Shown piece after piece: positions 1-38,765 of a stretch of 38,765 bases of DNA. Positions within the stretch are counted from its first letter, which is position 1, and every line of letters starts with the position of its first letter. The stretch spans positions 1 to 38,765 of the forward strand of contig JBGZAX010000010.1 of assembly GCA_041844335.1 (NCBI GenBank), read 5' to 3'. This DNA is from Lachnospiraceae bacterium. Its GTDB lineage: Bacteria > Bacillota > Clostridia > Lachnospirales > Lachnospiraceae. Below the pieces are notes generated by a model. The model did no database searches and was not told the origin of the DNA. It saw only the letters and a list, made by a program, of their open reading frames with translations. The position numbers and the translations under genes were made by a program.

Positions 1-711
1 GGCAGACTTACAAACACCATAAGCGGTCTGGGCTACAAAACCTTTGAAGAATATGTTGATTACATACTGAAATGTAATGACAATGAGGCAATAGACACAC
101 TTATTAATAAGCTGACCACAAATTACACGTATTTTATGCGTGAAACGGCACACTTTGATTTTTTGAAATCCACCGTTCTTCCCTATCTTAGAGAAAGAGG
201 TGTTAAAAAGCTGGGTATTTGGAGTGCGGGATGCTCTACAGGTCAGGAACCGTACACTCTTGCAATGATTTTGACTGACTTTTTTGGGGAAAACAGCAGT
301 TGGGACTATAAGCTCCTGGCGTCCGATATCTCTAAAAGAGCCCTTGGTGAGGCTATAAATCCTATTTATCTTGATGAAGATTTAAAAGATCTTCCTAAAG
401 AATGGAGAGCCAAATATTTTATCAAAAATCCGGACGGTACCTACGGAATTGCTCCGAAGATTAGAAAAAATGTCGTATTTCGTACCTTTAACCTAATGGA
501 CGAAATTAAATTCAATACAAAATTTGATATAATCTTCTGTAGAAATGTTATGATTTATTTTGACGCACCCACAAAAGAGGGGCTTATTAATCGTTTCTAC
601 GAAGCTACGAATCCCGGAGGTTATCTATGTATCGGACATTCAGAGAGCCTTGCAAAGCTTAAAAATCCTTACGATTACGTGATGCCCTCCACTTTTAGAA
701 AGAAACTATAG
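1..711 (+). CDS. cheR: Chemotaxis protein methyltransferase CheR, 5' end truncated by the window edge
   Basis: The frame is open from base 1, upstream of the listed Met at 136, and reads ...NKLTTNYTYFMRE, the CheR N-domain TxFFRE-like motif. SAM-binding motif IWSAGCSTGQEPY and C-terminal GGYLCIGHSE. cheB follows immediately. Confidence 0.9.
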   Translation, partial: GRLTNTISGLGYKTFEEYVDYILKCNDNEAIDTLINKLTTNYTYFMRETAHFDFLKSTVLPYLRERGVKKLGIWSAGCSTGQEPYTLAMILTDFFGENSSWDYKLLASDISKRALGEAINPIYLDEDLKDLPKEWRAKYFIKNPDGTYGIAPKIRKNVVFRTFNLMDEIKFNTKFDIIFCRNVMIYFDAPTKEGLINRFYEATNPGGYLCIGHSESLAKLKNPYDYVMPSTFRKKL

Positions 712-727
712 AAAAAGGCGGAATAAA

Positions 728-1777
728 ATGCTTAAAAAAACCAGAATAATTGTTGTAGACGACTCTCCTTTATTCAGAAACTTTATCAGAGAGATCCTGT
801 CTACCGTTCCAACATTTGAAGTAATTGACACTGCCGGCAACGCTAAAGATGCTATGCCTAAGATTTTAAGTCAAAAGCCGGATGTCGTAACTCTTGATAT
901 TCAGATGCCGGGAATGTCAGGAATAGATATGCTTGGAGAACTTTTACCGCAATATAAGGTTCCTGTCATTTTAGTATCGTCACTTAATATGACGGTATTT
1001 GATGCTCTGAATGCCGGTGCCGTGGACTTTTTGGGAAAACCTGATTTTGTACAAAACCAGGGTAAAACATCTTTTGCTACCTTTCTTATTCAAAAAGTAA
1101 AAACGGCTGCCGTGTCCAAGGTTCAATTAAACGGCTCTCGCACGGCTGCTCCTATGCCTGTATCCAATCTTCCACAAAAAAACATATCATTTAATGTGAT
1201 AAATAATACGATAGTGGCGATAGGAGCCTCTACGGGCGGAACAGAGGCTACAATTCAGGTAATAAGAAATCTTCCGGAAAGGTTTCCGCCTGTTGTTATC
1301 ACTCAGCATATGGCTCCGGGCTTTACCGGTATGTATGTGGAGCGTTTAAATAGGCTCTGCAAAATGCCGGTTCACGAGACAAAACACGGAGACAAAATTC
1401 AGCCCGGAAATATATATCTCGCTCCGTCGGGCTTACATATGAAGCTTACCAAAACAGGAAATTCTATTACCGCAAATTGCTTTGACGGTCCCAGAATACA
1501 CGGTGTCATTCCTGCCGTCGACTATCTCTTTGAGTCTGTGGCAGCAATTTATAGAAATAATGCTGTCGGAATTATATTAACAGGTATGGGAGCCGACGGA
1601 GCCAAAACCTTACATATGATGCGTGCCGCCGGTGCATATACCATAGGTCAAAATAAAGAAACATGTGTAGTCTACGGTATGCCTATGGAGGCTAAGAAAA
1701 TAGGAGCCGTTTGCACAGAGCTGCCTATTGAAAAAATCCATGATAATTTAATGAAATATTTACAGAATAAGAAATGA
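728..1777 (+). CDS. cheB: Chemotaxis response regulator protein-glutamate methylesterase CheB
   Basis: N-terminal receiver domain (VVDDS ... TLDIQMPGMSG). C-terminal esterase with the GASTGG serine motif, TQHM histidine and GMGADG aspartate. Starts 17 nt after cheR. Confidence 0.92.
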   Translation: MLKKTRIIVVDDSPLFRNFIREILSTVPTFEVIDTAGNAKDAMPKILSQKPDVVTLDIQMPGMSGIDMLGELLPQYKVPVILVSSLNMTVFDALNAGAVDFLGKPDFVQNQGKTSFATFLIQKVKTAAVSKVQLNGSRTAAPMPVSNLPQKNISFNVINNTIVAIGASTGGTEATIQVIRNLPERFPPVVITQHMAPGFTGMYVERLNRLCKMPVHETKHGDKIQPGNIYLAPSGLHMKLTKTGNSITANCFDGPRIHGVIPAVDYLFESVAAIYRNNAVGIILTGMGADGAKTLHMMRAAGAYTIGQNKETCVVYGMPMEAKKIGAVCTELPIEKIHDNLMKYLQNKK

Positions 1778-1785
1778 GCTGATAT

Positions 1786-2667
1786 ATGAATATTTTTAAT
1801 AAACGGCCAAAATGGCTGGGCTTTCTATTTATATTTTTCGGCAGCGGACTTATAGCACTTGGCACTGCTATGTTTTATGACCCCGTAGGTATGGTCACAG
1901 GCGGCTTTGGCGGCGTTGCTATTATTTTAAAGGATTTTACAAGCAAAATTTTTAAAAATGACGGAGTTCCGTTATGGCTGACAAATGCTGTCCTTAACAT
2001 TCCGCTGTTCTTATTTGCATTTAAAAAACATGGTGGAAGATACCTTTTAAGAACATTCTTGTCTGTTGTCTTTTTGTCGCTTTGGCTTTTGATTCTACCG
2101 AGCTTTGCTCCTGTAAAAGATGATCTTTTCCTCACCAGTATATTTGGCGGAGTGACTATAGGCGTAGGACTTGGAATGGTATTATTATATGATACCACAA
2201 CAGGAGGCACCGATATGCTGGCGGTGCTTTTGCATGACAACCTTAAGAGCCGTTTTTCAATAAGTCAGATTATGCAGGTTATAGATGCTGTCATCGTGGC
2301 TGCAGGTGTTGTTGTATTTGGAATAAAAACCTCTCTTTACGCAATTATCTCAATATACATTGCTATGAAGATAATAGATGCCATCCTTGAGGGCACAAAG
2401 TTTGCAAAGGCGGCATTTATTATCACCGATCTGAGAAAAGAAGTGACGGATGCCATATTCAAAGACTTAGGAAGAGGGGTTACCGCAATAGATTGCGTGG
2501 GTATGTACTCAAAAATGAACAAAACTATGCTGATGTGTGTTGTGAGCAAGACAGAAATTTTCAATCTTCGCTGCTGTGTCGCAAATGCAGATTCAAAGGC
2601 ATTTGTCATAATAAGCGATGTCAGAGAGGTTTTTGGAGAGGGTTTTATAGAGGAAATGAAAAACTGA
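1786..2667 (+). CDS. YitT family membrane protein (DUF2179 C-terminal domain)
   Basis: Multi-pass hydrophobic N-terminal half with the TTGGTDM motif, followed by a soluble C-terminal ~80 aa ending VREVFGEGF, typical of YitT/DUF2179 proteins. Confidence 0.75.
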   Translation: MNIFNKRPKWLGFLFIFFGSGLIALGTAMFYDPVGMVTGGFGGVAIILKDFTSKIFKNDGVPLWLTNAVLNIPLFLFAFKKHGGRYLLRTFLSVVFLSLWLLILPSFAPVKDDLFLTSIFGGVTIGVGLGMVLLYDTTTGGTDMLAVLLHDNLKSRFSISQIMQVIDAVIVAAGVVVFGIKTSLYAIISIYIAMKIIDAILEGTKFAKAAFIITDLRKEVTDAIFKDLGRGVTAIDCVGMYSKMNKTMLMCVVSKTEIFNLRCCVANADSKAFVIISDVREVFGEGFIEEMKN

Positions 2668-2703
2668 TCTGAAAGAGGCTTTTTAAGCCTCTTTCAGATT
2701 TGT
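2667..2703 (+). terminator. Rho-independent terminator after the YitT-family gene
   Basis: Perfect 14-bp stem ATCTGAAAGAGGCT / AGCCTCTTTCAGAT with a 5-nt loop, followed by TTTGT. It overlaps the TGA stop codon. Confidence 0.7.
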
Positions 2704-2728
2704 AAAAAATTAAATATACTGATACAAT
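2700..2728 (+). promoter_or_regulatory. Putative sigma-70 promoter for the ABC exporter
   Basis: TTGTAA, 17-nt spacer, TACAAT, located ~38 nt upstream of the ATG at 2766. Confidence 0.45.
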
Positions 2729-2765
2729 TAGATTAAGTTTAGTGAAATTTGGAAAAGGAAATTTT

Positions 2766-4520
2766 ATGAAAAAGCTTACATCATTAAAAAAATTAATTGC
2801 ATATTACAAGCCTTATAAGCTGCTGTTTTTTGCAGACCTTTTATTCGCTTTAATAAGCTCCGTCTGTGCCCTTGCTATTCCGTTGTTTATAAGAGATATA
2901 ATAGATAAGGCGGGTATAATTGTCAAAAACGGAAATTTTAATATGACTGATGTGTTAAAAAGTCTTATAATAAAACCTACCGTCATAATGCTCTGTCTGA
3001 TTATTATTTCCGCCGCCTGCAACTATTTTATGGGATGCTACGGACATATTTTAGGTGCATATATTGAAAGGAATATGAGGACAGATATTTTTTCGCATTA
3101 TATGAAGCTCTCTTTTTCATTTTATGACAATCAAAATGTTGGAAATTTGCTGTCAAGGATAACCTCGGATCTCTTTGATATTACCGAGCTTTTACATCAT
3201 GGTCCGGAGGATATCTGCATTTCCATTATAACCATAATAGGCGCTACCATAATTTTATTTAAAATCAACTTTGTACTTTCACTCATCCTGCTTGCAATGG
3301 TTATAGTTATAGTCGCATTTATCTCTATTATGAACCAGCATATGGGCAGCGCATTCAGTGAAAACAGAAAAAACATAGGTATCATAAACGGACAAATAGA
3401 GGATTCTCTATCAGGTATAAGAGCCGTGAAATCCTTTGGAAATGAACGGCTTGAACTGGAAAAATTTGAAAAAGGTAACGGAAAATTCCTGAAATCAAAG
3501 AAAAGGACATATAAGGTATTAGGAGGTTTCTTCTCTGGAATGACCGCCTTATTTGAATTGATAAAGGTAGTCGTCTTAGTTGCGGGTATCTATCTGTTAC
3601 TACAAAATAAACTGACACAAAACGATCTGCTGACGTTTATCTTATATTTAAATGCAGTAATTGAACCGATTTTTAAGCTTGGAAATTTTACGGAAATGTT
3701 TCAAAACGGATATTCCGGCTACAACAGATTTTTGGAGATTATGGCTATTGCTCCCGACATTGCAGATAAAAATGATGCCATAAGCTTAGATAATGCTGAG
3801 GGTTCTATAGAATTCAAAAACGTATCATTCGGATATAATGAAAATGATATGGTGTTATCGGATATAAATCTCAAGATAAATAAAGGAGAATATATCGCCA
3901 TAGTGGGACCGTCGGGTGCCGGCAAAACTACCATATGCAGCCTTATTCCGAGATTTTATGAGCTGACGGGCGGACAAATTTTAATAGACAATATTGATAT
4001 TAGAGATATTAAATTAAAGAGTTTAAGAAAACAGATAGGAATAGTACAGCAAGACGTCTATATCTTCGCCGGAACTGTGGCTGAAAATATAGCCTACGGA
4101 AAAGAAAATGTCACGATGAAAGAGATAATAGAGGCGGCAAAAGCCGCAAATGCTCACGATTTCATTATGGAATTAGAGAACGGATATGATTCTGATATAG
4201 GTCAGAGAGGTGTAAAGCTTTCAGGAGGTCAAAAACAAAGAATATCAATTGCAAGAGTATTCCTTAAAAATCCGCCTATACTTATACTTGATGAGGCCAC
4301 ATCGGCTCTTGATAATACAAGCGAAAAAATCGTACAGAAATCTTTCGAAGCCCTGGCAAAAAACCGTACTACTCTGGTAATAGCACACAGATTATCTACT
4401 ATAAGAAACGCCAAGAGAATACTTGTATGCACTGAAGACGGAATTGTTCAGGACGGCACACATACTGAGCTTATCAATCAGGATGGGGTATACAAAGAGC
4501 TTAATTCACTTACTTTATAA
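2766..4520 (+). CDS. ABC transporter, fused permease/ATP-binding protein (MsbA/multidrug exporter type)
   Basis: Six-TM N-terminal domain, Walker A GPSGAGKTT, ABC signature LSGGQKQR, Walker B ILILDEATSALD, H-loop AHRL. I chose the ATG at 2766 (AAGGA RBS 7 nt upstream) over the GTG at 2742. Confidence 0.9.
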   Translation: MKKLTSLKKLIAYYKPYKLLFFADLLFALISSVCALAIPLFIRDIIDKAGIIVKNGNFNMTDVLKSLIIKPTVIMLCLIIISAACNYFMGCYGHILGAYIERNMRTDIFSHYMKLSFSFYDNQNVGNLLSRITSDLFDITELLHHGPEDICISIITIIGATIILFKINFVLSLILLAMVIVIVAFISIMNQHMGSAFSENRKNIGIINGQIEDSLSGIRAVKSFGNERLELEKFEKGNGKFLKSKKRTYKVLGGFFSGMTALFELIKVVVLVAGIYLLLQNKLTQNDLLTFILYLNAVIEPIFKLGNFTEMFQNGYSGYNRFLEIMAIAPDIADKNDAISLDNAEGSIEFKNVSFGYNENDMVLSDINLKINKGEYIAIVGPSGAGKTTICSLIPRFYELTGGQILIDNIDIRDIKLKSLRKQIGIVQQDVYIFAGTVAENIAYGKENVTMKEIIEAAKAANAHDFIMELENGYDSDIGQRGVKLSGGQKQRISIARVFLKNPPILILDEATSALDNTSEKIVQKSFEALAKNRTTLVIAHRLSTIRNAKRILVCTEDGIVQDGTHTELINQDGVYKELNSLTL

Positions 4521-4611
4521 AAAGATCGGATCATATACATACGAAACAAAGTTCAATCTCTATACCCTTTCCTTAGCTCATACTTATCAGTCGCTCGCAT
4601 TCATTGAGCGT

Positions 4612-5769
4612 TCATAGTATACCACCTATGCCGGTATCATTATTTATTGTACCCATATTGTATAAAATTATCACCTCAGGCACATTATTTTTATTTATAA
4701 AATCGCTCACCTTTTCTTTATAAATCCTTGTATCAAACACATGAATTTTTTTATAATGCCTGACAAGCATAGGAATAAAACAGTTGGCATAGCTGTCTTT
4801 TATGATAACAAGCTCTTTATCATTTGCACTATCCAAATTCTCAATACAGGCATATCCATGTAAATTATTAAGAAAATACGAATACTTATCTTTCTTATTT
4901 AAATATTCTTCAGCATAAGGTGTGTCAAAATCTTTATCAATATCAGAATATCTGACTTTCACTCTGTCTCTGTTGTCATAAGAATACATTGCTTCGCCTT
5001 TTATGCTGAAATCATTAACCTTTGAATAAACAGTTCCCCTAAAATCATCAGATACCTTCCGCTTATTCAATTTTTCTAAAGGAACCGCAGCTATGCCCTT
5101 TTCCTTACAGAACTCGGTATAGGCAATATATGCTCCAAGAGATGTCCAATGATGATCAAGTCTATAATACAGATTGTTTTCAGAGATATTTGCATTATAT
5201 TCATCGGCAGCTGAGAGTAAAGCCTTACTCACATCCATCCTTCTTATCCCCGACCGCTCGTAAAGCTTGTTCATATAATCAATTTGACCGCCGGCATCAG
5301 CATTAGCCGGCAATTTATCGGAATATACTGTAATAGCAGTGGGTACAAGCATTAAGGATACATCTTTTCCATTGATTTTATCATTAAAAGACCTTAAAAT
5401 CTGTGCTATTTTGTCAAGCCTGTTGTAGTCCTTAGGCTTTTCAATAAAAAAACCGTCCTTGCACAAATAGACATCATTTATTTCCGTCTTGCCGAGCAGT
5501 TTTTCAGATCCCGCCCTTATATTCATAAAAAAATCTCTTATCACAAAATGATCTGAGAACCAATCCTCAAGACTTTGCATAGCTGAGCCGTCCTGCAAAC
5601 TCTTAAAGCTGATTTTCGGTAACGTACTTAAGTACCTGTTCTCATTTTCTGAAAATATCGGCTCTTTTTTATATTTTTCCGGATTGGTAAAAATGAATAA
5701 AATACTGAAAACAGCTATTATAAGAGAACTTAATATTGTAATTAACCTCGAATACTGTTGTTTTTGCAT
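4612..5769 (-). CDS. DHHW family protein (AlgJ/DltD-like acyl-transfer accessory protein)
   Basis: N-terminal membrane anchor and the literal family motif YYRLDHHWTSLGAY. Lies directly downstream of an MBOAT gene. Confidence 0.8.
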   Translation of the reverse strand: MQKQQYSRLITILSSLIIAVFSILFIFTNPEKYKKEPIFSENENRYLSTLPKISFKSLQDGSAMQSLEDWFSDHFVIRDFFMNIRAGSEKLLGKTEINDVYLCKDGFFIEKPKDYNRLDKIAQILRSFNDKINGKDVSLMLVPTAITVYSDKLPANADAGGQIDYMNKLYERSGIRRMDVSKALLSAADEYNANISENNLYYRLDHHWTSLGAYIAYTEFCKEKGIAAVPLEKLNKRKVSDDFRGTVYSKVNDFSIKGEAMYSYDNRDRVKVRYSDIDKDFDTPYAEEYLNKKDKYSYFLNNLHGYACIENLDSANDKELVIIKDSYANCFIPMLVRHYKKIHVFDTRIYKEKVSDFINKNNVPEVIILYNMGTINNDTGIGGIL

Positions 5770-5784
5770 AAGTAAACTCCATAA

Positions 5785-7203
5785 TTAAAATCTAAAATAA
5801 AGAAAAGGGCTGTAGCTGTCAGAGACAAGGCTCGATACGCTTATCAAAAATAGGCATACGAAGACACCTAAAAATGCGACCTGTGCGACAATTCTCACTC
5901 CCTTGCTGCCGGACATATACAGTCTGTCTCTAAGATAAGGATAAATCGGATATGCAAGCAAAATGGTAATTAAAAGTATAATTTTAAAATTATTCAAATT
6001 ATAGTAGAAGTCAGCTCCTACAAAAGATGGTTTGCTTATACCTGAGGCAACTTTAAAATAATCAAACATTCTGACAAAATCAGTCATCGCAAATATTCCG
6101 AAGCCTGTCACGATCAAGATAACAGAATATATGTTTCTGATGATTTTAGGCAGTTTTTCAAGAAATCTTCCATACACATTTTTTTCAAGCAATAAAAAGA
6201 AAGCATGAAATATGCCCCAAAGCACGAAATTCCAAGATGCTCCATGCCAAAGACCGGTCGTAAACCACACAATTAAAATATTTCTGAATCTTCTAAGTCC
6301 GTCACAGCGATTTCCTCCCAGAGGAATATAGATATAATCCCTGAACCATGTAGACATAGAAATGTGCCAACGCCTCCAAAAATCTGTAATAGATAATGAC
6401 GACAAGGGATAATTGAAGTTTTCCAGGAAATGAAAGCCCATCATCTCTCCCATTCCTATTGCCATATCACTATATGCGGAAAAATCAAAATATAGCTGCA
6501 GCGTAAAAGATAAAAGTCCAAGCCATGAGCCTAAAAAAGACATATTGCTTATGCTCATGGAATTAAAGTTTTCCCAAAGCATACCCATCTGATCAGCAAT
6601 TAAAGCCTTCTTAAAAAATCCTAAGCAAAACCTCAAAAAACCGTCGCAAATTCCCTGTCCGGTAATATTTCTGTTTCTGAGTTCGGTTTGAACAGTGGCA
6701 AATCTTACAATGGGTCCTGCTATCAGCTGCGGAAACATTGATACATACATCAGGAAAAATGCATAGTTCTTCTCTACTTCTATCTCCCTTTTATACAAAT
6801 CTATAGTATAGCTCAGTGTCTGAAATGTAAAAAAGCTGATTCCTATAGGCAGCCTTATATTTCTGTGTGCTATATCACTACCTATTATGCCATTTACAAT
6901 ATCTATTAAAAAATCCGCGTATTTAAAATAGCAAAGAGCTGCAATACTCAGTATCACAGCTGAAATTATAACCAGCTTTCTTTTTAAATTATTATTGTCA
7001 AAATAGTTTATCAAAAGCCCCGCAATAAAATTTATTATAGTGACGATAAGCATTAATAATATGTATATCGGCTCACCCCAAGCATAAAATATCAAGCTGA
7101 ATACAAGCAAAACATAGTTTTTTGCTTTAAAAGGAACCGCATAATAAAATAATGCAAAAATAGGGAGAAACATAAATATAAAAGGAATACTGCTAAATAC
7201 CAC
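5785..7203 (-). CDS. MBOAT family O-acyltransferase (AlgI/DltB/PatA-like)
   Basis: 472-aa polytopic membrane protein with motifs FWRRWHISMSTWFRDYIYIPLGGNR and LWHGASWNF, which contains the catalytic His. GTG start preceded by an AGGAGGG RBS. Confidence 0.88.
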   Translation of the reverse strand: MVFSSIPFIFMFLPIFALFYYAVPFKAKNYVLLVFSLIFYAWGEPIYILLMLIVTIINFIAGLLINYFDNNNLKRKLVIISAVILSIAALCYFKYADFLIDIVNGIIGSDIAHRNIRLPIGISFFTFQTLSYTIDLYKREIEVEKNYAFFLMYVSMFPQLIAGPIVRFATVQTELRNRNITGQGICDGFLRFCLGFFKKALIADQMGMLWENFNSMSISNMSFLGSWLGLLSFTLQLYFDFSAYSDMAIGMGEMMGFHFLENFNYPLSSLSITDFWRRWHISMSTWFRDYIYIPLGGNRCDGLRRFRNILIVWFTTGLWHGASWNFVLWGIFHAFFLLLEKNVYGRFLEKLPKIIRNIYSVILIVTGFGIFAMTDFVRMFDYFKVASGISKPSFVGADFYYNLNNFKIILLITILLAYPIYPYLRDRLYMSGSKGVRIVAQVAFLGVFVCLFLISVSSLVSDSYSPFLYFRF

Positions 7204-7222
7204 TTAAATAATCCCTCCTGAA

Positions 7223-7738
7223 TTATTTTATGCCCGCATCTATTATCTTCTCAATCTCGTCGGACTTTTCGGAAATCACCAGATACACCGTATTCCCCTT
7301 TGTTTTTACCTTGGATTTATTGACTATCTCATACTGATCGGCGAGGTAGTCCTTCATTTCATGAACTTTTGCCTGTCTGAAACTCTGTATTTTAAGCTTC
7401 ATATCATCCAGATCCGCACTGTCCTTTACAGTAGCTATAATGACAGTATCCACCCGGATGCTGACTAATGATGTGGAAAATACATAATTTGACAGTTTTT
7501 CCGCATCTATATCATAATAGCTTGAAATATATTCCGCTTCCATCTCAAACATTTCCGGCAATACATCAAGAGCCTTTATCTCATCATAAATCTGTGTGGC
7601 GGTTTTTGATGTTTCATTTTCGGTTTTTTTACTCATTTCAGAATTGTTGCCGTTTTTATCGGCGGTATTATTCGATTTACAGGAAACAGCTACAAAGCAA
7701 AGTATCACACAAAGTCCTATAACAGCCAATTTTTTCAT
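7223..7738 (-). CDS. DUF4358-like lipoprotein
   Basis: Lipoprotein signal peptide with lipobox (FVAVSC). Size and sequence pattern match the DUF4358 proteins that accompany MBOAT/DHHW pairs in Clostridia. The family assignment is from memory. Confidence 0.6.
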   Translation of the reverse strand: MKKLAVIGLCVILCFVAVSCKSNNTADKNGNNSEMSKKTENETSKTATQIYDEIKALDVLPEMFEMEAEYISSYYDIDAEKLSNYVFSTSLVSIRVDTVIIATVKDSADLDDMKLKIQSFRQAKVHEMKDYLADQYEIVNKSKVKTKGNTVYLVISEKSDEIEKIIDAGIK

Positions 7739-8466
7739 TATCTTTCTATCTCCTTTTTAGCAGTCTCTTTTAATACCTTTGCCCAAATCTTAAAGGCTTT
7801 TTCGGTGTGATGACAGTACTTATCATTGCAATACTCATCCTTTAAATTTCCCTTTTTATCCTTTAATCTGTCGGCCAAATCTACAAAAGTCGCTTTATTT
7901 TTTGTTTCACAATAATTTTTTAATAAGGAATTAAACCTTTTGATATTTCTATTATTCAAATTTTTACCGGCATTCGCCTTATTTGAATGTAAATATGTGG
8001 TGCTTATAATAAAGATTTTTAAATTATTTCCGCAATTTTTTTGTATCCTGTCAATCTGTTCATCATACATTTTTAAACATTTTTCAGCACTATCTATCCC
8101 AAGATCATTCATTCCGAAAAACATAAAGAGATATTTAGGCTTTATAAGTGCGATAGAGTCTTCTATCTTCATCTTTTTACCCTTATAAATTGGAAAAACC
8201 GCATTCTTGTCACTCGTAGACCTTACCGCATTATGCAAAGAAAAACTGCCCTCCGCTAAAAAAGTCATCTTACCCGGTAATACCTTTTTATGCTTATAAG
8301 CATAGTTCCCGAAATGCTTTGCCACTGAATCTCCGGTCAAAACGGCATTATCAAAAAACTCCTTCATTCTGTCATCTGCATTTGAATTCATTTTTACAGT
8401 TATCAGAACCAAAACAAATGTTGAAACGAATAAAATTGGTTTTATTATTTTGGTTATTTTTTTCAT
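7738..8466 (-). CDS. SGNH/GDSL-type hydrolase or acyltransferase, membrane anchored
   Basis: N-terminal TM helix, block I LTGDSVAK, block III FFGMNDLG, and a distal D..H pair (NDKYCHH). Its stop overlaps the DUF4358 start by 1 nt. Confidence 0.65.
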   Translation of the reverse strand: MKKITKIIKPILFVSTFVLVLITVKMNSNADDRMKEFFDNAVLTGDSVAKHFGNYAYKHKKVLPGKMTFLAEGSFSLHNAVRSTSDKNAVFPIYKGKKMKIEDSIALIKPKYLFMFFGMNDLGIDSAEKCLKMYDEQIDRIQKNCGNNLKIFIISTTYLHSNKANAGKNLNNRNIKRFNSLLKNYCETKNKATFVDLADRLKDKKGNLKDEYCNDKYCHHTEKAFKIWAKVLKETAKKEIER

Positions 8467-8537
8467 TTAAACCTCCTATCATTCCTGTTTGATTTACTCT
8501 ATTAATATTTCTATTTTAACATTTTCTTTTAAATATT

Positions 8538-10844
8538 TCAATCATTTACACGGCTTCCCTTGGTATCCCTTTTTGCCAATCTTAAAGAGGAATAAAACCT
8601 TATTTTTTTATCAGTCTCCATATTAACATCATCCGAAATATCCCTGAATAATGGAAAGGCTTTAAGCTCATCATCCGAATTTTCTATTGGAGTAAACACC
8701 TCGGCTTTCTCTATGAGATCGCCTCTTTCAAGCCTCATTCCTCTGACACCGACAGAATTTTTTTTCATTTTCGACACTTCACTCAATCTGAATCTTAAAT
8801 AAATATCACCGCAGGTCTTCAACACTACATTTGTTTCATCATTTATTTCAAGTATACAAACCAGCCTGTCATCTTCGAGCAATTTGGTCGAAACGATACT
8901 CTTTTTGGAGGTCACATCGAATTCAGAACCCTGAACCGTTTTCAGCATGGATTTTTCGGTAATAAACAACAGCTCCTTGCTTTTCAGATCCTCAAAGCCT
9001 GTGAAATAAACTATGCTTTCATCAGCTGTATTAATTCCTGAAATATTATCAAGAGGAATTCCCTTATCTTTAAGCTTTCCGATACTTAAATCTCTTGCTT
9101 TAATCAGATACATCTTTCCATTATCCGTAAAAATACAGATTTTGTCGGTGTTTTTAATGTTTAAGACAAAATTATTGTCCGCATCCGACGTCGCCTTATT
9201 CCTGTCATATATGGCTCTTTCAACCGCTCTTATATAAAAAAGCTTATCAACCAGAACTGTAATATCCTGCTCCACTATATCGATATCAGAAACAGTGACG
9301 GATTCGCTGTCAACTATCCTTGTACACCTCTCCCTGCCAAACAGCTTTTTTAACCTGTTAAGCTCCTGAATAATTTTGCTCTTAAGCTTCTCCTTATCAG
9401 AGAGGATGGCGGCATATTCTTCAATGTTTTTTAAGGTTTTGTCATACTCTCTTTGCAGTATCTCAAGCTCAAGTCCCACAAGCTTTTGCATTCGCATTTC
9501 TAAAATTGCATTCGCCTGTTTTTGCGTAAAATCAAAGCTCTTTGCAATATCTTCATATTCCTTACTTCTGAAGCTTATGTTTTTAGTATCTCCTGTTGTA
9601 AGACAGAGCTTAACGTCAGATACCGTTCTTGCTCCGCGAAGAGCGGCTATTATCACGTCAATCACATCAATAGCCTTAAGCAACCCCTCTTCGATCTCTT
9701 TTTTCGACTGTTCCTTTTTAAGCAGGGTATTATATTTTCTGGTAAAAATTCCCGTCTGAAAATCTCCCACCTCTTTAAGAATATCAATAAGTCCCATCAC
9801 CTTAGGCTTACCCTCCGACACGGTGAGCATATTAACCGATAGAGTATCCTCAAGCTTGGTTTTACCATAGATCAGATTTAATATTCCCTGTGCATCAGCT
9901 CCCTTTTTAAGCTCAATTACTATCCTTATTCCATCCTTGGAACTCATATTTGAAATATTTACGACATCATTTAACCGTTTACTCTCAACCAAATTTTCAA
10001 TATCCACAAGAAATTTATTTATGCCTGCCCCTATCATTGTATAAGGAACTTCAGATATCACAATCCGCGGCTTTCCCTTTATCTCCTCTATAGCGGCTGT
10101 CCCTCTCAATCTGATGCGTCCGGTTCCGTTCTCATAGATATCCTTTAATTCGCTCTTGTTTACAATACTTCCTCCGGTCGGAAAATCAGGTCCCTTTAAT
10201 ATATTCATTAAACTGTCAAGATCGGGATTTTCATTTTTTATAATATAAATTAGAGCATCTATACTCTCTGAAATATTATGTGGCGGTATGTTTGTGACCA
10301 TTCCGACCGCTATACCCTCGGCTCCGTTTATAAGTATATTAGGCAGCCTGCACGGTAAAACCTCCGGCTCTAATAAAGAGTCGTCAAAATTTGAAACAAA
10401 GTCCACCACGTCCTTATCAAGATCGGTTAGAAGAGCCTCTTCACTGACCTTTTTCAGCCTACATTCGGTATAGCGCATAGCGGCGGCTCCGTCGCCCTCT
10501 ATTGAGCCGAAATTTCCGTGACCGTCAACCATTGTCATTCCCTTTTTAAAGCTCTGTGACATAATGACAAGCGATTCATAAATAGAGCTGTCTCCGTGTG
10601 GATGATATTTACCCATAGTGTCGCCGACAACCCTTGCACATTTCTTATATGGCTTATCGGATGTCAAACCAAGCTCATACATATCAAATAAGGTACGCCT
10701 TTGAACAGGCTTTAAGCCGTCCCTTACATCGGGAATTGCTCTTGATATGATGACACTCATAGCATAGTCGATATAAGACTGCTGCATAAGCTCCGCATAA
10801 TCAGAAATTATTATATTTTCGTTGTTTTCATTATTTATACTCAT
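8538..10844 (-). CDS. Type IIA topoisomerase subunit A (GyrA/ParC-like) with a short, degenerate C-terminal domain
   Basis: IPDVRDGLKPVQRR, QRDR-like KYHPHGDSSIYESLV, and catalytic Tyr in AAAMRYTECRL. Only 768 aa. I see no GyrA-box (QRRGGKG). No B subunit is adjacent. Confidence 0.85.
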   Translation of the reverse strand: MSINNENNENIIISDYAELMQQSYIDYAMSVIISRAIPDVRDGLKPVQRRTLFDMYELGLTSDKPYKKCARVVGDTMGKYHPHGDSSIYESLVIMSQSFKKGMTMVDGHGNFGSIEGDGAAAMRYTECRLKKVSEEALLTDLDKDVVDFVSNFDDSLLEPEVLPCRLPNILINGAEGIAVGMVTNIPPHNISESIDALIYIIKNENPDLDSLMNILKGPDFPTGGSIVNKSELKDIYENGTGRIRLRGTAAIEEIKGKPRIVISEVPYTMIGAGINKFLVDIENLVESKRLNDVVNISNMSSKDGIRIVIELKKGADAQGILNLIYGKTKLEDTLSVNMLTVSEGKPKVMGLIDILKEVGDFQTGIFTRKYNTLLKKEQSKKEIEEGLLKAIDVIDVIIAALRGARTVSDVKLCLTTGDTKNISFRSKEYEDIAKSFDFTQKQANAILEMRMQKLVGLELEILQREYDKTLKNIEEYAAILSDKEKLKSKIIQELNRLKKLFGRERCTRIVDSESVTVSDIDIVEQDITVLVDKLFYIRAVERAIYDRNKATSDADNNFVLNIKNTDKICIFTDNGKMYLIKARDLSIGKLKDKGIPLDNISGINTADESIVYFTGFEDLKSKELLFITEKSMLKTVQGSEFDVTSKKSIVSTKLLEDDRLVCILEINDETNVVLKTCGDIYLRFRLSEVSKMKKNSVGVRGMRLERGDLIEKAEVFTPIENSDDELKAFPLFRDISDDVNMETDKKIRFYSSLRLAKRDTKGSRVND

Positions 10845-10873
10845 CTTGTTTCCTTAAATATTTATATCTATAT

Positions 10874-11953
10874 TTAATTACCGGACAGCTTTAATGCCTG
10901 ATCGGCAGCTGTTAATGCATCAATAATGCCCTGTATATCCCCGTTTATAATCTCATCAATCTTATATAGTGTGAGTTTAATTCTATGATCGGTCACACGC
11001 CCCTGTGGAAAATTGTAGGTCCTGATTTTTTCGGATCTGTCCCCGGTTCCAATCTGGCTCTTACGTGTGGATGCCTCTTCATTATGCTTTTTTTCACACT
11101 CAAGCTCATAGAGCTTAGCTCTTAAAACCTTTAAAGCCTTTTCTTTATTTCTAAGCTGAGACTTTTCGTCCTGACATGATATGACAATACCTGTGGGCTT
11201 ATGTGTAAGTCTGACCGCAGAATCAGTGGTATTTACGCACTGTCCTCCGTTGCCCGATGCCCTGAACACATCAAATTTACAATCATTCATATCAAGCTGC
11301 ACATCTATCTCTTCAGCCTCCGGCATTATAGCTACGGTAATGGTAGAGGTGTGTATTCTGCCGCCTGATTCCGTTTCGGGAACTCTTTGCACCCTATGAA
11401 CACCGCTCTCATATTTGAGCTGAGAGTATGCTCCTCGTCCGTTAATCATAAAAACGACCTCTTTCATGCCGCCAAGTCCTATTTCATTGGTACTTATGGT
11501 TTCCACCCTCCAGTTTCTGCTCTCCGCATATCTGATATACATTCTGTATATTTCATAGGCAAAAAGACTCGCCTCATCTCCTCCGGCTCCCGCCCTGATT
11601 TCAACCACAACATTTTTATCATCATTAGGATCCTTCGGTATAAGCAACACATTAATCTTTTTTATGAGCTCCTCCATGCTTACCCTTGCCTTGCTGAGCT
11701 CCTCCTTTGCAAGATCACGAATATCCTCATCTTTTTCGATATCCAGCAGCTCAAGAGCCTCTTTTTCCGAGTTTTGCGCATTATTATACTCATTATAAGC
11801 GGTAACAAGAGGTAAAAGATCATTTTGCTCTATCATAAGCTTTCTGTATCTGTTCTGATCTCCTGTAATGTCGGGAAATCCCAGCTCTCTTGTGATTTCC
11901 TCATATCTGCTCACAAGAGGGACTAATTTTTCAACAATAATATCCATATTCAT
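10874..11953 (-). CDS. prfA: Peptide chain release factor 1
   Basis: GGQ motif ([16 protein letters not shown]) and the RF1-type PxT tripeptide (VPET). 359 aa. Overlaps prmC by 4 nt. Confidence 0.95.
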
Positions 11954-12774
11954 TCCTTCCTCGCATAAACCACTCTGTTAATTCCGCTTAAGTCACGCAC
12001 AATATTTATATCTTTAAATCCCTCATCCTTAAGCAGCTTAAAAATCTCAAAAGACTGTGTATGTCCGATCTCAAAAAAAAGCATACCGCCATTTTTTAAA
12101 AATTTCTTGTTCTTTACAATTTCTTTGTAAAAGAAAAACCCGTTATCGTCAGCCTCAAGTGCTATTTTAGGCTCAAAATCTACAACCTGTTTTTCAAGTG
12201 ATGCCATTTCGGCAGGGCTTATATAAGGCGGATTGGAGACGATAATATCAAATTTTCCGTTAATGTTTTCAAACAGGTCGCTTTTTATCAACTTTAATGA
12301 TATTCCCAGTCTTTCGGCATTTATTTTCGCAACGGACAATGCCCCCTCCGATATATCGGCTCCCACCGCATTTGCCCTTATCTCGGATAAAATCGATAAA
12401 ATAATACAGCCGCTTCCCGTACACATATCAAGTATACTCATTTCAGGCTTTGCAAACCTAAGAACGGTGTCCACCAAGATTTCCGTGTCAAATCTTGGAA
12501 TAAGCACCTCTCTGTTTACAAAAAAGTCATGTCCCATAAAAAATGCCCTGCCGGTGATATATTGCACAGGTTCATTATTTATACGCCTATTTAAAAGGAG
12601 ATCATATTCCTTAAATTTTTCGTAAGGCACCTCATCTTTTGATTGAAGAAAATACTGTATCCTGTCAAAATTAAAGCAGAACTCAAGTAAAAGTCTCGCA
12701 TCGGTATCATATTCCGGGTCATCAACCGCCATTAATTTATCTGCTCCGTAAGCCAAAACCTCATAAAGCTTCAT
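11950..12774 (-). CDS. prmC: Release factor glutamine N5-methyltransferase
   Basis: SAM motif [10 protein letters not shown] and catalytic VSNPPYI. Sits between the DUF1385 gene and prfA. Confidence 0.9.
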
Positions 12775-13649
12775 AAAGCTTCCTCAATTTCAAGAGCCTT
12801 GATAGCGGATATTGCTACCTCCACCATATCACTGCTCGGCTCCCTCGTGGTAAACATTTGAAAAAATAATGCAGGCTTGGTGAAAATTCTAATAAAAGCA
12901 TTGTCAGTTTTACCTGTCAGCTTTAACAGCTCATAAGATAAGCCTGCAATTATAGGCACTAAAAGCAATCTTATCAAAACTCTTAATAAAAACGTATCAG
13001 CCTTAATAAACATAAATAAAATCACGGAAATGATGATTATATAAAATAAAAATCCCGTTCCGCATCTTTTATGAAACCTCGATGATTTCATCACGTTATC
13101 CACATTAAGCTCAAGCTCGTTTTCTATGCAGTTTATACACTTATGCTCCGCTCCGTGATACATAAAAACACGTCTTATATCCTTTGCCGAAGATACTAAA
13201 ATCATATAAGCAAAAAATACCGCAATACGAATAATGCCCTCGGCTATTGAAATGCCGATTCTTCCAACACCTGTGTTTTTAAGTATACCGGCTAAGAGAT
13301 ATGGCAAGATAATAAAAATTGATACAGCCAAAACGGTTGATAAAAGCATTGTGAAAGCCATAAAAATTTTATCATCATTTTTATTTGTTTTTTTCCGATC
13401 ATTATCTTCAATAAATCCTGCGGAATACTCAAGAGCCGTATACCCGACCGCCAGCGATTCGCAAAAGCTGACAATTCCCCTTATAATAGGAAATTTTTTT
13501 AACGTTTCGATGAAATCATTTTGTTTTATCTTTTCTTTTTTTATTATTATTTCATTATCAGGCTTTCTTACGGCAATTGCTATGTCATTTTTATAACGCA
13601 TAAATATACCCTCAATTAAAGCCTGCCCGCCTATGTCACAATTTTTCAA
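12771..13649 (-). CDS. DUF1385 domain membrane protein (YqhQ-like)
   Basis: GGQALIEGIFMR N-terminus and the YHGAEHKCINC motif. Conserved neighbour of prmC in Firmicutes. Likely TTG start with an AGAGG RBS. Confidence 0.8.
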   Translation of the reverse strand: MKNCDIGGQALIEGIFMRYKNDIAIAVRKPDNEIIIKKEKIKQNDFIETLKKFPIIRGIVSFCESLAVGYTALEYSAGFIEDNDRKKTNKNDDKIFMAFTMLLSTVLAVSIFIILPYLLAGILKNTGVGRIGISIAEGIIRIAVFFAYMILVSSAKDIRRVFMYHGAEHKCINCIENELELNVDNVMKSSRFHKRCGTGFLFYIIIISVILFMFIKADTFLLRVLIRLLLVPIIAGLSYELLKLTGKTDNAFIRIFTKPALFFQMFTTREPSSDMVEVAISAIKALEIEEAL

Positions 13650-13731
13650 TAAATTTACCTCTTCGTGCTATAAATTCTAATTTGAATTGCCGAAAACGCT
13701 GCTTCCGCTCCAAAATAATTAAATGCTCACA

Positions 13732-13763
13732 GTAAAAACGGGTAGAGCAACTAAGCCCAACCC
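13732..13763 (-). terminator. Possible intrinsic terminator after rpmE
   Basis: On the minus strand, GGGTTGGGC-TTAGTT-GCTCTACCC (imperfect 9-bp stem) followed by GTTTTTAC. Confidence 0.4.
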
Positions 13764-13788
13764 ATTTATATAGAGAATATTAAGTCTT

Positions 13789-13998
13789 CTATTGTTCCGC
13801 TTTAATGCCGTATCTTGTGTTAAACTGATGAATACGACCTCTAGCAGCAGCAGCCTTTTGCTGTCCTGTGTAGAAAGGATGACATTTTGAACAGATTTCC
13901 ACGTGAATATTTTCCTTTGTGGATCCTGTTTTAAAGGTATTACCGCAGTTACAAGTAACAGTTGCTTCTTGATAATTTGGATGAACTTCAACTTTCAT
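13789..13998 (-). CDS. rpmE: 50S ribosomal protein L31, Zn-ribbon (four-Cys) type
   Basis: [22 protein letters not shown]...[13 protein letters not shown]. The real start is the internal ATG at 13998, with an AGGTG RBS upstream. The listed ORF to 14049 is an upstream extension. Confidence 0.93.
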
Positions 13999-14116
13999 TA
14001 TATTACACCTCATTTTCTTTAACAGTTTTTTCACTCTTGTTTCCGACAAGAGATACCGGCAGTCAAAAACAACTGCTCTAACCTTTGTATATTATCATAT
14101 ATGAATATAAAATTCA

Positions 14117-14143
14117 AGGGGTATTTTTTTATAAATTACCCCT
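14117..14143 (-). terminator. Weak hairpin downstream of the first chemoreceptor gene
   Basis: AGGGGTA / TACCCCT 7-bp stem with a 13-nt AT loop. The minus-strand tail is TTGAATTTTAT. Confidence 0.35.
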
Positions 14144-14205
14144 GAATCCCAAATTTATGATAAAAATCAATTTTAATCCTTTGGTAAATAATTTATACCA
14201 TTTTC

Positions 14206-15036
14206 TCACTCTTCAAGCTTGAACTTCGTGATCAGATCCTCTAAAATATTAGCCTGTGCCGCCAGTTCTTCGCTTGCCGCCGCACTTTCCTCACTGGTAG
14301 CGGAATTTGTCTGAACTACAGACGATATCTGATCTATACCTATGGTAATCTGTGATATGGATTCAGCCTGTCCCTTAGATGACTTCGCAATGTTTTCCAC
14401 GCTGTTTGTCACGTCACTTATCTTGGTTACCACCACATCCATAGACTTAGATGTTTTATCGGCTAAACTGCTGCCCTTTTCTACAGCTGTCATAGTATTT
14501 TCTATAAGAGTAGTAGTACTCTTCGCCGCTTCGGCGGATTTACCGGCTAAATTTCTTACCTCATCCGCTACCACTGCAAAGCCCTTGCCCGCCTCTCCGG
14601 CTCTGGCTGCCTCAACTGCTGCATTTAATGCCAATATATTGGTCTGAAATGCTATATCATCTATTGTTTTTATTATCTTGCTTATTTCATTGGAAACATT
14701 TGTTATCTCTTCCATTGCCGCCATCAGCTCACTCATGCTTGCACTGCTTTGCTCAAGCTCACGTGCCGCAGATACCACTATATTATTGGCTTCTATGGTT
14801 TCATCGGCATTTTTTTGTATACCTTCATTTATCTCCGCAATAGACGCAGACAGCTCTTCTACACTGGCAGCCTGCTCCGTGGCTCCCTGGGATAAAGCCT
14901 GTGCTCCGTCGGATACCTGATTCGCTCCTTGATTTATTTGGGCGGTTGCGGTATTTATACTTCCAAAAGTGTTGTTTAATGTATCAAGTAAACTGTCATA
15001 GGAATTTTGTATAGATACAAATTCTCCGACAAAATT
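14206..15036 (-). repeat. Near-identical ~830 bp copy A of the MCP signalling-domain module
   Basis: Aligns without gaps at a constant offset of 2458 nt to 16664..17494, with ~95 percent amino-acid identity by eye. Similarity drops sharply upstream of the [20 protein letters not shown] segment. Confidence 0.85.
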
Positions 15037-16389
15037 GTTATCAGGCCTTTGTGTGAAATCCTGATTTTCAAGTGCCAGCATCCAATTTCTGATATTCAAT
15101 ATGGTGTTTTTAAGCTGTGCAAAGGCTCTTGACATTTTTTGACTGGTAAGTCCTATTTCATCTCTACGGGAGTAACTTATATTAAAGCTGAAATCTCCCG
15201 CCTCAAGTGCTCCCGCAGCCAAACTCAGCTCCGACAACGGTCGCAAGCCTTTCTTTATACTGAGCGACAATATGACCACCAACAGCACGATAGAAATTAC
15301 TGAAATAACAACCATAGTCACAATAAGATTAAATACGTCCTTAAGCAAATCTTTATTCTGTAAGGCAGTCACTATCCACCACGTTTGACCGGCAATCTCT
15401 ACCGGCTCAAAATAACTCATATATAGTTGGTTATCATTTGCCGTAACTTTGGCTGTAAACCCCTGTCCTTTTGTAATATTCTCGTTTACCTTATCCAAAT
15501 GCTTTTTATTTACAATCATAGTGTCAATAGAATATTCTATCGCCTTTTCTCCCAATGAACTATGATAAAGCAGCTTACCGTTTTCGTTAATCAGAGCCGA
15601 AAACATAGTCTTAAATGATTCGTCACTTCCAGTAATGCTTGAAAATTCCGACAGTTTTATATCCACTAAAATTACTCCTATGGCTCTGTCTGCTGATAAT
15701 ATTGGTGTTGCGGTACTGACTACCATACTTTTTCCATCTGCAATATCTAAATAGGGCTCTGTAATAACCGGCTTTTTCGTACTGATTGCATCAACATACC
15801 ACTCTCTTTCCAAATATTCCAAACCCACGTGAAAATCTGATGTTTTATCAGATGTTGCATTCCAAGTTCCCACATACATGCAAAATTTTTCCTGTTTTTT
15901 ACTGAAAACATAAGGCTCAAAAAAGATACCGCAACCATGTATAAGACTGTGATTAGCTGCAATACTCTTGAATGTGTTTATATAATAGCTTTCAGCATCG
16001 TACTGTTCATCAGTCAGACTCAAGGCTCCGCCGTATATCTGGCTGTTTCTCTGATGTTCTGCAGATCCGTAATGACCGAATTTATCCAAATGTTCCAAAG
16101 TATAATCTCTTGCAGTTTCCGAGATGATACCTGCAACTTTCATCTTATTTAAGACCTCTTTTCGATTGTTTATAGCATAGTTGGTAAAAATTTTATTTGT
16201 ATTTTTGGTGATTCTGGCGGTACTGCTGATTATAACCACTATAGTTAAAACAGTCAGCACCGCTAAAATAATAACAGCCAACTTGAGAGAAATTTTGGTA
16301 GATATTTGTTCCTTAAATCTCAGTTCTTTCTCTCCTCTTGCATCCCCCTTTTCAATCACAGCACTATTCTTTCCTTTAAATAGTTTCAC
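14206..16389 (-). CDS. Methyl-accepting chemotaxis protein with a double-Cache-like extracellular sensor and HAMP domain
   Basis: TM helix, ~330-aa periplasmic region, second TM helix, HAMP (GLRPLSELS...DEIG). Highly conserved signalling hairpin [37 protein letters not shown]. Start set at the GTG at 16389, which has a GGAGG RBS 8 nt upstream. Confidence 0.9.
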
Positions 16390-16576
16390 AAAACATACCT
16401 CCGCATAATTATTTTTATTAAATTTTACCACATTTATATCTGTGAAATATTTTAATATAATATTATATCTGAGGTTGCATGTCAACACAAATAACTAACC
16501 ATGATGGACATTTTAACCAAATGTAACAATTTTAAAACTTTAATGTATTATATAGGAAAACATTGCCGGATTATTA

Positions 16577-16620
16577 AAAAAAAAAGCATTCCAAGCTTTT
16601 TACCCGAAATGCTTTTTTTA
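16577..16620 (-). terminator. Intrinsic terminator between the two chemoreceptor genes
   Basis: Minus strand: AAAGCATT ... AATGCTTT stem followed by a run of 10 T. The stem is flanked by an A-run, so it could work in both directions. Confidence 0.5.
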
Positions 16621-16663
16621 GCTCTCATACAAGTCTATAGTTATTTCCGTCTGAAACCTGTCC

Positions 16664-17494
16664 TCAAGACTCAAGCTTGTACTTTCTTATCAGACTTTCC
16701 AGCACACCCGCCTGTGCCGCCAGCTCTTCGCTTGCTGCCGCACTTTCCTCGCTGGTAGCGGAATTGGTCTGAACTACGGACGATATCTGATCTATACCTA
16801 TGGTAATCTGTGATATAAATTCAGCCTGCCCCCTGGATGATTTTGCAATGTTTTCTACGCTGTTGGTCACATCATTTATCTTAGTTACCACCACATCCAT
16901 AGACTTAGAGGTTCTATCGGCTAAACTGCTGCCCTTAGCTACGGCTGCCATAGTATTTTCTATAAGAGTCGTGGTACTCTTTGCCGCTTCGGCGGATTTA
17001 CCGGCTAAATTTCTCACCTCATCCGCTACGACCGCAAAGCCTTTGCCCGCCTCCCCGGCTCTGGCTGCCTCAACCGCCGCATTTAATGCCAATATATTGG
17101 TCTGAAATGCTATATCGTCTATTGTTTTTATTATCTTACTTATTTCATTGGACACATTTGTTATTTCCTCCATAGCCACCATAAGCTCGCTCATGCTTGC
17201 ACTGCTTTGCTCAAGCTCCTGTGCCGCAGATACTACTATGTTATTTGCCTCTACGGTCTCATCGGCATTTTTTTGTATACCCTCATTTATCTCCGCAATA
17301 GACGCCGACAGCTCCTGTACACTTGCAGCCTGCTCTGTAGCTCCATGTGATAAATCCTGTGCTCCCTCGGATACCTGATTCGCTCCTTGATTTATCTGAG
17401 CGGCTGCAATATTTATACTTCCAAAAGCATCGTTTAATGTATCAAGTAAGCTGTCATAGGAGTTTTGTATGGATACAAACTCTCCGACAAAATC
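16664..17494 (-). repeat. Near-identical ~830 bp copy B of the MCP signalling-domain module
   Basis: See copy A at 14206..15036. Confidence 0.85.
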
Positions 17495-18838
17495 TGTCTG
17501 CGGTCTAAGTGTAAAGTCCTGAGATGCTAATGATTGCATCCATTCCTGTATTTCCAAGATCGTTTGCTTCAATCCCACAAATGCCGATGATATAAGGCTG
17601 CAAGTATGTCCTATTTCATCACGATTCATATATGTTATTTCATAGCCGAAGTCTCCGGATTTCAAAGCCTGTGCCGCCTCACTAAGCTGTCCTAAAGGTC
17701 TTAAGCCCTTAACTATACTTGCTGATATGATTATTATAAGCCCCACCAATGATACTATGGATATAGATGCCATTGTAACCACAAGGACATAAACATCCTT
17801 TAGCTGATCGTCTCTTTGAAGTGCAGTATATGCCCACCATGTTTCACCGCCTGCAACCACAGGCACAAAATATCCTAAATAAAGTTTTTTATTCTGCGAG
17901 GTTATGTTTCCGACAAAAGGCTGTTTTTCATCCAGCTTACCCTTAATCACAGAAAGCTCTTTAGGATCAGGAATTAAAACACTTAACGGCTGCCCGACAG
18001 CCTTCTCTCCCCTTGTACTATGATACAGTACACTGCCGCTTTCACTCAGTAGACCTGCTATCATGGTTTTATAGCTTTCATCATAGCTGACCAATGTTTT
18101 AAATTCATCTAAATTTATATCGACAGCCAGCACAGCCACTATTTTATTGTCAATAATTACGGGAGTTGCCAATGTTAAAATTGTCATACCGTCGTATTTA
18201 TAAGGTTCGCTTATTGACGCTTCGCCGTCATTTATAACATTTTTGTACCAAGTCTCTTCAAAATATCCGTCACTGCCCTTTATCTGTGTATAGTCATCGG
18301 TACCGATAGAGCCGTTGTTAACATAGATTGCATATTCTTTCGTATTCTTATTAAATGCATATGGCTCAAAATAAATCCCGGCTCCGGTTAACAGATCGTG
18401 ATTGGCAATACTGCTCATAAGAATATCTATATAGAATTCTTCAGCGTAATGCTGCTTTTCATTAAGCTTAAGACCGTTTGCATATATTTTGCTTAAATGT
18501 AGTGTTCCGGCTGTATCATCAGCTGTGATATCCTTATATTTTTTCAGTGTGTAGTCGAACAACAGCTCATTTACCGTATTTGCGGTGGTTATCTTAAATG
18601 TGACCTCTTTTGAATTTTCTATGGCAAAATTTTCAAAAATTTTGCTTACATTTTTCTTTATTCTGGTCATATTGTTGAAAATAACAATGATTGTTAAAAT
18701 AGCCATTACAAAAAAGATAACGGCGGCTATCTGTGCTGCTATCCTGGTGGAAATTTTTTCATTCCATTTTAATTGCACGCCTGTCACAGCCGGCTCCTGC
18801 CTGAATGCCTTTTGCTTTTTGTTTTCAAAAATTCTCAT
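16664..18838 (-). CDS. Methyl-accepting chemotaxis protein, paralogue of 14206..16389 with a diverged sensor domain
   Basis: Same architecture as its neighbour. Start set at the ATG at 18838 (MRIFENKK), which has an AGGAGG RBS. The listed start at 18856 is a GTG lying inside the RBS region. Confidence 0.9.
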
Positions 18839-18892
18839 TTTTCCCCTCCTGTTCACAAGTAAAGCTTAAATTGACAAAATTGCCTACACGCT

Positions 18893-20095
18893 TTAATCAA
18901 AAACTCCGTCAAAAGCTAATTTTTCCAGCTCGCCTTCACTACAACCATACTTTTTCAATACATCAAACGTATCATAGCCTATCTCCTTTCCTGTATGCCT
19001 ATATTCAACCTTAGACTCGGATAGCTTTATCGGCATAGCAAACTGCCTTACCTTCTTCTCACCCGAATCAACCTCAACTATCATAGCTCTTTCCTTTATC
19101 TGTGGATCGTTTTCAAACGCCTCCTCAAAGTCAAGTACCTTTTCAATGCAGGCGTCAAGCCTATCAAATTTTTTCAACCAATAAGACATAGTTTTTGATC
19201 CTATCAGCTGTCTGAACCTGTTTTTCAGAGCCCCGTTGTCCTTAGGCGTAGCCCCCGCATCAATAAGCTCCGGCATATCAACAGCTGTAGCCAGGGCTTT
19301 TAAAAATTTCGGCTCTAAGGAACCTATTGCTAAATATTCCTTATCGGATGTTTCATAAATATCATAAATTCCGGCACCGTTCAGCTCGAAGCCCTCTCTG
19401 GTCTTTTTTCCTCCGTTTAACAAATAATCCGCACCCTCAAAGCTGTTCATGGGAATAATGGTATCCAGCATGGAAATATCGATGTATTGTCCATTTCCCG
19501 TCATGCTTCTGTAATTAACCGCAGCCAAAATACCGATAACTGCATGTAATGCACCACCTGCTATATCTCCCAGCTGTGTACCCATCAAAGACGGTCCATA
19601 ATTTTTGCGTCCGGATATTGATAAGAGTCCGCTCTTTGCCAAAAAATTGATGTCATGCCCCGCCACATCTTTAAGCGGTCCCGTGTTTCCGTAAGAGGAA
19701 ACGGAGCAATATATCAGCTTCGGATTTATTTTGCTGAGTACATCGTAAGACAAACCGAGCCTTTCCATAACACCCGGTCTGAACTGCTCAATAACTATAT
19801 CATATTCCATTATCATTTTCTTAACTATCTCTATTGACTCCGATTTTTTCAAATTTAATGAAACCGTTTTCTTATTCCTGTTTAACCAAAGCTGGTTGGC
19901 ATTCAACCCCAGCTCCTTATCTTTTTCTCCCATTTCATACACAAGATCCAGCTTTGATTTGGAGCCGATTTTCACCACCTCGGCACCCAAGTCCGCCAGC
20001 ATAAGTGTTGCGTATGGACCGGGCAGCAGGGTTGTGAAATCAAGTATTTTTAAATTGCATAAAGCCGATTTGCGATCTCTCATATCATCCGCCAT
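18893..20095 (-). CDS. Family III CoA-transferase (CaiB/BaiF family)
   Basis: N-terminus LKILDFTTLLPGPYATLMLADLGAEVVKI, 400 aa, with a family III glycine-rich segment. The RBS is embedded in the end of degV. Confidence 0.88.
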   Translation of the reverse strand: MADDMRDRKSALCNLKILDFTTLLPGPYATLMLADLGAEVVKIGSKSKLDLVYEMGEKDKELGLNANQLWLNRNKKTVSLNLKKSESIEIVKKMIMEYDIVIEQFRPGVMERLGLSYDVLSKINPKLIYCSVSSYGNTGPLKDVAGHDINFLAKSGLLSISGRKNYGPSLMGTQLGDIAGGALHAVIGILAAVNYRSMTGNGQYIDISMLDTIIPMNSFEGADYLLNGGKKTREGFELNGAGIYDIYETSDKEYLAIGSLEPKFLKALATAVDMPELIDAGATPKDNGALKNRFRQLIGSKTMSYWLKKFDRLDACIEKVLDFEEAFENDPQIKERAMIVEVDSGEKKVRQFAMPIKLSESKVEYRHTGKEIGYDTFDVLKKYGCSEGELEKLAFDGVFD

Positions 20096-20103
20096 AATTC
20101 CTC

Positions 20104-20952
20104 CTATTTTTTAAAACAGATAAAGCCCGTAGTTCCGGGACCCCCATGTGTACCTATACCGCAGCCTATCATAAACAGATGCACAGCCTTAGGATGAAAA
20201 GCGGTCATAATAGCATCCGAAAGCCTGTCTCTTTCCTTTATGTCGTCGGTATAACCTATGTAGATCTCCTGATCTGAAAGATCTGATATACCGTTCGCCT
20301 TAGCTACCTCTATAAGCTTACTCACAACATTGCTTTTCCCTCTTGCATTTGCCACATTTTCTACCAATCCCTCCTTTATTACACAAATAGGCTTGATACC
20401 TAAAACTGTACCGAGCACGGCCTTTATAGCCGATATTCTACCTCCCCGTCTTAAATGTTCAAGGTCATCACAAAAAAATGTTACGTAGATCTTTGACTTA
20501 AGCGCTTCTATTTTTGCTACTATTTCATCAATAGACAGCCCCTCATCACGTAATTTCCCAGCCTCTATTAATAATACGGCAATACCGAAGCATAGAGTAT
20601 TGGAATCAACTATTCTTATTCTGCTGCTGTCACAATCAAGGCTTGCCATTACCGCACTTTGATACGTACCCGTAGCGGATGCAGCAGCAGAAATATATAA
20701 AATCTGATAGCCCTCTTTTAAGTATTTGTCAAAGACATTATAAAAATCCGTATAGGTAATTTGCGAGGTTTTCGGAACTACACGCTCGGATCTTATTCTC
20801 CTATAAAACTCCTCAGTCTTAATATCAATCCTATCTCTATATTGTTCATCACCTATAAATATAGTAAGCGGCATAAACTCTATGTCGTACTTTTCTATAT
20901 ATTCTTCCTTGATGTCGGATAAACTGTCGCAAATAATCTTTATTTTTTCCAT
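20104..20952 (-). CDS. DegV family fatty-acid-binding protein
   Basis: IKIICDS N-terminus, SATGTYQSA, LEHLRRGGRIS and GIGTHGGPGT motifs. 282 aa. Confidence 0.9.
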   Translation of the reverse strand: MEKIKIICDSLSDIKEEYIEKYDIEFMPLTIFIGDEQYRDRIDIKTEEFYRRIRSERVVPKTSQITYTDFYNVFDKYLKEGYQILYISAAASATGTYQSAVMASLDCDSSRIRIVDSNTLCFGIAVLLIEAGKLRDEGLSIDEIVAKIEALKSKIYVTFFCDDLEHLRRGGRISAIKAVLGTVLGIKPICVIKEGLVENVANARGKSNVVSKLIEVAKANGISDLSDQEIYIGYTDDIKERDRLSDAIMTAFHPKAVHLFMIGCGIGTHGGPGTTGFICFKK

Positions 20953-21224
20953 TTCTCTCCTTTCAAATTACAACTGTTTTATTTTCTGAAAATCAAATAC
21001 TTAAAAAGCCTTTAAAAACATTATAACTTCTATTTTAAGAATATAATGATATCATCCGTTGATAATAATATCACAAATAAAGAATAAAATCTATTGCAAT
21101 TTTTGTATAAATTAAAGCCAGAAGTCCTCAATGTATTTAACGACCATCATCAAAATCACATAATTAAGGCATTTTCTCATCTGTTTCATTGATTTACCGA
21201 ATTGAACAAAAAACTGAAAAAACT

Positions 21225-21253
21225 ATTGACATTTAATTAAAAGATTTGTAGAA
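21225..21253 (+). promoter_or_regulatory. Putative sigma-70 promoter of the PepSY gene
   Basis: TTGACA, 17-nt spacer, TAGAAT, ~100 nt upstream of the ATG at 21356. Confidence 0.55.
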
Positions 21254-21355
21254 TTCAATTACAATAAATATGGAAAAAAGTTGCATTTAAATGTGAGATC
21301 ATAAATATTAAATGTCAACCTCATTCCATAATCAATTTAAAGGAGAGTTTAATTT

Positions 21356-22186
21356 ATGAAAACTGATAGTAAAACATCAAGGTACATTATCACAGGACTT
21401 GCTCTATCGCTTATATTCAGCTTATCTGCGGCTTCAGCACCTGTATATGCCGCTCGCAAAGAGATTAATCTAAAGAAAGCAAAATCTGTTGCTCTTAAAG
21501 ATGCAGGCTTAAAGGCATCTGATATCACCTTTGTAAAGACAAAGCTTGACAACGATGACGGTAAAATGGTATATGACATTGAATTTTATAGCGGTAATGT
21601 AGAATATGACTACGAAATTGATGCAATGTCGGGGAAAATACTTTCTAAGGACACCGATATTGAGAACTACACCATTTCTCAAAAAAATAATAAAACACAA
21701 AATATGGTTAAATCAGATTCCTCAATAAGTCTGAAAAAAGCTAAATCTATTGCTCTTAAAGACACGGGCTTAAAAACATCGGAGGTTACCTTTGTAAAAG
21801 CAAAGCTTGACAACGATGACGGTAAAATGGTATATGACATTGAATTTTATAGCGGTAATGTAGAATATGACTACGAAATTGATGCAATGTCGGGAGAGAT
21901 ACTTTCTAAGGACACCGATATTGAAAACTACACCATTTCTCAAAAAAATAATAAAATACAAAATATGGTTAAATCAGATTCCTCAATAAGTCTGAAAAAA
22001 GCTAAATCCATTGCTCTTAAGGATGCGGGCTTAAAAACATCGGAGGTTAGCTTTATAAAAACAAAGCTTGACAACGATGACGGTAAAAAGGTGTATGACA
22101 TTGAATTTTATCGTGGTAATGTAAAATATGAATATGAAATTGATGCAATGTCAGGAGAAGTGCTTGATAAAGATACTGATATGTAA
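21356..22186 (+). CDS. Secreted protein with three tandem PepSY domains
   Basis: Signal peptide ending PVYA-AR. The unit KKAKSIALKDAGLK.SEVTFVK.KLDNDDGKMVYDIEFYSGNVEYDYEIDAMSGEILSKDTD then occurs three times, which is the PepSY pattern. Confidence 0.85.
   Translation: MKTDSKTSRYIITGLALSLIFSLSAASAPVYAARKEINLKKAKSVALKDAGLKASDITFVKTKLDNDDGKMVYDIEFYSGNVEYDYEIDAMSGKILSKDTDIENYTISQKNNKTQNMVKSDSSISLKKAKSIALKDTGLKTSEVTFVKAKLDNDDGKMVYDIEFYSGNVEYDYEIDAMSGEILSKDTDIENYTISQKNNKIQNMVKSDSSISLKKAKSIALKDAGLKTSEVSFIKTKLDNDDGKKVYDIEFYRGNVKYEYEIDAMSGEVLDKDTDM
21464..22186 (+). repeat. In-frame tandem repeat, 261-bp period, ~2.8 copies
   Basis: Unit starts at 21464, 21725 and 21986. Copies 1 and 2 share ~95 bp runs of perfect nucleotide identity. 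Confidence 0.9.
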
Positions 22187-22218
22187 CTATACAATTATAT
22201 AATTCCATAAAAATAAAT

Positions 22219-22266
22219 AAAGAATTCTCATTTTAATTGAAATTTCAATCAAAATGAGAATTCTTT
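22219..22266. terminator. Bidirectional terminator hairpin between convergent genes
   Basis: Perfect 16-bp arms AAAGAATTCTCATTTT / AAAATGAGAATTCTTT around a 16-nt loop that is itself palindromic. Lies between the PepSY stop (22186) and the transporter stop (22280). Confidence 0.7.
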
Positions 22267-22279
22267 GTCTAATGTACTT

Positions 22280-23416
22280 CTATTCCACATCCGGATGTTC
22301 CTTTTTAAACTTGATGTTCTTTATAGGGGCAACAATAGCAAGAGGTATCACCAAAGCAAATATGGATACTCTTCCAAGCCATCTATATCCGACAGCTACG
22401 AGCTTCATAAGTCCGAACACCGATAATGATACGGATACCACCATCGATACTATTGATATAATCATTCTTCTCTTGGAAAGATCAATAGACGGTAATATAA
22501 CATTTTCAAGCCTTGTTACAAGACCGAATATAAGTCCCACACCCGTTGAGATAAATGCTAAAAACAATATGAGCGTGTAAGCCCACTCAAGAGCCGGAAT
22601 GTTTAACTGCTTTGCTATCGTCAATATGGGTAACACAAGCTGTTCACCTTCCATTCCCGAGATATATCCTATAATCATCATAGCCGATAAAGCTATCATA
22701 ACACCGTTTATAATTGTGCCTATAATAAACATTCCTGTACATTTTTTTGTAGAATTAAGATCTCCTGAGGCACTGATAACGGCTCCTACCGCCAATGTCT
22801 GTAATCCTATGTATTGGCAAGCAGACCAGACTGCTCCCATGAGATTTTTACCTTCAGGGATGCTTTTAGCCGCAAAAGCATCGGAGATACCCTTAGCACC
22901 TGATGATAACCCGGGTATCAGAAGCATTGTCAAACATATGAGTATCAGTATAGTAATAGTTGTGGATGCCTTCTTTACCACATCGGCACCGAATATTGTC
23001 AATAAAAAGAAAATTATTCCCGTTAAAACAATTCCGATATGATAATTTAAGTTAAACTGCTGTTTAAGTAACGAACCGCTGCCTGCTATTGCAATTCCTG
23101 TTCCGACTGCCACCAGAACAATGAATGCTATATCCAAAAAAAGCTTTCCAACAGTAGAAAATGGTGCATACAGTTCCTTAGCCAGCTCGTCATATCTGTA
23201 AACCTGATGATTTTTTGCCATAACAGCTGCATTATAATAACACCATCCAATAGCCAAAATCGCTAAAAATGGTAAAAAAAACGATGGAAATCCGAATCCC
23301 ACAAAAAATTGAACTGTCTGATTTCCTGTCGCAAAACCGCCGCCCACATGGGTTCCGAACCATACAGAGGCAACCGCAAACATAACCATAAATACCGATT
23401 TTTTCTTGTTTTCCAT
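22280..23416 (-). CDS. YkvI-like polytopic membrane protein, putative transporter
   Basis: About 11 predicted TM helices. N-terminal GTHVGGGFATGNQ resembles the YkvI-family G(A/G)GFA(S/T)GQE motif. It is the last gene of the dehydratase cluster. Confidence 0.6.
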   Translation of the reverse strand: MENKKKSVFMVMFAVASVWFGTHVGGGFATGNQTVQFFVGFGFPSFFLPFLAILAIGWCYYNAAVMAKNHQVYRYDELAKELYAPFSTVGKLFLDIAFIVLVAVGTGIAIAGSGSLLKQQFNLNYHIGIVLTGIIFFLLTIFGADVVKKASTTITILILICLTMLLIPGLSSGAKGISDAFAAKSIPEGKNLMGAVWSACQYIGLQTLAVGAVISASGDLNSTKKCTGMFIIGTIINGVMIALSAMMIIGYISGMEGEQLVLPILTIAKQLNIPALEWAYTLILFLAFISTGVGLIFGLVTRLENVILPSIDLSKRRMIISIVSMVVSVSLSVFGLMKLVAVGYRWLGRVSIFALVIPLAIVAPIKNIKFKKEHPDVE

Positions 23417-23452
23417 ATAAAATTTCCTCCTTTACTTTAGCTTAATTTAATA

Positions 23453-23488
23453 CAAACCTCGCCACTGTCCGAACAGTAGAGAGGTTTG
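23453..23488 (-). terminator. Strong hairpin between etfA and the transporter gene (terminator or attenuator)
   Basis: 16 of 18 positions pair: CAAACCTC.C.ACTGT (CCGA loop) ACAGT.G.GAGGTTTG. The minus-strand tail TATTAAATT is only moderately U-rich. Confidence 0.5.
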
Positions 23489-23505
23489 CAAAATTGTTTA
23501 TTCGA

Positions 23506-24537
23506 TTATTTAAATAACTGCTCCAAACGAGCTCCGTCTTTCAATAATTCTGTTAATTTTGGAATAACATCATAAACATCACCCACTATGCCATAGTCAG
23601 CCACATCAAAGATAGGAGCATATTCATTTGTATTAACAGCAATGATTATGTCAGATTCCTGCATACCTGCCAAGTGCTGGATAGCTCCGGATATACCGCA
23701 AGCAATATACACTTTAGGTTTAACTGTTGTACCTGTCTGACCTACCTGTCTTGAATGATCAATCCATCCTGAATCAACTGCCGCTCTTGAGGCACCGATT
23801 GTTCCGCCCAAAACATCAGCCAATTCCTGTAGCATCTTAAATCCGTCAGGATTTTTGATTCCGAGACCTCCTGAAACAATGATTTCAGCGTCTGTCAAAG
23901 ATACTGTATCCTTCTTTGTCTTAACGATATCTAATACCTTTGTTCTGATATCAGCCTCTGTGAGCTTAAGTGCAACATTTATTACCTCGCCCTTGTTGGA
24001 AACATTCTCAATAGCTTTATCCATAACACCCGGTCTAACTGTTGCCATCTGCGGGCGAACCTCAGGGCAAATGATGGTAGCCATCAAGTTACCGCCGAAA
24101 GCAGGACGTGTCATTCTTAATTTTTTATCTTCTTCATCTACATCAAGCTTTGTACAGTCAGCTGTAAGACCTGTATCTAATGATGAGGCTACTCTTGGAG
24201 CTAAATCACGACCCACGTGTGTAGCACCTACCAATACCACTTCAGGCTTGTATTCTTCGATAGCATCGATTAAAACCTTTGCGTATGCATCTGTTGTGTA
24301 GTTCTTTAATAATGGGCTGTTAGCATAGTAAACCTTGCTGGCACCATACTTAATCAGTGTCTGAGCAATATCATCTACGTTCTCACCTGATAGGAAAGCA
24401 CATAATTCTACTCCTATCGCATCAGCAAGTTTTTTTCCTTCACCTAATAATTCAATAACTACCGGAGTTAATTTCCCCTGGCGCTGCTCAGCATACACCC
24501 ATACGTTTTTGAATTGTTTAATGTCTCTATTATCCAT
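23506..24537 (-). CDS. etfA: Electron transfer flavoprotein subunit alpha
   Basis: 343 aa with the C-terminal FAD-binding region [14 protein letters not shown]. Follows etfB. Confidence 0.92.
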
Positions 24538-24549
24538 TTAATCCTCCAA

Positions 24550-25335
24550 TCAAATTACGTGCTTTTGTTTTAATTCGACAACAAGCTGCTCGATTCTATC
24601 CTTGGTTGTTCCCTCAAGCATCTTTCCCTTGCCCTTTGGTTGAGGCGTAAATGAACGTGCAACTCTTGTTGGAGAAGCCTTTAATCCTACTTGAGTTGGC
24701 TCTACATCTAAGTCATTAATTGTAAGTGTCTTGATTTCTTTCTGCATAGCATCGAAAATCTTGTCAACAGCCATATATCTTGGCTCATTAAGCTCCTTGA
24801 TTGCAGTCAACATACAAGGTGTCTTAATTTCAATTACTTCATATCCGTCCTCAAGCTGTCTTTCCACCCTAACGGTTCCGTTATTGTATTCAAATTTCTG
24901 AACATAAGTAACCTGCGGTAATCCCAGCTTTTCAGCTATCTGTGGTCCAACCTGAGCTGTATCACCGTCAATTGCCTGACGTCCCGCAAAGATTATATCA
25001 TAGTTTCCGATCTTTTTACAAGCTGAAGCGATAGCATTTGAAGTAGCCCAAGTATCAGATCCGCCGAAAGCTCTGTCTGTAACAAGATAAGCTTCATCAG
25101 CTCCCATAGCCAGGCACTCACGCAACATTATCTCCGCCTGTGGCGGACCCATGGTTACGACTGTAACTATAGTATCAGGATTTTGATCTTTTACTTTTAA
25201 TGCCTCTTCTAAAGCGTTAGCATCATCAGGATTTAGAATGCTTGGCACTCCGTCTCTAATTAAAGTACTGGTTACAGGGTCGATACGAACCTCTGTAGTA
25301 TCAGGTACTTGCTTTGCACATACTAAAATTCTCAA
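24550..25335 (-). CDS. etfB: Electron transfer flavoprotein subunit beta
   Basis: MRILVCAKQVPDT N-terminus and AGRQAIDGDTAQVGP. 261 aa. Confidence 0.92.
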   Translation of the reverse strand: MRILVCAKQVPDTTEVRIDPVTSTLIRDGVPSILNPDDANALEEALKVKDQNPDTIVTVVTMGPPQAEIMLRECLAMGADEAYLVTDRAFGGSDTWATSNAIASACKKIGNYDIIFAGRQAIDGDTAQVGPQIAEKLGLPQVTYVQKFEYNNGTVRVERQLEDGYEVIEIKTPCMLTAIKELNEPRYMAVDKIFDAMQKEIKTLTINDLDVEPTQVGLKASPTRVARSFTPQPKGKGKMLEGTTKDRIEQLVVELKQKHVI

Positions 25336-25376
25336 AATAAGTCCTCCAATTTTATAAATTAAATTAATTTAGCTAT

Positions 25377-26516
25377 TTATTTCTTCTTGATAACATTGGC
25401 TGCAATAACCATCTGCTGTACTTGTGAAGTACCTTCATAAATGGACATAATTCTTGCATCTCTGTAAATTCTCTCAATCGGATAATCTTTAATGAAACCA
25501 TATCCGCCGTGCAGCTGCAATGATTTATAAGCAACCTCGTTAGCTACCTCGGCTGCATAATACTTAGCCATAGCAGATTGCAGACCCGGTGTTACACCTG
25601 AATCTTTGGTAACTGCCGCATCATATACCAAGAGCCTTGCCGCCTGTACCTTTGTAGCCATATCAGCTATTGTGAACTGTGTATTTTGGAACTTGGATAG
25701 AGGTCTTCCGAACTGTACTCTCTCCTGAGTATATTTTATTGCCTCGTCTAATGCGCTCTGAGCCACACCCAGTGCCTGAGCTGCCACACCTATACGACCA
25801 TAGTCCAAGGTATTAAGCATTATCTTAAAGCCCTGTCCTTCTTTTCCTAAGAGGTTTTCTTTCGGAACCTTAACATTTTCAAGAACGATATCGGATGTCT
25901 GTGTTCCTCTGATACCCATCTTGTTCTCATGTGCTCCGTGAGAAAAGCCTTCCCACTTAGACTCAACTATGAATGTAGATATACCCTTTGTTCCCTTTGA
26001 CTTGTCGGTCATAGCGGAAATTATAGCAAAGTCGGCAAACGGGGCGTTTGTAATGAAGCACTTTCTACCTGTTAATTCATAGTAATCTCCCTTATCAACA
26101 GCTATTGTCTGTCCTGCGCCGGCATCGGATCCCGCGTTAGGCTCCGTTAAAGCGAAACATCCCTTAAGCTGTCCTGTAGCCAGACCCTTTAGATATTTTT
26201 CCTTCTGCGCCTGTGTACCAAAGTTTAACAGAGGTAATCCTACCAATGAAGAAATTGAAGTAACGTATGTACCTGTAGATGCGCATCTTCTTGAAATTTC
26301 CTCCATTATGATTACATAAGAAACATAGTCGGCACCGGCTCCACCAAATTCCTTCGGAATGGTTGGAGATACAAACTTGTATTTTACAAGCTTGTCAACG
26401 ACTTCCTGCGGGATTTCATTTGTTTCATCCACCTGTTCAGGATAATCAGCCATTTCTCTTTCTACAAAATCTTTTACTGTTTTTCTTAATAATTCGTGTT
26501 CTTTTTTAAAAATCAT
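25377..26516 (-). CDS. Acyl-CoA dehydrogenase (AcdB/butyryl-CoA dehydrogenase-like)
   Basis: ALTEPNAGSD, the QLHGGYGF motif, and IYEGTSQVQ with the catalytic Glu. Start set at the ATG at 26516 (MIFKKEHE), after a GGAGGAG RBS. Confidence 0.92.
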   Translation of the reverse strand: MIFKKEHELLRKTVKDFVEREMADYPEQVDETNEIPQEVVDKLVKYKFVSPTIPKEFGGAGADYVSYVIIMEEISRRCASTGTYVTSISSLVGLPLLNFGTQAQKEKYLKGLATGQLKGCFALTEPNAGSDAGAGQTIAVDKGDYYELTGRKCFITNAPFADFAIISAMTDKSKGTKGISTFIVESKWEGFSHGAHENKMGIRGTQTSDIVLENVKVPKENLLGKEGQGFKIMLNTLDYGRIGVAAQALGVAQSALDEAIKYTQERVQFGRPLSKFQNTQFTIADMATKVQAARLLVYDAAVTKDSGVTPGLQSAMAKYYAAEVANEVAYKSLQLHGGYGFIKDYPIERIYRDARIMSIYEGTSQVQQMVIAANVIKKK

Positions 26517-26549
26517 GCTCTCCTCCAACTGTTTTTAGTTGATAATTAA

Positions 26550-27677
26550 TTATAACATTTCTGCAAATGTTTGAACTCTTGTACGGATTTGTTCCGCACT
26601 ACCAGATTGCTGGTCAACTTCTAAGACTGTAACAGGTATGTTTTCTCTTTGGATATCTTCCACCAGTATCGGCTGATCATACTCTTCAACCTCGCAAAAC
26701 TTAAGCAGAGCGAATATTACACCGTCAGCATTAACATTCTTGGCTAATTTTGCAACCAGACTGCCTCTTAATCTCTTCGGATCATAAGCGTAAGAACATC
26801 CCTCAATATTTGACCACTGACGAGCCAAGCTTTCAAGAGCGGAACCTGCTGCCGGAACGTCCGTTCTGAACTGTCTTGTTTCATGAGCCAAGTCATCTCC
26901 TACTATTCTCAGTTTATTCTCTTCCAATACATCCAATAATTCCTTAGAATCATAGATAAAGCCTGTAATAACTACTCTCTTACCTGCAAACTTCTCCTGA
27001 GGCATCTTCTTAAGCTCTGCGTTTATAGCCTTAACCTTTTCCGCATGCTCTTCTTTAAGCATAAACCAACCGGATTTGATTACCCTGCTTCTCATATAGT
27101 TGTCAATTGTATTCGGATGAGATGCAGCCAGCTCAACGAACTCTCTCATTATATATCTGTGCTCGTTATATATTCTTATACTGTTCTGCATAGCCTCTTC
27201 CGTGATTGTCTTACCGGAGATTTCTTCAAGTCTTGCCTTTACTCTTCCAAGCTCCGCCATTAAGAACTTAACGCCTGCCTCAAGCTTTCTGTTCTGTGGA
27301 TAAACCAGCGGAATATACGGTATCTGTGGCACACCGGATTTCCAGTTCTGTCCGAATGTGATTAAAGTATCGTCCATACCCGGAATGATTGCACCGGACA
27401 GCATATCAAATGTGCCTCTAAGTGCCAGCTCCATAGCTGTAAATACTACTGAGCAACAGAATGCCGGAAAATACTGCTTTGACAGATCAAGATTTATGTT
27501 GTCCGCTCCCCAAACACCAACCGGAAGCATTCCTGCTGCGTGTACCAATTCCTCCGGTGTATAAACCGGTATACAACCTATAGCCTTGCCACCTGTTTTC
27601 TTTAAATATCCGTTAACGGCAGCCTTCGGATCGTCTGCAATAGCGATTAACTCTTTTATCATATCTTGAACTGTCAT
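26550..27677 (-). CDS. 2-hydroxyacyl-CoA dehydratase, subunit C/beta (HadC/FldC-like)
   Basis: 375 aa from the internal ATG at 27677 (MTVQDMIKEL), 1 nt after the upstream gene's TAA and served by a GGAGG inside that gene. Belongs to the HgdB/HadC-type family. Confidence 0.85.
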   Translation of the reverse strand: MTVQDMIKELIAIADDPKAAVNGYLKKTGGKAIGCIPVYTPEELVHAAGMLPVGVWGADNINLDLSKQYFPAFCCSVVFTAMELALRGTFDMLSGAIIPGMDDTLITFGQNWKSGVPQIPYIPLVYPQNRKLEAGVKFLMAELGRVKARLEEISGKTITEEAMQNSIRIYNEHRYIMREFVELAASHPNTIDNYMRSRVIKSGWFMLKEEHAEKVKAINAELKKMPQEKFAGKRVVITGFIYDSKELLDVLEENKLRIVGDDLAHETRQFRTDVPAAGSALESLARQWSNIEGCSYAYDPKRLRGSLVAKLAKNVNADGVIFALLKFCEVEEYDQPILVEDIQRENIPVTVLEVDQQSGSAEQIRTRVQTFAEML

Positions 27678-27678
27678 C

Positions 27679-28905
27679 TTATTTACCTCCTTTAGCAGCT
27701 TTTCTCTGTTCCATAACTTCAACCAGACCCTGCAGTCTCGTTTCAAACTGAGCCTGCGAGAAACCTCTCGGATCAGCCTGGTCACCATCAAAGGAAGCAT
27801 ATGGTAGTCCTGTTTCTTTTTCAATCTCTCTAGCCATCTGATACTGTACAAAGCTCATCAGCTTACAGCTTCTGTTCATATGGTAGAATACACCCTCACA
27901 GTTTCCGTCTTTTAATGCGTTTACTCTGTATTTAGCCATAACGTGAGTATTAACATTGTTAAACATTGAGCTGTATGCCTTGGCAAGTCCCGCTAAATCG
28001 CCCTTATCATAGATTAGAGCCCAAGCATGCGGATAAACCGAGCCTGTCATATTTACACCATACTTGCCGAAAGTCTTCATCTTATATCCGATTGACGGCC
28101 AGCACGGGATACCCTCCATCATAATTCTGTACTTCTCTTCCATTCTGTTAGATGTAGTACCGTTCTTTATGTGTTCCTTTAATTCAGATATCAACAGCTT
28201 AAATGCCTCTGTTGTTTCTCTTTTACCTCTGTAACAAACGATAACAGCCATATATGAGAACAGATCAAATCCGTTCATCGGAGCCGGATATACGTCCTTT
28301 GACAACATCATGGACTCTCTCCAAAGTCTTCCGTTCTCGGCGGAGATTTCCATAACCTCCTCAAGTTTGGCCTGATCGAATTTTTTTCCTGAAATTTCTT
28401 CAAGCTGTCTTATAGCCTCTTCGAACTGTCCCTTGAAATATTCAATTCTGTCATCAGTAATTTCATCAGCATCATTGAAAGCCGTATCTATCATTATTAA
28501 CGGAATATTCAAATCTCTTGCAAGTGCTTCATACCACTTGATAAGCTCATTACAGATATTGTTACAGCAGCATACGAAATCCGGCTTCGGCATATTAAGA
28601 TTGTAGCATCCGCCATTCTCCAACATACCGAAATTTGTTCTCGCATAAGCACAAAGGTCCACTGAATAGCCTCTCGCCTCCGCCTTTTGCTGTAGGTCAA
28701 CAGCTTCTCTCTTAGCTGCATTACCGGCTGCCTGATTTTCAGGATATAACACCGGCAAACCGAATGTCTCAACTATTTCCTGTGGAAAAACTGAGCTTGA
28801 CCAACCTACAGGAATGCCTTTAGCCTTTGCCTCCCATGCCTCTTTATATGATTGAGCTAATAAACCGTTAATCATACCCATTGCAGTAACTTTCTTTTCT
28901 GCCAT
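27679..28905 (-). CDS. 2-hydroxyacyl-CoA dehydratase, subunit B/alpha (HadB/FldB-like)
   Basis: 408 aa with Cys-rich cluster-binding segments (DLCAYAR, DFVCCCNNICNE). Paired with the C subunit and an activator. Confidence 0.85.
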   Translation of the reverse strand: MAEKKVTAMGMINGLLAQSYKEAWEAKAKGIPVGWSSSVFPQEIVETFGLPVLYPENQAAGNAAKREAVDLQQKAEARGYSVDLCAYARTNFGMLENGGCYNLNMPKPDFVCCCNNICNELIKWYEALARDLNIPLIMIDTAFNDADEITDDRIEYFKGQFEEAIRQLEEISGKKFDQAKLEEVMEISAENGRLWRESMMLSKDVYPAPMNGFDLFSYMAVIVCYRGKRETTEAFKLLISELKEHIKNGTTSNRMEEKYRIMMEGIPCWPSIGYKMKTFGKYGVNMTGSVYPHAWALIYDKGDLAGLAKAYSSMFNNVNTHVMAKYRVNALKDGNCEGVFYHMNRSCKLMSFVQYQMAREIEKETGLPYASFDGDQADPRGFSQAQFETRLQGLVEVMEQRKAAKGGK

Positions 28906-28934
28906 TATTTTACTCCTTTCTAAACTTTTACCTT

Positions 28935-29723
28935 CTATGCTGAAGCTTTCTTTCGAGCCTCATCATAAGCGAACAGTGCAGCTCCTATAGCACCTGTAAG
29001 CTGCGGATATTCAGGAACCGTGATCTGAACCCTTAAAGCTTCCTCCATGGCTCTTACAACACCGCTGTTTCTGGCAACTCCACCCACCATTACAACCTTA
29101 TCCTGTACTCCCACTCTCTTTGCAAGACCTGAAACTCTGCCGGCAACCGATTCGTGAATACCCGCTACAATGTTTTCAACTCCCGCATCATTTGATAAAT
29201 GAGATATTACCTCGGATTCGGCAAACACGGTACAGGTGCTGCTTATACTGACCGCCTCCGTCGCTTTAGATGATAATTCTCCTAGCTTTGAAACTTCGGT
29301 TTCCAACACACCGGACATTACATCCAAAAACCTTCCGGTACCTGCCGCACACTTATCATTCATAACGAAATTAACCAAAAATCCGTTTTCATCAAGCTTA
29401 AGCGCCTTTGCATCCTGCCCTCCGATATCTATAACCGTCCTTGCCTCAGGCACCAGAAAATGTACTCCCTTAGCATGGCAGGAAAGCTCACTCACCTGCT
29501 TATCAGCTCTGTCATACTTCATTCTTCCGTAGCCTGTGACTACCACAGCCGACATATCTTCGAATTTCAAACCGCTTGTTTTATCTAATTCCTCTTGAAC
29601 TCTCTGAGGTCCACTGGTACCGGTTCCCGATGAAATAACAGCAGTAGCTACTATTTTTTTACCATCTTCAATAATAACCCCTTTAGATGCTGTAGAACCA
29701 AAATCCAAACCTAATGTATACAC
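28935..29723 (-). CDS. 2-hydroxyacyl-CoA dehydratase activator ATPase (HadI/FldI/HgdC-like, BcrAD_BadFG family)
   Basis: YTLGLDFGSTASKGV phosphate-1 motif, IDIGGQD, NDKCAAGTGRFL with the cluster-bridging Cys, and VMVGGVARN. GTG start. Confidence 0.88.
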   Translation of the reverse strand: MYTLGLDFGSTASKGVIIEDGKKIVATAVISSGTGTSGPQRVQEELDKTSGLKFEDMSAVVVTGYGRMKYDRADKQVSELSCHAKGVHFLVPEARTVIDIGGQDAKALKLDENGFLVNFVMNDKCAAGTGRFLDVMSGVLETEVSKLGELSSKATEAVSISSTCTVFAESEVISHLSNDAGVENIVAGIHESVAGRVSGLAKRVGVQDKVVMVGGVARNSGVVRAMEEALRVQITVPEYPQLTGAIGAALFAYDEARKKASA

Positions 29724-29800
29724 GCAAATTTACCTCTCTACTTTTTATAAAATATGCTGTTTATTATTCAACTTTAACATATTTATTTATTATTTTTTAT

Positions 29801-31009
29801 TCAGTTTATTATCTTGCCTTCTCTTAACTTAGCCAGATCATCTTTGGAGTATCCGACTCTTGTTAATATTTCTTCCGTATGCTCGCCCAGCAACGGAGAC
29901 AGAACATATTCATCTCTTTCTCTTGTAGGGAACTGTACGGGGTTCGTAAACATTGTCCTTTCGTTGCCGTTTCTGTACTTGATTTTAATCAAGAAATCAT
30001 TTGCCCAGCATTGCTCGTCATTTAAGATGTCAACAGGCGTCTGCAACTTCTCGAACGGTATTCCCGCCTTCTGAAGTCTTTCACACCACTCGTCAATAGG
30101 TTTTTTAGCAAATTCTTTTTCCATCATATCAACGAATTCCGGGATGTATTGAACAACACTCTTCATTGTGCTGTATTTGGAGTCCTTAAGATCAGGACGT
30201 TCAATTACGATATCGCAGAATCCCGGGAACCACTTGTCATACTGGAAGAATGCTATTTGCAGCCAGTTGCCGTCAGCGCACTTGTATGTTGTGTTTAACG
30301 GATTTGGAGGGTTCTTTCTGGTTATAGGCATATTGTATCCGTACTGAGCCGCATTTACATATAGACCCAATCCGAATACTGCTGTATGGAACAGTGATAC
30401 TGTAACCTTTTCTCCCTCACCTGTCTTATCTCTGTTGTATAAAGCCGCTAAAATTCCGGAAACAAGGTTCATTCCTGCATAATGATCGCCTAATGCCGCT
30501 GCCGAGTTACAAGGAGATGTGCCTTCTTCCATAAGGCTTGCCGCTACACCGCCACGCGCAAAGTATGCTGTGTAGTCAAACGCCGGATTGTCCTTTGCCG
30601 GTCCCTTTTCACCGTATCCCAAAAGGTGAGCATAAACAACCTTAGGTACTCTCTTATGAACACTTTCATAATCAAGTCCGCTCTTTACTAGAGCCTTCTC
30701 ACGAGTGTTGGTAATAAAAATATCAGCGTCCTCTAACAACTTGAAGATGATTTCAACACCCTCTTTAGTTCTAGTATCAACCACTATACCTTTCTTTCCG
30801 GAGTTTTCCATTTCAAATAACGGACACTCGTCTGATCCTGTAGGGAATTTCCACTGTAAGCCCACCATGCGGGTAGTATCACCCTCCGCCGGTTCAATCT
30901 TAATAACCTCGGCGCCCCAGTCTGCAAGAACTCTGCCGCTTATAGGTGCAGCAACAAAGTTAGCGTACTCCACTACCTTAAGGCCTTCTAATAACTTGCG
31001 TTTTTCCAT
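29801..31009 (-). CDS. Family III CoA-transferase (HadA/FldA-like 2-hydroxyacid CoA-transferase)
   Basis: LKVVEYANFVAAPISGRVLADWGAEVIKIE N-terminus, 402 aa. First gene of the dehydratase operon, as in the C. difficile hadAIBC and C. sporogenes fldAIBC clusters. Confidence 0.85.
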   Translation of the reverse strand: MEKRKLLEGLKVVEYANFVAAPISGRVLADWGAEVIKIEPAEGDTTRMVGLQWKFPTGSDECPLFEMENSGKKGIVVDTRTKEGVEIIFKLLEDADIFITNTREKALVKSGLDYESVHKRVPKVVYAHLLGYGEKGPAKDNPAFDYTAYFARGGVAASLMEEGTSPCNSAAALGDHYAGMNLVSGILAALYNRDKTGEGEKVTVSLFHTAVFGLGLYVNAAQYGYNMPITRKNPPNPLNTTYKCADGNWLQIAFFQYDKWFPGFCDIVIERPDLKDSKYSTMKSVVQYIPEFVDMMEKEFAKKPIDEWCERLQKAGIPFEKLQTPVDILNDEQCWANDFLIKIKYRNGNERTMFTNPVQFPTRERDEYVLSPLLGEHTEEILTRVGYSKDDLAKLREGKIIN

Positions 31010-31081
31010 TTCTTACCTCCTAATTTAGATTCTCTTTTTATATTCGCTATCTATATTCACACAAACAGCTTAGCAATTTCA

Positions 31082-31110
31082 TTATAAACCAACGACATTA
31101 AATTGTCAAT
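31082..31110 (-). promoter_or_regulatory. Consensus sigma-70 promoter of the dehydratase operon
   Basis: The minus strand reads TTGACA, exactly 17 nt, TATAAT. It lies ~70 nt upstream of the ATG at 31009. Confidence 0.6.
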
Positions 31111-31291
31111 ATTTTATGCAAAATAACTAATGCTTTGTATTTAATTATATACCTTAAAAGCAATTATAACTATCCGTTTTTCTATATTTATAATATTTTT
31201 TCTGCATATTATGGTACTTTTTACAATTTTAAATATTTTTTATTTTTGAAGAAATTCTTCTCAATTATTTTTTGCCGTTATGTCTTTAGGC

Positions 31292-31894
31292 TCAATCTAA
31301 TTTCCTATAACTGTCTTTCTTTTTATAATCCTTATTCATATTTATTACAGTAATATTTTCAAATACCACCTGATCCAAGTTTTCGGAACCGTCAAATTCG
31401 AAATCATCGAAGCCGCAGTTTATAAATTTTACATTATCAAATTTACATTCTAAAAATGTACATTCTATAAATTTAATATTTTCAAACACGACATTGCTGA
31501 AAACAGATTCATCAAAATAGCCTCTGAAAATCTCGGAATTGGAAATTTTCGTATCATAAAAGGCGGAATAACAGTACTCGGTTCTGAATGAATCTATATT
31601 CTCAATATTGGTAGATTTAAAAGTTGTATATTCACATTTTCCCTTTCTAAAGGTATTGTTCTTAAATATACAGTTATTAAATTCGCTTCCGTCTAAGCCT
31701 GCTAAGCTTAAATATACATCCGTAAAATCGCAATCGTTGAATATGACGTCATAAAATTCAGCACCGTTTAAATCATAGCCCGTAAATATAATATTGTCCA
31801 GCGTAACATCCTCATATAACAGCTTAAAAGACGGTTCTATTCCTCCAAGCACACTATCCGTATGTTTCTGCAGATCTTTATATATATCATCCAT
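31292..31894 (-). CDS. Pentapeptide-repeat protein (candidate immunity protein, copy B)
   Basis: About 28 consecutive pentads with Phe/Leu/Ile at the central position (DVIFN DCDFT DVYLS LAGLD GSEFN NCIFK ...). Strong RBS AGAGGAGG. No signal peptide. Confidence 0.8.
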   Translation of the reverse strand: MDDIYKDLQKHTDSVLGGIEPSFKLLYEDVTLDNIIFTGYDLNGAEFYDVIFNDCDFTDVYLSLAGLDGSEFNNCIFKNNTFRKGKCEYTTFKSTNIENIDSFRTEYCYSAFYDTKISNSEIFRGYFDESVFSNVVFENIKFIECTFLECKFDNVKFINCGFDDFEFDGSENLDQVVFENITVINMNKDYKKKDSYRKLD

Positions 31895-31922
31895 TTATTT
31901 TAACCTCCTCTATATTTTATTG

Positions 31923-32759
31923 TCATATAATTATCCTATCATCCATAAGGTTAAGCTTTTTAAGCTCCTTTATAAGCTCATCTGCATCCTTATCGGTCAT
32001 ATAGGTTTTATCAATTATGACGTTTTCTCCCTTATTCAATGTTCTTTTTATGCTTTTAACGGCATTTTCAAGGGTATACCCTCTCTTCCTTTTAACACTT
32101 GAATTAAATGATTTATTATCTTCGCTTTGCTCCTGCTTCGACAAATTAACGTCAATAGGTTCTTGAGTTTGACTGTCTTCCAATTTCCTATAACTTTTCT
32201 CCATATTTATAATATTTACATTCTCAAACACCACCTTATCCAAGCCCTCGGAATTGCCGAATCTAAATTTGTCAAAACTGCAATTTATAAACTTCACATT
32301 GTCAAACTTACAATCTTCAAACGATAATTCAATAAATTTAACATTTTCAAACACAACATTGCTGAAAATACCTTCATCAAAATAGCCTCTAAAAATCTTG
32401 GAATTGGAAATTTTTGTATCATAGAATTCAGAACGCCAATATTCAGTTTTGAATGAATCCAATCTGTCAATAGTAGTCGATCTGAAAATTGCAGAATCGC
32501 ACTCACCCTTTCTAAAGATATTGTTCTTAAATATACAGTTATTAAATTTGCTTCCATTTAAACAGGCTAAGCTTAAATAGACGTCAGTAAAGTCGCAATC
32601 GTTGAATATAACGTCATAAAATTCAGCGCCGTTTAAATCATAGCCAGTAAATACAATATTGTCCAGCGTAACACCCACATATAACAGCTTAAAAGACGTT
32701 TTTATTCTTCCAAATGTCTTATCAGTGTATTTTTGCAGATCTTTATATATATCATTCAT
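31923..32759 (-). CDS. Pentapeptide-repeat protein (candidate immunity protein, copy A) fused to a copy of the upstream toxin's C-terminal ~50 residues
   Basis: Residues 1-193 are a close match to the 200-aa neighbour. Residues 227-278 (GYTLENAVKSIKRTLNKGENVIIDKTYMTDKDADELIKELKKLNLMDDRIII) align with the last 52 residues of the 32782..34860 protein. Confidence 0.8.
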   Translation of the reverse strand: MNDIYKDLQKYTDKTFGRIKTSFKLLYVGVTLDNIVFTGYDLNGAEFYDVIFNDCDFTDVYLSLACLNGSKFNNCIFKNNIFRKGECDSAIFRSTTIDRLDSFKTEYWRSEFYDTKISNSKIFRGYFDEGIFSNVVFENVKFIELSFEDCKFDNVKFINCSFDKFRFGNSEGLDKVVFENVNIINMEKSYRKLEDSQTQEPIDVNLSKQEQSEDNKSFNSSVKRKRGYTLENAVKSIKRTLNKGENVIIDKTYMTDKDADELIKELKKLNLMDDRIII

Positions 32760-32781
32760 TTATTTTAACCTCCGCTATATT

Positions 32782-34860
32782 TTACGGCCATACAATTATC
32801 CTATCCATAAGGTTAAGCCTTTTAAGCTCCCCTATAAGCTCCTCCGCATGCTCCGGTATCAAATATGTGGTATCAAGTATAATATTCTCTCCGTTCATCA
32901 ACGATTTATTTATGTTGCGCATAGATTTCTGAAGGTTATACTTCCCATCTGGTCCTGGAGGGTTTGAACGAAATGATTTCACATCCCAGGACTTCCCGTT
33001 CGCATCCATAAAATCTCCGTCCCCTGATAAATCACGAGTGATAGGACCTTTAATTTTCCCGCTTTCTTCCACTTTTAAACCTACCTCACGCTCATAATTG
33101 CCCTTATAAATATCAGAATCTCGTTTAGATTTATTATGTGAGGGATCTTTAGCCAATTCATCCAGCTCCTCTCGAGTTCTTCCACCGGTATAGTTACCGT
33201 CGGAGTCATACAGATTCTTGTTACGTGAATTCGGGGTAGCTTTATTGCCCTTTTTCACATCTCTCAGCGTATCGCCAGATTTTGCCCTGTCGGTAGTCTT
33301 TCTTATGTCTCCGATACTATCCGATATCCCGCTTTTTTTAGCTTTTTTAATAGATTTTTTAGCAGTATTTTCTATCATATCATCGGCATTTTTTATGCCG
33401 ATTTCTCCGACGTTCGTCAATACCTTGGGTATTTTTTTAGGTAAAACCAGATTATCTAATGATTTGATTCCCCTTTTTATCAGCTTCGCGGCAGGCTTTG
33501 CCAAATCTGCCGCTTTATCCGCATATTTTACCACGCCTGCCACAGGCAACACACCTAATGCGGTTATAGCTACTTTAGCGACATGCTGTCGGCTATTCTT
33601 CCAATTGGTAATACCGTGCACCAGATCTCTTACATCCGCCGGCAGATCTATACCGAAAATACCCGTCGCAATCTGGGAAGCCGATCCGAGGGCGGTTTGG
33701 TTCTCAGTATAATCTCCCGCTATCAGGTTATCAAGGCTTCTTTCAATATAATTCGCTTCGCCGCTGTTTAAATATTTTCTGTAACTCTTATCAAAAATAA
33801 TTCTGGCTATTCTTTCCTCTGTGGACATAGCGGAATATTGCAGCTTTCCGTAAAGCTTATTCACTTTTTCCTTTTTCTCAGACACTTTCAGATTTTTATT
33901 GTCATTTTTTCCGGCATCGGTCTTTTTTAAACCTGGTCCGTTTTTCTTAAATTCCGTTTTCCTATCCTTATATTTTACATCCTGAGTTTTGTAGCGTTTA
34001 GCCCTATTCTCCGATTTAGTAACCGCCTTCTTTTTTGAAACTGACTTGTTTTTTTGAACCGAGCTTTCTGTATTTGAACTCCTATCTTTTAAATTATAAG
34101 TTTGGTTGGACTGAGACTGCACATCTGTATTCACGACAGGAGCATAGGTATAATTACCCTTACCCGTTTGAATGATTTTTCCGCGATTTTTCAGATAGCT
34201 GTCCAAATTTCTTAAAGAATTTGTATTATAATTTTTGTTTAAATTTATAACTGTCTTGTCCGAAGCCTTATCAGTCTGACTATAACCTATAGTCACTCTA
34301 TCATAAGCTGCTGACGTGTTATCAGCTGTCCTATCCCTGACAATATCGGTCGACTTTTCGCTTACAGCCGTCCTATCCCTGACAGTATCGGTCGGTTTTC
34401 TGTTCACAGCTTTTCTGTCATAACTCTCATCATTATGCCTTGTAGTTTCAGCCGCCCTGTCCGGAACCTTATTTGTCAGCCTTGAGCTGACATAAGTATC
34501 CCTATTCGGAGCCTTACCCTCAGTCCTTGATGATGCACTGTTTTTTACAGTATCATCTCTCTTGACATACTTGTCGACATTCGGCTTGCGTACGGGATTC
34601 GGTTTGTGTACTGGTTTCTTTTTTATATTTTCCGTTTTAGTTTTGGTCACGGGTTTTATGCTCTTAGAAACGTTTTTACCCGGTGACACATTTTTGCCGC
34701 TCGTACTGCTCTTAGACGTGCTTGATGCTCCGCTTTTCGATGACGAACCGCTCTTCGATGATGAAACACTTCTTGATGAACTGCTTCTTGACGGGCTGCT
34801 GCTCGTACTTCTATAAGAACGAGTGCCCCCTCCGCTTGATCTTGATATTCTTCTCGCCAT
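32782..34860 (-). CDS. Polymorphic-toxin-like protein: disordered Ser/Lys-rich N-terminus, PT-TG-like core, C-terminal PD-(D/E)xK-like putative nuclease domain
   Basis: Start set at the ATG at 34860 (MARRISRSS) with a GGAGGG RBS. No signal peptide, LXG, RHS or cell-wall anchor seen. The C-terminus reads GGRTREELDELAKDPSH...YEREVGLKVEESGKIKGPITRDLSGDGDFMDANGKSWDVKS. The functional call is inferred from motifs and context only. Confidence 0.6.
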   Translation of the reverse strand: MARRISRSSGGGTRSYRSTSSSPSRSSSSRSVSSSKSGSSSKSGASSTSKSSTSGKNVSPGKNVSKSIKPVTKTKTENIKKKPVHKPNPVRKPNVDKYVKRDDTVKNSASSRTEGKAPNRDTYVSSRLTNKVPDRAAETTRHNDESYDRKAVNRKPTDTVRDRTAVSEKSTDIVRDRTADNTSAAYDRVTIGYSQTDKASDKTVINLNKNYNTNSLRNLDSYLKNRGKIIQTGKGNYTYAPVVNTDVQSQSNQTYNLKDRSSNTESSVQKNKSVSKKKAVTKSENRAKRYKTQDVKYKDRKTEFKKNGPGLKKTDAGKNDNKNLKVSEKKEKVNKLYGKLQYSAMSTEERIARIIFDKSYRKYLNSGEANYIERSLDNLIAGDYTENQTALGSASQIATGIFGIDLPADVRDLVHGITNWKNSRQHVAKVAITALGVLPVAGVVKYADKAADLAKPAAKLIKRGIKSLDNLVLPKKIPKVLTNVGEIGIKNADDMIENTAKKSIKKAKKSGISDSIGDIRKTTDRAKSGDTLRDVKKGNKATPNSRNKNLYDSDGNYTGGRTREELDELAKDPSHNKSKRDSDIYKGNYEREVGLKVEESGKIKGPITRDLSGDGDFMDANGKSWDVKSFRSNPPGPDGKYNLQKSMRNINKSLMNGENIILDTTYLIPEHAEELIGELKRLNLMDRIIVWP

Positions 34861-34929
34861 TTCTACCCTCCAAAATGATAAACAAAACAACAGGTTAGAT
34901 TCGTTAAAAATATATCTATCTTTCGTTAA

Positions 34930-34958
34930 AATATATATTTATTTCGTTTGATTGTCAA
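34930..34958 (-). promoter_or_regulatory. Possible promoter of the toxin-like gene
   Basis: The minus strand reads TTGACA, 17 nt, TATATT. It is followed by two direct repeats of TTCGTTAAAA(A)TATAT (plus-strand reading) before the RBS. Confidence 0.35.
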
Positions 34959-35079
34959 GTATTTATCATAAAATATAATAAATTTTTTCATCGGTATAAC
35001 AACAGATTTATATACAGAATCAAGCTTTTACAGCTAAAATAAAGAACCGCTCCCTACATTCAAATGTTTTTCACGATTT

Positions 35080-36822
35080 TTATAAAATATCCGACAGCTT
35101 AAAGGAGTTATGCTCCGTGTGCAGCAAAATATGCGCCTTGTGTGATGCCGGCTCTTCAAAAAAGCTGTCGTACAGATTCTTTATATCAGGGTTCTCGTGA
35201 GAGCATCTGATCTCCAGGCTTTCATCCAATGCATAGAGCATCCTGCCTCTGTCAAATGCCATCTCCAAGCCGTCATGAATCACCTGTCCTCCGCCACCCA
35301 CACAGCCGCCGGGACAAGCCATAACCTCCACGAAATCGAAATGCTCCTTTCCGCTTTCAATAGCCTTCATAAGTTTTCTTGTATTTCCTAAACCGCTCAC
35401 AACGGCTATCTTTACCGTTTCACTGTTAAGCACAAAATTCGCTCTTACAATACCGTCATTACCGTCTGTCTCTCTTACAGCCTCAAATGCGTTTGGCGGA
35501 GGGTTTTTGCCCATAATCTTAAAATATGCGGTGCGAAGAGCAGCCTCCATTACACCGCCCGTGACTCCGAAAATCACTCCGGCTCCCGAATAATCATGGA
35601 AAAGCCTGTCAGGCTCTATATCCCTTAAAATGCTCGGCTTAATATGAGAGGCTCTTACAAGCCTTACAAATTCTCTTGTCGTTATTACACAATCAGTTTC
35701 GTGACCCGCATATTCCTTATAATAAAGATCCATTTCCTCCTCGGATTTTTTTGCAATACAGGGCATTATCGCCACCGTATATATATCCTCGGGTTTCTTC
35801 CCTATGCTTTCTGCAAAATAGGTTTTAATCACTGCCCCGAACATCTGCATAGGAGATTTTGCAGTGGACAGTCTTCCGGTCAAATGCGGATACTGTGTTT
35901 TCATAAATCTCACCCAAGCAGGACAGCAGGATGTAAACATCGGCATATATTTAAGCTCCCCTGATGTATACCTCCGAATGAACTCGTGCGCCTCCTCCAT
36001 TATCGTTAAATCTGCGGAAAATGAGGTATCAAACACATAATCGGCTCCCATTTTCTTTAAAGCGTCAAAAACCTTTCCTATAGTGGACTCCTCCTTACTG
36101 AGCCCAAGCCCCTCTGCGTAAGAGGTTCTGACGGCGGGAGCGACCTGCACGACCACAGTTTTATTCTTATCCGCTATCGCTCTGAAAAAGCTTTCAGTAT
36201 CGTCCCTTTCCTTTAACGCACCCACAGGACAATGAGTAATACATTGACCGCATAAAGAACAGTCGGCATCCTTTATTAACCTGTTTTTCGACACATTAAC
36301 AGTGGTTCTTGCACCCGTTCCCTCAAGCGCCCACACATTTAAATCCTGAATCTTATCACAGATTTGTATACATCTGATACACTTTATACATTTTTTAGAG
36401 TCACGAATCAGCGGAAAATTTTTATCCCAAGCTCTGTTTTCCAGTCTTTCAAAATAGGGTATCTCCTGAATATTAAGATCATTTGCCAACTTTTGCAATG
36501 AGCAGCTTCCACTTCTTACACAGGTGGCACATCTGCAATCATGCATAGATAAAATCATCTGCACCGTCCTTTTTCTGTCGAGACGAACCTTGGGAGAATC
36601 GGTGTAAATCACCATTCCCTCCTCCACCTCATTATTGCACGAAGTGATAAGCCTGTTTTTTCCCTCCATCTCAACCACGCAGACCCTACATGCCGCAATC
36701 TCGTTTATATTCTTAAGAAAACACAGCCTGGGAATGGGCAGCCCGACATCTAATGCCGCCTCCATTATGCTTGTGCCCTCTTTAACCGTAACATCAATAT
36801 TATCAATAGTTAAATTTACCAT
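35080..36822 (-). CDS. hydA: [FeFe] hydrogenase catalytic subunit, CpI-like M3 architecture
   Basis: N-terminal 2Fe-2S fold, His-ligated cluster motif (HDCRCATCVRSGSC), and two 4Fe-4S motifs (CIKCIRCIQIC, CSLCGQCITHCP). H-cluster signatures FTSCCPAW, IMPCIAKK and EVMACPGGCVGGGGQ. Confidence 0.93.
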   Translation of the reverse strand: MVNLTIDNIDVTVKEGTSIMEAALDVGLPIPRLCFLKNINEIAACRVCVVEMEGKNRLITSCNNEVEEGMVIYTDSPKVRLDRKRTVQMILSMHDCRCATCVRSGSCSLQKLANDLNIQEIPYFERLENRAWDKNFPLIRDSKKCIKCIRCIQICDKIQDLNVWALEGTGARTTVNVSKNRLIKDADCSLCGQCITHCPVGALKERDDTESFFRAIADKNKTVVVQVAPAVRTSYAEGLGLSKEESTIGKVFDALKKMGADYVFDTSFSADLTIMEEAHEFIRRYTSGELKYMPMFTSCCPAWVRFMKTQYPHLTGRLSTAKSPMQMFGAVIKTYFAESIGKKPEDIYTVAIMPCIAKKSEEEMDLYYKEYAGHETDCVITTREFVRLVRASHIKPSILRDIEPDRLFHDYSGAGVIFGVTGGVMEAALRTAYFKIMGKNPPPNAFEAVRETDGNDGIVRANFVLNSETVKIAVVSGLGNTRKLMKAIESGKEHFDFVEVMACPGGCVGGGGQVIHDGLEMAFDRGRMLYALDESLEIRCSHENPDIKNLYDSFFEEPASHKAHILLHTEHNSFKLSDIL

Positions 36823-38645
36823 AATGTTTCACGCCCTCCCCTAAATATTCCAAAGCCGTAGTGATCGCATCTAAGACATCTGGCAGCCTCCTGATCAGCC
36901 TCTTTTTTCGTCATACAATTTTCTATTCCGTCAAAGTCTTTAATCCTCTCACCTACCAATCTTTCAGTCAATTCCACTCTTCCGCAGGCACTCATTTCAT
37001 CCTTTGTGGCGGCAGGTATTTTCACATCACAGGTTATTTCATGTCTAAATCCCAAAAATTCATCTATATTTGCCGCCATAACCTTTGCGGCGGCTATAGC
37101 ATTTATTACGGTGGACGGCCCTGATGCACAATCTCCTCCTGCAAACATTCCGGGCAACCCGTTAAAGCCTCCGTTCGGCAATGTAAAAATCTTTCCTCGA
37201 TTAACCGGAATACCCGCCTCCTCATAATGTTCGGTTTCAATATCCTGTCCAACCGCAACCACCAGGATATCACAGGCTATAAACTCTTCCTTATCCTCCG
37301 TATCCACAACCGATGCTCTGCCGTCCTTTACCTTTGAAATCATCTGCGGCTTTACCCAAAGTCCCTTTAATTTACCATTATCAACCTCTATTCTTGACGG
37401 CGCCTTAAGAGTAATAAACTCAACCCCCTCCGCCAACGCTCCGTTTATCTCACCCTCAAGAGCTGTCATATCGGCTATTCTTCTTCGATACACACAGTAT
37501 ACCTTATCGCAATTTAAGCGAATTGCCGTACGAACGGCGTCCATTGCCACATTTCCGCCTCCGATAACGGCGGTTCTCTTACCCTTAAGATTTATTTTCG
37601 AATCCATTCCTATTTCACGTAAAAACTGCACGGCAGAAATCACACCCTCGGCATCCTCTCCCTCAAGTCCGAGCTTTTTATCGGTAGATGCGCCGATTGA
37701 AATCATCACCGCATCATACTCCCTTTTCAAATCCTCTACACTGACATCAATTCCTATCTTAAGTCCGTGTTTAACTTCTATTCCGGTAGCCAAAATAGCG
37801 TCGATATCTTCATCAAGCCTTTCCTTCGGAAGTCTGTAGTTCGGAATTCCGTACCTTAACATACCTCCAAGCTTAGGCAGCATTTCAAACACCGTTGTAC
37901 GATGACCCATCAGCTGTAAATAATAGGCGGCGGAAAGTCCGGCAGGTCCTCCTCCGATAATTGCAACAGTCCTTCCGGTAGAAGCTGCGCAAGATGGAGG
38001 CGGAACAAAGCCTGCCATATCGGCAGCCATTCTCTTTAAACCCTTAATATTAACGGCATCATCTACCATATTTCTTCGACACTTGCCCTCACAGGGATGC
38101 TCACAAATAAAACCGCAGGTGGTAGGAAAAGGATTGTCCTTTCTGATTAATCTCACAGCATCGGAATATCTTCCCTCTCTGACCAGTGCAATATATCCGG
38201 GAACATCCACACTTGCAGGACAAAGAGCCACACAGGGCACCGGCTGCGTGGTCATACAGGCACATCTTTTGTTTTTTACATGCTCCTCAAAATCGTCTCT
38301 GCAGTTGATAATGCTGAGATACACCATATGCGCAGCCTCATATCCTATTGCGCAGTCCGCAGTTTCCTCCACCGACTTTGCGGTTTCTTCTATTAAATCA
38401 AGAGTTTGCATGGTTGCATCACCATTTAAGACATCTGTCATCAGATGCTTTAAATGCAGCAGCCCTACACGACATGGCACACATTTGCCGCAGGTCTGCG
38501 AATGACACATCTCAATAAATGCCCTTGTAATATCTACAGGACATAAATTTGGCGGACTGGCCTCTATTCTCCTGCTGATGTTCCGATACAGCTCCTCAAC
38601 TATCTCCTGAGACCTGGTGGGCGTGAATATTTCAAGTCTACTCAT
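36816..38645 (-). CDS. NAD(P)H-dependent oxidoreductase: GltD/NfnB-like flavoprotein with an N-terminal NuoF-type 4Fe-4S domain
   Basis: SQTCGKCVPCRVG (NuoF-like cluster motif), then CVALCPASVDVPGY...CEHPCEGKC (GltD-type clusters) and the dinucleotide folds VAIIGGGPAGLSAA and VIGGGNVAMD. Its stop overlaps the hydA start (ATGGTAA). Confidence 0.85.
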   Translation of the reverse strand: MSRLEIFTPTRSQEIVEELYRNISRRIEASPPNLCPVDITRAFIEMCHSQTCGKCVPCRVGLLHLKHLMTDVLNGDATMQTLDLIEETAKSVEETADCAIGYEAAHMVYLSIINCRDDFEEHVKNKRCACMTTQPVPCVALCPASVDVPGYIALVREGRYSDAVRLIRKDNPFPTTCGFICEHPCEGKCRRNMVDDAVNIKGLKRMAADMAGFVPPPSCAASTGRTVAIIGGGPAGLSAAYYLQLMGHRTTVFEMLPKLGGMLRYGIPNYRLPKERLDEDIDAILATGIEVKHGLKIGIDVSVEDLKREYDAVMISIGASTDKKLGLEGEDAEGVISAVQFLREIGMDSKINLKGKRTAVIGGGNVAMDAVRTAIRLNCDKVYCVYRRRIADMTALEGEINGALAEGVEFITLKAPSRIEVDNGKLKGLWVKPQMISKVKDGRASVVDTEDKEEFIACDILVVAVGQDIETEHYEEAGIPVNRGKIFTLPNGGFNGLPGMFAGGDCASGPSTVINAIAAAKVMAANIDEFLGFRHEITCDVKIPAATKDEMSACGRVELTERLVGERIKDFDGIENCMTKKEADQEAARCLRCDHYGFGIFRGGRETLW

Positions 38646-38765
38646 TTATCAGCTCCTCCTTTTCAAAAACAAAAAGCATCACAAGTAAGTTAAATCTCTA
38701 CTATGCGTTTTTAACCAAAATGAATTAATTTCAGTCTATTTATATATTTTATTGTATATTATACA

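Follow-up and report, generated by a model that had tools for sequence, protein, structure and literature searches.

The window analysed here (the whole 38.7-kb stretch of DNA) carries on its minus strand a cassette of three genes in the order g1-g2-g3, each of which was recovered by ORF calling. Their coordinates, and those of the features discussed below, are collected in Table 1.

Table 1. Features of the three-gene cassette and the sequence upstream of it
Feature	Coordinates	Strand	Description
g1, predicted toxin gene	32782..34860	(-)	692 aa; ATG 34860, stop 32782-32784; ORF may open at 34890
g1 residues 1-330	33871..34860	(-)	Basic (pI 10.4), Ser/Lys/Thr/Asn/Arg-rich low complexity
g1 residues 331-544	33229..33870	(-)	Lineage-specific pre-toxin region; one hydrophobic stretch, residues 426-444
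g1 residues 545-692, predicted toxin domain	32785..33228	(-)	~148 aa; profile family, intact invariant residues
g2	31923..32759	(-)	278 aa; pentapeptide-repeat residues 1-195 and in-frame toxin-tail remnant ~211-278
g3	31292..31894	(-)	200 aa; acidic (pI 4.3) pentapeptide-repeat protein, predicted immunity
Promoter-like TTGACA-17-TATATT	34930..34958	(-)	Upstream of g1; 11/12 consensus matches
21-nt direct repeat	34900..34948	.	2.3 copies, AACGAA-N15 on minus strand; between -10 hexamer and g1 RBS
Duplication copy A	32165..32985	(-)	g1 toxin-domain end (from DVKSF), intergenic RBS, g2 repeat portion
Duplication copy B	31300..32120	(-)	g2 tail remnant, intergenic RBS, g3

The cassette and its surroundings

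The genes are closely spaced, with 22 nt between g1 and g2 and 28 nt between g2 and g3, and the same GGAGG-type ribosome-binding site, GGAGGTTAAAATAAATG, precedes both g2 and g3. As the start of g1 we took the ATG at 34860 (MARR...), which lies 7 nt past GGAGGG, and the same start had been called independently on Logan contig SRR28738729_35020. The direct repeat upstream of g1 is a possible candidate operator. The GC content is 0.28-0.33 across g2 and g3 versus 0.41-0.45 in the flanks. Upstream of the cassette lie an [FeFe]-hydrogenase (PF02906, 2e-87) and a GltD-like subunit, and downstream of it a family III CoA-transferase, a dehydratase activator, the HGD-D alpha and beta subunits, an acyl-CoA dehydrogenase and EtfBA. 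We scanned 34 large ORFs in the window; none of them was a gene for type VII secretion or another export route, and FtsK_SpoIIIE and WXG100 genes were likewise absent. An earlier note on this DNA had described three co-directional genes with these gaps, strong ribosome-binding sites and a candidate promoter of their own, wedged between a hydrogenase and a dehydratase operon and away from export genes, and each of these elements was recovered in our analysis. The outer boundary given there is explained by the promoter-like site, which reaches 34958.

We also analyzed the regions of g1 that precede its C-terminal domain. Searches with the g1 protein against Pfam, NCBIfam and PADLOC gave no match, and none of those against PHROG was meaningful; LXG (PF04740) and WXG100 (PF06013) did not match either. 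Therefore, no signal peptide, LXG, WXG100, RHS or PT-TG domain is assigned to it, in agreement with what had been noted of the signal peptide and the LXG/WXG and RHS features; a wall anchor is likewise lacking. By the same four collections, residues 1-544 contain no recognisable trafficking or secretion domain, so that g1 would carry a basic, disordered N-terminal region of 330 residues in place of the known ones. This region includes 14-aa tandem repeats (34323-34490). The earlier note had called the pre-toxin segment PT-TG-like, and this identity was not supported by profile tests: PF14449 did not match g1 at E<=1, jackhmmer started from the PT-TG segments of the family reached eight family members but neither g1 nor its orthologue P0020, and hhalign gave a probability of 0.6-3%. 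A metagenome scan returned no relatives of residues 331-544.

Residues 1-330 are conserved only in P0020, a full-length orthologue with 46% identity to g1, down to the N-terminus MARRISRSSG..RSYRSTSSS. In a related species, with hydA at 89% identity, this cassette again follows hydA and includes the full-length g1 orthologue, which retains the whole architecture and even the extreme N-terminus despite the 46% identity. No genome closer than this fragment was present in the collections searched. It had been proposed that the island might be variably present; the only related fragment that we found has the cassette at the same site.

The C-terminal domain family and its linked genes

The C-terminal domain of g1 has no relative in Pfam, NCBIfam, the PDB or BFVD. 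However, an exhaustive profile search collected a family of 902 clusters at 50% identity (E<=1e-3), 166 of them at E<=1e-30, with members in gut and soil Firmicutes and with high-GC members. In 164 of 168 family proteins, the domain forms the very C-terminal end, following N-terminal extensions of 22 to >860 aa. In the long members, these extensions include PT-TG (six proteins), WXG100 (five), LXG, PAAR, prePAAR, VgrG, RHS, PT-HINT, DUF4280 and eCIS_core domains. Among Paenibacillus VgrG/Pvc8 spike alleles, the domain is swapped with EndoU, Ntox28 and CdiA-CT, and a homologue in Anaerocolumna directly follows EssC and WXG100 genes. The searches thus showed that the g1 C-terminus belongs to a large, uncatalogued family of predicted polymorphic-toxin domains. 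The combination of toxin and pentapeptide-repeat genes is not restricted to this locus, as the family has ~900 clusters and its members bear domains for trafficking by type VII, type VI and eCIS systems; only the N-terminus of g1 is unusual within the family.

To describe the genes linked to the domain, we examined 35 loci from Firmicutes, high-GC bacteria and one Pseudomonadota MAG. A pentapeptide-repeat gene comes next after the toxin gene in 31 of them (all nine looked-up loci and 22 of 26 metagenome loci); of the four that lack it, one (L094) has a full-length toxin domain. The linked repeat proteins are 42-49% identical to g2 and g3 over their full length where the toxins are close relatives, whereas for distant toxins the identity drops to about 20-35% and the stretches that align are shorter. 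Across pairs, the identities of the toxin and the repeat protein are correlated (Pearson r = 0.81). The genes next to the relatives include toxin/immunity arrays with WHH and SUKH, a deaminase and Imm3, CdiA_C, CdiI_3 and Imm48, and orphan toxin/immunity cassettes are common, while some members stand alone amid housekeeping genes, as at the Pseudomonadota MAG locus L089.

We compared these features with the criteria for polymorphic toxin systems sensu Zhang, Aravind et al. 2012. Proteins with varied trafficking or pre-toxin N-termini have the C-terminal domain in common, and the downstream pentapeptide-repeat gene is an immunity candidate that co-varies with it; g1 itself has no recognisable N-terminal trafficking domain of its own. 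Given the mobility of the domain across trafficking domains, the immunity linkage and the co-divergence, the toxin/immunity reading is strongly supported. We therefore consider it quite probable that the cassette encodes a polymorphic-type toxin with its cognate pentapeptide-repeat immunity under a promoter of its own. The core of the earlier note, a toxin with pentapeptide-repeat immunity, is borne out by the linkage and the correlation, while its PT-TG segment is not. Delivery of g1 to other cells is assumed here from the behaviour of the family.

Possible activity, mode of immunity and alternatives

All of the family-invariant residues (D572, P573, E590, E598, R609, D626, K628 and S632) are intact in g1, and together with the full-length orthologue kept in the related species this makes g1 look active. 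An AF2 model of the toxin domain (pLDDT 89.6) has an alpha-beta-beta-beta-alpha-beta(-alpha-beta) core. In this model and the alignment, the invariant E590, R609-D610, D619 and D626-V-K628, together with the order of the secondary structures, are compatible with the PD-(D/E)xK pattern. Foldseek gave no significant enzyme match (best E 0.13 in the PDB and 0.097 in BFVD), the restriction-enzyme matches at E 0.17-0.7 being insignificant, and neither the HMM nor the Foldseek searches linked the domain significantly to any nuclease or other enzyme. PD-(D/E)xK domains are known in polymorphic toxins, in the Tox-REase families, PoNe and some CdiA-CT. Like these, g1 has a small C-terminal domain, predicted to be alpha/beta, with a conserved Glu, Asp and Asp-x-Lys, and its family is borne by many delivery systems; however, the domain matched none of them in sequence, or significantly in structure. 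The immunity proteins of PD-(D/E)xK toxins are not known to be pentapeptide-repeat proteins, in which g2 and g3 differ. As the most likely activity of the domain we propose a metal-dependent phosphodiesterase of the PD-(D/E)xK type with nucleic acid as its substrate, at a chance falling just short of even; in that case, E590, D610 or D619, and D626-x-K628 would be the candidate catalytic residues.

The description of g2 and g3 as pentapeptide-repeat paralogues holds, as both match PF13599 (E 3-4e-16) and PF00805 above the gathering cut-offs and they are 74% identical to each other. The AF2 model of g3 forms a beta-helix over residues 26-186 (pLDDT 84) with no C-terminal helix, and its closest Foldseek matches were the PRP 6fls (E 4.5e-9), followed by QnrB1, MfpA and AlbG, with EfsQnr also among the closest. 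The predicted helix is comparable in size to those of the DNA-mimicking QnrB1, MfpA and AlbG, a point in favour of the nuclease reading of the toxin domain. Between the pentapeptide-repeat parts of g2 and g3, dN/dS is 0.22 at a dS of 0.68, compared with a dN/dS of 0.70 for the tails; by this measure, both predicted immunity copies are maintained. They would be the cognate immunity protein in two copies that have since diverged, each an acidic pentapeptide-repeat beta-helix of ~190 residues. We think it likely that, in the cytoplasm of the producer, they block the toxin domain by binding to it directly. That they do so through DNA mimicry is a more tentative idea, for which we would give somewhat less than an even chance. 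Across the family, most toxin domains have an acidic pI (median 5.4), and therefore a simple electrostatic fit with an acidic DNA mimic is not evident.

Direct binding of the toxin is the rule for the immunity proteins of polymorphic toxins, and this counts against an account in which the toxin domain would poison a DNA-handling enzyme such as gyrase or topoisomerase IV and the pentapeptide-repeat proteins would shield this target by mimicking DNA, in the manner of Qnr and MfpA with gyrase; the pentapeptide-repeat immunity protein of the microcin B17 operon would likewise act by shielding its target. Known protective pentapeptide-repeat proteins work on or near gyrase (PMC10886550). In addition to the folds closest to the g3 model, there are NCBIfam matches to the Qnr and MfpA models, but these are weak, at 20-28 bits against cut-offs of 240-360. 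Such solenoid proteins typically dimerise through a C-terminal helix (PMC10886550), which the g3 model lacks. Moreover, the linked repeat proteins span 137 to 446 aa and co-diverge with the toxin, which suits partner-specific binding better than a conserved target. Target protection is thus unlikely. An intracellular toxin-antitoxin or phage-defence module, with a g1 that is never exported and is restrained by the pentapeptide-repeat proteins until infection or stress, when it would kill or arrest the producer, would agree with the absence of a secretion signal, a trafficking domain and nearby secretion genes, and with the solitary members such as L089. The pentapeptide-repeat genes also match the Hailong HalA model, although only at 48-58 bits (cut-off 250), and PADLOC matched none of the three proteins. 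Given that the build of exported polymorphic toxins is the overwhelming pattern in the family, whose members bear type VII, type VI and eCIS domains and occur in orphan arrays, and that an N-terminal extension of 544 residues, kept in the orthologue, is unexpected for a type II toxin, we give little credence to such a module.

The low-complexity N-terminus without a known domain, the frequent orphan cassettes in relatives, and immunity genes that are duplicated and under purifying selection could also be taken to mean that g1 has lost its trafficking domain and lies unused, and that only the immunity genes matter, against same-family toxins of neighbours. However, the reading frame of g1 is long and unbroken and is preceded by a promoter-like site and a strong RBS, its toxin domain has every invariant residue, and the full architecture of the protein is kept in the species with the 89% identical hydA although the sequence is at 46% identity, so that a stranded relic seems rather improbable. 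Far less credible is the view of g1 as a structural, surface or spore protein next to unrelated pentapeptide-repeat genes. The repetitive, Ser/Lys/Thr-rich N-terminus is superficially like those of surface or coat proteins; however, g1 has neither a signal peptide nor a wall anchor, toxins of the WXG100, LXG, PAAR, VgrG and RHS kinds have the same C-terminal domain, and in 31 of 35 loci, from several phyla, a pentapeptide-repeat gene comes next after it. The earlier note had allowed that profile searches might assign the large protein to a structural family, and the domain fell with toxins instead. The domains of the family and the linkage effectively refute this explanation.

Known systems and the duplicated tail of g2

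Type VIIb toxins with LXG or WXG100 domains have downstream immunity genes, as in YobL-YobK of B. subtilis, EsaD-EsaG of S. aureus and Tel/Tip of S. intermedius. The polymorphic toxin proposed here resembles them in that its predicted immunity gene lies immediately 3', that in relatives its domain is part of WXG100 and LXG proteins and is found beside EssC and WXG100 genes, and that the loci of relatives contain arrays of orphan cassettes. It differs in that g1 has no LXG or WXG100 domain, the window contains no type VII genes, and neither the toxin domain nor this type of pentapeptide-repeat immunity has a Pfam or NCBIfam model, so that both are uncatalogued. On the immunity side, McbG (microcin B17), AlbG (albicidin), Qnr and MfpA have the same right-handed beta-helix of similar size as that predicted for g3, and their role is alike in that the producer is shielded from a toxin; in the microcin B17 operon, an MfpA-like immunity protein shields the cell that makes the toxin, and an interaction with gyrase is described for Qnr and MfpA (PMC10886550). 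However, what these proteins guard or modulate is DNA gyrase, and the poisons concerned are small molecules or peptides, whereas the partner of g2 and g3 would be a protein toxin domain encoded immediately upstream, and g2 and g3 fall far under the Qnr and MfpA family cut-offs.

The statement that no such toxin/immunity pair had been described was nearly right, the only exceptions that we found being a 2026 preprint and a remark from 2017. The preprint reports a type VII toxin of Mycobacterium chelonae, DYE20_11250, with a pentapeptide-repeat antitoxin, DYE20_11255, and Rhs-Tse6/Tsi6a of Stenotrophomonas rhizophila, whose toxin domain was reported in 37 strains from a saline niche (bioRxiv 10.64898/2026.07.13.738213). 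Compared by description only, Tse6 and DYE20_11250 resemble the g1 family in having a rare, function-unassigned toxin domain on PAAR, Rhs, HINT and type VII delivery proteins, and a cognate immunity annotated or modelled as a pentapeptide repeat. The g1 family likewise has PAAR, prePAAR, RHS, PT-HINT and WXG100 members, and high-GC ones; it differs in its ~900 clusters, including gut and soil Firmicutes, as against 37 saline strains. In the 2017 study, GH-E toxins of the His-Me finger fold adjoin YjbI-like pentapeptide-repeat genes without another immunity candidate, and the authors did not designate the pentapeptide-repeat protein as immunity (PMC5714182). These toxins are, like that proposed for g1, of nuclease type beside a pentapeptide-repeat gene, but their fold differs. 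The pairing of a toxin with pentapeptide-repeat immunity recurs across bacterial phyla yet has barely been described.

The tail of g2, which was absent from the earlier note, is 48% identical to g1 residues 633-700 (702-aa numbering; E 1e-13). The similarity is part of a tandem duplication with a period of 862-865 nt, and from the alignment of its two copies g2 is an immunity protein, as predicted above, fused to a toxin tail left by this ~865-nt duplication. Unequal crossover would have doubled a unit of the toxin end, the RBS and the immunity gene, which would have yielded two immunity genes and a non-toxic toxin tail on g2.

Toxin-domain family and linked repeat genes

A word-indexed search with the product of g1, the 692-aa putative toxin gene of the cassette, yielded 13 proteins that share just its C-terminal ~148 residues; the N-termini of these proteins are mutually unrelated, and one of them is a WXG100 domain. 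Residues 545-692 are the part of g1 that has relatives. When a trimmed alignment was used for an exhaustive profile search, 902 clusters (representatives at 50% identity) passed E<=1e-3, of which 166 also passed E<=1e-30. The domain was found at the extreme C-terminus in 164 of 168 proteins, after N-terminal parts of 22 to >860 residues. When 68 long members were analyzed with Pfam, we found PT-TG (6), WXG100 (5), WXG100_2, LXG, PAAR, prePAAR, Phage_GPD/VgrG, RHS, PT-HINT, DUF4280, eCIS_core and DUF6861 domains, and no model over the shared domain itself. Members of the family occur with type VII, type VI and contractile-injection delivery systems. Among Paenibacillus VgrG/Pvc8-type spike proteins of a single 90% cluster, the C-terminus alternates between this domain, EndoU, 'polymorphic toxin type 28' (Ntox28) and CdiA-CT, and such swapping defines the C-terminal domains of polymorphic toxins. 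The protein clusters P0041 and P0101 (Paenibacillus spp.) are Gram-positive VgrG/Pvc8-type spikes of ~1000 aa with interchangeable C-terminal toxins; the spike alleles point to toxin polymorphism in contractile injection systems of Paenibacillus.

We also analyzed the genes that follow the toxin domain. A pentapeptide-repeat gene was next downstream in 9/9 looked-up loci, usually after a gap of 9-13 nt or with an overlap. These loci were the window itself, Anaerocolumna sp. AGMB13020 (toxin 3' of EssC and WXG100 genes), GCA_007672995 (a WXG100 toxin), Lysinibacillus (L003), Paenibacillus (L004; repeat gene truncated to 103 aa), an ENA metagenome contig (L005), the contig of a g1 orthologue (L088), a Pseudomonadota MAG (contigs L089 and L090, counted once; 137-aa repeat protein), and a high-GC WXG100 toxin followed by a 446-aa repeat protein. 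In a metagenome scan with the toxin-domain alignment, 22 of 26 further loci had a pentapeptide ORF directly after the toxin, as detected by an HMM of the linked repeat proteins, with Pfam confirming the weakest three. Two of the four exceptions are partial toxin fragments and two (L094 and L111) have a different downstream ORF. The overall linkage was 31/35 loci.

The repeat proteins of close toxin relatives were 42-49% identical to g2 and g3, the two repeat genes 3' of g1, over their full length, including the non-repeat N-terminal cap; those of distant toxin subgroups showed about 20-35% identity over shorter aligned stretches. Toxin and repeat-protein identities were correlated across eight loci (Pearson 0.81, Spearman 0.66, from 28 pairs that are non-independent and confounded by phylogeny). 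In addition, the neighbours of the relatives form toxin/immunity arrays that include WHH with SUKH, Toxin-deaminase with Imm3, CdiA_C, CdiI_3 and Imm48. The earlier note had proposed a toxin/immunity-like pairing of g1 with g2 and g3; the linkage, the identity correlation and the array neighbourhoods all argue for it, and we regard the assignment as established to the extent that comparative genomics allows.

The g1 homologues in L003, L004 and L005 lie within long arrays that combine immunity genes with orphan toxin fragments and contain 47-50-aa WHH fragments with SUKH, Toxin-deaminase with Imm3, CdiA_C, Imm48 and AbiEii. In L094, a full-length toxin-domain homologue (52% identical) precedes a 192-aa ORF that has no pentapeptide repeats and no Pfam match and may belong to a second immunity family for this toxin domain; L111 shows a comparable arrangement with an ORF of 155 aa.

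A toxin tail on g2 is a feature absent from the earlier note. Over their final ~68 residues, g2 and g1 share 48% identity (E 1e-13), and a DNA direct repeat (period 862-865 nt) runs across the g1 end, g2 and g3. In an alignment of the two units, the repeat begins at DVKSF, a motif of the toxin domain, and ends with the repeat protein; conservation is highest from the stop codon through the RBS to the start codon. Given this extent, an unequal crossover doubled a unit of toxin tail, RBS and immunity gene and fused the second tail in frame to the first immunity gene. Joint duplication of a toxin end and its immunity gene is typical of polymorphic-toxin loci. The repeat-protein parts of g2 and g3 are under purifying selection (dN/dS 0.22 at dS 0.68), and the g2 tail is under relaxed constraint (dN/dS 0.70). 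Without the N-terminal half of the toxin domain, this tail is presumably non-toxic.

Architecture, inheritance and delivery of g1

No domain of g1 could be assigned from Pfam, NCBIfam, PADLOC, PHROGs or PDB sequences. Residues 1-330 are basic (pI 10.4) and rich in Ser, Lys, Thr, Asn and Arg, with tandem repeats of 14 residues; a hydrophobic signal sequence is absent, in agreement with the earlier observation that g1 lacks a signal peptide. Residues 331-544 are helical and partly hydrophobic, residues 426-444 being the sole hydrophobic stretch. A PT-TG-like segment had also been suggested for g1, and this did not hold: PF14449 gave no match, the hhalign probability was 0.6-3%, and the likeness to the PT-TG start is limited to a short LP.AGVVK motif. 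A jackhmmer search from the true PT-TG segments of eight family members also missed g1, and PT-TG membership was rejected.

Among the candidates listed, which were rich in low-complexity words, the N-terminal 544 residues had a single relative, P0020, a full-length g1 orthologue of 735 aa from run SRR13765540; a JGI metagenome scan gave no relatives of the N-terminus or pre-toxin region. P0020 is 46% identical to g1 overall, and its N-terminus (MARRISRSSG..RSYRSTSSS) is conserved. Its contig, L088, has the gene order of the window, namely a hydrogenase (89% identical), the orthologue and a pentapeptide gene (74% identical to g3). Therefore, at least two related species have inherited the cassette at this position. 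L088 stops within the immunity gene; it is the only fragment informative on the junction between the hydrogenase gene (hydA) and the CoA-transferase gene, and it carries the cassette. The hydA/CoA-transferase synteny is absent in the closest genomes (Catonella, hydA 64-69%), and the exact flanking proteins of the cassette were found in one sequencing run only. The cassette evolves much faster than its neighbouring genes.

The g1 protein has none of the carrier domains of type VII, type VI or contractile-injection systems used by its relatives, and no type VII secretion or other export gene is among the large ORFs scanned in the window, in line with the earlier note, which saw none nearby. Export could depend on lysis or a holin, on a secretion system encoded elsewhere, or on an as yet unrecognised signal within the basic disordered N-terminus. 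If the toxin assignment is true, nature offers in the g1 lineage an example of this toxin domain on an N-terminus without a known export signal, so that the release of such toxins in Clostridia would be directly testable in this lineage.

Predicted activity, mode of inhibition and known systems

We calculated a confident AF2 model of residues 545-692 (pLDDT 89.6, pTM 0.84), in which a helix, a long helix, three short strands, a helix, a strand, a helix and a strand follow in this order. Every family-invariant residue is kept in g1 (D572, P573, E590, E598, R609, D626, K628 and S632). Of the invariant and near-invariant residues, E590 and E598 lie on the long helix, R609-D610 just before strand 2, D619 at the end of strand 2, and D626-V-K628 on strand 3. 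This order agrees with the PD-(D/E)xK signature E...D...(D/E)xK, and D and DxK are spaced 7 or 16 residues apart, within the range of known PD-(D/E)xK enzymes. Foldseek with the model returned nothing at E<=1e-3 (best PDB E 0.13, best BFVD E 0.097), and a profile search of PDB sequences with the toxin domain was empty. Restriction-enzyme-like entries occurred among the insignificant Foldseek matches only, so the nuclease call rests on motifs. We give slightly under an even chance to the domain being a metal-dependent nuclease-like phosphodiesterase. The toxin domains of the family are mostly acidic, with a median pI of 5.4. A P-loop kinase, suggested by a GNYTGGRT motif and weak AAA_33 and CPT matches, was rejected, given that the motif is present in 40 of 168 members only, many profile matches begin past it, and no beta-strand precedes it. 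An ADP-ribosyltransferase was also rejected: the conserved-residue order E..E..RD..D..DxK..S fits neither R-S-E nor H-Y-E, and the domain has an alpha/beta fold.

The g2 and g3 products are pentapeptide-repeat proteins (PF13599, E 3-4e-16; PF00805) that are 74% identical over 192 residues. The AF2 model of g3, an acidic protein (pI 4.3), consists of a short N-terminal helix, a continuous beta-helix at residues 26-186 and a disordered tail (pLDDT 84.1, pTM 0.80), with no C-terminal helix predicted. Its best PDB matches were a Clostridium botulinum pentapeptide protein, QnrB1, MfpA, AlbG and EfsQnr (E 4.5e-9 to 6e-6). Scores of g2 and g3 against curated Qnr, MfpA and HalA models were far under the cut-offs; they belong to the pentapeptide-repeat family, and not to the Qnr and MfpA families.

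Polymorphic-toxin immunity acts by default through a tight 1:1 complex in the producer cytoplasm. A repeat protein of the g2/g3 type would bind the toxin domain in this manner, and such a model is consistent with the linked repeat-protein lengths of 137-446 aa and their co-variation with the toxin. Given that pentapeptide beta-helices of g3-like size mimic B-DNA (PMC10886550), occlusion of a nucleic-acid-binding cleft by the repeat protein would be an attractive candidate for a specific model. The main alternative is that the repeat protein protects the target of the toxin, as Qnr and MfpA do for gyrase. We disfavour it because such solenoids typically dimerise by a C-terminal helix (PMC10886550) that the g3 model does not have, and because the linked repeat proteins are diverse. 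Returning to binding of the toxin itself, a broader reading would make the pentapeptide proteins a new phylum-spanning immunity class that uses DNA mimicry against an unrecognised nuclease-like toxin fold, and would add a new delivery route through the 330-residue basic disordered N-terminus instead of type VII, type VI or eCIS. In that case, residues 1-330 would resemble the unstructured translocation domains of nuclease colicins. We consider this combination unlikely.

The working logic of the cassette is that of an LXG-type polymorphic toxin/immunity pair. However, g1 is not an LXG toxin, because the defining LXG domain was tested for and is absent. No description of this toxin domain was found in the literature searched, and pentapeptide-repeat immunity to protein toxins is barely described there, with two hints. 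In a 2026 preprint on Rhs-Tse6/Tsi6a of Stenotrophomonas, a type VII toxin of Mycobacterium chelonae is cited for which the annotated antitoxin is a pentapeptide-repeat protein (bioRxiv 10.64898/2026.07.13.738213), and a 2017 survey contains YjbI-like pentapeptide genes beside GH-E toxins, not called immunity (PMC5714182). No further relevant report came from literature searches that paired pentapeptide repeats with antitoxins, polymorphic toxins or type VII secretion.

The cassette is well delimited, obeys known polymorphic-toxin logic and introduces no new principle; it carries an uncatalogued widespread toxin domain, the pentapeptide immunity type, the tandem duplication and the lineage-specific N-terminus. 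If the assignment is true, a family of ~900 clusters now called 'hypothetical' joins the interbacterial toxin catalogue together with its cognate immunity type. The best-understood role of pentapeptide-repeat proteins at present is interaction with DNA gyrase; immunity would be a second general role and would aid the annotation of orphan 'YjbI-like' genes beside toxins. Such a cassette would be useful and moderately surprising to specialists.

Organisation of the locus

The ORF calls confirmed the three co-directional genes of the earlier note, with intergenic gaps of exactly 22 and 28 nt. The candidate promoter of the unit was recovered as a promoter-like sequence, and the RBSs described as strong are GGAGGG, 7 nt before the g1 ATG, and near-identical TAAAATATAG[C/A]GGAGGTTAAAATAAATG sequences before g2 and g3. 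This ATG is the true g1 start; the same start was obtained in an independent gene call, on Logan contig SRR28738729_35020, the only other copy of the locus. Between the -10 hexamer and the g1 RBS lie 21-nt direct repeats (2.3 copies; three AACGAA-containing repeats), whose two-helical-turn spacing suggests a candidate regulator-binding site controlling the cassette. No RNA elements were found in or around the cassette, and the GC content is 0.28-0.33 across g2 and g3 vs 0.41-0.45 in the flanks.

Coordinates of features in the window and in contig L094
Feature	Position	Strand	Basis or remark
g1, TTG-start listing	34890..stop 32782	minus	ORF call
g1, true start	34860	minus	ATG; MARRISRSS..., 692 aa
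g2	32759..31923	minus	ORF call; 278 aa
g3	31894..31292	minus	ORF call; 200 aa
Promoter-like sequence of the unit	34958..34930		TTGACA-17-TATATT
21-nt direct repeats	34900-34948
CoA-transferase paralogue	18893-20095		family III
CoA-transferase paralogue	29801-31009	minus	family III
Operon promoter	31109-31081		perfect TTGACA-17-TATAAT
PepSY-repeat gene	21356-22186	plus
Membrane-protein gene	22280-23416	minus	378 aa
L094 toxin-domain homologue	811-1386		JGI contig Ga0209628_10004456

An [FeFe]-hydrogenase and a GltD-like subunit are encoded 5' of the cassette; 3' of it are a family III CoA-transferase, a dehydratase activator, two HGD-D subunits, an acyl-CoA dehydrogenase and EtfBA. The remaining large ORFs scanned in the window encode chemotaxis proteins, an ABC transporter, an MBOAT/DHHW set, a GyrA/ParC-like protein, PrfA, PrmC and others, with no secretion system among them. 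The two CoA-transferase paralogues are ~10 kb apart; one heads a hadI/hadBC/acd/etfBA-like operon with its own promoter, and the other adjoins a DegV gene. The gene between a PepSY-repeat gene and the etfA that closes the dehydratase/acyl-CoA dehydrogenase/Etf run encodes a polytopic membrane protein of 378 aa that matches no Pfam family. The PepSY-repeat gene, located in the lowest-GC stretch of the window (0.30), encodes a secreted-looking protein with a signal-like N-terminus, three near-identical ~85-aa PepSY-containing repeats and a weak Pfam 'Scabin-like' match (1.8e-7; no single stretch passes alone).

Follow-up and report, generated by a model that had tools for sequence, protein, structure and literature searches.

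The window, a stretch of 38,765 nucleotides from a Lachnospiraceae bacterium, encodes on its minus strand what is quite probably a polymorphic-toxin locus, in which a gene with a nuclease-like C-terminal domain is followed by the gene of PRP-A, a pentapeptide-repeat protein (PRP) acting as its cognate, direct-binding immunity protein, and then by an orphan cassette carrying PRP-B. Both PRP genes very probably encode antidotes (immunity proteins) to the toxin whose gene lies directly upstream, to judge from gene order and sequence co-variation among related loci. The features delineated in the window are the following:

34930..34958, minus strand: promoter-like site TTGACA-17-TATATT upstream of the toxin gene (11/12 consensus positions, a consensus match only)
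32782..34860, minus strand: toxin gene, with likely start ATG at 34860 (MARRISRSS...) and GGAGGG 6 nt upstream
33856..34860, minus strand: basic, low-complexity, Ser/Lys/Thr-rich N-terminal third of the toxin
33237..33750, minus strand: pre-toxin linker (residues ~381-551), with the motif GIFGIDLPADVRDLVHGITNW
32785..33234, minus strand: C-terminal toxin domain (residues 553-702)
32977-32985, minus strand: codons of the toxin DVK motif (D636-V-K638)
31923..32759, minus strand: PRP-A, open reading frame of 278 aa, coordinates unchanged from the preliminary description
32178..32759, minus strand: PRP-A repeat domain (residues 1-194), with an N-terminal cap helix at residues 4-15
32253-32672, minus strand: the 28 pentads of PRP-A (residues 30-169)
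32508-32510, minus strand: PRP-A Lys84, conserved and exposed
31923..32177, minus strand: in-frame tail of PRP-A (residues 195-278 plus stop)
31292..31894, minus strand: PRP-B, stand-alone pentapeptide-repeat protein of 200 aa, immunity gene of the orphan cassette
31388-31807, minus strand: pentads of PRP-B
31643-31645, minus strand: PRP-B Lys84
32172..32914, minus strand: duplication unit 1 (last ~45 toxin codons, intergenic ribosome-binding site (RBS) and PRP-A repeat domain)
31310..32052, minus strand: duplication unit 2 (toxin 3' remnant, intergenic RBS and PRP-B)

PRP-A and PRP-B each contain 28 consecutive pentads in one fixed register (residues 30-169), giving 7 coils with 4 faces, and the pentad centres are hydrophobic (F in 18 of 28, the others being L, I, C, S or Y). 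The preliminary description was right about the pentads and coils; its statement that the proteins consist almost entirely of pentads does not hold, as these make up 140 of the 200 residues of PRP-B and 140 of the 278 residues of PRP-A. Both proteins belong to the pentapeptide-repeat families of Pfam, scoring above the gathering thresholds of Pentapeptide_4 (PF13599; E 3e-16 and 3.9e-16, 59.7 and 59.3 bits, cut-off 38) and of Pentapeptide (PF00805; 38.4 and 43.9 bits, cut-off 20.2). The AF2 model of PRP-A (pLDDT 94-99 over residues 20-185) is a predicted four-sided beta-helix, for which Foldseek returned 55 PDB matches at E<1e-3, the closest being stand-alone pentapeptide-repeat proteins; the named matches include MfpA, QnrB1, AlbG and Np275/276 (2j8k; TMt 0.86, rmsd 2.0). 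The model carries no long helix after the last coil, and PRP-B ends 16 residues past the cap. PRP-B has a net charge of -18 (pI 4.3) against -3.5 for the PRP-A repeat domain, and the repeat proteins of the related loci have a median net charge of -10 (range -19 to -1). Lys84, conserved in 98% of 55 distinct repeat proteins, is their sole strongly conserved surface residue.

The PRP-A gene begins 22 nt downstream of the toxin gene. The mechanically called open reading frame of the latter starts at a TTG codon (34890) and encodes 702 aa, and toxin residue numbers given here follow this numbering; the ATG form, of 692 aa, is backed by the syntenic homologue P0006, which begins with MARRISRSS. Residues 1-350 carry a net charge of +47, and a 42-nt tandem repeat lies in the corresponding N-terminal region (34323-34410). 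The pre-toxin linker region is common to VgrG/gpD-type carriers of the same toxin domain, and residues 381-702 share 36% identity with residues 630-948 of protein P0017 (E 5e-51).

The C-terminal domain encoded upstream of the PRP genes is, from its sequence relatives, a polymorphic-toxin-type module. Indeed, 887 representative clusters have a match to it at E<=1e-3 (478 at E<=1e-10), and among the matches listed it reaches to, or nearly to, the C-terminal end of proteins that range from 124 to 1872 aa. The N-terminal portions of these proteins are variable, with WXG100 and Phage_GPD/VgrG-like domains among them. This position at the extreme C-terminus, behind diverse N-terminal delivery regions, is that of polymorphic toxins. 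Genes for the type VII secretion system (T7SS) protein EssC and for WXG100 proteins are found near some homologues, and a DUF4280 gene near others. No Pfam family was matched by the domain of the window protein or by that of 11 family members, and the locus defines a large family of toxin domains lacking Pfam annotation.

The toxin domain contains a conserved constellation of residues (E600, E608, R619, D629 and D636-V-K638). Among 150 representatives, E48, E56, D84 and K86 (domain numbering) are 100% conserved and R67 is 99% conserved, and position 77 is D in 93% and D or E in 100%, in the E...D...(D/E)xK order of PD-(D/E)xK nucleases. The AF2 model (pLDDT 88, pTM 0.82) has the predicted topology alpha-beta-beta-beta-alpha-beta(-alpha-beta), with a helix at 39-58, short strands near 66 and 75, a strand at 82-87, a helix at 101-113 and a strand at 117-121; in this predicted model, the alpha-beta-beta-beta-alpha-beta core is present and the conserved residues lie on alpha1, beta2 and beta3. 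The domain is thus probably a metal-dependent nuclease of PD-(D/E)xK type, as far as motif and model can indicate. The assignment is kept as a prediction because the fold, profile and Pfam searches gave no significant match: the best Foldseek E values were 0.18 (PDB) and 0.08 (BFVD), PvuII and Eco15I appeared among the non-significant matches only, and PDB sequence and profile searches gave no match.

The association of this domain with a repeat protein was surveyed in 56 loci from Bacillota genomes, using an HMM for which PRP-A and PRP-B were the sole input. The downstream open reading frame matches this HMM in 54 of 55 related loci; the encoded proteins have ~200 aa and mostly start between 16 nt before and 17 nt after the toxin stop codon. 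The same order, toxin and then repeat protein, is found in L001, L002, L003 and L009. Furthermore, the pairwise identities of the toxin domains and of the adjacent repeat proteins are correlated (r=0.95, a value reached in 0 of 2000 Mantel permutations), the repeat proteins diverging faster (mean identity 39% versus 58% for the toxin domains) and spanning 11-99% identity in parallel with the toxin. As in polymorphic-toxin systems, an immunity gene lies immediately downstream and varies with the toxin. The repeat protein tracks the toxin domain and not the delivery domain; an immunity protein should do so, whereas an export adaptor should not. Adjacency and co-divergence together argue that the PRPs are cognate immunity proteins, although the co-divergence could stem from genetic linkage and the shared history of the cassettes instead of co-evolution at an interface. 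Orphan cassettes, made of a 3' toxin remnant and a repeat protein, are present in the window and in L018, L051, L057, L058, L060 and L062, and L022 contains a double cassette with two full toxin/repeat-protein pairs.

The two PRPs of the window share 74% protein identity. The preliminary description had estimated by eye that their genes were ~85-90% identical in nucleotides at the beginning and more divergent later, and the measured DNA identities agree with this (87.6% over the first 250 nt, 76.0% over nt 250-558). It had also read this divergence as diversifying specificity, which the substitution pattern does not favour. Indeed, dN/dS over the whole gene is 0.21, which indicates purifying selection on both copies and rules out positive selection at the whole-gene level; the differences spare the central pentad residues and are concentrated on outward positions, one face carrying 14 of 35. 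PRP-B is better described as an orphan-cassette immunity gene.

The final ~84 residues of PRP-A are a remnant of a toxin C-terminus and not pentapeptide repeats. A disordered linker is followed by the last alpha-beta-alpha-beta part of the toxin (profile positions 79-147), which is folded in the PRP-A model (pLDDT 85-93) and keeps 'EPIDVN...DNKSF', matching 'GDFMDAN...DVKSF' in the window toxin; most toxin homologues have AEFIDAN as their version of the 'GDFMDAN' stretch. The dN/dS of this tail against the toxin tail is 0.69. Duplication units 1 and 2 are 79.8% identical over 748 aligned nt, which demonstrates the duplication. PRP-A is thus a fusion, in which a tandem duplication of ~860 bp placed a decaying 3' toxin fragment in frame at its end, and this duplication makes PRP-B the gene of an 'orphan' cassette. 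The event would have been an old tandem duplication or recombination, which would have created the orphan cassette (toxin 3' remnant and PRP-B) and would also have removed the PRP-A stop codon, joining the decaying toxin remnant to PRP-A. How loci of this kind rearrange can be seen in the in-frame immunity-toxin fusion and in the orphan cassette.

We infer from these data that the upstream protein is toxic and that the PRPs most likely bind it directly, a model favoured over one in which they shield the toxin's target. In the proposed mechanism, PRP-A would bind the C-terminal toxin domain and occlude its conserved acidic active site, with contacts made by outward-facing residues of the beta-helix; Lys84 would be the prime candidate contact, as it is the one surface residue conserved family-wide. 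More speculatively, the acidic beta-helix could fill the substrate groove of the toxin as a nucleic-acid mimic, the invariant exposed Lys84 entering the acidic metal site. That the subfamily of ~200-aa PRPs consists of dedicated nucleic-acid-mimic inhibitors of uncatalogued Bacillota nuclease-type toxins (at least 887 clusters), using this groove and Lys84 mode, is a tentative and rather doubtful extension, and the low acidity of the PRP-A repeat domain weakens a simple picture of charge mimicry.

The immunity role suggested in the preliminary description is upheld by the toxin-type C-terminal module, the adjacency in 54 of 55 loci and the co-divergence (r=0.95). The same description had offered a second route to immunity, namely that the PRPs shield a cellular DNA-binding target such as a type II topoisomerase; here they would bind gyrase or topoisomerase IV as DNA mimics and guard the enzyme against the toxin. 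The PRPs have the same fold as gyrase-protecting repeat proteins, their family is mostly acidic, and bacteria that make gyrase poisons use AlbG and McbG for self-immunity, all of which would suit this route, but it is very improbable here: the window PRPs score far below the family cut-offs in the NCBIfam equivalog test for all Qnr subfamilies (Qnr 27.8 bits, cut-off 240) and for MfpA (26.9 bits, cut-off 360), they vary with the toxin over 11-99% identity whereas the presumed target would be conserved, and several diverged copies per locus (dN/dS 0.21) would be redundant for one conserved target. Moreover, the PRP-A model is devoid of the long C-terminal helix that dimerises MfpA and Qnr, and the toxin domain is unlike any known gyrase poison. 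Still less credence is given to the PRPs being chaperones or adaptors that load or export the toxin in the manner of the pentapeptide-repeat/DUF2169 accessories of type VI secretion systems (T6SS). T6SS clusters reportedly encode accessory proteins with pentapeptide repeats (Kim et al. 2021), and some carriers of the toxin domain are VgrG-like; against this, the PRP stays with the toxin domain across at least three unrelated N-terminal delivery kinds, while an adaptor would accompany the delivery domain. The PRP is also kept beside toxin remnants that cannot be exported, and its gene stands where immunity genes canonically do, often with an overlap across the toxin stop codon.

Finally, the locus could be an intracellular module, that is, a resident toxin-antitoxin, addiction or abortive-infection-like cassette with PRP antitoxins, or a decaying relic, which we regard as unlikely. 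A domain search recognised no trafficking domain in the N-terminal third of the toxin, no signal peptide, LXG/WXG, Rhs, PAAR or VgrG part was found in the protein, and no homologue of WXG100, EssB/YukC or VgrG/gpD (Phage_GPD) was found in the genome, so that neither the toxin nor the genome provided the secretion or trafficking component of polymorphic toxins. The toxin/PRP island also has a low GC content (28-33% versus about 40-45%) and is absent from 40 related genomes. This reading is countered by the incompleteness of the genome (87% complete), by the conservation of the long N-terminal toxin region in the syntenic relative (L009/P0006), by the pre-toxin region common to VgrG-type carriers, which argues for a delivery function, and by the PADLOC search, which gave no match. 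Membership in an anti-phage defence system was rejected on this last result and because the match to the Hailong effector HalA (NCBIfam equivalog; 57.7 bits, cut-off 250) is limited to the repeat region. The preferred reading remains that of a polymorphic-toxin locus with PRP immunity, and an interbacterial role is conjectural for this particular locus in view of the toxin's lack of a recognisable trafficking domain and the 87%-complete genome's lack of secretion homologues.

Of the very many pentapeptide-repeat proteins, only a handful have a known function, which in most cases is gyrase protection. The locus offers a concrete likely function, protein-toxin immunity, for one PRP subfamily. 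If the subfamily as a whole has this role, and taken with sparse indications for other toxin folds, protein-toxin immunity would be a general, previously unrecognised PRP function. Should the beta-helix fill the substrate site of a nuclease, the idea of DNA mimicry would widen from topoisomerases to secreted nucleases, and the PRPs would also offer an uncomplicated repeat scaffold whose outward-facing residues allow toxin specificity to evolve.

Among known repeat proteins, AlbG and McbG are the self-immunity PRPs of albicidin and microcin B17 producers, and proteins of Qnr/MfpA type dimerise tail-to-tail through a C-terminal helix, mimicking about 30 bp of DNA. All four share with the window PRPs an acidic, right-handed quadrilateral beta-helix of about 7-8 coils, and AlbG and McbG likewise protect a toxin producer against its own toxin. 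However, they guard gyrase from small-molecule or peptide poisons, whereas the partner of the window PRPs would be a protein toxin domain, and the evidence for the latter points to toxin-specific pairing. On the toxin side, the CdiA-CT toxins of Burkholderia pseudomallei 1026b and E479 are PD-(D/E)xK tRNases and that of EC869 o11 is a DNase. These contact-dependent inhibition (CDI) toxins have the same E...D...(D/E)xK order, predicted here for the window domain together with their alpha-beta-beta-beta-alpha-beta core, and are likewise C-terminal toxin domains, but the window domain has no significant sequence or structural match to their solved members, and the E479 entry (PDB 5J4A) is absent from the 50 PDB matches that Foldseek listed. 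To our knowledge, the immunity proteins of the PD-(D/E)xK CDI toxins are not pentapeptide-repeat proteins.

The general arrangement is that of the CdiA-CT/CdiI, Rhs-CT/RhsI and LXG T7SS systems (Zhang et al. 2012, PMC3482391), which likewise have a C-terminal toxin and a downstream immunity gene, toxin-remnant and immunity orphan cassettes behind the main pair, and a patchy, island-like distribution. The window locus differs from them in that its toxin domain has no match among the Tox and Ntox families of Pfam, its immunity protein is a pentapeptide-repeat beta-helix and no delivery domain is recognisable; the accessible text of that toxin catalogue nowhere uses the word 'pentapeptide'. YjbI-like PRP genes beside GH-E (His-Me finger) Rhs toxins form a similarly conserved neighbourhood of a PRP and a nuclease-type toxin (Jablonska et al. 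2017, PMC5714182), in which the toxin fold is HNH, unlike that of the window toxin; the authors found no immunity gene and did not read the PRP as an immunity protein. ToxB/iToxB was considered as a printed precedent (bioRxiv 10.64898/2026.05.05.722872) and rejected, since the word 'pentapeptide' is absent from that paper and there is no sign that iToxB is a PRP. The pair Tse6-Tsi6a of Stenotrophomonas rhizophila and the Mycobacterium chelonae T7SS pair DYE20_11250/11255 (bioRxiv 10.64898/2026.07.13.738213) were described in one study. The system described there resembles the window pair, by description, in combining a polymorphic toxin, whose fold is unknown and which is provisionally termed a nuclease, with a cognate antitoxin annotated as a pentapeptide-repeat protein, across different secretion systems; it occurs in other lineages (Proteobacteria, Actinomycetes, Planctomycetes), and its authors call the toxin domain rare. 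In summary, acting as an immunity protein paired with a protein toxin domain is a likely role for one group within a class of repeat proteins about which little is understood.

The toxin gene and the genes for the two pentapeptide-repeat proteins, PRP-A and PRP-B, form a set of three genes sharing the same orientation on the minus strand:

36822..35080: [FeFe]-hydrogenase gene, flank on the toxin-gene side of the three-gene set
34958-34930: promoter-like site TTGACA-17-TATATT, a consensus match ahead of the toxin gene
34890..32782, minus strand: toxin gene as a mechanical ORF, 702 aa
34860, minus strand: ATG, probable start of the toxin gene, with GGAGGG ahead and a matching start in the homologous protein P0006
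32759..31923, minus strand: PRP-A gene, 278 aa, beginning 22 nt past the toxin stop
31894..31292, minus strand: PRP-B gene, 200 aa, beginning 28 nt past the PRP-A stop
from 31009 downward: CoA-transferase/2-hydroxyacyl-CoA dehydratase operon, flank on the PRP-B side

Because of this GGAGGG and the agreement with P0006, which is syntenic, translation of the toxin probably starts at ATG 34860 rather than at the mechanical ORF start. The PRP-A and PRP-B genes share the leader GGAGG-TTAAAATAA-ATG. The toxin-gene leader contains an AT-rich direct repeat of 21 nt (2.3 copies, unit TTCGTTAAAAATATATATATAT, 34900-34948), a possible operator, overlapping the promoter-like site at its -10 hexamer; no regulator gene is nearby. 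A perfect 12/12 sigma-70 consensus (TTGACA-17-TATAAT, 31081-31109, minus strand) is present upstream of the dehydratase operon.

In the toxin, an N-terminal third that is basic, of low complexity and enriched in Ser, Lys and Thr (net +47 across residues 1-350) is followed by a pre-toxin region and a C-terminal domain of 150 residues. Within the low-complexity region, 2.1 tandem copies of a 42-nt unit (85% matches, 34323-34410) code for a repeated ...TD(T/I)VRDRTA... segment. Residues 381-702 align to the C-terminal third of the homologous protein P0017 (36% identity, E 5e-51), whose N-terminus is Phage_GPD/VgrG-like, and the C-terminal domain by itself is found behind WXG100, VgrG-like and other N-termini. 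Its profile matches 887 representative clusters at E<=1e-3 (478 at E<=1e-10), and among the matches listed it reaches, or nearly reaches, the C-terminal end of carrier proteins of 124-1872 aa. This recurrence at the C-termini of carriers of diverse size identifies a polymorphic-toxin-type module, for which no family was found in Pfam, NCBIfam or PADLOC.

Across 150 representatives of this domain (pairwise <=50% identical; domain numbering, to which 552 is added for the 702-aa ORF), five residues (E48, E56, D84, K86 and S90) never vary, R67 is kept in 99%, and position 77 is D in 93% and otherwise E. In the AF2 model (pLDDT 88, pTM 0.82), a helix with both glutamates is followed by three strands, the second ending in D77 and the third bearing D84-V-K86, and then by an alpha-beta-alpha-beta segment. 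As modelled, this residue order and topology are those of PD-(D/E)xK nucleases. Because Foldseek returned no significant match (best E 0.18 in PDB and 0.08 in BFVD, with restriction enzymes such as PvuII solely among the non-significant matches) and PDB sequence and profile searches were empty, nuclease activity, on DNA or RNA, is what we infer as plausible from the model rather than assign.

Both repeat proteins score above the Pfam pentapeptide thresholds. Each contains 28 unbroken pentads in a single register (residues 30-169), that is 7 coils, as the preliminary description had proposed (about 28-30 pentads, about 7 coils), with F at the centre of 18 of the 28 and L, I, C, S or Y in the remainder. 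PRP-A is modelled by AF2 as a beta-helix (pLDDT 94-99) with an N-terminal cap helix; all significant PDB neighbours of the model have pentapeptide repeats, the nearest being stand-alone repeat proteins, e.g. MfpA, QnrB1, AlbG and Np275/276. The two proteins are 74% identical, and their DNA identity, estimated by eye at 85-90% over the first 250 nt with more divergence in the later coils, was measured at 87.6% and, beyond 250 nt, 76.0%. The earlier account was thus accurate except for the share of repeats: the proteins had been said to consist almost entirely of pentads, but these make up 70% of PRP-B and 50% of PRP-A. The repeat domains are constrained (dN/dS 0.21), with zero differences at central pentad residues; changes sit at outward-pointing positions (13/28 at i-1) and cluster on one helix face (14/35).

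The excess length of PRP-A is derived from the toxin. The unit 32914-32172, which spans the final ~45 codons of the toxin gene, the intergenic spacer and the repeat domain of PRP-A, is 79.8% identical across 748 nt to the unit 32052-31310, in which a matching toxin remnant and the spacer precede PRP-B. PRP-B terminates in ...SYRKLD-stop, whereas PRP-A reads ...SYRKLEDSQTQ followed by 84 further residues, which match toxin-domain profile positions 79-147, share 41-49% identity with the tail of its own toxin and keep traces of the catalytic strand (EPIDVN...DNKSF versus GDFMDAN...DVKSF). In the AF2 model, a disordered linker (residues 190-226, pLDDT <50) precedes a folded alpha-beta-alpha-beta segment corresponding to the four elements of secondary structure with which the toxin domain ends. 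The tail is near-neutral (dN/dS 0.69), in contrast to the repeat domains. From these alignments, PRP-A is read as a repeat domain fused in frame to a toxin-tail remnant and PRP-B as an orphan cassette, so that the array is: toxin, immunity A, [toxin 3' remnant, immunity B]. Six loci of other genomes (L018, L051, L057, L058, L060 and L062) likewise hold orphan cassettes, in which a 3' toxin remnant is paired with a repeat protein.

One genome per species was scanned, yielding 56 toxin-domain loci; all belong to Bacillota, with Paenibacillus, Brevibacillus, Lysinibacillus, Bacillus, Priestia, Clostridium, Butyrivibrio, Ruminococcus and Lachnospiraceae among the taxa represented. An HMM built from PRP-A and PRP-B only matched the downstream ORF in 54 of the 55 loci having one; these partners are of ~200 aa and mostly overlap the toxin stop or begin <=17 nt from it. 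Pairwise identities of toxin domains and adjacent repeat proteins are correlated (r=0.95; 0 of 2000 Mantel permutations that high), the repeat proteins diverging faster (mean identity 39% versus 58%); in one locus (L022), which holds two complete pairs, identity is 65% between the toxin domains and 48% between the repeat proteins. The L012 partner (Lachnospiraceae, 2276-3034) is longer, at 252 aa, has a net charge of -19 and contains internally duplicated coils, so coil number is variable in the family. Many close homologues (e.g. L010, L013, L014, P0002) carry a conserved C-terminal extension ...IDGE.K..LGNEIK.., missing from both PRP-A and PRP-B, and a remoter Paenibacillus/Bacillus group has a different terminal motif, ...SINIGT.E.P..L..EEA..W (repeat-protein alignments A2/A3). 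Further toxin/immunity genes follow in L002 (Brevibacillus, 7769-9030, Toxin-deaminase and SUKH) and L003 (7417-8747, SitI3 and CdiI_3), making these multi-cassette islands.

The proposal that the repeat proteins are immunity factors is well supported by this downstream pairing and co-divergence, both read from sequence. Were they instead export adaptors, they should follow the delivery region; the repeat protein accompanies the toxin domain beside the T7SS genes essC and WXG100 (Anaerocolumna), behind a DUF4280/VgrG-like carrier (Brevibacillus), in a WXG100-fused toxin locus and in the syntenic relative L009, which argues for immunity and against an adaptor. The alternative model of the preliminary description, in which the repeat proteins shield a topoisomerase such as gyrase, is unlikely despite the structural proximity of MfpA and QnrB1: scores are far under the Qnr and MfpA cut-offs, divergence is extreme and coupled to the toxin, several diverged copies are retained per locus, and the PRP-A model lacks the long C-terminal dimerisation helix. 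Direct binding of the cognate toxin domain is favoured. Among 55 distinct family members, conserved columns are nearly all core positions, the sole strongly conserved exposed residue being Lys84 (98%); located at a coil-3 corner, it could contact the invariant acidic site of the toxin. Nucleic-acid mimicry is plausible; the acidity of the family is compatible with it but not proof, and the charge picture is mixed, since the family median is -10 and PRP-B has -18, yet the PRP-A repeat domain only -3.5.

The toxin/immunity segment has a G+C content of 28-33% versus ~40-45% in the flanks (31000-33000 compared with flanks), the toxin domain was found in 0 of 40 related genomes examined, and the hydrogenase-toxin-repeat-protein order recurs in L009, which is uncultured, a pattern consistent with an island that was acquired and is stable in a narrow lineage. 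The source assembly (1.18 Mb, 86 contigs, 87% complete) encodes a single toxin of this type and the two repeat proteins, and no WXG100, EssB/YukC or gpD/VgrG homologues were found in it; it is possible that here the locus is purely intracellular, or a relic. Two congeneric genomes are of 1.1-1.5 Mb and the rest of the family of 1.6-5.7 Mb, mostly 2-5 Mb; the lineage looks like reduced-genome Clostridia still retaining a toxin/immunity island.

Within the limited literature searched, no publication was found on this toxin family or its repeat-protein pairing, and the word 'pentapeptide' is absent from the searched text of Zhang et al. 2012 (PMC3482391), a catalogue of polymorphic toxins. In Jablonska et al. 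2017 (PMC5714182), YjbI-like pentapeptide-repeat genes are noted to adjoin GH-E toxins and are not termed immunity genes, and a 2026 preprint (bioRxiv 10.64898/2026.07.13.738213) presents a toxin with an antitoxin annotated as a pentapeptide-repeat protein. The present locus is a polymorphic toxin locus that combines an uncatalogued toxin domain with a pentapeptide-repeat protein as its probable immunity partner.
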